Source of the DNA: a virus
Lineage: Duplodnaviria > Heunggongvirae > Uroviricota > Caudoviricetes
Virus record (IMG/VR): IMGVR_UViG_2579778929_000006
Reading direction: 5' to 3' (one strand)
Length of the DNA: 14,869 bases
How positions within the stretch are numbered: position 1 is the stretch's first letter; the number at the start of each line of letters is the position of its first letter. The position numbers and the translations under genes were made by a program. The notes under the pieces were generated by a model. The model did no database searches, was not told the origin of the DNA, and saw only the letters and a list, made by a program, of their open reading frames with translations. Shown here in pieces: positions 1 to 14,869 of this stretch.

Positions 1-1132
1 CCCCGGGGGGATGTCATTACGTGAAGTCACTGCATGGGCTCAGCTCCATGACGTTGCAACATTATCTGACGTGGCTCTCCTGAAGCGGCTGCGGAATGCC
101 ACCGACTGGTTTGGCATACTTGCCGCACAAACACTTGCTGTACGCGCCGCAGTTACGGGTTGTACAAGCGGAAAGAGATTGCGTCTTGTCGATGGAACAG
201 CAATCAGTGCGCCCGGGGGCGGCAGCGCTGAATGGCGACTACATATGGGATATGATCCTCATACCTGTCAGTTCACTGATTTTGAGCTAACCGACAGCAG
301 AGACGCTGAACGGCTGGACCGATTTGCGCAAACGGCAGACGAGATACGCATTGCTGACCGGGGATTCGGTTCGCGTCCCGAATGTATCCGCTCACTTGCT
401 TTTGGAGAAGCTGATTATATCGTCCGGGTTCACTGGCGAGGATTGCGCTGGTTAACTGCAGAAGGAATGCGCTTTGACATGATGGGTTTTCTGCGCGGGC
501 TGGATTGCGGTAAGAACGGTGAAACCACTGTAATGATAGGCAATTCAGGTAATAAAAAAGCCGGAGCTCCCTTTCCGGCACGTCTCATTGCCGTATCACT
601 TCCTCCCGAAAAAGCATTAATCAGTAAAACCCGACTGCTCAGCGAGAATCGTCGAAAAGGACGAGTAGTTCAGGCGGAAACGCTGGAAGCAGCGGGCCAT
701 GTGCTATTGCTAACATCATTACCGGAAGATGAATATTCAGCAGAGCAAGTGGCTGATTGTTACCGTCTGCGATGGCAAATTGAACTGGCTTTTAAGCGGC
801 TCAAAAGTTTGCTGCACCTGGATGCTTTGCGTGCAAAGGAACCTGAACTCGCGAAAGCGTGGATATTTGCTAATCTACTCGCCGCATTTTTAATTGACGA
901 CATAATCCAGCCATCGCTGGATTTCCCCCCCAGAAGTGCCGGATCCGAAAAGAAGAACTAACTCGTTGTGGAGAATAACAAAAATGGTCATCTGGAGCTT
1001 ACAGGTGGCCATTCGTGGGACAGTATCCCTGACAGCCTACAAAACGCAATTGAAGAACGCGAGGCATCGTCTTAACGAGGCACCGAGGCGTCGCATTCTT
1101 CAGATGGTTCAACCCTTAAGTTAGCGCTTATG
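1..1132 (+). mobile_element. IS186 (IS4 family), partial: left ~200 bp lie outside the window; right end at ~1132
   Basis: Transposase ORF runs in frame from the first bases of the window. Positions 1110-1132 (caacccttaagttagcgcttatg) are the reverse complement of the IS186 terminal inverted repeat as I recall it (CATAAGCGCTAACTTAAGGGTTG). The phage reading frame resumes immediately after 1132. Confidence 0.8.
2..961 (+). CDS. insL: IS186 transposase (IS4-family DDE transposase), N-terminally truncated by the window edge
   Basis: 316-aa ORF (11..961) continues upstream in frame (ccc ggg ggg atg = PGGM). Translation MSLREVTAWAQLHDVATLSDVALLKRLRN...YRLRWQIELAFKRLKSLLHLD matches my memory of the IS186 InsL protein. 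Confidence 0.8.
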   Translation, partial: PGGMSLREVTAWAQLHDVATLSDVALLKRLRNATDWFGILAAQTLAVRAAVTGCTSGKRLRLVDGTAISAPGGGSAEWRLHMGYDPHTCQFTDFELTDSRDAERLDRFAQTADEIRIADRGFGSRPECIRSLAFGEADYIVRVHWRGLRWLTAEGMRFDMMGFLRGLDCGKNGETTVMIGNSGNKKAGAPFPARLIAVSLPPEKALISKTRLLSENRRKGRVVQAETLEAAGHVLLLTSLPEDEYSAEQVADCYRLRWQIELAFKRLKSLLHLDALRAKEPELAKAWIFANLLAAFLIDDIIQPSLDFPPRSAGSEKKN

Positions 1133-1601
1133 GGCTGACGGGGACTATGTCGTCTGGGCTAAAGAAGTGCCCGGCATTACCCGCGCATGGACATACCGTC
1201 ACTGGATGGGAACGGGAACTGTCGGTGTGATGATTGCCAGCAGTGACCTGATTAATCCCATTCCGGAAGAATCAACGGAAACGGCAGCAAGACAACATAT
1301 CGGGCCACTGGCCCCGGTGGCAGGCTCTGATTTGTATGTATTCAGGCCGGTGGCACATACGGTGGATTTTCATATCCGCGTGACGCCGGACACACCAGAA
1401 ATACGGGCTGCCATTACCGCGGAGTTGCGTTCGTTCCTGCTGCGTGATGGTTATCCGCAGGGAGAACTGAAGGTATCGCGTATCAGTGAGGCGATTTCCG
1501 GTGCGAACGGGGAATACAGCCATCAGTTGCTTGCACCGGTGGACAATATCTCCATTGCGAAAAACGAACTGGCGGTACTGGGGACGATTTCATGGACGTG
1601 A
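1133..1601 (+). pseudogene. Phage baseplate assembly protein (P2 gpJ / Mu gp47 / e14 YmfP type), C-terminal fragment; 5' part displaced by the IS186 insertion
   Basis: The reading frame of ORF 1167..1601 is open back to the IS186 end at 1132 (…WADGDYVVWAKEVPGITRAW…). Its stop overlaps the start of the next tail gene (1592), as is typical of baseplate operons. Family assignment is by gene order and recollection. Confidence 0.55.
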
Positions 1602-2176
1602 CAAACGATGATTACATCCGCCTGTTATCGGCACTGTTGCCGCCCGGTCCGGCGTGGTCAGCCAGCGATCCGGCGATTGCCGGTGCGGCACCGTCATTAA
1701 CCCGTGTTCATCAGCGTGCGGATGCCCTGATGCGGGAGCTGGATCCGCGCACCACCACTGAACTGATAAACCGCTGGGAGCGTCTGTGCGGTCTGCCGGA
1801 TGAATGTATTCCCGCAGGGACACAGACCCTTCGTCAGCGTCAGCAACGGCTGGATGCGAAGGTTAACCTGGCGGGCAGCATCAACGAGAATTTTTATCTT
1901 GCACAGCTTGCTGCCCTGGGCAGACCAGATGCCAACATCACGCGATACGACAAAAGCACGTTCACCTGCTCATCGGTCTGTACTGACGCGGTGAATGCGC
2001 CGGAATGGCGGTATTACTGGCAGGTCAACATGCCAGCCGCCACAAACACCACCTGGATGACATGTGGCGATCCCTGTGATTCCGCGCTGCGTATCTGGGG
2101 CGACACCGTTGTCGAATGTGTGCTTAACAAACTCTGCCCGTCGCATACCTACGTAATTTTTAAATATCCGGAGTAA
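1592..2176 (+). CDS. Phage tail/baseplate protein (P2 gpI / Mu gp48 / e14 YmfQ type)
   Basis: 194-aa ORF, translationally coupled to the upstream J-type gene and followed 3 bp later by the tail-fibre gene. Position in the J-I-H-G order supports the call; the size matches the e14 YmfQ class from memory. Confidence 0.6.
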
Positions 2177-2179
2177 TCC

Positions 2180-3109
2180 ATGCATCGTATAGACACGAAA
2201 ACCGCGCAGAAGGATAAGTTCGGCGCGGGTAAGAACGGTTTTACCCGTGGTAACCCCCAGACCGGCACACCTGCCACCGATCTGGATGATGACTACTTTG
2301 ACATGTTGCAGGAGGAACTTTGCAGTGTTGTGGAGGCATCCGGTGCCAGCCTGGAGAAGGGGCGGCATGACCAGCTGCTTACAGCGCTTCGTGCGCTGCT
2401 GTTAAGCCGCAAGAATCCGTTTGGCGATATCAAATCGGATGGTACTGTGCAAACGGCTCTCGAAAACCTTGGTTTAGTAAATAACGGCGCAGTCGGTCGT
2501 CTGATTGGCATGCAGATAATCAAGACGTCTGGCACTTACACCAAAACTCCCGGAGCAATGTTCGCGGATGTCATCGCTATTGGGGGCGGTGGGGGCGGCG
2601 GATGGGCAACTTCCACAGCAAACTATAACGCCGCGGGTGGTGGTGGCGGTGGCGGTGGAATGGCACGTGGTCTCTTTAACCTGTCTGCAATATCAACCGT
2701 GCTTGTCACGATTGGTGCGGGTGGTAATGGCGGTATTGCCTCGACGATGACCAATGGCACGCAGGGTGGTACGACGACTTTTGGCTCTTATCTCTCAGCA
2801 AGTGGAGGCCAGCCAGGCAGCGGCTGCACTGCGTCAGGCTCCTCTGCGTCATGTGGCATGGGCGGTCAGGGTGGCACTTCGACCGTGGGTGCCATTTTGT
2901 GCAACGGGTACGCCGGGCTACCCGGTGTGATGGCAACCCCAACAGCAGTCGGAGGGAGTGTAGGTCACGGTCTTGGCGGCGGTAGCTTTATTTCTGGCCC
3001 TGGTGGGTATGGTGCGGGTGGTAATAGCGCGGCAACCGGTGGTGGGATGCAGAATGTCAACGGCAACCCGGGCAATGCTGGCGTGATTATTATTCTGGAG
3101 TACGCGTAA
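2180..3109 (+). CDS. Tail fibre protein with conserved N-terminal baseplate-attachment region and glycine-rich, low-complexity C-terminal region
   Basis: 309-aa ORF. N-terminus [51 protein letters not shown] resembles tail-fibre N-termini. C-terminal two thirds are Gly/Ser/Thr-rich with two poly-Gly runs (GGGGGGG, GGGGGGGG). The stop overlaps the start of the assembly gene. Confidence 0.6.
2457..2484. other. Candidate crossover site for a Din-family DNA invertase (hix/gix/cix/pix-like) inside the tail-fibre gene
   Basis: ctctcGAAAACCttGGTTTagtaaataa carries the palindromic core AAACC-nn-GGTTT. By my recollection it matches hixL (TTCTTGAAAACCAAGGTTTTTGATAA) at about 17 of 26 positions. It sits at the expected constant/variable junction of the fibre gene. 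Confidence 0.4.
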
Positions 3110-3516
3110 TGAATAGCAGATATGCAGTGATTGAAAATGGCACCGTGACCAACATTATCGTGTGGGATGGTGAAACAGTATTCTCCGCAGGAGATAATCA
3201 ACTGTTTATGCCCATTCAGGATAATGCAGGTATTGGCTGGTCATGGTCAGATGATGGCGGTGTATTTATTCCTCCGCCTGCCCCAAAAAAAACACCAGAA
3301 CAACTGGTTGCAGAAGCCAAAGCGGAAAAACAGACCAGACTTGATTTTGCGACCACAAAAATTGTCGTCTGGCAGACAAAGTTGCTGATGGGTCGCAAGC
3401 TCACGGACGAAGAAAGCACACAGCTAAATGCCTGGATGGACTACATCGACGCGGTGACGACAATCGACCCCTCCACCGCGCCGGATGTCATCTGGCCTGA
3501 ACTGCCGGAGGAGTAG
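3109..3516 (+). CDS. Tail fibre assembly protein (Tfa; Mu U / P2 gpG / e14 TfaP type)
   Basis: 135-aa ORF with start overlapping the tail-fibre stop (taATGa). C-terminal …LNAWMDYIDAVTTIDPSTAPDVIWPELPEE is the conserved Tfa C-terminal signature. Confidence 0.65.
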   Translation: MNSRYAVIENGTVTNIIVWDGETVFSAGDNQLFMPIQDNAGIGWSWSDDGGVFIPPPAPKKTPEQLVAEAKAEKQTRLDFATTKIVVWQTKLLMGRKLTDEESTQLNAWMDYIDAVTTIDPSTAPDVIWPELPEE

Positions 3517-3675
3517 GCCATTCAATATCTGGCGCACTGGAGGTATCAACCAGCTCCAGTGCATCCAGATAATCCAGCCACAGATTAAACTGCACTTTTC
3601 ATCATCAGACAATCGTCCAGGCGCGAGCCTGGATGCTGGCATCTCTGCCCAATTTAAATTTGAGAGGTAATTATG

Positions 3676-4227
3676 TTAACAGTTAATCCACCAGTATGTG
3701 CCGGGTGCCTGCGGGTAAGTGGCGGCGGCAACCTCGTGAACCATCCCCCAATCCAGAGCTGTGGAGGCATTGGCTATGGTGGCGGCGGAGATAACCTCCT
3801 TCCACTCATTGCGGCTCTTACTGAGCTCAATCTGACTCTCCAAAATATCGACAAAACGCTCCAGGTCATTATTGAGACACGCGCTCCACTCACTGACGCG
3901 TGAGTGATCCACGCTTGGGCCCATCAAGCCCCAGTGAAAAGGATGCAGTAAGAACCGACTCCCAGGATTCGCCTTACGTTCAGACCCTGCAAGAAAAATG
4001 ATATTAGCGACTGATTCAACATTGCTAAGGTTATGGGTCTTTACTGGGATTGGTAGGGCCTTTAGAAAGTGATAAGCAGTAAAACCTGCAACGAGGTCAC
4101 CGCCCGGACTGGAAATGTAAATGTTTAACTCAGTCGCCCCCTGATTGATAGCTCCAAGGCAATTGCTAATTAAAGCGTTAACGGTGGACTGATTTACGGG
4201 CACCGTGAAATTCATAGTATGCAGCAT
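3676..4227 (-). CDS. ClpP-fold (peptidase S14/S49-like) serine protease homologue, orphan
   Basis: Minus-strand ORF with AGGAGA 5 nt upstream of ATG at 4227-4225 (the track ORF starts one codon earlier at a GTG). NIYISSPGG aligns to the ClpP YINSPGG motif. A Ser lies 28 residues after SPGG in NVESVA, the same spacing as ClpP Ser97, and a His follows 22 residues later in RFLLHP (ClpP His122, spacing 24). The third catalytic residue was not confirmed. Confidence 0.5.
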   Translation of the reverse strand: MLHTMNFTVPVNQSTVNALISNCLGAINQGATELNIYISSPGGDLVAGFTAYHFLKALPIPVKTHNLSNVESVANIIFLAGSERKANPGSRFLLHPFHWGLMGPSVDHSRVSEWSACLNNDLERFVDILESQIELSKSRNEWKEVISAATIANASTALDWGMVHEVAAATYPQAPGTYWWINC

Positions 4228-4294
4228 CACTATCTCCTTGTTTAGTTAGTGGACACATTACCCTGGGAGCAATAAAAAACATAACGCATACTGC

Positions 4295-4740
4295 ATGCTT
4301 AGTTGGTGACCGGCGATCTAAGTTTAGCAAGGATGCATATCTGAAGGCGATACGCTGGTGGTCTGAAAGCGTGACCGCCTCGGTCGCAGCATGCGACATC
4401 TTGTTGGGTTAGTGGAGGAACTGCGGGAGAAAGGTGTTAACTTCCGGAGCCTGACGGATAGCATCGATACGAGTACGCCTATGGGGCGCTTCTTCTTTCA
4501 TGTGATGGGTGCCCTGGCTGAAATGGAGCGAGAGTTTATTGTCGAACGTACTAGGGCGGCTTTGCCGCAGCACGACAAGAAGGGAGGAACGGTGGGCGAA
4601 AGCCAAAGCTGACAGTAGAACAATGGGGGCAGGCTGGCAGGTTGATTGAATCGGGAATATATCAGCAGCAAGTCGCACTGATTTATGATCTGGATATTTC
4701 AACGGTGTATAAAAAATTCCCTGTAGCAAGTAAACCATAG
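4295..4740 (+). pseudogene. DNA invertase (serine recombinase, Pin/Gin/Hin/Cin family), disrupted
   Basis: Translation across frames gives EGDTLVV*KRDRLGRSMRHLVGLVEELREKGVNFRSLTDSIDTSTPMGRFFFHVMGALAEMEREFIVERT…, then after a frameshift RKPKLTVEQWGQAGRLIESGIYQQQVALIYDLDISTVYKKFPVASKP*. This matches invertase sequence from the middle of the catalytic domain through the C-terminal HTH. Defects: in-frame TGA at 4364-4366 where Trp is expected, a frameshift near 4590-4600, and most of the N-terminal catalytic region missing (ATGCTT at 4295 followed by an apparent deletion). Confidence 0.7.
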
Positions 4741-4766
4741 CCTTACGCCACATTGATGATCGCGGA

Positions 4767-5462
4767 TTATGCACTATTTTTAGGTCTTGTAACCCGAGGT
4801 GGGAGTTGTTTGGTTATATGTTCAAGTGATTTTTTGCCCAAGATAGTTCTTTGGACAAAACTTTCTATAGCTTCTAGCATTTGTTCGAACTCACTTTTAT
4901 TCGGGCTCCAACTGCGATGTGCGGCGGCGTTTCCTGCATCAATTACTGAAGATATAACGCATGCCTCAGTGTCGCCTATGACTCCATCTTGTTTTAATTT
5001 TTCAACTTTTTCACCAAGCGGCAAACCGGGGTGAATTTGTAACAGTTCAGCAGTTCGATCAAAAATCGTCCGTAAACCGATGGACGAAAGAATGAAATGG
5101 TCAGAAGTATATGAAGAATACATTTCATTAAATATTTGAAAGAGCTGACGATCAACTGATTCAAGCTTGGATAACCATATCGGAGCTTGAAATGTTTCAG
5201 CGGCAGGATAGGTAGTGATCATATCTATAGGCGTTTCTACAAATTCACCATCACGATATTCGTGGGTAGTATGCTCACTGAAGTGTTCGTTGTGGTGATA
5301 GAAGACAGTATCACAGCCATTGCATTGGAGTAGGTGATGGTAATGGTACCCATAAACTGGATATTGGGAATCCTCCCAGCTAGTGGTTAGCTTCCCATGC
5401 ACAGTGCAGTTACGTAACCCACCGCATGTAGGGCAAAGAGCCTTGAGTATTTCCTTTTTCAT
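4767..5462 (-). CDS. Hypothetical protein: N-terminal zinc ribbon plus C-terminal HEPN-like (DUF4145-type) domain; candidate defence/abortive-infection factor
   Basis: 231-aa ORF. Cys pairs C10-x2-C13 and C47-x2-C50 (CPTCGG…CNGCD) flank a His/Tyr-rich stretch. The C-terminal helical region carries GNAAAH, which I recall as the signature of Pfam DUF4145. GC content is visibly lower than in flanking genes. The RBS is weak. Confidence 0.5.
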   Translation of the reverse strand: MKKEILKALCPTCGGLRNCTVHGKLTTSWEDSQYPVYGYHYHHLLQCNGCDTVFYHHNEHFSEHTTHEYRDGEFVETPIDMITTYPAAETFQAPIWLSKLESVDRQLFQIFNEMYSSYTSDHFILSSIGLRTIFDRTAELLQIHPGLPLGEKVEKLKQDGVIGDTEACVISSVIDAGNAAAHRSWSPNKSEFEQMLEAIESFVQRTILGKKSLEHITKQLPPRVTRPKNSA

Positions 5463-5810
5463 AAAGTCTCTGATTCTATATGTAGGTTAAGACCACTATT
5501 AGCTATACGGACCTAATAATCAATCGTGTGCAGATACAAAAAAGCCCGTATAGCGGGATTTCATGTCACTAAGGGCCGCGGCTACTTTGCGTATCTTTTT
5601 TGTCTTCTCACCGTCTGGCCGGTATTTTGCTGAGACTGCTTATTTCCAGTTTTTACTAGTGCTGTACTGGTACTGCCCAATCATGATTGGTGGGGGACGG
5701 AGTTGAGACTGCAGCCACGTCGTATGCAAGAACGCGCTGCGGTTGGCTGGTGAACTTTCGATAGTGCGAGTATTGAATGATTTCCAGCCGTTACAGATTT
5801 TACGTGTTTA

Positions 5811-6059
5811 TTAGTGAACAAACCACTCGTCAGCAGATTCCCAGGTATCTTTCAGAGTCTCCTGAACAAAAGTTTTTGCAGAATCCTTATCTGCGGTGCG
5901 TGTAACAGAAAGGCCATCATTGCTGGTGGCTTTTACTAACACCTCAACATCGTCATAACGCTTACTGATGCGTCGGGTTAATTCTTCCTTTAACGCATCC
6001 ACAGCACCGGTTGGCATTTTAGTCATTTTTTCTTTGGCTATGCAGATTTCAATACGCAT
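5811..6059 (-). CDS. dinI: DinI-family protein (DNA-damage-inducible protein I homologue)
   Basis: 82-aa [14 protein letters not shown]…[11 protein letters not shown] closely resembles E. coli DinI (MRIEVTIAK…ETWESADDWFV). GGAGGG RBS upstream. Confidence 0.8.
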
Positions 6060-6074
6060 AAAAGTCCCTCCATA

Positions 6075-6090
6075 CTGTGTTTGTATACAG
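6075..6090 (-). promoter_or_regulatory. LexA (SOS) box upstream of the dinI-like gene
   Basis: CTGTgtttgtatACAG is a perfect CTGT-N8-ACAG. The 20-mer 6073-6092 (TACTGTGTTTGTATACAGCA) matches the consensus TACTGTATATATATACAGTA at 16 of 20 positions. It lies 16-31 bp upstream of the dinI-like start codon. Confidence 0.55.
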
Positions 6091-6120
6091 CATTATTTTT
6101 AACTGTATGGATAAACAGTG

Positions 6121-7218
6121 TCAAGAGGTCTTATTTCTGCTCCTTTGGAGCTCTTCAAAACGATTATGTAAAGATTTCGGATACAGTTCGGTATATACCT
6201 GCCATAGCACGTTTAATGAACGATGCCCTGTAACTTGGGCGACTTCCTCAATACTAAAACCAGCCTCAAATAAGCGACTTGCCCCTTCTCTACGCAAATC
6301 ATGGTATCGCAGATCCTTAATACCTAATTTGCTTCTTACTCTCTGAAATCCCGCAGTAACAGAAGTGCTGTTATATGGAAAAATGAATTCCGATTTTTGG
6401 GGCTGTCGTTGGACGATATCCCAGGCTTCCCCAAGCAAGGCTACTTTCATGTGGTTACCTTCCTTTTTGCGTGGATCTTTCCTGTCTCTTACGAGTATAG
6501 ATTTTTGTTCCTGGTCGAGATCTTCCCATCGTAACCGGCATACTTCTCCGATTCGCATACAGGACCATACAGAAAATTTGAGGATATCAACGAACGGAAT
6601 TTTTGAGCATTTATGAGTAGATCGTTGTTGAAGGCCTGCAATGAGCATGTCCAGTTCATCAGATGCTGGTCTACGATTACGACGGTTTGATTTACCAATC
6701 AAACCAAGTTTAAGTAGATATGGGCGAGCGCTTTTCGCCGGGTTTGATGTGTAATTAATTCCGTATACAGGTTTGGCCGCATCCAGAACACTGCCAAGAT
6801 AACTAACATCGTGGCTGACTGTTGCAGGACCTGCACCAGCGTTGTTTCTTAGCCTGCAATGTTCAATTACGTCATTTTCTGTCAGTTCAGATAGTTTGAT
6901 CGCGGAGATGTCACTATCCATAAGCAGTTCCAGCACATATCTTTTAGTACGGCCTGCTTTACCTCCGGCATTTGGGTCATTTAAATATTTGTGTAGTAAG
7001 TCACGGACTGTAAGTCCGTCAACTGCATTTGATGATGGAATGCCATATAGATCTAATTCCATCACTTTCTGTGTGCCCCATGTTTTGGCATGAGCATGTT
7101 TAGGGAATGTTTTGCTTTCCCTGTAAGTGATAACACCTTTTTCTTTGATAATCACATTACAGCGATAGCGTGGTGTGCCATCGGATTTTAGTCGTTTCTC
7201 TATGTTATAGTACGCCAT
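6121..7218 (-). CDS. Tyrosine site-specific integrase, candidate dusA-associated integrase
   Basis: 365-aa ORF with C-terminal …LRYHDLRREGASRLFEAGFSIEEVAQVTGHRSLNVLWQVYTELYP, consistent with the H-x-x-R … Y catalytic signature of tyrosine recombinases. GAGG RBS. Start codon is 89 bp from the divergent dusA start. Confidence 0.85.
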   Translation of the reverse strand: MAYYNIEKRLKSDGTPRYRCNVIIKEKGVITYRESKTFPKHAHAKTWGTQKVMELDLYGIPSSNAVDGLTVRDLLHKYLNDPNAGGKAGRTKRYVLELLMDSDISAIKLSELTENDVIEHCRLRNNAGAGPATVSHDVSYLGSVLDAAKPVYGINYTSNPAKSARPYLLKLGLIGKSNRRNRRPASDELDMLIAGLQQRSTHKCSKIPFVDILKFSVWSCMRIGEVCRLRWEDLDQEQKSILVRDRKDPRKKEGNHMKVALLGEAWDIVQRQPQKSEFIFPYNSTSVTAGFQRVRSKLGIKDLRYHDLRREGASRLFEAGFSIEEVAQVTGHRSLNVLWQVYTELYPKSLHNRFEELQRSRNKTS

Positions 7219-7306
7219 TACACGACCTCGTTATTTCGGGTTCCCATAAAACGTGGGAACCTGTGCGGGAACCTAACGCGAGAAAAATAGCCTGAAATGT
7301 TCAAAA

Positions 7307-8344
7307 ATGCACGATAATCATGAAACACAAAAAATTAATCAAACCAGCGTGATGCCTGAAAAAACTGGTGTTTACTGGAATTCTCGGTTTAGCATTGCTC
7401 CTATGCTCGACTGGACGGACAGACATTGCCGCTATTTCTTGCGTCTGCTTTCCCGCAATACGTTGCTGTATACCGAAATGGTGACCACAGGGGCGATTAT
7501 TCACGGTAAAGGTGATTACCTGGCGTACAGTGAAGAAGAACATCCGGTAGCGTTGCAACTCGGCGGTAGCGATCCGGCGGCGCTGGCACAGTGTGCGAAG
7601 CTGGCAGAAGCGCGTGGATATGATGAGATCAACCTGAATGTCGGCTGCCCGTCTGACCGGGTGCAGAACGGCATGTTTGGTGCGTGTCTGATGGGTAATG
7701 CGCAGCTGGTTGCCGACTGCGTGAAAGCGATGCGCGATGTGGTGTCGATTCCGGTGACGGTGAAAACGCGTATTGGCATCGACGACCAGGACAGCTATGA
7801 ATTTCTCTGCGATTTCATCAACACCGTTTCCGGCAAAGGCGAGTGTGAGATGTTCATCATCCATGCACGTAAAGCCTGGCTTTCGGGGTTAAGTCCGAAA
7901 GAAAACCGTGAGATCCCGCCGCTCGATTATCCGCGTGTGTATCAACTGAAGCGTGACTTTCCGCATCTGACAATGTCGATTAACGGTGGTATCAAGTCGC
8001 TGGAAGAGGCCAAAGCACACCTGCAACATATGGATGGCGTGATGGTCGGGCGCGAGGCGTATCAGAATCCGGGTATTCTGGCGGCGGTAGACCGGGAGAT
8101 CTTTGGTTCCTCGGATATCGATGCCGATCCGGTGGCGGTAGTGCGCGCCATGTATCCGTACATTGAGCGTGAACTCAGCCAGGGGACGTATCTCGGTCAT
8201 ATTACCCGGCATATGTTGGGCTTGTTCCAGGGTATTCCTGGCGCGCGGCAGTGGCGGCGTTATTTAAGTGAAAATGCCCATAAAGCGGGTGCAGACATTA
8301 ATGTGCTGGAACACGCGCTCAAACTGGTGGCGGATAAGCGTTAA
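7307..8344 (+). CDS. dusA: tRNA-dihydrouridine synthase A
   Basis: 345-aa ORF. …[37 protein letters not shown]…[14 protein letters not shown]… matches E. coli DusA. The true start is uncertain (in-frame ATGs at 7307, 7322 and 7352), and the first codons may be island-derived. Confidence 0.9.
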
Positions 8345-8373
8345 CTTTTCACCAAAAAATAGTCAAATTCACC

Positions 8374-8407
8374 ACGCCCTGCGCACCGTCGCGGGGCGTT
8401 TTGCTGT
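8374..8407 (+). terminator. Probable rho-independent terminator after dusA
   Basis: GC-rich hairpin acgccctgcg-cacc-gtcgcggggcgt followed by tttgctgtt, about 30 bp after the dusA stop. Confidence 0.5.
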
Positions 8408-8425
8408 TAAATCAATAGATTATTT

Positions 8426-8442
8426 TTGGCATGATTCTTGTA
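8426..8442 (+). promoter_or_regulatory. Candidate sigma54 (-24/-12) promoter for pspG
   Basis: TGGCAT-gattc-TTGTA resembles the TGGCAC-N5-TTGC consensus with a GT for GC at -12. It lies about 36 bp upstream of the pspG start. pspG is known to be sigma54/PspF-dependent. Confidence 0.45.
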
Positions 8443-8477
8443 ATGCCAGCAAGAGATTTCATATTTGGGAGTGCATC

Positions 8478-8720
8478 ATGCTGGAACTACTTTTTGTGAT
8501 TGGCTTTTTTGTCATGCTGATGGTCACCGGCGTTTCGTTGCTGGGCATTATCGCCGCGCTGGTTGTGGCGACGGCCATTATGTTCCTCGGCGGTATGCTG
8601 GCATTGATGATTAAGTTGCTGCCGTGGTTACTACTGGCGATTGCGGTGGTGTGGGTTATTAAGGCGATTAAAGCACCAAAAGTGCCGAAATATCAGCGTT
8701 ATGACCGCTGGCGTTACTAA
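8478..8720 (+). CDS. pspG: Phage shock protein G (small inner-membrane protein)
   Basis: 80-aa hydrophobic protein MLELLFVIGFFVMLMVTGVSLLGIIAALVV…, preceded by GGGAG RBS. The track ORF starting at 8268 is an upstream in-frame extension. Confidence 0.85.
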   Translation: MLELLFVIGFFVMLMVTGVSLLGIIAALVVATAIMFLGGMLALMIKLLPWLLLAIAVVWVIKAIKAPKVPKYQRYDRWRY

Positions 8721-8844
8721 GGGATTGTGCGGATGATCACAACCTAAGGTTTTATCCTTAGAACAAAATAGGAATTGATAATCAAATCTGTCACTATTGC
8801 GCCTCTAACAGATTCATCGTGCTGTACCCTACATACAGCCGAAC

Positions 8845-8882
8845 TATAAAAAGAAAGGGCTTCCCAGGTGGAAGCCCTATTT
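8845..8882. terminator. Bidirectional rho-independent terminator between convergent pspG and qorA
   Basis: Hairpin agggcttcc-caggt-ggaagccct (8856-8878) flanked by A-rich sequence on the left and T-rich sequence on the right, so it has a U-run on either strand. Confidence 0.55.
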
Positions 8883-8885
8883 CTT

Positions 8886-9869
8886 TTATGGAATCAACAG
8901 GCTGGAACCTTGCGTTGCCCGGCTTTCCAGAATTTCATGCGCACGCTGCGCATCCTTCAGCGGATATTTCTGCTGCTCGGCGACATCGACCTTAATCACA
9001 CCGCTGGCAATCAAAGAGAACAGTTCATTACTGGCCTCGGTTAATTCCTCCCGCGTGGTGATATAGCCTTGCAGGGAAGGGCGTGTCACATACAACGAGC
9101 CTTTCTGATTGAGAATGCCTAAGTTCACACCGGTAACCGCACCTGATGAGTTGCCAAAACTCACCATTAAGCCGCGGCGTTGCAGGCAATCCAGCGACCG
9201 TTCCCAGGTGTCTCTGCCCACGGAATCGTACACCACGCGCACTTTCTTACCGCCGGTGATCTCTTTTAACCGCTCGACCAGATTCTCTTCACGATAGTTA
9301 ATAACCTGCCACGCGCCCGCTTTTAGCGCGCTCTGCGCTTTTTGCGCGGTTCCTACGGTGCCGATAAGTTTCGCGCCCAGGGCTTTTGCCCACTGGCAGG
9401 CAATCAAGCCAACGCCGCCAGCTGCTGCGTGGAACAGGAACTGCTCATCGGGTTTAATTTCATAGGTTTTGCGCAGCAGATAATAAACCGTTAAGCCTTT
9501 CAGGAAGGATGCCGCAGCTTGCTCAAAAGAAATTGCCGCAGGCAGAATCGCCGCTTTATCCGCAATAATGTTATGCACAGAGCTGTAAGCGCCTAACGCC
9601 GACTGCGCATAGACTACACGATCGCCTGCCTTAATATGCTTTACACCACTGCCGACTTTACTCACGATGCCTGCTGCTTCGGTGCCTAATCCGCTGGGTA
9701 GCGATGGCGGCGGGTAAAGGCCGCTGCGGATATATGTGTCGATAAAATTGATGCCGATGGCTTTATTTTCGACCTGGATTTCATTCTCCGCCGGATCGGC
9801 AGGAGTGAACTCTACGGCTTGAAGTACTTCCGGGCCACCGTGCTTGTGAAATTCAATTCGTGTTGCCAT
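8886..9869 (-). CDS. qorA: NADPH:quinone oxidoreductase (zeta-crystallin homologue)
   Basis: Translation from MATRIEFHKHGGPEVLQAVEF… to …ATQGSSLLIP is 327 aa, matching E. coli Qor. CCTCC complement (GGAGG RBS) lies just upstream of ATG at 9869. The track ORF extends 36 codons further upstream. Confidence 0.9.
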   Translation of the reverse strand: MATRIEFHKHGGPEVLQAVEFTPADPAENEIQVENKAIGINFIDTYIRSGLYPPPSLPSGLGTEAAGIVSKVGSGVKHIKAGDRVVYAQSALGAYSSVHNIIADKAAILPAAISFEQAAASFLKGLTVYYLLRKTYEIKPDEQFLFHAAAGGVGLIACQWAKALGAKLIGTVGTAQKAQSALKAGAWQVINYREENLVERLKEITGGKKVRVVYDSVGRDTWERSLDCLQRRGLMVSFGNSSGAVTGVNLGILNQKGSLYVTRPSLQGYITTREELTEASNELFSLIASGVIKVDVAEQQKYPLKDAQRAHEILESRATQGSSLLIP

Positions 9870-9951
9870 GTGTCCTCCAGAACGTATCGTCAGGGTCTGC
9901 TTCATATGGTAAAGTTTCGACCCATTCTTTATCTCGGTAACTCCATTCACT

Positions 9952-11367
9952 ATGGCAGGAAATAAACCCTTCAACAAACAGCAGGCTGAACCCCGCGAAC
10001 GCGATCCACAAGTTGCCGGGCTGAAAGTGCCTCCGCACTCGATCGAAGCGGAGCAGTCGGTGTTGGGCGGTTTAATGCTAGATAACGAACGCTGGGATGA
10101 TGTAGCCGAGCGTGTGGTAGCAGACGATTTTTACACCCGCCCACACCGTCATATCTTTACTGAAATGGCGCGTTTGCAGGAAAGCGGTAGCCCTATCGAT
10201 CTAATTACTCTTGCGGAATCGCTGGAACGCCAGGGGCAACTCGATAGCGTCGGTGGTTTTGCTTATCTGGCAGAGCTGTCAAAAAATACGCCAAGTGCGG
10301 CGAACATCAGTGCTTATGCTGACATCGTGCGTGAACGTGCCGTTGTCCGTGAGATGATCTCGGTTGCGAATGAGATTGCTGAAGCCGGTTTTGATCCGCA
10401 GGGGCGTACCAGCGAAGATCTGCTGGACCTTGCTGAATCCCGCGTCTTTAAAATTGCCGAAAGTCGTGCAAACAAAGACGAAGGGCCGAAGAACATCGCC
10501 GATGTGCTCGACGCAACCGTGGCGCGTATTGAGCAGTTGTTTCAGCAGCCACACGATGGCGTTACCGGAGTAAACACCGGTTATGACGATCTCAACAAAA
10601 AAACCGCTGGCTTGCAGCCGTCGGATTTGATCATCGTCGCCGCGCGTCCGTCGATGGGTAAAACAACATTTGCGATGAACCTCGTCGAAAACGCGGCGAT
10701 GTTGCAGGATAAACCAGTACTTATCTTCTCGCTGGAGATGCCTTCAGAACAGATTATGATGCGTTCTCTGGCGTCGCTGTCGCGCGTTGACCAGACTAAA
10801 ATCCGTACCGGGCAGCTCGATGATGAAGACTGGGCGCGCATTTCCGGCACCATGGGTATTTTGCTCGAAAAACGCAATATCTATATCGATGACTCCTCCG
10901 GCCTGACGCCAACGGAAGTGCGTTCCCGCGCACGCCGTATTGCCCGTGAACACGGCGGCATCGGGCTTATCATGATCGACTACCTGCAACTGATGCGCGT
11001 ACCGGCGCTTTCCGATAACCGTACGCTGGAAATTGCAGAAATCTCTCGCTCGCTGAAAGCACTGGCGAAAGAACTGAACGTGCCGGTGGTGGCGCTGTCC
11101 CAGTTGAACCGTTCTCTGGAACAACGTGCCGACAAACGCCCGGTCAACTCCGACCTGCGTGAATCTGGCTCTATCGAGCAGGATGCGGACTTGATCATGT
11201 TTATCTATCGTGATGAGGTGTATCACGAAAACAGTGATTTAAAAGGCATCGCGGAAATTATTATCGGTAAACAACGTAACGGCCCAATCGGGACGGTACG
11301 CCTGACCTTTAACGGTCAATGGTCGCGCTTCGACAACTATGCGGGGCCGCAGTACGACGACGAATAA
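9952..11367 (+). CDS. dnaB: Replicative DNA helicase
   Basis: 471-aa ORF MAGNKPFNKQQAEPRERDPQVAGLKVPPHSIEAEQSVLGGLMLDNERWDDV… with Walker A (AARPSMGKT) and RecA-like core, matching E. coli DnaB. Confidence 0.95.
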   Translation: MAGNKPFNKQQAEPRERDPQVAGLKVPPHSIEAEQSVLGGLMLDNERWDDVAERVVADDFYTRPHRHIFTEMARLQESGSPIDLITLAESLERQGQLDSVGGFAYLAELSKNTPSAANISAYADIVRERAVVREMISVANEIAEAGFDPQGRTSEDLLDLAESRVFKIAESRANKDEGPKNIADVLDATVARIEQLFQQPHDGVTGVNTGYDDLNKKTAGLQPSDLIIVAARPSMGKTTFAMNLVENAAMLQDKPVLIFSLEMPSEQIMMRSLASLSRVDQTKIRTGQLDDEDWARISGTMGILLEKRNIYIDDSSGLTPTEVRSRARRIAREHGGIGLIMIDYLQLMRVPALSDNRTLEIAEISRSLKALAKELNVPVVALSQLNRSLEQRADKRPVNSDLRESGSIEQDADLIMFIYRDEVYHENSDLKGIAEIIIGKQRNGPIGTVRLTFNGQWSRFDNYAGPQYDDE

Positions 11368-11419
11368 TAATTATTTTATGAATTAGGTAATTAAAACAAA
11401 CACTTATCAAGGAACACAA

Positions 11420-12499
11420 ATGCAAGCGGCAACTGTTGTGATTAACCGCCGCGCTCTGCGACACAACCTGCAACGTCTTCGTGAACTGGCCCCTGCCAGT
11501 AAAATGGTTGCGGTGGTGAAAGCGAACGCTTATGGTCACGGTCTTCTTGAGACCGCGCGAACGCTCCCCGATGCTGACGCCTTTGGCGTAGCCCGTCTCG
11601 AAGAAGCTCTGCGACTGCGTGCGGGGGGAATCACCAAACCTGTACTGTTACTCGAAGGCTTTTTTGATGCCAGAGATCTGCCGACGATTTCTGCGCAACA
11701 TTTTCATACCGCCGTGCATAACGAAGAACAGCTGGCTGCGCTGGAAGAGGCTAGCCTGGACGAGCCGGTTACCGTCTGGATGAAACTCGATACCGGTATG
11801 CACCGTCTGGGCGTAAGGCCGGAACAGGCTGAGGCGTTTTATCATCGCCTGACCCAGTGCAAAAACGTTCGTCAGCCGGTGAATATCGTCAGCCATTTTG
11901 CGCGCGCGGATGAACCAAAATGTGGCGCAACCGAGAAACAACTCGCTATCTTTAATACCTTTTGCGAAGGCAAACCTGGTCAACGTTCCATTGCCGCATC
12001 GGGTGGCATTCTGCTGTGGCCACAGTCGCATTTTGACTGGGTGCGCCCGGGCATCATTCTTTATGGCGTCTCGCCGCTGGAAGATCGCTCCACCGGTGCC
12101 GATTTTGGCTGTCAGCCAGTGATGTCACTAACCTCCAGCCTGATTGCCGTGCGTGAGCATAAAGCCGGAGAACCTGTTGGTTATGGTGGAACCTGGGTAA
12201 GCGAACGTGATACCCGTCTTGGCGTAGTCGCGATGGGCTATGGCGATGGTTATCCGCGCGCCGCGCCGTCCGGTACGCCAGTGCTGGTGAACGGTCGCGA
12301 AGTACCGATTGTCGGGCGCGTGGCGATGGATATGATCTGCGTAGACTTAGGTCCACAGGCGCAGGACAAAGCCGGGGATCCGGTCATTTTATGGGGCGAA
12401 GGTTTGCCCGTAGAACGTATCGCTGAAATGACGAAAGTAAGCGCTTACGAACTTATTACGCGCCTGACTTCAAGGGTCGCGATGAAATACGTGGATTAA
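11420..12499 (+). CDS. alr: Alanine racemase, biosynthetic
   Basis: 359-aa [44 protein letters not shown]… with the PLP-lysine motif [10 protein letters not shown], matching E. coli Alr. Confidence 0.95.
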
Positions 12500-12524
12500 T
12501 CGTTCTGTAATATTTGATTGTCTG

Positions 12525-12556
12525 TGCCGGATGCGGCGTGAATGCCTTATCCGGCC
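12525..12556. repeat. REP (repetitive extragenic palindromic) element
   Basis: tGCCGGATGcggcgtgaatgccttATCCGGCc is the classic E. coli REP palindrome, located in the alr-tyrB intergenic region. Confidence 0.7.
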
Positions 12557-12751
12557 AATAAAATCCTAAAAATTCAATAAGTTGATGTTCTTTCATGCTC
12601 TTATAAAGGTCGTGCCTCTGGCGGATGTACGTTTGTCATGAGTCTCACTCTGTTGCTAATTGCCGTTCGCTCCTGAACATCCACTCGATCTTCGCCTTCT
12701 TCCGGTTTATTGTGTTTTAACCACCTGCCCGTAAACCTGGAGAACCATCGC

Positions 12752-13945
12752 GTGTTTCAAAAAGTTGACGCCTACGCTGGCGACCCGATTCTTACGCTTA
12801 TGGAGCGTTTTAAAGAAGACCCTCGCAGCGACAAAGTGAATTTAAGTATCGGTCTGTACTACAACGAAGACGGAATTATTCCACAACTGCAAGCCGTGGC
12901 GGAGGCGGAAGCGCGCCTGAATGCGCAGCCTCATGGCGCTTCGCTTTATTTACCGATGGAAGGGCTTAACAGCTATCGCCATGCCATTGCGCCGCTGCTG
13001 TTTGGTGCGGACCATCCGGTACTGAAACAACAGCGCGTAGCAACCATTCAAACCCTTGGCGGCTCCGGGGCATTGAAAGTGGGCGCGGATTTCCTGAAAC
13101 GCTACTTCCCGGAATCAGGCGTCTGGGTCAGCGATCCTACCTGGGAAAACCACGTAGCAATATTCGCCGGGGCTGGATTCGAAGTGAGTACTTACCCCTG
13201 GTATGACGAAGCGACTAACGGCGTGCGCTTTAATGACCTGTTGGCGACGCTGAAAACATTACCTGCCCGCAGTATTGTGTTGCTGCATCCATGTTGCCAC
13301 AACCCAACGGGTGCCGATCTCACTAATGATCAGTGGGATGCGGTGATTGAAATTCTCAAAGCCCGCGAGCTTATTCCATTCCTCGATATTGCCTATCAAG
13401 GATTTGGTGCCGGTATGGAAGAGGATGCCTACGCTATTCGCGCCATTGCCAGCGCTGGATTACCCGCTCTGGTGAGCAATTCGTTCTCGAAAATTTTCTC
13501 CCTTTACGGCGAGCGCGTCGGCGGACTTTCTGTTATGTGTGAAGATGCCGAAGCCGCTGGCCGCGTACTGGGGCAATTGAAAGCAACAGTTCGCCGCAAC
13601 TACTCCAGCCCGCCGAATTTTGGTGCGCAGGTGGTGGCTGCAGTGCTGAATGACGAGGCATTGAAAGCCAGCTGGCTGGCGGAAGTAGAAGAGATGCGTA
13701 CTCGCATTCTGGCAATGCGTCAGGAATTGGTGAAGGTATTAAGCACAGAGATGCCAGAACGCAATTTCGATTATCTGCTTAATCAGCGCGGCATGTTCAG
13801 TTATACCGGTTTAAGTGCCGCTCAGGTTGACCGACTACGTGAAGAATTTGGTGTCTATCTCATCGCCAGCGGTCGCATGTGTGTCGCCGGGTTAAATACG
13901 GCAAATGTACAACGTGTGGCAAAGGCGTTTGCTGCGGTGATGTAA
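12752..13945 (+). CDS. tyrB: Aromatic-amino-acid aminotransferase
   Basis: Translation from GTG at 12752 ([37 protein letters not shown]…) gives 397 aa, matching E. coli TyrB. GGAG RBS 9 nt upstream. The track ORF starting at 12710 is an in-frame upstream extension. Confidence 0.9.
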
Positions 13946-13954
13946 TGCAGGAAA

Positions 13955-13978
13955 GCAGGCTGGAGTTACCCAGCCTGC
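13955..13978. terminator. Hairpin immediately after tyrB (possible terminator)
   Basis: gcaggctgg-agttac-ccagcctgc, a 9-bp perfect stem starting 10 bp after the tyrB stop. No clear T-run follows, so terminator function is uncertain. Confidence 0.35.
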
Positions 13979-14465
13979 AGTGAAATTAAACTGTCGTCGC
14001 TTTCACTATTTCTTTGTAGATGATTTTTTTGATGCCGTTGTTCTACGTGAGAGATAATAAAACGTTGTCAGTTCTTTTATTGTTAAGTTTATCCCAATTA
14101 TCTGGAATTCCTTTCCCTATTTTTTCGTGTGGAGTAATAATTTCTGCACATCTAACCATTATTAAATTTAATAATAAGTATCGGGTTTGTTACGATAGAA
14201 TATTTCTATATCCTCAAGAATATGCTTTGCCTTATTACCTGTGACTTTCTGAGATTCAATTATAGTATCGTTAAATTCTAATGTTAAAGAGAGCTATTTT
14301 TTCCGCTTTGTGTAAGTTTAACCTTATATTGATTACCAATATCAAATAAAAAGGTCCTGTAATGAGAATAATCACCTTTAACCTCCTCGGCAAAACAGCA
14401 AAGCGTGCAAGGTGATGCTGCCAACTTACTGATTTAGTGTATGATGGTGTTTTTGAGGTGCTCCA

Positions 14466-14741
14466 GTGGCTTCTGTTTCTATCAGCTGTCCCTCCTGTTC
14501 AGCTACTGACGGGGTGGTGCGTAACGGCAAAAGCACCGCCGGACATCAGCGCTATCTCTGCTCTCACTGCCGTAAAACATGGCAACTGCAGTTCACTTAC
14601 ACCGCTTCTCAACCCGGTACGCACCAGAAAATCATTGATATGGCCATGAATGGCGTTGGATGCCGGGCAACTGCCCGCATTATGGGCGTTGGCCTCAACA
14701 CGATTTTACGTCACTTAAAAAACTCAGGCCGCAGTCGGTAA
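14466..14741 (+). CDS. insA: IS1 InsA (transposition inhibitor / N-terminal part of InsAB')
   Basis: 91-aa [46 protein letters not shown]…LKNSGRSR is identical to IS1 InsA as I recall it. Confidence 0.9.
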
Positions 14742-14869
14742 CCTCGCGCATACAGCCGGGCAGTGACGTCATCGTCTGCGCGGAAATGGACGAACAGTGG
14801 GGCTATGTCGGGGCTAAATCGCGCCAGCGCTGGCTGTTTTACGCGTATGACAGGCTCCGGAAGACGGTT
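14717..14869 (+). CDS. insB: IS1 InsB' (transposase catalytic part made by -1 frameshifting at A6C), 3'-truncated by the window edge; start coordinate approximate
   Basis: The -1 frame after the A6C site reads …[43 protein letters not shown], matching IS1 InsB, and is open to the end of the window. Confidence 0.65.

Follow-up and report, generated by a model that had tools for sequence, protein, structure and literature searches.

The invertible P segment of the Escherichia coli K-12 cryptic prophage e14 carries two crossover sites, CTCTCGAAAACC TT GGTTTGGGAGAA in stfP and TTCTCCCAAACC AA CGTTTATGAAAA in stfE, which are the published pixL and pixR (PMC3241671). A 2025 study showed experimentally that this 1797-bp segment inverts at the repeats TTGGTTTGGGAGAAGG and CCTTCTCCCAAACCAA, that PinE, PinQ, and PinR each catalyze the inversion in trans, and that deletion of one repeat abolishes it (PMC12529663). 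The G segment of Mu (gix/Gin) and the C segment of P1 (cix/Cin) are complete and active switches with a constant fiber N terminus, a 26-bp site, a variable tip and its chaperone, an inverted second cassette, a second site, and an invertase. In P1, Mu, and Salmonella, a Fis-dependent recombinational enhancer lies within the 5' part of the invertase gene, and Din invertases normally act only when both sites and the enhancer are present, in a defined geometry, on a single supercoiled molecule.

The window analyzed here, a stretch of 14,869 nucleotides from a Caudoviricetes record (IMG/VR IMGVR_UViG_2579778929_000006), is a decaying SfV/e14-like prophage of E. coli integrated at dusA. The region is 99% identical to the dusA-adjacent prophage of E. 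coli strain CT29, in which the gene order is baseplate genes, ymfQ, fiber, tfa, an opposite-strand tfa' fragment, an opposite-strand ClpP-like gene, a recombinase pseudogene, DUF4145, dinI, and integrase. The constant fiber part and ymfQ are 95 to 97% identical to those of phages SfV, SfI, SfII, and SfIV and of e14. At positions 1 to 1131, an IS4-family element, IS421, abuts the prophage; copies of it with 99.7% identity occur in thousands of E. coli records, and its transposase open reading frame (ORF) at 11 to 961 matches DDE_Tnp_1. Homology to CT29 and to L014, an SfV-like prophage of strain TUM14664, begins only at 1132, and the baseplate J gene is truncated near residue 198; in contrast to its CT29 counterpart, the prophage is therefore defective in the genome of the window.

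The tail-fiber ORF (2180 to 3109, plus strand) is intact and encodes 309 amino acids, with a constant N-terminal part (2180 to 2468) of the StfP/SfV-orf21 type, ending in ...ALENLG, fused in frame to a variable cassette (2471 to 3109). The N-terminal third of the protein matches tail-fiber families, and residues 117 to 299 correspond to the glycine-rich variable domain Gly_rich_2 of Pfam. A tail-fiber assembly (chaperone) gene at 3109 to 3516 on the plus strand (Pfam Caudo_TAP; E = 8e-22) forms part of the same glycine-rich cassette. The RefSeq (PGAP) annotation splits the identical gene of CT29 and TUM14664 into an StfP pseudogene "missing C-terminus" and a separate glycine-rich protein. This split is an annotation artifact arising from the mosaic junction; that the prophage fiber gene is a single intact in-frame gene matters mainly for annotation.

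At this junction, positions 2457 to 2484 read ctctcgaaaaccttggtttagtaaataa (28 bases), as had been quoted in an earlier note on this DNA, which placed them correctly at about 95 codons into the fiber gene. The candidate crossover site occupies 2457 to 2482 (plus strand) and, as the family consensus has it, is an imperfect 26-bp palindrome, CTCTCGAAAACC TT GGTTTAGTAAAT, in which two 12-bp half-sites flank a 2-bp core. The outer, constant-side half-site (CTCTCGAAAACC) lies at 2457 to 2468, the core dinucleotide TT lies at 2469 and 2470, and the inner, cassette-side half-site (GGTTTAGTAAAT) lies at 2471 to 2482. The site encodes residues A-L-E-N-L-G-L-V-N, and the core TT falls within codon 97 of the uninterrupted 309-codon ORF.

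The outer half-site and core, CTCTCGAAAACC TT GGTTT, are identical to those of e14 at 19 of 19 bases (window 2457 to 2475; L004 2779 to 2797), and in both loci ymfQ is followed by an StfP-type constant region, the site has the same position in the fiber gene, and a Din invertase gene lies downstream. The two loci differ in the inner half-site (AGTAAAT in the window and GGGAGAA in e14), and the window has a glycine-rich tip as its variable cassette, lacks the right-hand site, and carries an invertase that is 77% identical to that of e14 (DNA, remaining part) and has lost codons 1 to 51. In addition, stfE and the greater part of the opposite-strand assembly gene (tfaE in e14) have given way to a ClpP-like gene in the window, and the prophage is integrated at dusA, whereas e14 is integrated at icd. 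With the Mu and P1 segments the window shares the half-site consensus and the 2-bp core; whereas those systems are complete, the switch in the window has been reduced to the left site, a single cassette, and two-thirds of its invertase gene.

The site was scored with two matrices, one built from 10 half-sites read from the Mu, P1, and e14 sequences and the other from 18 half-sites in a published table of Din-family sites (PMC3241671); the e14 half-site homologous to the window was excluded from both. This weight-matrix check, which the earlier note had proposed, set the site apart from the fiber-gene background: the full 26 bp scored 20.4 bits with the 10-half-site matrix and 19.7 bits with the 18-half-site matrix, the top score in the window, against 11.7 and 13.5 bits for the runner-up and a maximum of 9.0 bits in the remainder of the fiber gene. 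The observed score was matched in 1 of 500 first-order Markov simulations, and 200 shuffles gave a mean best score of 8.9 (standard deviation, 3.1). Natural Din-family sites, which belong to the training set of the same matrix, score 17.0 to 31.6 bits on it. The two halves are of unequal strength: the outer half-site is strong (13.7 to 14.2 bits), and the inner half-site is weak (5.5 to 6.8 bits); it ranks among the lowest-scoring natural half-sites, is comparable to the weak halves of natural mix sites, and exceeds the outer half of hixR. Genome comparison, described below, suggests that this weak inner half-site nonetheless took part in inversion.

The homology of the window to e14, SfV, and 12 phage records stops at 2475, and its homology to the glycine-rich cassettes of other prophages starts at 2464 to 2466. 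The two stretches of homology share the 12-bp core AAACCTTGGTTT, and the breakpoints (2464 to 2475) fall on this core. One glycine-rich cassette is joined via the same core to at least three constant regions, namely SfV/e14-like, P2-like H, and others in IMG/VR contigs. When one genome per species was scanned for AAACSTTGGTTTAGTAAAT, 13 matches turned up, none of them in Enterobacteriaceae; since an estimated 9 or so would arise by chance, these matches were taken to be coincidental. As a junction, AAACSTTGGTTTAGTAAAT is rare, observed in some E. coli strains and prophage contigs and nowhere else.

Alignment to intact relatives, the second check that had been proposed, located a crossover site at the homologous position and ancestral-type right-hand sites in two loci, NH-21 and L014. 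NH-21 shares the left site and the fiber and tfa genes with the window (96.7% identity over window 2001 to 3587); homology ends at 3587, beyond which NH-21 has a complete opposite-strand tfa' and Sv' and then the right site TTCTCCCAAACC AA CGTTTATGAAAA. Its invertase has an intact 5' end but is frameshifted and without its C terminus. In L014, the left site is CTCTCGAAAACC TT GCTTTAAGATGA, the right site is ATTTACTAAACC AA CGTTTATGAAAA, a full 184-amino-acid invertase follows the right site, and the glycine-rich cassette faces away from the constant region. When the inner halves of the two L014 sites are swapped across the core, the product is CTCTCGAAAACC TT GGTTTAGTAAAT, exactly the site of the window.

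A second comparison captures both orientations of one segment. CT29 also carries a P2-like prophage (L011) with an intact invertase and a matching site, in which positions 4521 to 6758 correspond to L014 positions 6736 to 4499 in reverse (2238 bp; 99.91% identity). The block is reversed with respect to the constant region and invertase that flank it, and its ends coincide with the core dinucleotides. A BLAST query with the chimeric junction predicted for the flipped state of L011 in its P2-like prophage found the exact junction in no genome; it brought up L014, in which the L011 segment is flipped within an SfV-like backbone. In another P2-like prophage, L009, the cassette is in the off orientation beside an intact invertase, and inversion would produce an in-frame fusion. 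The L014 half-site swap, the reversed L011/L014 segment, and the off orientation in L009 argue that segments bounded by this half-site invert in nature. With the 19-base identity to e14, the breakpoints on the core, and the two-site relatives in hand, the earlier reading, which placed a Din-invertase crossover site where the constant and variable parts of the fiber gene meet, is upheld, with its hix/gix-like label refined to pix-type; the sequence comparisons indicate that 2457 to 2482 is by descent a Din-family (Pin/pix-type) crossover site.

What the segment switches appears to vary among the closest relatives, in which the alternative position holds either a second fiber tip (NH-21) or a non-fiber cargo gene. 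In relatives with intact invertases, the place of the alternative cassette is taken by a family-9 glycosyltransferase (GT9) or an acyltransferase gene, inside the invertible segment (L011 5568 to 6650, L012 5209 to 6291, L014 4607 to 5689, and L009 2994 to 4139). On translation of the flipped state of L009, the constant fiber part runs into a short out-of-context tail. These cargo-gene switches look like fiber-on/fiber-off rather than fiber A/fiber B devices, so that "fiber switching," as the earlier note put it, fits the arrangement with a second tip in NH-21 and would have to read as fiber-on/fiber-off for the cargo-gene relatives.

The window itself retains one site. No second matrix hit above chance was found in the window, and the seven short inverted-repeat pairs in 2300 to 4800 do not involve the site, in agreement with the earlier statement that an intact inverted partner is missing. 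Two stretches had been put forward as degenerate partner remnants, and neither withstood scoring, since the best scores in 4200 to 4345 (-8 to -12 bits) are background. Positions 4232 to 4250 (about -9 bits) are the ribosome-binding leader of the ClpP-like gene, with one mismatch relative to the L010 prophage, and positions 4308 to 4322 (about -12 bits) are invertase coding sequence, corresponding to nucleotides ~125 to 140 of the gene. The true right-hand site has instead been lost entirely, together with invertase codons 1 to 51.

The invertase gene survives as a pseudogene at 4337 to 4740 (plus strand), delimited by tblastn with PinE, Gin, and the L009 invertase and covering residues 52 to 184 only. 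The remnant is 81% identical to PinE residues 52 to 134 (window 4337 to 4585) and, in another frame, 59% identical to residues 125/126 to 184 (about 4555 to 4734); it contains an in-frame stop at 4364 to 4366 and a frameshift near 4555 to 4585, as expected from the earlier description of a broken invertase. Codons 1 to 51 are absent from the window, and the catalytic serine region is therefore gone; in Gin, the catalytic Ser9 is essential (PMC3575834). No intact serine invertase with a catalytic serine (Ser9/Ser10) lies adjacent to the site. The P1 enhancer is located at nucleotides 19 to 90 of cin, the remnant in the window starts at about nucleotides 125 to 155, and the homologous stretch is deleted, a position from which loss of the enhancer would follow. 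A broken local invertase is not sufficient to lock the switch, because PinQ and PinR invert e14 in trans. The switch is locked, as had been proposed, although the cause is to be corrected from the broken invertase to the missing partner site and, probably, the missing enhancer as well. Four full-length copies of the ClpP arrangement (in the complete genomes of CT29, TUM14664, and 102651 and in IMG/VR contig L029) show one orientation only, and the locus in the window would be expected to lack residual activity.

Between the fiber cassette and the invertase remnant, the window preserves traces of what was lost. A 3' remnant of tfa', an opposite-strand fiber-assembly gene, lies at 3488 to 3624 (minus strand), as identified from the RefSeq annotation of the 99%-identical CT29 locus and from the comparison with NH-21. 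Since NH-21 keeps a full tfa' and Sv' at the same position, the remnant shows that a second, inverted cassette was formerly present here. Between the tfa' and invertase remnants lies a ClpP-like gene module with its own leader (3640 to 4289, minus strand; coding sequence, 3676 to 4227; 183 amino acids), whose limits are set by 87.7% homology to L010. The protein matches Pfam CLP_protease (E = 5e-13); among solved structures, the nearest relative is PDB 9uxt, "Clp protease" (183 amino acids; E = 5.5e-38), far closer than canonical ClpP (E value of ~1e-9), and no PADLOC model matched. The position of the module, with limits set by the L010 homology, shows that it took the place of most of tfa', the alternative cassette, the right-hand site, and the 5' end of the invertase gene.

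This arrangement recurs elsewhere. The ClpP block was found in 26 of 5426 complete E. coli genomes, in 25 of which it is at least 99% identical and adjoins a recombinase gene; in all copies inspected (4 loci), this gene is a truncated pseudogene. Its hosts include both SfV-like and P2-like prophages. Window positions 3437 to 4557, equivalent to L003 4001 to 5121 and present also in L006, are 98.8 to 100% identical in SfV-like and P2-like prophages, whereas their flanks differ. The shared block comprises ~150 bp of the tfa 3' end, the tfa' remnant, the ClpP-like gene, and the invertase fragment, and all copies diverge again near invertase nucleotide ~370 (window ~4551 to 4557); both of its flanks are sequences conserved in many Din-type fiber loci. 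Identity of the block despite differing flanks suggests that it has spread via homologous recombination in the conserved sequences on either side, and we tentatively raise the possibility, on balance doubtful, that 3437 to 4557 is a spreading "locking cassette" dropped into unrelated prophages in this way. If so, every insertion would remove the alternative cassette, the right-hand site, and the 5' end of the invertase gene and bring in a predicted ClpP-like protease.

Partnerless sites of this type are common. SfV orf21 has one at its constant/variable junction (CTCTCGAAAACCTTGGTTTGGGAGAA; 29.6 bits), a perfect pix-type site kept without an invertase, with gtr genes after the chaperone gene. 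L010 has a glycine-rich fiber with its own orphan site, followed by the ClpP-like gene, and no invertase. Unlike these two, the window retains an invertase pseudogene and a tfa' remnant, pointing to a recent loss and not a long-standing absence. Since orphan sites also occur in phages without an invertase, such as SfV, the protein motif ALENLGL may contribute as much as recombination to the conservation of the site.

Taken together, these observations make it very probable that the site in the window is the surviving left crossover site of a Pin/Gin-type fiber switch that is now dead and fixed in the fiber-on state. In the ancestral locus, an invertase dimer would have bound the left site together with a second site, inverted and located immediately upstream of the invertase gene, and cleavage and exchange at the central TT/AA dinucleotide would have flipped the segment, either joining the constant N terminus (...ALENLG) in frame to the glycine-rich tip or turning the tip away. 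The window would then be frozen in the fiber-on product, made up of the constant outer half-site, the core TT, and the cassette-borne inner half-site. The replacement by the ClpP-like gene of most of the opposite-strand tfa', the alternative cassette, the right-hand site, and invertase codons 1 to 51 probably came later, and the stop codon and frameshift in the rest of the invertase gene later still. Left with a single site, lacking a local enzyme and probably the enhancer as well, the segment would be unable to invert, and the site would persist now only as coding sequence. The series from NH-21 and L014 (two sites) through L011 (segment flipped) to the window (one site, ClpP replacement) is a natural illustration of the switch working and decaying. 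The system is an ordinary decayed instance of a classical, well-understood switch, a dead Pin-type device without the two repeats needed for the e14-type phase variation reported to block phage T2 (PMC12529663).

A further possibility, compatible with a dead local switch, is that the orphan site still recombines with the sites of other prophages by means of their invertases, which would lead to fiber-cassette exchange between prophages or to large inversions. The joining of one cassette through the same core to several different constant regions is what such exchange would produce, and CT29 and TUM14664 each carry two or three prophages with compatible sites, some with intact invertases. However, homologous recombination in the conserved flanks could yield the same mosaics, and the usual need of Din invertases for both sites and the enhancer on one molecule also speaks against exchange of this kind. 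Moreover, cassette copies within one strain are only ~94 to 95% identical, which argues that no exchange took place recently, and we consider continued recombination between prophages unlikely.

Much less can be said for the idea that the motif is simply a conserved coding motif (...ALENLGL...) with no history of recombination at this locus, its likeness to hix/gix being incidental. The 12-base core AAACCNNGGTTT is indeed not significant by itself (0.58 chance matches expected at one mismatch or fewer), the inner half-site is weak, and SfV and L010 have the same kind of site with no invertase nearby. Against this, an invertase pseudogene and a tfa' remnant lie 1 to 2 kb downstream in canonical positions, the homology breakpoints coincide with the core, the site is the predicted inversion product of the intact relative L014, and a segment ending on the core is found in both orientations at 99.9% identity. 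The L014/L011 comparison largely refutes a purely coding origin, and we regard it as highly improbable.

Least probable of all is that the switch remains active through a degenerate partner (4232 to 4250, 4308 to 4322, or another cryptic site) and an invertase in trans: quasi-sites are known for Cin, and the Pin-family enzymes PinQ, PinR, and PinE act in trans on e14, but the best matrix score in 4200 to 4345 is -8 bits, the first candidate, a ClpP leader conserved in the invertase-less L010, is oriented directly and not inverted, the second belongs to the invertase coding sequence, the region of the invertase gene where P1 has its enhancer is deleted, loss of one repeat stops inversion of e14 (PMC12529663), and all four full-length copies of the arrangement share one orientation.

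In strain TUM14664 (NZ_CP135649.1, 1.984 to 2.017 Mb), a locked ClpP-type locus, L002, and the intact two-site SfV-like locus L014 lie only ~22 kb apart, and a third glycine-rich cassette is present in a P2-like prophage; the strain thus offers a natural setting in which an orphan site could be tested for recombination with active sites. The end of the prophage also varies. Between the invertase remnant and dinI, window positions 4767 to 5462 (minus strand) encode a DUF4145 protein that matches PHROG 1305, "DNA binding protein" (E = 5e-43), and none of the PADLOC models. TUM14664 carries a GIY-YIG (LEM-3-like) gene in place of DUF4145, and this position is therefore a variable accessory slot at the prophage end.

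Follow-up and report, generated by a model that had tools for sequence, protein, structure and literature searches.

The E. coli prophage gene analysed here very probably encodes an N-terminally truncated ClpP paralogue without the catalytic Asp, carried as an autonomous single-gene moron. The best explanation overall, to which we give a probability of roughly 0.55, is that this moron product stacks on the ClpP of the host. The gene lies in the window, by which we mean the whole 14,869-nucleotide stretch of Caudoviricetes DNA that was analysed (IMG/VR record IMGVR_UViG_2579778929_000006). Since a Pseudomonas relative teams up with its host's own ClpP, the protein probably retunes host protein degradation. 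A truncated ClpP paralogue has recently been reported as a drug target in Pseudomonas; what is new here lies in the genomes, where the same family also occurs as mobile phage cargo, found repeatedly in exclusion, defence and regulatory slots.

The initial annotation had described the product as ClpP-like, and this was supported by both profile and structure comparisons. A profile search assigned the protein to Pfam PF00574 (CLP_protease, peptidase S14) with 49.6 bits against a cutoff of 20.2 (E = 5.4e-13, residues 7-168), and its AF2 monomer model (pLDDT 93.4) matched the E. coli, S. aureus and T. thermophilus ClpPs in Foldseek with TM scores of 0.82-0.84 and chain A of PDB entry 9UXT with a TM score of 0.93 and an rmsd of 1.7 Å. 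The same entry, ClpP1 of Pseudomonas plecoglossicida (PpClpP1), was also matched by phmmer (E = 9.8e-38, residues 3-169), entries 4RYF and 4U0G likewise appeared in the sequence/structure match lists, and the homologues fell into 58 clusters (best E = 1e-117). The NCBIfam equivalog models for ClpP (TIGR00493, PRK00277 etc.) scored 28-44 bits versus cutoffs of 228-361, which were thus not reached. The gene had also been called an orphan, which holds in so far as it has no ATPase partner: as had been noted for ClpX/ClpA-type genes, no AAA+ (Clp ATPase) gene was found in the window or in any surveyed neighbourhood. It is nevertheless less orphan than thought, with a homologue of 40-47% identity for which both a cryo-EM structure and biochemistry are available.

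The SPGG motif and the Ser and His at ClpP-like spacing, pointed out previously, could be placed on the E. coli enzyme (EcClpP). The motif corresponds to S40-P41-G42-G43, and Gly43 (oxyanion), Ser72 and His95 align with EcClpP Gly68, Ser97 and His122; all three are invariant across 22 aligned homologues, and the catalytic His is followed by a conserved HPFHW segment (H95-P-F-H-W99). A complete Ser-His-Asp triad, for which a check had been proposed, is absent: the position of EcClpP Asp171 is occupied by Ala149, and in the 22 aligned homologues by A, S or G, never by an acidic residue. The first 24 residues of mature EcClpP, comprising the axial gating loops and the ATPase contact, have no counterpart. 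In the alignment, the protein also lacks the hydrophobic pocket for the IGF/LGF loops of ClpX/ClpA, with the changes Y60N, F82A, I90H, F112K, L114N and L189A relative to EcClpP at positions that we take, from the EcClpP-ADEP and ClpX structures, to line it. The enterobacterial clade carries a conserved C-terminal WW(V/I)xC tail, which the Pseudomonas proteins do not have.

The program-made list of open reading frames extended the gene by one codon, to a GTG at 4230. The ATG at 4227-4225, giving 183 codons and a TAA stop at 3678-3676, is the correct start, since all homologues begin with MLHT or MIHT and a Shine-Dalgarno sequence is found at a spacing of 6 nt (Table 1); the minus-strand gene of 183 codons with its own strong ribosome binding site thus stands as first described. 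Homology to the copy in strain 100416 covers window positions 3640-4289, and the 5' leader moves together with the gene. In a promoter and terminator scan of 3400-4800, nothing near the gene exceeded the shuffle expectation, and no sigma-70 consensus promoter was recognised in the leader; clear rho-independent terminators were present 3' of the homologues at six loci (L003, L004, L007, L013, L019 and L020). The gene is intact, and a dN/dS of 0.06-0.09 versus two diverged copies shows that purifying selection on it is strong. Its four alleles were found in about 26, 1, 7 and at least 78 of 5426 complete E. coli genomes, respectively. Approximately 485 additional distant E. coli matches most probably derive for the most part from a short invertase stretch in the query (4338-4420) rather than from the ClpP-like gene, because the lambdoid allele alone was present in only 7 complete genomes.

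Table 1. Features of the window around the ClpP-like gene.
Feature	Position	Strand	Remarks
Expressed-orientation tail fibre	2180-3109	+	StfP N-part fused to a glycine-rich domain; PF21722 and PF02413 for the fibre/assembly pair (2180..3516)
Tail-fibre assembly protein	3109-3516	+	With the fibre, converges on the ClpP-like gene
Inverted tfa', frameshifted 3' remnant	3488..3624	-	RefSeq annotation of the CT29 locus, 98.8% identical
Block unique versus TL20-type prophage	3608..4337		Replaces inverted tfa' N-part, alternative fibre C-segment, right crossover site and first 154 bp of the invertase gene
ClpP-like gene, 183 aa	3676..4227	-	Truncated, Asp-less ClpP paralogue of the PpClpP1/9UXT type (very probable)
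5' leader of the ClpP-like gene	4228..4289	-	Kept in the strain 100416 copy, 87.7% identical
Shine-Dalgarno AAGGAG	4239-4234	-	6 nt 5' of the ATG at 4227; read from the sequence
Pin/Gin-type serine invertase pseudogene	4337..4740	+	Residues 52-184 left, frameshift, N-terminal catalytic-Ser region gone
DUF4145/zinc-ribbon protein gene	4767-5462	-	Prophage-end context, outside the module
DinI-like gene	5811-6059	-	Prophage-end context, co-oriented
Tyrosine integrase gene	6121-7218	-	Prophage end, abuts dusA
dusA	7307-8344		Adjoins the prophage-end integrase

A comparison with the TL20 prophage, which is without the gene, revealed what the insert had displaced. Homology to TL20 near the gene was restricted to 3437-3607 and 4338-5600, and between these stretches 730 bp of the window (3608-4337) stand in place of 904 bp that in TL20 span the bulk of the inverted tfa' together with the alternative fibre segment and the initial 154 bp of the invertase gene. 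This agrees with the initial annotation, which had located the gene in the alternative tail-fibre slot beside an invertase, although the invertase is here a remnant: a tblastn search with an approximate Pin sequence covered residues 52-134 and 126-184, and RefSeq annotates the invertase of the CT29 locus as frameshifted, with an internal stop and a missing N-terminus. The tfa' remnant, which reads ...LSDDEK..LDYLDALELVDTSSAPDIEWP in shifted frames, is all that is left of the alternative half of the invertible segment. The inversion switch no longer functions in this prophage, which is defective and also carries an IS in the baseplate J gene. A location of the ClpP-like gene inside a still-invertible segment, turning it on and off by inversion, was ruled out, as crossover inverted repeats flanking the gene were found neither in the window nor at locus L073 with its intact pin, whereas TL20 retains such repeats of 20 nt. 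The insert has a GC content of 48.6%, and its base composition is not distinctive. The same tfa/ClpP/pin arrangement, with pin intact, was present in a P2-like relative whose DNA is about 22% diverged, indicating that this linkage is old. A two-gene system with the DUF4145 neighbour was rejected because the ClpP-like gene stands alone in nearly all other contexts; DUF4145 in turn occurs without ClpP in thousands of genomes. Two minus-strand reading frames (4178-4399 and 4409-4774) were likewise dismissed as partners, being antisense to the invertase pseudogene and without family matches.

Relatives of the gene occupy at least six kinds of slot across at least four phage architectures, in Enterobacterales the accessory-gene hotspots of P2-like, Mu-like, lambdoid and P22-like prophages. 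The contexts include the P2-like slot, a Mu-like tail operon, a lysis-terminase slot and a position between N and erf, and a further homologue was found in a Chromobacterium prophage. IMG/VR held 100 viral contigs with a relative, of which 80 were retrieved and 70 of these classified (tail, lysis, immI and early-region slots); in the classified contigs the flanking phage genes were all on the opposite strand, with the exceptions of Mnt and P2 gpU. In the commonest version, an Arc/Mnt-type RHH gene lies directly 5' of the homologue (37 of the 80 retrieved contigs and at least 78 complete E. coli genomes), beside arc-ant and with overlapping stop and start; this translational coupling to an Mnt-type repressor gene implies that the homologue is expressed in the lysogen. 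Where ant has been moved to a site between the lambda tail genes L and K, the mnt-clpP-like pair has moved with it. Presence or absence is polymorphic, not only in TL20 but also in FORC_082, which lacks the gene beside the same Arc gene, and YafO toxin, colicin, DUF4145 and DinI genes are found as accessory neighbours of family members. The Enterobacterales family is thus a single-gene moron, almost always antisense to its neighbours, and the suggestion of an accessory protease made at the outset is the one that fits the contexts of the homologues. In PADLOC-DB v2, neither the ClpP-like protein nor its neighbours had a match at E <= 0.01, and a literature search for phage- or prophage-borne ClpP in defence or moron roles returned nothing relevant.

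The characterised relative, PpClpP1, is a weakly active homotetradecamer with a wide pore of 42.7 Å, in which Ser and His, unlike the third residue, are essential (PLoS Pathog 2026, PMC12900304). It does not bind ClpX, but it combines with canonical ClpP into a stable hetero-tetradecamer whose peptidase and ClpX-dependent activities are higher, and its deletion results in slower growth and less motility; phages are nowhere mentioned in that work (PMC12900304). Both proteins have 183 residues, are similar over their full length at 40-47% identity, and share the truncated N-terminus, the HPFHW segment after the His, a non-acidic third residue, the absence of ATPase-docking features and the Ser/His pair (S73/H96 in PpClpP1, S72/H95 here). 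They differ in the third residue, which is Pro in PpClpP1 and Ala in the window protein, and in location: the Pseudomonas orthologues are chromosomal, lying among KGG-type stress-protein genes and DUF6555 in two lineages, whereas prophages carry the window gene and every enterobacterial relative that was examined.

By extrapolation from this chromosomal protein, from which the oligomeric state, the activity and the pairing with E. coli ClpP are all taken, the product would form ClpP-type heptameric rings with an ungated, wide pore and a weak Ser/His-dependent peptidase activity, and would be unable to recruit an unfoldase alone. Its main action would be to stack on a ring of the canonical host ClpP, yielding a hybrid tetradecamer that could dock to ClpX or ClpA via the host ring and whose degradation capacity would be altered (it is increased in Pseudomonas). 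Taken by itself, this stacking step is given an even chance or slightly less. Speaking against the explanation as a whole are the chromosomal location of PpClpP1, its Pro where the window protein has Ala, the lack of a recognisable promoter or terminator at the window copy, the defective state of the prophage, the rarity of the gene in E. coli and the empty PADLOC-DB and literature searches. Systems with two paralogues, ClpP1 and ClpP2, exist in Listeria, Mycobacterium and P. aeruginosa, and activation of weak or inactive ClpP paralogues by stacking on a partner ring is known from Listeria ClpP1/2 and Mtb ClpP1P2. The payoff, suggested by genomic context, may be that Clp proteolysis in the host is altered during lysogeny to the advantage of the prophage; candidates are the exclusion of incoming phages, control over how fast antirepressor or repressor is turned over, and host stress fitness. 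The widest version of this idea, that temperate phages of Enterobacterales spread a 'parasitic' ClpP ring, a gate-less and adaptor-blind Ser-His peptidase subunit which is expressed in the lysogen, docks onto the ClpP heptamer of the host and reprograms ClpXP/ClpAP, is speculative and we regard it as somewhat unlikely. It would amount to a new single-gene mechanism of superinfection exclusion or lysogeny control that hijacks a housekeeping protease of the host instead of sensing or cutting nucleic acid.

Several other readings were weighed against host-ClpP stacking. A displaced or degenerate prohead protease, left over from the morphogenesis module of another phage and now without function, could be suspected because the best PHROG match was phrog_94 (head maturation protease, E = 2e-27), the top NCBIfam match was Clp_rel_HeadMat (NF045542) and one phage record labels a homologue 'head maturation protease'. 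The phrog_94 match, however, covers the protease core only (positions 111-256 of 622), Clp_rel_HeadMat reached 50.1 bits against a cutoff of 120, and the homologue of known structure forms a free tetradecamer of the ClpP type, which pairs with the ClpP of the cell. No capsid or portal gene adjoined a homologue in roughly 100 contexts, which argues that the gene is not a displaced prohead protease, and no scaffold gene was an immediate neighbour in any context surveyed. Together with the low dN/dS, the profile cutoffs and gene contexts led us to reject such a remnant, which we consider extremely improbable; the earlier argument against a prohead protease from the lack of an adjacent capsid gene was confirmed for the window and extended by the survey of conserved neighbours, while the alternative proposal of a remnant of another morphogenesis module is at odds with an intact, constrained gene found in so many slots.

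The remaining readings concern the biological role. In one, which could sit atop the host-ClpP stacking mechanism, the gene is a single-gene superinfection-exclusion or anti-phage protein whose ungated barrel, either alone or in concert with host ClpP/ClpX, would degrade some protein of an incoming phage, such as ejected proteins that are still unfolded or replication proteins sensitive to ClpXP. The slots occupied are ones in which exclusion and defence morons of temperate phages reside (we take these to be the P2 Z/fun-type position beside tfa, the P22 immI/sieA region, the lambda N-side sieB/ral region and the lysis-terminase junction). The gene runs antisense to late operons, is coupled to a lysogen-expressed mnt-type gene and has other accessory genes nearby. 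Such hotspots are, however, also typical of virulence, fitness and regulatory morons, the PADLOC-DB and literature searches gave no match and no experimental report, and the phenotypes of the closest characterised homologue, which is chromosomal, concern growth and motility and not immunity; we therefore judge an exclusion role unlikely. Phage regulators, among them lambda O and the Mu repressor, are known to be controlled by ClpXP, and the protease might instead be a component of the prophage circuit that tunes the stability of Ant, Arc/Mnt or the main repressor, resulting in a stabler lysogeny or a sharper induction. The frequent Arc/Mnt-type gene in front of the homologue and the joint movement of the pair with ant are in line with this, but ant and mnt are absent near the window allele and in the P2-like, Mu-like, lysis-terminase and N-erf contexts, so that the association is clade-specific and not a property of the whole family, and a circuit function appears distinctly unlikely. 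Similarly doubtful is a lysogenic-conversion fitness factor, in which an extra ClpP ring would help the host to maintain proteostasis when stressed or in stationary phase, the phage gaining only indirectly. The stress-gene neighbourhood of the Pseudomonas orthologues and the phenotypes of the PpClpP1 deletion, together with the increased ClpXP output of the hybrid (PMC12900304), point in this direction; the neighbour evidence, however, comes from Pseudomonas only, and the gene is rare and patchy in E. coli, while a general benefit should have spread it more widely or made it chromosomal.

Should the phage version pair with host ClpP in the manner of the Pseudomonas protein, phages would alter a central bacterial protease from within, and this would affect prophage stability, competition between phages or the stress tolerance of the host. 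Being a single-gene system for which a catalytic-dead version serves as control, the idea is directly testable. The analysis also corrects a routine mis-annotation, in which the gene appears as 'ATP-dependent Clp protease proteolytic subunit' or as 'head maturation protease'.

Compared with known systems, the window protein shares with canonical ClpP, as represented by the E. coli enzyme, the alpha/beta fold, the Ser-His nucleophile pair and the oxyanion Gly, but is only about 19% identical to it, lacks Asp171, the axial loops and the first 24 mature residues, has a polar docking pocket, and is encoded by a gene that is not linked to clpX and is mobile on phages. With the ClpP-related prohead proteases (NF045542, PHROG 94) it has in common that it is phage-borne, has a ClpP-type core and obtains comparable profile scores; it differs in falling below the family cutoff, in having no scaffold- or capsid-targeting extension and in belonging to a family that was found in no head operon and runs antisense to late genes. 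Among the classical temperate-phage morons and exclusion genes, we take the comparators by slot to be P2 Z/fun beside tfa, P22 sieA near mnt, lambda sieB/ral near N and bor/lom-type inserts, none of which is known to encode a ClpP-fold protein. The family of the window gene is often antisense, with a terminator after the gene in several contexts, although none was recognised at the window copy. Like the named genes, the window gene is a single autonomous gene between conserved phage genes and shows presence/absence polymorphism among prophages that are otherwise similar.

The ClpP-like gene encodes a selectively maintained ClpP-fold subunit with intact Ser, His and oxyanion machinery, lacking the third catalytic residue (Asp), the axial gate and the ATPase-docking features. 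The open reading frame (183 aa, from an ATG at 4227 with AAGGAG 6 nt upstream) is real and scored 49.6 bits against Pfam CLP_protease (threshold 20.2), and the observation made in the initial annotation was confirmed. Ser97, His122 and the oxyanion Gly68 of E. coli ClpP correspond to Ser72, His95 and Gly43, all three of which were invariant in 22 homologues. The interpretation given with that observation was supported in part: the location was described accurately and Ser and His are kept, but the expected Ser-His-Asp triad is not, as the position of Asp171 is taken by Ala149, and by A, S or G but never by an acidic residue in the 22 homologues. Moreover, nothing in the protein corresponds to the first 24 residues of mature E. 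coli ClpP, the part that forms the axial loops, and at the positions that we take to line the IGF/ADEP docking pocket polar or small residues are now found (Y60N, F82A, I90H, F112K, L114N, L189A). With Asp, gate and docking pocket each lacking, a canonical ATP-dependent ClpP was ruled out; the protein also scored far below every NCBIfam ClpP equivalog. The decisive match was PDB 9UXT (E 1e-37), and the AlphaFold2 model (pLDDT 93.4) superimposed on this structure with a TM-score of 0.93, compared with only 0.82–0.84 for canonical ClpPs. 9UXT is ClpP1 of Pseudomonas plecoglossicida (PpClpP1; PMC12900304), and the window protein belongs to the PpClpP1-type family of short ClpPs, which is large (325 clusters at 50% identity with E ≤ 1e-30 in a profile search).

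The window contains the E. coli chromosomal genes dusA, pspG, qor, dnaB, alr and tyrB (7307–13945) and the end of a prophage integrated at dusA, as the tyrosine integrase abuts the dusA 5' end. Strain CT29 matches the window at 98.8% over 1132–10100 and has the same, RefSeq-annotated gene arrangement; its homology begins only at 1132, the IS4-family element region being 1–1131, and its baseplate J gene is intact, so the window comes from a strain other than CT29 and its prophage, in which the element breaks this gene, is defective. The sister prophage of TL20, with the same DUF4145/DinI end, adjoins prfC instead of dusA. The DUF4145 gene, itself a candidate accessory gene, codes for a protein of 231 aa that has a zinc-ribbon-like region with a double CxxC at the N-terminus and DUF4145 (PF13643) at the C-terminus; the protein strongly matched phrog_1305 (E 5e-43) and had no PADLOC match. 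Very many E. coli prophages carry this gene between invertase and DinI (of 5426 genomes, 4130 were matched at least partly by a 2.7-kb query containing it).

Features at the prophage end of the window, in left-to-right order
Feature	Coordinates	Strand	Remark
IS4-type transposase	11-961		IS4-family, DDE_Tnp_1 ORF; interrupts baseplate J gene
ymfQ			between IS4-type transposase and fibre gene
Fibre gene	2180-3109		StfP N-part joined to glycine-rich domain
tfa	3109-3516
Inverted tfa' remnant	about 3488-3624	minus	frameshifted
ClpP-like gene	3676-4227	minus
Pin-type invertase pseudogene	4337-4740	plus
DUF4145/zinc-ribbon gene	4767-5462	minus
DinI-like gene		minus	right of DUF4145/zinc-ribbon gene
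Tyrosine integrase	from 6121	minus	in region 6121-8344 with dusA

The TL20 prophage keeps a full invertible cassette, consisting of fibre gene, tfa, inverted tfa', inverted alternative fibre segment and invertase, with 20-nt crossover inverted repeats (a 95% complementary pair, 2965–2984 and 4842–4861 of locus L002, AAACCTTGGTTTGGGAGAAG). Window 3608–4337 stands in for 904 bp of this cassette, namely the greater part of tfa', the alternative fibre segment, the right crossover site and the 154 bp with which the invertase gene starts, which bears out the proposed location of the ClpP-like gene in the alternative-fibre slot. Only Pin residues 52–184 survive, frameshifted, and no pair of crossover repeats is left in the window; the inversion switch is dead. 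Of the repeats, only the first half-site (AAACCTTGGTTT, 2462–2475) is kept; it lies within the fibre gene, at the junction of the StfP-like N-part and the glycine-rich C-part, and may be a fossil of crossover-site recombination.

In the window's clade (≥77% nucleotide identity), the ClpP-like gene always has tfa as its neighbour on one side and pin, whether intact or decayed, as that on the other; this applies to P2-like as well as e14/Mu-like tail modules. In L073, a P2-like contig, pin is full-length and divergent from the ClpP-like gene, yet crossover repeats are absent. It follows that capture of the gene, into that half of an invertible fibre cassette which holds the alternative fibre, is old, that the cassette has since been handed between phage types, and that the invertase gene has decayed independently and to differing extents. 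Recombination via the conserved tfa and pin sequences is the likely route of transfer, since P2, Mu, P1 and e14 are known to exchange fibre modules. In the P2-like loci L008–L011 and L073, the FI-FII-E-T-U tail block runs in the opposite direction to V-W-J-I-H-G, which makes gpU and tfa converge, and their junction holds the ClpP-like gene and pin (intact in L073, decayed in L008 and L074). In BR1220, the ClpP/pin junction is found in a different prophage, beside dacD. One IMG/VR contig (L072, 3861–4534) carries a copy with 92% protein identity and 98% DNA identity over the shared stretch, in which a pin remnant (Pin residues 116–181) takes the place of the first roughly 8–23 codons, showing a further deletion at the same junction. 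The dN/dS ratio of 0.06–0.09, calculated with two diverged copies that are 87.7% and about 77% identical in nucleotide sequence, shows that the ClpP-like gene is under strong purifying selection, and it is therefore not the decaying leftover that the initial annotation had offered as one option.

All contexts examined in Enterobacterales and in one Chromobacterium were prophages, in which the gene occurs singly and antisense to the phage genes on either side: between gpU/pin and tfa (Enterobacter P2-like prophages), between the tape-measure region and a DNA-circulation gene (Pantoea Mu-like tail operon), between lysis cassette and terminase (Klebsiella, Leclercia and E. coli lambdoid prophages), between N and erf/ssb (Proteus lambdoid prophages), and between fibre and lysis genes (Chromobacterium). 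In P22-like phages and prophages (e.g. phiv205-1, APEC O1) it directly follows an Arc/Mnt-type ribbon-helix-helix gene (PF03869), divergent from arc-ant, and in lambda-like PhiR12 phages tail genes L and K are separated by an insert of the same mnt–clpP-like pair plus ant. Repressor and ClpP-like genes form a two-gene unit with overlapping stop and start (L003 5753–6537; L066, APEC O1, 5054–5838; 37 IMG/VR loci within L096–L143). At least 100 IMG/VR viral contigs held a relative, and the 80 retrieved were sorted by context with a panel of reference proteins from neighbouring genes: 37 were Mnt-linked (including 8 situated between lambda L and K), 19 lay between lysis genes and terminase, 8 converged on tfa, 3 were in Mu-like tails, 2 were otherwise lysis-adjacent, 1 was N–erf and 10 remained unclassified. 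None of the 70 contigs with an assigned context had a head gene as identified immediate neighbour, in a panel without capsid or portal query, and the protein fell below the ClpP-related head-maturation model in NCBIfam; on this score and context the prohead protease reading was rejected, as the initial annotation had anticipated. Several family copies are followed by clear rho-independent terminators. Among 5426 complete E. coli genomes the gene was rare: the window allele occurred in 26, the 87.7% variant in 1, the lambdoid allele in 7 and the Mnt-linked allele in at least 78. The gene is carried as an autonomous moron.

PpClpP1 is a paralogue of 183 aa with a truncated N-terminus and a Ser73-His96-Pro151 'triad', the activity of which needs Ser and His but not the third residue; it forms a homotetradecamer with a 42.7 Å pore, does not bind ClpX and is about 13-fold less active as a peptidase than the canonical paralogue, with which it assembles into a stable hetero-tetradecamer showing raised peptidase and ClpX-dependent activity (PMC12900304). 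By analogy, the window protein would form open-pored rings of the ClpP type, would be a weak peptidase by itself, and would act mainly by stacking on the host ClpP ring and altering ClpXP/ClpAP output. Two features, the coupling to mnt-type genes and a position antisense to late and early lytic operons, suggest expression in the lysogen; for the window's own copy, no promoter or terminator was recognisable, so its expression is only putative. The genomic contexts suggest that the benefit goes to the prophage. Among the candidate benefits we place exclusion of other phages, to which only the gene's position points and for which PADLOC gave no match with the ClpP-like protein, ahead of control of Ant or repressor turnover, and the latter ahead of host stress fitness.

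The PpClpP1 paper does not mention phages (PMC12900304), and the family appears to be unreported as a widespread phage moron in the literature searched; what is new is this suggestive genomic lifestyle, the PpClpP1-type family itself being known. The Pseudomonas orthologues (L051–L056) are chromosomal, in two separate lineages, and adjoin DUF6555 and genes for small KGG-repeat stress proteins, a neighbourhood that hints at a stress or stationary-phase regulon absent from the discussion in the 2026 paper. A C-terminal xWW(V/I)xC tail (family alignments A1/A3; window residues 178–183), with a short strand predicted at residues 177–180, is conserved in the phage-borne clade of enterobacteria and could plug the pocket of an adjacent subunit or mediate partner contact; the Pseudomonas chromosomal proteins, in contrast, lack it. 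Among known systems, the window protein may be likened to the weak paralogue of two-ClpP systems.

What the first reader, a model, noticed from the sequence alone, without database searches (positions are those of the whole stretch)
4767..5462. Orphan zinc-ribbon plus HEPN-like (DUF4145-type) gene in a low-GC cargo slot: candidate single-gene antiphage or abortive-infection factor
The 231-aa product has an N-terminal four-Cys zinc ribbon (C10-x2-C13 … C47-x2-C50) and a His/Tyr-rich linker. Its C-terminal helical domain carries GNAAAH, which I recall as the hallmark of DUF4145, a HEPN-related domain common in defence islands. The gene has lower GC than its neighbours and sits among mobile-element cargo (decayed invertase, dinI-like gene, integrase). 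It is on the same strand as, and downstream of, a dinI-like gene with a LexA box, so its expression may be tied to the SOS response. I know of no characterised system with this exact architecture.
Basis: partly seen in the sequence, partly recalled or inferred. Interest (0 to 1): 0.7.

Follow-up and report, generated by a model that had tools for sequence, protein, structure and literature searches.

The report
RAZR-like zinc-ribbon HEPN prophage gene
A real prophage cargo gene whose domain layout matches RAZR, a recently characterised single-protein antiphage RNase, but which belongs to a separate and much larger untested family that lacks RAZR's catalytic arginine.

Summary

The claim that no characterised system has this architecture is out of date. 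PD-T7-4, renamed RAZR (Vassallo 2022; Zhang 2026), is a zinc ribbon plus DUF4145/HEPN single-gene abortive-infection RNase, often found next to integrases.

The window protein is not a member of that family:
- It gets no hit to the PD-T7-4 model, and neither do 111 diverse relatives.
- Its N-domain is about 28 aa longer, with an extra beta hairpin.
- The position of RAZR's catalytic R146 is always hydrophobic, while H182 and R131 are invariant and R183 nearly so.

The family is large (289 clusters at E<=1e-30). Its members are solitary genes at the att-proximal cargo ends of prophages, on plasmids and in defence islands.

SOS coupling is not supported. The LexA boxes belong to dinI, and a relic copy of the ssrA 3' end, trailer and terminator separates the two genes.

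Verdict: a probable antiphage or anti-MGE effector, a new variant of a known kind, and of moderate interest.

The parts
4767..5462 (-). Complete gene for the 231-aa zinc-ribbon plus DUF4145/HEPN protein (WP_001514810.1)
   Evidence: ORF. Pfam DUF4145 above cut-off. PHROG 1305 matches full length at E=5e-43. Identical annotated gene in 34 E. coli genomes. Full-length relatives form 289 clusters at E<=1e-30.
5205..5462 (-). Codons 1-86: N-terminal Cys4 zinc-ribbon domain built as a long four- to five-stranded antiparallel sheet (C10, C13, C47, C50)
5175..5204 (-). Codons 87-96: interdomain linker (PAAETFQAPIW) with conserved P94 and W96
   Evidence: No secondary structure in the models. P86, P94 and W96 are nearly invariant.
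4833..5174 (-). Codons 97-210: helical DUF4145/HEPN domain with invariant R131 and H182 and nearly invariant R183 (codons 182-183 at 4914-4919)
4770..4832 (-). Codons 211-231: predicted disordered C-terminal tail carrying the conserved motif [T/I/V/L]-P-[P/A]-[R/K]-x-x-[R/K] (L220-P221-P222-R223..R226)
   Evidence: pLDDT <50 for residues 211-221. P221 is invariant in 111/111 sequences and position 223 is R/K in 109/111.
5537..5716 (-). Relic copy of the ssrA (tmRNA) 3' end, its 3' trailer and its terminator hairpin (hairpin 5545-5557, T-run to 5537). It marks a module boundary between dinI-like and the DUF4145 gene
   Evidence: About 80% identity to the stretch just downstream of ssrA, with copies in 5420/5426 E. 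coli genomes. Alignment A5. Sequence read. The fold is weak (z = -1.0).
5811..6059 (-). dinI-like gene (neighbour, not part of the unit)
   Evidence: Pfam DinI E=1.1e-19, NCBIfam PRK10597 and PHROG 189.
6075..6124 (-). dinI promoter-like site (TTGACA-18-AAAAAT) overlapped by two perfect LexA boxes (6075-6090, 6103-6118)
6121..7218 (-). Tyrosine integrase of the prophage, directly abutting dusA (7307-8344, +)
   Evidence: Pfam Phage_integrase E=8e-21. RefSeq annotation.
4391..4612 (+). Fragment of the decayed Pin/Gin-type serine invertase, convergent with the DUF4145 gene
   Evidence: Pfam Resolvase E=3e-19. Annotated as a frameshifted pseudogene in CT29 and intact in pSX12-2.

Best explanation
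The gene is a solitary accessory ('moron') gene of a dusA-integrated prophage with a Mu-like tail. It encodes a two-domain protein built like RAZR/PD-T7-4: an N-terminal Cys4 zinc-ribbon domain, a short linker and a C-terminal DUF4145/HEPN domain.

The most likely function is single-protein defence of the lysogen against other phages, or other invading elements, by abortive infection. In this model the variable zinc-ribbon sheet acts as the sensor that binds an invader-made protein. Binding changes how HEPN domains of neighbouring subunits pair. The HEPN site built around H182, R183 and R131 then cleaves RNA and stops translation.

Shown here: the domains, the fold, the conservation pattern, the solitary state and the mobile or defence genomic settings. 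Inferred by analogy with RAZR: sensing through the zinc ribbon, oligomer-dependent activation, RNA cleavage and abortive infection.

The protein belongs to a separate and much larger clade than RAZR. That clade has a variant active-site motif and an extra beta hairpin, so its trigger and possibly its chemistry may differ.
For: Domains and fold:
- Pfam DUF4145 above cut-off.
- A confident zinc-ribbon model whose core resembles TFS/Rpb9-type ribbons, the same type reported for RAZR's ZFD.

Same order and similar size as PD-T7-4:
- PD-T7-4 has its Zn ribbon at residues 9-59 and DUF4145 at 87-175.
- The window protein has Cys pairs at 10-50 and DUF4145 at 115-199.
- RAZR is an experimentally proven Abi RNase whose ZFD sets specificity.
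- The HEPN parts of two family members weakly match the PD-T7-4 HMM (E=3.7e-4 and 0.009).

Selection: strong purifying conservation of C10, C13, C47, C50, R131, H182, R183, W185 and P221 across 111 representatives at 25-46% identity.

Context, always without a conserved partner gene:
- Last cargo gene next to att or int in P2-like, lambda-like, P22-like and Mu-like prophages.
- On plasmids among IS elements, integrases, a restriction endonuclease and DUF262.
- Beside Gabija plus reverse transcriptase, Mrr and a TIR protein.
- The equivalent dinI-proximal slot in other E. coli prophages holds reverse transcriptase+SLATT and HTH+ImmA cargo.
- PD-T7-4 homologues are likewise integrase-adjacent.

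Other DUF4145 proteins have proven defence roles: BxaP and Ishtar.
Against: - No phenotype is known for this family.
- No PADLOC model matches the window protein, and 0 of 111 relatives match PD-T7-4.
- The Arg equivalent to RAZR's essential R146 is I174 here and is never Arg in the family. RNase activity is therefore not assured.
- PHROGs labels the family 'DNA binding protein'.
- No homologue was found in 50,697 deposited phage genomes.
Confidence: 0.55

Rival explanations
1. The HEPN domain is non-catalytic. The protein acts by binding rather than cleaving, for example as a nucleic-acid or protein-binding exclusion factor or regulator of the prophage, as HEPN-fold MtlR-type regulators do.
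Against: H182 and R131 are invariant, and R183, A176-G177, A179 and E200 are nearly so, across 111 distant relatives. That pattern looks like an active site rather than a mere scaffold. The closest characterised architecture is an active RNase. The PHROG label carries no experimental basis.
Confidence: 0.2
2. One reading: an SOS-coupled toxin co-transcribed with the dinI-like gene from the LexA-controlled promoter, acting at prophage induction rather than as standing immunity.
For: The gene is on the same strand as the dinI-like gene, 348 bp downstream of it. That gene carries two perfect LexA boxes. No consensus sigma-70 promoter was found directly upstream of the gene. The intervening hairpin is short and folds weakly (z = -1.0). 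One Ralstonia homologue has a LexA box at -176.
Against: The intervening block is homologous to the ssrA trailer plus terminator, and its hairpin is preserved by different bases. There is no LexA box in the 450 nt upstream of the gene, either in the window or in 10 of 11 homologue loci. In relatives, dinI lies on the other side, is divergent or is absent.
Confidence: 0.07
3. The gene targets other mobile elements rather than lytic phages. It could act against plasmids, like the DUF4145 protein Ishtar1, or in competition between prophages, or it could benefit the carrying phage as a counter-defence factor.
For: DUF4145 proteins with anti-plasmid activity exist. The family is common on conjugative plasmids, and 51 of the 69 plasmid records with a match are from Yersinia. 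It sits at the ends of many different prophage types.
Against: Ishtar has the opposite domain order and no zinc ribbon. The best architectural match, RAZR, is antiphage. No homologue was found in deposited virulent or temperate phage genomes, which argues against a core phage-benefit gene.
Confidence: 0.13

Closest known systems
RAZR (PD-T7-4; E. coli UMB1727 RRL46918.1; PDB 9Y9C and 9Y6U). Vassallo et al. 2022 (PMC9519451); Zhang et al. 2026 (PMC13017515)
   Same: - Single-gene unit of about 220-230 aa.
- N-terminal Cys4 zinc ribbon of TFIIS/Rpb9 type with the two CxxC knuckles about 37-40 aa apart.
- Short conserved linker, then a C-terminal DUF4145/HEPN domain with a His at the equivalent Pfam position (H154 in RAZR, H182 here).
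- Located next to integrases on mobile elements.
- The zinc-ribbon domain is the more variable part.
   Different: - No match to the PD-T7-4 HMM (window protein and 0/111 relatives).
- About 28 extra residues form a long beta hairpin (53-85) between ribbon and linker.
- The position of RAZR's essential R146 is Ile/Val/Thr/Leu. Instead R183, directly after the His, is nearly invariant, and R131 is invariant.
- A conserved C-terminal P-P-R tail, with no known counterpart in RAZR.
- Trigger, oligomeric state and activity are untested.
DUF4145-like HEPN family (Anantharaman et al. 2013, PMC3710099; Pfam PF13643, clan CL0291)
   Same: Scores above the Pfam gathering threshold. The paper already lists zinc-ribbon fusions among DUF4145 architectures.
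   Different: The paper reports the Rx4-6H motif as conserved in about 80% of DUF4145 members. This clade falls in the minority that lacks the Arg.
DS-38 (WP_001313577.1; DefensePredictor, PMC13092281)
   Same: An E. coli single-protein antiphage system combining HEPN and zinc-finger modules.
   Different: It is 366 aa with the opposite order: an N-terminal HEPN with a canonical RNxxxH motif and multiple C-terminal zinc fingers. It is unrelated in sequence.
BxaP and Ishtar1 (DUF4145-containing defence proteins; PMC10799925 and bioRxiv 10.64898/2026.07.06.735840)
   Same: A DUF4145/HEPN effector module in proven anti-phage (BxaP) or anti-plasmid (Ishtar1) proteins.
   Different: DUF4145 is N-terminal and fused to a HEAT-like or beta-rich C-terminal domain. 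Neither has a zinc ribbon.

Membership tests
Pfam DUF4145 (PF13643) | Score at or above the curated gathering threshold of the family HMM | tested here: met
   39 bits against a 23.1-bit cut-off, E=8.8e-10, residues 115-199 matching profile positions 4-87 of 88. 26/26 relatives also match.
HEPN superfamily | Four-helix up-down bundle fold shared with solved HEPN domains | tested here: met
HEPN superfamily (catalytic RNase members) | Rx4-6H-type Arg/His dyad (R146...H154 in RAZR) | tested here: not met
   H182 is invariant, but positions 174-178 hold R/K in only 3 of 111 relatives, and position 174 is T/V/I/A/L. The motif here is A-G-[S/N]-A-A-A-H-R.
RAZR / PD-T7-4 | Match to the PD-T7-4 family HMM (PADLOC PDLC04109) | tested here: not met
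   No hit for the window protein even at E<=10. 0/111 and 1/26 relatives match. The only hits are weak and cover the HEPN part alone, in the Y. pestis (E=0.009) and C. pauculus (E=3.7e-4) homologues.
RAZR / PD-T7-4 | Architecture: N-terminal Cys4 zinc ribbon, linker, C-terminal DUF4145 | tested here: met
   compared with the published HHpred table (Zn ribbon 9-59, DUF4145 87-175) and the description of RAZR.
RAZR / PD-T7-4 | Direct sequence or structure similarity to RAZR itself (RRL46918.1; 9Y9C) | tested here: inconclusive
RAZR / PD-T7-4 | Abortive-infection phage defence, activation by ring-shaped phage proteins, non-specific ssRNA cleavage | not testable with these tools
   Requires plaque assays, escaper mapping, biochemistry and cryo-EM.
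HEPN-MNT type toxin-antitoxin | Adjacent, co-oriented nucleotidyltransferase (MNT) antitoxin gene | tested here: not met
   No conserved neighbour in the 16 related contexts examined. Pfam found no NTase next to the gene.
LexA/SOS regulon | LexA box (CTGT-N8-ACAG) in the gene's own upstream region | tested here: not met
   No box with <=1 mismatch in the 450 nt upstream of the gene. The two perfect boxes lie at the dinI promoter, 6075-6118.

The most novel reading that the evidence does not exclude
This gene represents a second, far larger clade of zinc-ribbon-HEPN immune sensors. In place of the canonical Arg/His dyad it uses a non-canonical catalytic centre: the invariant His followed directly by a nearly invariant Arg, plus an invariant Arg from another helix. 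It also carries an enlarged beta-sheet sensor and an invariant disordered P-P-R tail. On this reading it senses a different class of invader signal than RAZR's 170-A protein rings, or is activated in a different way, for example by tail-mediated docking or autoinhibition.
Probability: 0.3. Interest if true: 0.6.

Novelty: new variant of a known kind. Interest (0 to 1): 0.45.

Why it matters
RAZR showed that a roughly 220-aa protein can detect phage infection by assembling around ring-shaped phage proteins.

The window gene shows that the same zinc-ribbon plus DUF4145 layout exists in a distinct family. That family has 289 clusters at E<=1e-30 and spans Enterobacterales, Burkholderiales and Alphaproteobacteria (Rhizobium, Roseinatronobacter), and it includes a gene on Yersinia pestis pMT1. 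The PADLOC models tested here do not recognise it.

If the family is defensive, it would add a common unrecognised system to prophage and plasmid cargo. It would also test two questions: whether the HEPN Arg is dispensable, and whether the zinc-ribbon sensor principle extends to other triggers.

If the family is not catalytic, it would be a clear case of a HEPN scaffold repurposed in mobile elements.

Tried and rejected
- **RAZR sequence.** I could not obtain it for a direct comparison. Five PDB sequence searches (window protein, pMT1 and Cupriavidus homologues, profiles A1 and A4) returned only noise. The paper's supplements are not held as text, and the methods give no sequences.
- **AFDB search.** Foldseek against afdb50 was unavailable.
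- **HEPN-only homologue search.** It found only three close fragments and cost one of three searches.
- **Deposited phage genomes.** tblastn with the window protein and a Burkholderia homologue found nothing, despite the PHROG match.
- **RNA searches.** Rfam (gathering and E-value modes) and ARAGORN found no RNA gene in the window or in the dinI-DUF4145 spacer.
- **DS-38.** I considered whether the protein is DS-38 from DefensePredictor. It is not: different accession, 366 aa, reversed domain order.
- **ClpP-like neighbour.** I considered a two-gene system with the ClpP-like gene at 3676-4230. I rejected it because that gene is absent from the other E. coli copies and from all relatives.
- **Toxin-antitoxin reading.** Rejected for lack of any conserved partner gene.

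Full report
**1. Observation**

Window 4767-5462 (-) is an ATG-initiated ORF of 231 codons. The product has CxxC pairs at C10/C13 and C47/C50, plus C19 and C168, and GNAAAH at residues 177-182. Pfam DUF4145 (PF13643) matches residues 115-199 at E=8.8e-10 and 39 bits, above the 23.1-bit curated cut-off. PHROG 1305 matches over the full length at E=5e-43. NCBIfam and PADLOC give nothing.

The DNA of window 3600-7300, which contains this gene, is 100% identical to E. coli CT29. There the gene is annotated as WP_001514810.1, 'DUF4145 domain-containing protein'.

Gene GC is 0.415 (GC3 0.35). The adjacent integrase (0.426), dinI-like gene (0.43) and spacer (0.45) are just as AT-rich, whereas the tail, ClpP-like and invertase genes are 0.49-0.57. 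The low GC therefore marks the whole int-proximal end of the element.

**2. Setting**

The window covers the right end of a prophage with a Mu-like tail that is integrated at the 5' end of dusA. The order is: baseplate and tail-fibre genes, a ClpP-like ORF (3676-4230, -), a decayed Pin/Gin-type invertase, the DUF4145 gene, the dinI-like gene, the tyrosine integrase, then dusA-pspG-qorA-dnaB-alr-tyrB.

The gene is rare and almost invariant in E. coli. It occurs in 34 of 5,426 complete genomes, with every copy at least 99% identical. 29 genomes carry at least 80% of the 3600-7300 query, and every copy I inspected had the same invertase-DUF4145-dinI-int-dusA order. In intact copies the invertase is whole and the ClpP-like gene is absent.

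**3. Structure**

An AF2 model built on 13 homologues has mean pLDDT 83.

- Residues 1-86 form a sheet of long antiparallel strands. The two CxxC knuckles lie in the non-strand segments between those strands.
- Residues 97-208 are helical.
- Residues 211-221 are disordered.

The real linker is residues 87-96.

**4. The architecture is already characterised**

[quoted passage not shown] 2022, PMC9519451). It has since been renamed RAZR, for ring-activated zinc-finger RNase (Zhang et al., Nature 2026, PMC13017515).

RAZR has an N-terminal Cys4 zinc ribbon that superposes on the Rpb9/TFS ribbon 1QYP, a conserved linker (66-79) and a C-terminal DUF4145 domain that the authors treat as a divergent HEPN RNase. 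R146 and H154 are essential. It acts by abortive infection. It assembles as a 24-mer around ring-shaped phage proteins (the T7-type portal, or Gp77 of SECphi27) and then cleaves ssRNA non-specifically. Swapping the zinc-ribbon domain swaps specificity. [quoted passage not shown]

Anantharaman et al. 2013 had already listed zinc-ribbon fusions among DUF4145 architectures.

**5. The window protein is not a RAZR family member**

- *No HMM match.* PADLOC's PD-T7-4 model (PDLC04109, 211 positions) gives no hit to the window protein even at E<=10. It hits 1 of 26 relatives and 0 of 111 diverse relatives. Only the HEPN parts of the Y. pestis pMT1 homologue (E=0.009) and a Cupriavidus homologue (E=3.7e-4) score weakly.
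- *Coordinate mapping.* The published HHpred table puts PD-T7-4's zinc ribbon at residues 9-59 and DUF4145 at 87-175, aligned to Pfam positions 1-90. In the window protein DUF4145 is at 115-199, aligned to Pfam 4-87. This maps RAZR H154 onto H182 and R146 onto I174, with a 28-residue offset. The offset corresponds to the extra beta hairpin (residues 53-85). This mapping is an inference from coordinates, not a direct alignment.
- *No catalytic Arg.* Across 111 representatives at 25-46% identity, position 174 is T/V/I/A/L and never Arg. Only 3 sequences have R/K anywhere in 174-178.
- *What is conserved.* C10, C47, R131, H182, W185 and P221 are invariant. C13, C50, R183 (107/111), A176, G177, A179, P187 and E200 are nearly invariant.

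The family motif is A-G-[S/N]-A-A-A-H-R, not Rx4-6H. A disordered C-terminal tail carries a conserved [T/I/V/L]-P-[P/A]-[R/K]-x-x-[R/K] motif. I could not obtain the RAZR sequence, and no RAZR chain surfaced in any PDB sequence or fold search. Direct similarity is therefore untested.

**6. Family size and contexts**

A profile search of 1.84 billion cluster representatives found 2,696 proteins at E<=1e-3, 1,393 at E<=1e-10 and 289 at E<=1e-30. Most of the best 150 are about 210-270 aa and match over nearly the full profile; a minority are fragments or carry N-terminal extensions.

Contexts are consistently mobile, and the gene is consistently solitary.

- *Prophage ends in Enterobacter, Citrobacter and Atlantibacter.* The 67-70% identical homologues are the last gene at the end of P2-like, lambda-like and P22-like prophages, next to gtr/glycosyltransferase, DinI and UmuDC-like morons. 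Their stop codon abuts a partial tRNA 3' end, about 45 nt ending in ...GGTTCAAATCC...CCGACCA. No complete tRNA is present, so this is an attachment-site copy; from memory it resembles tRNA-Pro(GGG). In one locus the integrase lies directly upstream.
- *Other prophages.* In Ralstonia the gene ends a Mu-like element. In Burkholderia gladioli it lies between the lysis genes and the serine integrase, beside a TIR protein.
- *Defence islands.* In Burkholderia lata it is in an island with Gabija-like genes, a PRTase and a reverse transcriptase. In Rahnella two paralogues flank an Mrr nuclease.
- *Plasmids.* Homologues sit on plasmids among IS elements, integrases, a restriction endonuclease and DUF262. 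One lies on Y. pestis pMT1 between caf1R and ymt.
- *The equivalent slot elsewhere.* The same dinI-proximal slot in other E. coli prophages holds reverse transcriptase+SLATT or HTH+ImmA/IrrE cargo.
- *An exception.* Rhizobial long forms (about 400 aa) add an N-terminal extension and are followed by an overlapping gene of about 1,200-1,300 aa.

**7. SOS coupling**

The two perfect LexA boxes (6075-6090, 6103-6118) overlap a TTGACA-18-AAAAAT promoter for the dinI-like gene. The 348-bp spacer contains no LexA box.

On the minus strand, about 5716-5537 is a diverged copy of the last ~25 nt of ssrA, the ssrA 3' trailer and the ssrA terminator hairpin. The native sequence is GCCCACAGATGTGGGC-TTTTT and the window has CCCGCTATACGGGC-TTTTTT. 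The same block follows dinI-like genes in other prophages. I read it as a relic attachment-site copy of an ssrA-integrating element. It forms a module boundary and places a terminator between the SOS promoter and the DUF4145 gene.

The hairpin alone is thermodynamically weak (z = -1.0), so some read-through cannot be excluded. No consensus promoter was detected directly upstream of the gene either. Even so, relatives are not arranged downstream of dinI, and 10 of 11 homologue loci have no upstream LexA box. SOS coupling is at most a local accident.

**8. Most likely mechanism**

By analogy with RAZR, and from the conservation pattern, the zinc-ribbon sheet is probably the sensor for an invader-made protein. 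The HEPN domains of neighbouring subunits then pair or rearrange, and the site built around H182, R183 and R131 cleaves RNA. Infection of the lysogen is aborted.

- Shown here: domains, fold, conservation, solitary state and mobile or defence context.
- Inferred: sensing, oligomerisation, RNase activity and abortive infection.
- Main caveat: the canonical Arg is missing, which leaves room for a non-catalytic, binding-only role.

I put about 0.55 on the defence-effector reading, 0.20 on a non-catalytic binder or regulator, 0.13 on another anti-MGE or phage-benefit role, and 0.07 on the SOS-coupled version.

**9. Novelty and score**

The kind of system, a zinc-ribbon-DUF4145 single-protein immune RNase, is known. 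This gene belongs to a distinct, much larger and uncharacterised clade, marked by a variant active-site motif, an enlarged sensor domain and a conserved tail. I rate it a new variant of a known kind.

Interest is moderate (0.45). It is a good experimental target that could broaden the RAZR principle or reveal a HEPN variant that does not need the Arg. It is not a categorically new architecture.

Noticed in passing
window 5537-5716 (minus strand): Diverged copy of the ssrA/tmRNA 3' end, its 3' trailer and its terminator, lying between dinI-like and the DUF4145 gene. Related ~160-bp copies occur in 5420/5426 E. coli genomes (median 4 per genome), including downstream of dinI-like genes in other prophages. 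It is probably a relic att copy of an ssrA-integrating element. Rfam and ARAGORN do not recognise it.
   Followed up: partly
window 3676-4230 (-): Orphan ClpP-like ORF (Pfam CLP_protease E=5e-13; closest to phage head-maturation proteases, PHROG 94). It sits where intact relatives of this prophage carry the alternative tail-fibre and tail-fibre-assembly genes of the invertible segment. It is present in CT29 but not in the other copies inspected. It has no PADLOC hit.
   Followed up: partly
window 4340-4740 (+): The Pin/Gin-type invertase next to the tail-fibre genes is decayed here (frameshift, internal stop). It is intact in pSX12-2, while the 720632 copy is also frameshifted. Tail-fibre switching is presumably frozen in this copy.
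   Followed up: partly
window 11-961 and 1167-1601: A transposase ORF that looks IS4-type (by eye, not tested against any library) precedes a truncated baseplate-J gene. In CT29 the baseplate gene is complete, so the window comes from a related strain in which an IS has cut the prophage.
   Followed up: no
L010:7001-7723 (Yersinia pestis pMT1, WP_002224263.1): A 41%-identical full-length homologue sits on the plague plasmid pMT1 between caf1R (F1 capsule regulator) and ymt (murine toxin), flanked by IS100, IS256-type and IS1618 elements. It is present in essentially all pMT1 records found.
   Followed up: partly
L003, L004, L005, L018, L021: first ~55 nt after the homologue's stop codon (about 8697-8755): The stop codon of the Enterobacter, Citrobacter and Atlantibacter homologues abuts a partial tRNA 3' end (about 45 nt, ...GGTTCAAATCC...CCGACCA; from memory it resembles tRNA-Pro(GGG), which was not tested) followed by a strong terminator. 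Different prophage types are integrated beyond it. The gene therefore sits exactly at an att boundary and persists while the neighbouring prophage changes.
   Followed up: partly
L011:5686-10643 and L029:8001-12862: Rhizobial members are long forms (335-412 aa) with an extra N-terminal region, including a second CxxC...CxxC element in some. They are followed by an overlapping gene for a 1,200-1,300-aa protein with no Pfam hit on record (L029; annotated 'hypothetical protein' in L011), which may make this a two-gene variant of the system.
   Followed up: no
window 4770-4832 (codons 211-231): Invariant proline (P221) within a [T/I/V/L]-P-[P/A]-[R/K]-x-x-[R/K] motif in a predicted disordered C-terminal tail, conserved across 111 distant relatives. 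Its partner is unknown.
   Followed up: partly
window 14466-14741 (+): An ORF at the right edge of the window resembles IS1 InsA (recognised by eye, not tested). It follows a very AT-rich stretch (GC 0.30 at 14001-14400) downstream of tyrB.
   Followed up: no
L024:7825-7840: A perfect LexA box (CTGTATGAACATACAG) lies 176 nt upstream of the Ralstonia homologue, at the start of a divergent 111-aa gene. It is the only one of 11 homologue loci with such a box.
   Followed up: no

Follow-up and report, generated by a model that had tools for sequence, protein, structure and literature searches.

[quoted passage not shown]

The stretch of DNA analyzed here (the window, 14,869 nucleotides of a Caudoviricetes virus record) matches the chromosome of E. 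coli CT29 (NZ_CP032073) at 100% identity. It covers the right-hand end of a prophage whose integration site, the 5′ end of dusA, is targeted by a described family of integrases (PMC4482086). No tRNA genes were found in the window. The genes of this region, in the order of their coordinates, are:

up to 3516, plus strand: baseplate and tail-fibre genes
3488..3624, minus strand: inverted tail-fibre-assembly fragment
3676..4230, minus strand: ClpP-like gene (Pfam CLP_protease, PHROG 94)
4337..4740, plus strand: Pin/Cin-type invertase pseudogene, decayed and frameshifted
5462..4767, minus strand: zinc-ribbon/DUF4145 cargo gene, 231 aa (Pfam DUF4145, E = 8.8e-10)
6059..5811, minus strand: dinI-like gene, 82 aa (Pfam DinI, PHROG 189, alignment with 1GHH, RefSeq WP_001514811.1)
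7218..6121, minus strand: tyrosine integrase gene (int), directly upstream of dinI (Pfam Phage_integrase; RefSeq annotation)
7307..8344, plus strand: dusA, adjoining int

The ClpP-like gene resembles a head-maturation protease and is an orphan, with tail-fibre assembly genes on one side and the invertase pseudogene on the other. This position is odd for a capsid protease, and the gene may be cargo or a remnant. The invertase pseudogene and the inverted tail-fibre-assembly fragment look like a decayed invertible tail-fibre switch.

The product of the dinI-like gene can be assigned firmly to the DinI family from its sequence. It matches Pfam DinI (PF06183) with 71 bits, against a cut-off of 24.2 (E = 1.1e-19), and the match covers residues 16-80 of the protein and positions 1-63 of the 63 in the profile. 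The protein also matches PHROG 189, 'RecA filament binding protein DinI' (E = 1.4e-30), and its RefSeq entry is named 'DinI-like family protein'. The alignment with E. coli DinI (PDB 1GHH) runs from end to end (E = 3.8e-13) and includes the C-terminal TWESAD(D/E)WFV helix; the acidic, DNA-mimicking helix that characterizes the family aligns here to ETWESADDWF of 1GHH. The gene has a Shine-Dalgarno sequence, GGAGGG, at 6071..6066 and its ATG at 6059. DinI homologues are present in 162 phage records.

A predicted two-operator promoter that travels with dinI

A reading of this DNA from its sequence only had placed a LexA box just upstream of the dinI-like start. This box is found at 6090..6075 on the minus strand (CTGTATACAAACACAG), 15 nt before the ATG, and has the exact form CTGT-N8-ACAG. 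A single box had been counted, however, and a second exact one (CTGTTTATCCATACAG, 6118..6103) had been missed. The elements of the promoter region, all on the minus strand, are:

6124..6119, minus strand: -35 hexamer TTGACA, perfect consensus, overlapping the int stop codon; top promoter score in the window
6118..6103 (20-mer 6120..6101), minus strand: LexA box 1, CTGTTTATCCATACAG, filling the spacer between -35 and -10
6101..6095, minus strand: predicted -10 element from consensus scans, TAAAAA (17-bp spacer) or AAAAAT (18 bp)
6090..6075 (20-mer 6092..6073), minus strand: LexA box 2, CTGTATACAAACACAG, over the predicted transcription start

The two boxes are the only CTGT-N8-ACAG matches in the 14.9-kb window, where 0.14 would be expected by chance, and none of 200 shuffled sequences contained two or more. 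The looser pattern CTG-N10-CAG is not enriched in the window. A heterology index was built from 28 published E. coli LexA sites, and its values are approximate. On this approximate scale box 1 has an index of 4.8 and box 2 of 4.9, both in the range of the proven sites of lexA, dinI and sulA, and the next-best LexA-like site in the window has an index of 13.1.

The best sigma-70-like site of the whole window is the predicted dinI promoter, and the annotation of phage mEp460 (JQ182728) lists this site as a promoter. Box 2 starts 4 nt beyond the -10 element and thus lies over the expected start of transcription, the promoter being predicted rather than mapped. Three sequence marks of a LexA-regulon gene are found at this locus, namely a box of low index, its overlap with the predicted promoter and start, and its conservation in orthologous loci (see below). 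Two operators placed across the core promoter are the geometry of tightly repressed SOS genes, such as lexA, recN and the colicin genes. The TGA with which int ends (6123..6121) lies within the -35 hexamer, and there is no terminator between int and dinI, so that int transcripts would enter the LexA operators.

A comparison was made among 84 loci that encode close relatives of the DinI-like protein, most of them from IMG/VR (a search of genome contigs gave 4 loci). Seventy-two of them hold upstream sequence. Both boxes and the -35 hexamer are kept in 72 of these 72 loci, the hexamer having 1-2 base changes in 4 of them. Variation is confined to the 8-bp spacers of the boxes, and the CTG/CAG arms are untouched. 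The homology among these loci starts exactly at the -35 hexamer, in at least four unrelated upstream contexts, which indicates that promoter, operators and dinI move as one module. Of 5426 complete E. coli genomes, 3176 have a match to a 2.6-kb query covering int, dinI and cargo. Among more distant phage dinI genes, those of Klebsiella phage Kp4887-1 and of Citrobacter and Enterobacter prophages likewise have strong LexA boxes upstream. The dinI gene of an Stx2c phage has two LexA boxes with the same geometry, and in P2/186-like phages a LexA box precedes a tum-like gene.

Control of the dinI-like gene by LexA is strongly supported by the strength of the motif, its position over the predicted promoter, its conservation across contexts and published precedent. 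By analogy with these precedents, the present promoter would bind LexA and be inducible. The result is of use chiefly for annotation: the prophage dinI genes matched in many complete E. coli genomes can be placed in the SOS regulon, under a promoter with two defined operators.

The downstream gap, the cargo slot and the expression of the DUF4145 gene

The zinc-ribbon/HEPN-like gene had been noted downstream of dinI on the same strand, about 350 bp away. This is the gene at 5462..4767, and the gap in front of it is 348 nt long (5810..5463). The gap had been described as holding only a weak hairpin. The weakness is confirmed, but there are two hairpins (A and B) rather than one:

5742..5709, minus strand: hairpin A, stem of the dinI terminator, with a broken pair (C70-A101) and no U-run in the window
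5708..5538, minus strand: conserved non-coding spacer module, about 170 nt, containing the perfect 14-bp palindrome CCAATCATGATTGG (5690..5677)
5557..5545 and 5543..5538, minus strand: hairpin B and its U6 run, at the end of the spacer module

The first ~105 nt of the gap are the 3′ untranslated region (UTR) of dinI, which ends in hairpin A. Over 14 distinct sequences 97% of the cells in this hairpin are paired, with three compensatory pairs, indicating that it is a real RNA hairpin. Hairpin A followed by a T-run is a classic intrinsic terminator, with a folding energy of -19 kcal/mol in mEp460. The T-run is found in 32 loci and is absent from 47, the present window included, and the hairpin here has -12.6 kcal/mol, with shuffled sequence folding equally well. 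Recombination junctions are concentrated just past the stem of hairpin A.

The spacer module is shared with loci that carry other cargo, in AH04, FDAARGOS_943, O8:H8 and a locus to be referred to as L099 (a restriction enzyme, ipaH, and a DUF4145 gene 84% identical to the present one). It is also found once behind a gene other than dinI, in E. coli O8:H8 (L005). The module has no Rfam match and no conserved open reading frame (ORF), and Rfam searches of the whole window at gathering thresholds, and of positions 5380..6200 with permissive E-values, gave nothing meaningful.

Hairpin B, at the end of the module, has -9.6 kcal/mol here, compared to -19.4 kcal/mol in AH04 and L099, where it is a strong terminator. 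Its G+C stem has shrunk from 6 bp to 4 bp and the U6 run is kept. This weak form is common to all 13 DUF4145-carrying loci. In the ipaH variant of the spacer (L004, L007 and L008, from E. coli FDAARGOS_943, Shigella flexneri and E. coli ECMA0423) hairpin B is absent, and as a result ipaHd, which encodes a type III secretion effector, is co-oriented behind a LexA-controlled dinI with no recognizable intrinsic terminator. The first ~190 nt of the untranslated gap are rich in C and poor in G (C/G ratio as high as 2.0, no lower than the window's 95th percentile), a composition that favors the loading of Rho. The gap as a whole folds no better than shuffled sequence (z = -0.48), and a large structured RNA is unsupported.

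The position after dinI is a typical cargo hotspot. Among the relatives, 25 different sequences are found downstream of dinI, among them DUF4145 genes (13 loci), a convergent invertase (23 loci), ipaH (5 loci), a restriction-modification pair, acyltransferases and others. In the 23 invertase loci an intact gene of 187 aa lies directly after the dinI hairpin, convergent with dinI. Similarity to AH04, with its restriction-enzyme cargo, ends directly after the U-run of hairpin B, and similarity to L099 runs on into TATCTG.ACACGATTGAT; the stretch conserved in L099 includes the TTGATT at 5523..5518. This hexamer is part of a candidate promoter for the DUF4145 gene:

5523..5495, minus strand: TTGATT, 17 bp, AATAGT (5500..5495); scores 8.8 by position weights, at the window's 99.99th percentile

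About 35 combinations of site and spacer are equally strong in the 29.7 kb of both strands, or about one per 850 nt. The candidate is a consensus match only, of a kind that about 9% of 75-nt stretches would contain by chance, and L099 does not conserve it. The site is suggestive of a promoter belonging to the DUF4145 gene itself. In the homologues from other genera, the best promoter-like site lies 37-51 nt before the start codon.

These homologues (67-70% identity) are found at prophage ends in Citrobacter, Enterobacter and Atlantibacter, and not downstream of dinI. No LexA box was found within 450 nt upstream of the homologues in six other contexts. The homologues (L091 and L092-L097) repeatedly lie beside SOS-type cargo, including a umuD-like Peptidase_S24 gene, a umuC-like IMS polymerase gene, SRAP and dinI, and these neighbors carry strong LexA boxes. 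In E. coli the cassette is present in only 49 genomes, in one context and at 99.5% identity or more, so that the linkage of dinI and DUF4145 is without independent replication. The independence of the cargo is indicated by the 25 downstream variants, the boundary after hairpin B, the promoter-like site, and the stand-alone homologues without LexA boxes. Most likely, the DUF4145 gene is a separately inserted cassette and not part of a damage-controlled transcript.

The protein encoded by the cassette has a Cys4 zinc ribbon (C10, C13, C47 and C50) followed by a HEPN-like DUF4145 domain. Residues C13, C47, C50, R131, R136, H182 and R183 are invariant or nearly so, and C10 is a cysteine in 11 of the 12 homologues that cover this position. 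An AlphaFold model has a pLDDT of 83. With Foldseek, the C-terminal domain of the model finds only HEPN domains in the PDB, with probabilities of 0.99-1.0 and weak E-values of 0.03-0.2. PADLOC had no model that matched DinI or the cargo.

We consider, with a probability of about 0.7, that the locus consists of a self-contained, portable SOS module (sigma-70 promoter, two LexA operators and dinI-like gene) followed by an independent cassette. A module of this order would belong to temperate enterobacterial phages. In the undamaged lysogen, LexA dimers on box 1 (between -35 and -10) and box 2 (at the start) would block RNA polymerase. After DNA damage, RecA-stimulated self-cleavage of LexA would free the promoter, and the 82-aa DinI-like protein would be made. 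As in E. coli DinI, this protein presumably uses its acidic C-terminal helix to bind RecA filaments, and it may thereby tune the co-protease activity of RecA, and hence the SOS response and prophage induction. Most transcripts would end within the 348-nt gap, whether at hairpin A, through Rho acting on the C-rich stretch, or at hairpin B and the U6 run behind it. The zinc-ribbon/DUF4145 gene, with a layout like that of the defense RNase RAZR, would have been acquired separately, as a cassette of one gene placed directly behind hairpin B. Its expression most likely starts at a promoter of its own, and readthrough from the SOS promoter would add at most a minor contribution.

The earlier proposal of SOS control stands for the dinI-like gene, by motif, position, conservation and precedent, but its extension to the cargo through readthrough is not supported. 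That extension rests on shared orientation and weak terminators only, and it is opposed by the cassette structure, the promoter-like site, the hotspot and the stand-alone homologues. As both terminators are weak in the window, appreciable readthrough could occur, and some leaky SOS-dependent readthrough is possible. SOS control of the DUF4145 gene by this route is nevertheless unlikely.

In its full form, this alternative takes dinI and the DUF4145 gene as a functional SOS operon, in which readthrough past two weak hairpins boosts a HEPN-type defense or abortive-infection gene. The two genes share a strand with no gene between them, and both hairpins are impaired, A by its broken pair and missing U-run and B by a stability about half of that in AH04 and L099. 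Moreover, the cargo is co-oriented with dinI in all three variants that share the spacer (DUF4145, restriction enzyme and ipaH), the Gifsy prophages offer a precedent of a LexA operon led by dinI, and the DUF4145 homologues elsewhere lie amid SOS-type cargo (umuDC-like genes, SRAP and dinI). On the other hand, the transcript would have to pass 348 nt of untranslated RNA whose composition favors Rho termination, and a U6 run that still follows hairpin B. The cassette starts only after this hairpin and has its own promoter-like site, and the 84%-identical homologue in L099 sits behind a strong hairpin B. In other genera, none of the homologues follows dinI or has a LexA box within 450 nt. In addition, RAZR (PD-T7-4), a ring-activated zinc-finger RNase of the same architecture, works from its native promoter and does no harm before it is triggered (PMC13017515). 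A functional operon of this kind is thus improbable. It is similarly doubtful that the decay of terminators A and B in this lineage lets LexA cleavage raise a RAZR-like zinc-ribbon/HEPN RNase specifically during DNA damage or prophage induction. If it did, abortive infection or superinfection exclusion would be primed by damage, with a borrowed dinI promoter connecting this function to the SOS response. Real readthrough would link SOS signaling to the expression of a phage-defense gene, a minority view on current evidence.

A second alternative concerns the RNA of the gap itself. In Klebsiella, the small RNA DinR is processed from the dinI mRNA (PMC10907235), and the dinI 3′ UTR in the window (hairpin A, with or without the spacer to 5538) could likewise give an SOS-induced small RNA. 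This possibility is compatible with a portable SOS module and a separate cassette, and does not exclude it. The ~105-nt UTR is nearly invariant over the 25 downstream contexts, hairpin A has its three compensatory pairs, and the spacer module recurs behind other genes. Against these stand the lack of an Rfam match, the folding of the whole gap like shuffled sequence (z = -0.48), the absence of covariation in helix 1 of the UTR, and the location of the DinR seed in a Klebsiella-specific stretch. With dinI 95-100% identical among the related loci, covariation tests have limited power, and the loci are too alike to separate constraint from recent ancestry. For sRNA-17 of E. coli K1, from an mEp460-like prophage, no motif of the present region was found in the sequence files of that paper. 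Such an RNA is rather improbable here.

The remaining alternative, that the LexA boxes are chance matches or relics and dinI is constitutive or expressed only by readthrough from int, from which no terminator separates it, is very hard to reconcile with two exact boxes against 0.14 expected, both on the promoter, with CTG/CAG arms that are kept while the spacers vary across related loci and genera, and with the LexA dependence of the homologous Gifsy loci (PMC3121763, PMC8072944).

Comparison with known systems

A prophage dinI gene controlled by LexA is an already documented kind of element, and the present locus is a further member. The only new detail of the dinI element is the two-operator promoter that travels with the gene. 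The closest precedents are the dinI homologues of the Salmonella prophages Gifsy-1, -2 and -3, which have a LexA box and stand at the head of an operon that LexA controls and that also contains an antirepressor gene and irsA (Lemire et al. 2011, PMC3121763). Nalidixic acid induces these homologues 4.5- to 23-fold (PMC8072944), and their non-polar deletion has no detectable effect on induction (PMC3121763).

There are differences, however, in the arrangement. There is a single box in the Gifsy loci, which belong to the early region and come after the genes for replication, whereas the present locus has two boxes and lies between int and the tail-fibre/cargo region. In Gifsy a small antirepressor gene (gfoA/gftA) follows directly after dinI and is itself followed by irsA, all in one operon. 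Here there is no conserved small ORF after dinI, and 348 nt with two hairpins separate dinI from the next gene. The contiguity of downstream genes with dinI, with no terminators between, that defines the Gifsy-type operon is therefore not found at this locus, where hairpins A and B interrupt the gap. A Gifsy-like antirepressor ORF in the gap was considered and rejected, as the ORFs are of at most 46 aa and are not conserved: in most relatives a TAA interrupts the 46-aa ORF (TAATTAACACG), and insertions and deletions break the other frames.

Control of a chromosomal dinI has been verified in Klebsiella by LexA ChIP and by induction with mitomycin C (PMC10907235). The chromosomal dinI genes of E. 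coli, Salmonella and Klebsiella encode the same fold family and share the TWESADxWF C-terminal helix with the present protein, for which an identical residue is printed at 36 of the 83 columns of the alignment with 1GHH. A LexA box lies over the promoter and start in both the chromosomal and the present genes. The Salmonella dinI likewise has two boxes, at the similar distances of 19 and 42 bp. Both boxes are strong here, in contrast to the second Salmonella box, which is weak (heterology index 17.6). The present gene also differs from chromosomal dinI in being phage-borne and mobile as a module, and its 3′ UTR is unrelated to the seed region of Klebsiella DinR.

In coliphage 186 (Tum/Orf97) and its P2-like relatives, a LexA-repressed promoter drives a DinI-like polypeptide. 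In the 186-like Erwinia phage EtG a strong LexA box precedes the fused Tum-DinI gene, and in Klebsiella P2-like phages one precedes a pair formed by a small ORF and dinI. The DinI part of these phages comes fused to an antirepressor or behind one; no such partner is detectable in the present locus.

The slot after dinI resembles the moron or exchangeable-cargo loci between the tail-fibre genes and int of lambdoid prophages, and there is nothing unusual here. The slot can be recognized as a cargo hotspot, and its junctions cluster at the terminator hairpin of dinI.

The cargo itself is best compared with RAZR. Each is encoded by one small gene and has an N-terminal Cys4 zinc ribbon and a C-terminal DUF4145/HEPN domain. 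There are differences in the conserved residues. RAZR has a catalytic Arg-x7-His pair (R146/H154); in the cargo H182 is invariant, but the residue eight positions earlier is I174, and the invariant arginines are R131, R136 and R183, so that the spacing of RAZR is absent. Residues 68-70 are EYR in the cargo, and not AGN as in RAZR. Sequence and profile searches of the PDB with the cargo gave no match, and RAZR entries are not among its top Foldseek matches, in libraries whose copies may lack the RAZR entries. The shared layout does not establish membership of the cargo in RAZR, and the cargo may represent a distinct RAZR-like defense family carried by prophages. The gene, previously an 'orphan', can now be placed with the zinc-ribbon and DUF4145 layout of the recently characterized RAZR defense RNase.

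Follow-up and report, generated by a model that had tools for sequence, protein, structure and literature searches.

The region 6121-7410 of the window, by which we mean the whole 14,869-nucleotide stretch of viral DNA that was analysed, is almost certainly (a probability of roughly 95%) the attL, or integrase-proximal, junction of a temperate prophage integrated site-specifically in the 5' end of dusA. In the proposed mechanism, an integrase of the dusA-associated integrase (DAI) family would have catalysed recombination between a phage attP and the chromosomal attB inside the 8-bp core ATGCTCGA, at dusA codons 33-35. The attP would comprise an int-proximal arm (the 88-bp upstream region and surrogate codons 1-32), the core and a far arm. 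The original host dusA 5' end would be displaced some 39 kb to the other prophage end, outside the window, and the phage surrogate would continue in frame into host codons 35-345 and so preserve a full-length dusA ORF. The features of the region are as follows.

1-1131, plus strand: IS4-family element (annotated IS421 family) that splits the prophage baseplate J gene; NCBIfam IS4 transposase, 124 bits
1132-5810: remaining visible prophage arm, 99.0% identical to the dusA prophage of strain CT29
5811-6059, minus strand: DinI-like gene, conserved partner in the int module; Pfam DinI, E 1e-19
6121-7218, minus strand: tyrosine integrase (Int), DAI family, intact ORF of 365 aa; Pfam PF00589 Phage_integrase, E 8e-21
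7219-7306: divergent int/dusA intergenic region, 88 bp, phage-borne; carried in the attP of mEp460, SKA5 and others
7307-8344, plus strand: dusA, complete Dus-domain ORF of 345 aa; Dus, E 2e-104
7307-7402, plus strand: dusA codons 1-32, assigned as phage-supplied ('PhidusA' segment) from identity to attP and attL copies
7403-7410: att core ATGCTCGA, dusA M33-L34 and the first two bases of D35, from the four-way att comparison
7411-8344, plus strand: host-derived remainder of dusA, from the last base of codon 35 to the stop, matching MG1655 and CFT073

The ORF at 7307-8344 is labelled dusA in every E. coli genome that matches it, and a second in-frame ATG at 7352 is a candidate start beside that at 7307. 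The preliminary description had placed the integrase 89 bp from the dusA start in opposite orientation; the two genes indeed diverge, with an ATG-to-ATG offset of 89 and 88 intergenic bases. The mobile-looking DNA that it had noted to the left of int is also present. In addition to the DinI-like gene, which adjoins the same int in mEp460, SKA5, Stx phages, E1, CT29 and EC4115, the arm at 1132-5810 holds the end of the baseplate J gene, ymfQ, tail fibre and assembly genes, a ClpP-like ORF, a recombinase remnant and the gene of a DUF4145 cargo protein. The CT29 dusA prophage has a complete head-tail module further left of the matching arm, and its match begins at window 1132, right after the IS. 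The element at 1-1131 is 99.8-99.9% identical to a multi-copy 'IS4-like element IS421 family' in 2212 genomes, and we take it to belong to the IS186/IS421 group. Because the IS sits in a baseplate gene of the visible arm, the prophage is probably defective as a phage.

The position of the junction was determined by comparing attP (free phage mEp460 and a 43.7-kb circle), attB (empty genomes), attL (the window) and attR (full lysogens). The core ATGCTCGA is the same in attP, K-12-type attB, attL and attR, while the partner sequence switches on each side of it. The attL of the window consists of the attP left side, the core and the attB right side (50/50), and the attR of lysogen E1 consists of the attB left side (96/96 to the K-12 type), the core and the attP right side (48/50). 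The core lies in a longer imperfect repeat at about 7388-7422 with the pattern TTTAGC-TTGC-CC-ATGCTCGA--GGA. Alignment to an unoccupied dusA, which had been suggested for locating the att core, thus placed it at 7403-7410, and the matching attR was found in lysogens. Segment 7307-7402 is identical at 96/96 positions to the attL of lysogen E1 and at 89/96 to the attP of mEp460, with values of 78/96 for K-12-type attB and 38/96 for CFT073 attB; the dusA 5' segment is also 60/60 identical to the attP of the circular record CT01. From the core to the stop, dusA is identical to MG1655 at 931/942 positions and to CFT073 at 919/942. Compared with MG1655, the identity is 81% in codons 1-32 and 98.8% in the rest of the gene, and the remainder at 7411-8344 matches all 5426 complete E. 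coli genomes.

Phage records gave the same boundary. Ten of them cover at least 80% of 5800-7420, and every one ends at 7407-7412; nine are 97-99% identical over this interval and 1720a-02 is 95% identical. In mEp460 and in the 43.7-kb circle, whose Int protein is identical, the dusA 5' segment runs as far as ATGCTCGA and phage DNA takes over from there. The end of the EC4115 island in Table S1 of Farrugia et al. maps to window 7410, and the published integration point '100 bp into dusA' (PMC6328086) corresponds to window 7407. Judged from these alignments, everything to the left of the core is phage DNA, dusA codons 1-32 included. The claim that the element supplies a replacement dusA 5' end was therefore upheld, as the attP of free phage and circle carries 7219-7410 and lysogens keep the displaced host fragment. 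The proposal that roughly the first 20 codons came from the island was right as to their origin, but the length was too short, the att comparison giving 32-35 codons. Island-free strains, in which the same upstream region and an integrase-like gene had been considered, were found to be without the integrase, and their 5' segment is 81% identical (K-12) or essentially unrelated (38/96, CFT073).

The integrase belongs to the published family to which the preliminary description had tentatively linked it, being 99.2% identical to the integrase of the EC4115 island (NC_011353 5179273..5190127), which is listed in Supplementary Table S1 of Farrugia et al. and has the same junction. It is 100% identical to the Int on circular record NZ_CP081794 and 98.6% to that of phage mEp460. 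The catalytic residues R222, H306, R309, H332 and Y342 (RHRH-Y) are present and align with the corresponding positions of Rci and DAI homologues. DAI elements are flanked by semi-conserved (~21 bp) direct repeats within the dusA 5' region and excise as a circular intermediate, restoring attB, and their integrases are, among characterised proteins, closest to Rci and separate from those of other phages, integrons and ICEs (PMC4482086). The window has the RHRH residues and the Tyr, homology to a listed member, the position at the dusA 5' end, the attL copy of the direct repeat (its attR counterpart being found in lysogens E1, EC4115 and N47) and a replacement 5' end, and the continuous frame across the junction gives a 345-aa Dus protein. 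Between Int and Rci, the shufflon recombinase of IncI plasmids, the identity is 26-27% over ~80% of the protein (E about 1e-13), with 27% over 285 aligned positions; Int stops ~70 residues short of Rci in the alignment and has dinI and dusA, not pilV, as neighbours. A search of NCBIfam returned no specific family for Int, only weak sub-threshold XerA/XerC/XerD matches. Divergent homologues 42-70% identical to Int lie upstream of dusA in six other genera, including Mixta, Morganella, Grimontia, Vibrio and Aliivibrio.

The int-dusA arrangement occurs in 731 of 5426 complete E. coli genomes (about 13%), and int is missing from 4695, both kinds of empty site being without it. Lysogen E1 has a ~39 kb prophage with int-dusA on one side and a 105-bp dusA 5' pseudogene by DUF2713/zur on the other. 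EC4115 has the same layout, with a displaced host dusA 5' fragment at the far end by zur, and so has the B2 strain N47, whose displaced fragment (attR) is of the CFT073 type. The same int is found at attP in the sequenced free phages mEp460, SKA5, the Stx2k phage and 1720a-02, and in the 43.7-kb circle. In a dusA-anchored scan of other species, in which 3 kb upstream of dusA was inspected for integrase homologues at 80 loci, a homologue was present within 3 kb at 16 loci, and the full-length homologues start ~90-200 bp upstream of dusA and are divergent. The adjacency of int and dusA is not due to chance. A 55.6-kb 'plasmid', pSX12-2, was considered as an excised phage and rejected, as it carries dusA, pspG, dnaB and alr and is chromosomal sequence.

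Two other readings of the junction were weighed against prophage integration within dusA. One places the insertion upstream of dusA and the junction near 7304, with the first 32 codons ancestral and the zur-dusA intergenic region as the target of Int. A megablast of 5700-8400 against most island-free E. coli does start at 7304, three bases before the dusA ATG, and K-12-type genomes encode a similar DusA N-terminus (MHGNSEMQKINQTS…). However, the K-12-type 5' end is similar, not identical, so that a crude BLAST search puts the boundary misleadingly at 7304 rather than at 7403-7410. Segment 7307-7402 agrees with K-12-type attB at only 78/96 positions, as against 89-96/96 with phage attP and other attL copies, whereas identity to the right of 7410 is 50/50 and 98.8%. 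Free phages and the circle carry 7219-7410 and continue into phage DNA, and in lysogens codons 1-35 also occur at the far end, in a second copy of host type. An upstream junction is thus refuted by the att quartet and is very improbable.

It is even harder to credit that Int is a resident, domesticated Xer- or Rci-like chromosomal recombinase beside dusA, with unrelated mobile debris to its left. The absence of int from 4695/5426 genomes and from both kinds of empty site speaks against it, as do the same int at the attP of free phages and of the 43.7-kb circle and the finding that an int deletion in 1720a-02 abolishes attP formation (PMC6328086). The weak sub-threshold NCBIfam Xer matches, the 26-27% identity to Rci and the IS-disrupted prophage arm would fit such a recombinase, but the pattern of presence and absence and the phage records refute it.

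With integration inside dusA, the other end of this prophage copy would consist of a displaced host-type dusA 5' fragment of about 104 nt near zur and the phage far arm …ATGCTCGATAGGATGTACCG…; the displaced 5' end would finish with ATGCTCGA or ATGCTTGA, and TAGGATGTACCGTTTTTG would come next. The sequences compared here directly show the att quartet, where the junction lies, the family membership and the free and circular forms with attP. The intergenic segment 7219-7306, missing from empty K-12-type and CFT073-type sites, presumably holds the promoters of int and of the replacement dusA. A consensus scan of 7100-7500 for promoters and terminators found nothing, a sigma-70 promoter included, so that the promoter function of 7219-7306 rests on the literature (PMC4482086). 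The surrogate segment would supply a working promoter and yield active DusA, and the IS-disrupted copy may still be able to excise.

The junction is a known arrangement, published and experimentally tested on a near-identical phage. For 1720a-02 (Phi-stx2dact, KF030445), dusA integration, a 7-base core and Int-dependent excision were demonstrated experimentally (Balasubramanian et al. 2019, PMC6328086). Its dinI-int-dusA' region is 95.1% nucleotide-identical to the window, four of its published primers (PMC6328086) match the window exactly, AttP R among the published ones at 7238-7257, and it shares integration ~100 bp into dusA, a core containing TGCTCGA and an in-frame phage-supplied dusA start. 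Whereas 1720a-02, investigated in Citrobacter rodentium, is a Stx-converting lambdoid siphovirus (PMC6328086), the module in the window is on a contractile-tail prophage of the CT29/E1 type, IS-disrupted and with no stx in view. From the DAI islands (Farrugia et al. 2015, PMC4482086) nothing essential differs: they too have an RHRH-Y recombinase divergent from dusA and an att repeat inside the dusA 5' end, the element supplies a new dusA 5' end, and EC4115 has the same junction (PMC4482086). The experimental cases there are Acinetobacter and Pseudomonas islands with 26-28 bp att (PMC4482086), whereas the window represents the Escherichia prophage branch.

mEp460 (JQ182728), SKA5, Lys8385Vzw, PhiR40_1 and phiSTEC1575-Stx2k share the DinI-int-attP region at 97-99% DNA identity (98.6% for the Int of mEp460), but their genomes come from free or induced phages and have lambdoid structural modules, which makes the integration module a mobile cassette shared by unrelated phage backbones. 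Sequence comparison confirmed that the dinI-int-attP cassette with its surrogate dusA start is common to lambdoid, Stx-converting and contractile-tail prophages. Durand et al. 2021 (PMC8409611) describe genomic islands in Vibrio that target dusA and are mobilised by IncC plasmids; the target gene and the principle of 5'-end restoration are the same, but these are small mobilisable islands rather than prophages. At the Vibrio loci of our scan, the integrases occupy the same position and are 42-55% identical to Int. Rci of IncI plasmids has detectable homology to Int and shares its catalytic residues, but it has a ~70-aa C-terminal extension, inverts shufflon segments by pilV and is not a mobile-element integrase.

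Of the two E. coli attB alleles, one has C and the other T in the core. When 40 genomes of each type were sampled at even spacing, 11/40 K-12-type and 1/40 CFT073-type genomes were occupied, and attB occupancy only looks lower in the CFT073 type. The idea that the B2-type attB (core ATGCTTGA) is unusable was rejected, as the N47 lysogen retains the T in its attR, whose arm is of the CFT073 type.

A side observation may be new: in K-12 and 79% of complete E. coli genomes, dusA begins with a 5' end that shares 81-82% identity with the one carried by the phage. Of the 5426 genomes, 4303 have the K-12-type segment and 1123 the B2/CFT073 allele, and the two alleles lose homology exactly at the att core. 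Unoccupied alleles of Kluyvera, Enterobacter and Phytobacter are 70-77% identical to the CFT073-type segment as against 53-61% to the K-12 type, and share with the former the …PAHRFSIAPM pattern. An MH-x-N start and the AAAATGCACGAAAAT motif recur in the element-supplied 5' ends of occupied Mixta, Morganella and Xenorhabdus sites, and at Photorhabdus locus L030 a 5' end of this kind is accompanied by no more of int than codons 1-19. Since the K-12 5' end resembles the phage arm and diverges at the core, and the CFT073 allele resembles the outgroups, we lean towards the view that the MG1655-type dusA start (MHGNSEMQKINQTSAMPEKTDVHWSGRFSVAP and the sequence upstream) is a fossil attL arm of an ancient dusA element whose int and far end were later deleted. 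It is possible, if rather unlikely, that the K-12-type 5' end is a native E. coli allele, acquired from a host of this kind by the phage lineage as its surrogate segment. The wide occurrence of the K-12-type segment with 81-82% identity is compatible with this, similarity by itself gives no direction of transfer, and the trace of an int remnant ahead of K-12 dusA is faint. A native allele is at odds, however, with the resemblance of the outgroup alleles to the CFT073 type, the recurrence of MH-x-N and AAAATGCACGAAAAT in element-supplied ends, the loss of homology exactly at the core and the Photorhabdus locus with its short int remnant.

The search for a decayed int upstream of K-12-type dusA gave three collinear weak nucleotide matches, which are suggestive only and were not used as evidence; the score of the best (window 7045-7087 against L002 3822-3862) was reached by 13 of 500 dinucleotide shuffles. 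In the same upstream region, tblastn aligned nothing with the Int N-terminus. No displaced CFT073-type 5' fragment (an old attR) was found between zur and yjbL/M of K-12-type genomes, and tblastn for DUF2713 (yjbL/yjbM) travelling with the K-12-type 5' end had no matches in the 80 loci of other genera. Synteny with zur was uninformative because in the near outgroups zur and dusA are separated by other genes. If the K-12 start is a fossil attL, only the B2/CFT073 allele would retain the ancestral dusA 5' end, current dusA phages would mostly integrate beside an earlier version of their own arm, and other Enterobacterales (Photorhabdus and probably Kosakonia, Moellerella and Erwinia) would have fossils of this sort as well.

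The finding in dusA itself adds little beyond annotation, namely the assignment of 7219-7402 to the phage and the position of the recombination core. Should the K-12 DusA N-terminus and promoter prove to be a phage fossil, E. coli DusA studies would concern a chimeric gene, which would be of modest importance for work on DusA expression, start-codon choice and N-terminal structure. The difference between the attB alleles may have a bearing on which lineages dusA-targeting Stx phages can enter.

The ORFs and domains of the region agree with the preliminary description, which had placed a tyrosine integrase divergent from dusA with mobile-looking DNA (a dinI-like gene, a tail module and an IS) to its left. 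The main features are:

1-1131, IS4-family element (IS421 family in the RefSeq annotation; carried by 2212 genomes with a median copy number of 3)
6121-7218, minus strand, integrase ORF of 365 aa with a Phage_integrase domain (E 8e-21)
7307-8344, plus strand, dusA ORF of 345 aa with a full Dus domain (E 2e-104)

The integrase and dusA ORFs are separated by 88 bp. To the left of the integrase are a DinI-like gene, a DUF4145 protein, a ClpP-like ORF, and tail-fibre and baseplate genes; to the right of dusA are pspG, qorA, dnaB, alr and tyrB in the usual E. coli order. The IS421-family element, which we take to belong to the IS186 group, splits, at 1-1131, the baseplate J/gp47 gene (window 1132-1601) that is intact in CT29 (L088, 13412-14470), so the prophage in the window is probably defective. 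Otherwise near-identical elements differ in what lies between their tail-fibre genes and dinI. This slot holds the ClpP-like ORF and DUF4145 in the window (3676-5462), a Pin-like invertase and DUF4145 in lysogen E1 (L004, 4260-4817), and a type II restriction-modification pair in the CT01 circle (L092, 4766-7095), and looks like a hotspot for moron or defence cargo.

Six sites were aligned for the att analysis, and the core expected from a comparison with unoccupied E. coli dusA was found at 7403-7410. The attL of the window and of E1 consists of the phage left arm, the core ATGCTCGA and the host right arm. The attR of E1 consists of the host left arm (96/96 against the empty K-12-type attB), ATGCTCGA and the phage right arm (48/50 against the attP of the free phage mEp460). 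In the window, the 96-nt stretch on the left side of the core matches the mEp460 attP at 89/96 positions, the K-12-type attB at 78/96 and the CFT073 attB at 38/96, and the 50 nt to the right match the K-12-type attB at 50/50. In ten phage records, mEp460 among them, 80% or more of 5800-7420 is matched (at 97-99% identity in nine, at 95% in the Stx phage 1720a-02), and the matches of all ten end at 7407-7412. A circular record of CT01 (NZ_CP081794, 43.7 kb) encodes an identical Int protein and carries an attP whose left arm matches the window at 60/60. As compared with MG1655, codons 1-32 of dusA are 81% identical and the remaining 942 nt are 98.8% identical. The alignment, the ends of the phage matches, the circular attP and the step in identity together place the junction at the core, which spans codons M33 and L34 and bases 1 and 2 of codon D35. 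Positions 7219-7402 are phage DNA, and dusA from 7411 onward is host DNA. The proposed island origin of the 5' codons was thus borne out by the attP arms and the identity step, whereas its suggested extent of roughly 20 codons was too short: codons 1-32 come from the phage and the boundary lies within codons 33-35.

The other end of the island, expected to repeat the dusA 5' sequence, was found in E1. This lysogen carries a complete prophage of ~39 kb with int-dusA at one end and, at the far end, a 105-bp pseudogene annotated as 'tRNA-dihydrouridine synthase, missing C-terminus', adjoining DUF2713 and zur. The arrangement recurs in O157:H7 EC4115, where what remains of the element measures 10.9 kb. 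In the B2 lysogen N47, the host T is retained in the attR core (ATGCTTGA), which resolves the crossover of that event, as read from the attR, to the last two core bases. At the level of sequence, the comparisons demonstrate the recombination product, the crossover position, the phage origin of codons 1-32 and the region upstream, and both free and circular attP.

The integrase retains the catalytic residues R222, H306, R309, H332 and Y342. It is 99.2% identical in amino acid sequence to the EC4115 integrase, 98.6% to mEp460 Int, and 42-70% to integrases that are transcribed away from dusA in Mixta, Morganella, Grimontia, Vibrio and Aliivibrio. Identity falls to 27% for the recombinase beside the pilV shufflon of the IncI plasmid pESBL-EA11 (the Rci position), which, unlike the window integrase, carries a C-terminal extension. 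When 80 species were scanned without bias from dusA as the anchor, 16 proved to have a homologue in the 3 kb upstream of the gene. The family to which the integrase belongs, the dusA-associated integrases, comprises tyrosine recombinases encoded beside the start of dusA in >200 genomes. Their elements have semi-conserved att repeats of 21 bp, excise as circles and provide a new dusA 5' end that encodes, among other parts, the beta-1 strand of the TIM barrel (PMC4482086). Among the entries in Table S1 of Farrugia et al. 2015 are lysogens of E. coli and the remnant in EC4115, whose right end is given as 5190127 and corresponds to window 7410 (PMC4482086). dusA is also a commonly listed insertion site of Stx phages. 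Phage 1720a-02 inserts 100 bp into dusA through a 7-base core within a 21-bp motif, leaves its 'PhidusA' segment in frame, and loses attP formation upon deletion of int (Balasubramanian et al. 2019, PMC6328086). Four of the 1720a-02 primers (PMC6328086) match the window exactly (7059-7079, 7112-7137, 7238-7257 and 7371-7402). The system is therefore already known and experimentally supported, and its recognition from the sequence was correct, as was the replacement 5' end, since the phage-type arm is present in the attP of both mEp460 and the CT01 circle.

In the near-identical module of 1720a-02, Int acts as the recombinase and the SOS response induces excision (PMC6328086). The phage arm would supply a working dusA promoter; a consensus scan of 7100-7500 found none. 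The chimeric DusA is presumably active. The window copy, with its IS-interrupted baseplate J gene and an attR beyond the window, may still be able to excise. The best match to the int-dusA junction (99.8%) is in strain 730V1 (L001, 1-19800), where a region rich in IS26, IS1, IS5 and IS21 with McrBC-like genes replaces the phage body, so that only the int-dinI-DUF4145 stub is left, anchoring mobile DNA to which it is unrelated. The 55.6-kb 'plasmid pSX12-2' (L005, NZ_CP142787.1) carries int, dusA, pspG, qorA, dnaB, alr and tyrB, all of which also stand in the chromosome record of that strain. Neither a plasmid nor an excised phage is likely here; the record probably arose as an assembly artefact.

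The dusA part was matched in all 5426 complete E. coli genomes and the integrase and dinI part in only 731. The host-type 5' segments split the collection exactly into 4303 K-12-type and 1123 CFT073-type genomes. In the empty K-12-type site (MG1655, HKUOPY1), the order is zur, yjbL/yjbM (DUF2713) and dusA, and DusA has 345 aa with the N-terminus MHGNSEMQKINQTS…. In the CFT073 type, zur directly adjoins dusA, and DusA has 331 aa beginning MPAESHTVYPAYRFS…. The core of the B2-type attB has a C-to-T change, ATGCTTGA (CFT073, L003 4010-4017; N47 attR, L090 2651-2658). Among evenly spaced samples, 1/40 CFT073-type and 11/40 K-12-type genomes were occupied. Together with the N47 lysogen, this suggests that the B2 site is used less, yet not never.

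What, then, is the origin of the K-12-type 5' end? We favor, at a probability of about 0.6, a fossil of an old integration. The alleles were compared over window 7304-7402, MG1655 (L093) 4667-4765 and CFT073 (L003) 3956-4009. Between the K-12-type segment and the arm carried by the phages, identity is 81-82%, and the similarity runs from just upstream of the ATG, by a few bases, to the att core. Homology between the K-12 and CFT073 alleles is lost exactly at the core while the flanks are otherwise ~97% identical. At unoccupied sites, the alleles of Kluyvera, Enterobacter and Phytobacter are 70-77% identical to the CFT073-type segment versus 53-61% to the K-12 type, and share with the former the pattern …PA(H/Y)RFSIAPM. 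The window and K-12 instead have the MH(E/Q)N… start over a AAAATGCAC(G/C)AAAAT motif that is found in element-supplied 5' ends at occupied Mixta, Morganella and Xenorhabdus sites. In Photorhabdus antumapuensis (L030; 2760-2816, 2890-3000), the element-type N-terminus MHQNKEIEK… follows an int reduced to codons 1-19 (79% identity, E 4e-6), a clear fossil attL and a precedent for such a reading of K-12. At a Kosakonia locus (L016), the 5' end resembles that of K-12 (78% over 96 nt), but its ATG is mutated and there is no integrase, and Moellerella (L032) and Erwinia (L026) have element-like DusA N-termini without any integrase. Decayed int traces upstream of K-12 dusA are weak, with a score reached by 13 of 500 shuffles, and a search for an old attR in K-12-type genomes found none.

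More generally, a conserved DNA motif AAAATGCAC(G/C)(A/G)(A/T)AAT overlaps the element-supplied dusA start codon in elements of several Enterobacterales genera (window 7299-7325; loci L028, L029, L033, L041 and L032), and its translation accounts for the MH-x-N with which these proteins recurrently begin. The motif may serve as an arm site for the integrase or belong to the divergent int/dusA promoter.

Among the literature naming 'dusA', we found no published statement of a fossil origin of the K-12 dusA start. Modest but possibly new is the apparent phage origin of the dusA start in most E. coli, K-12 among them, even where no prophage is present.
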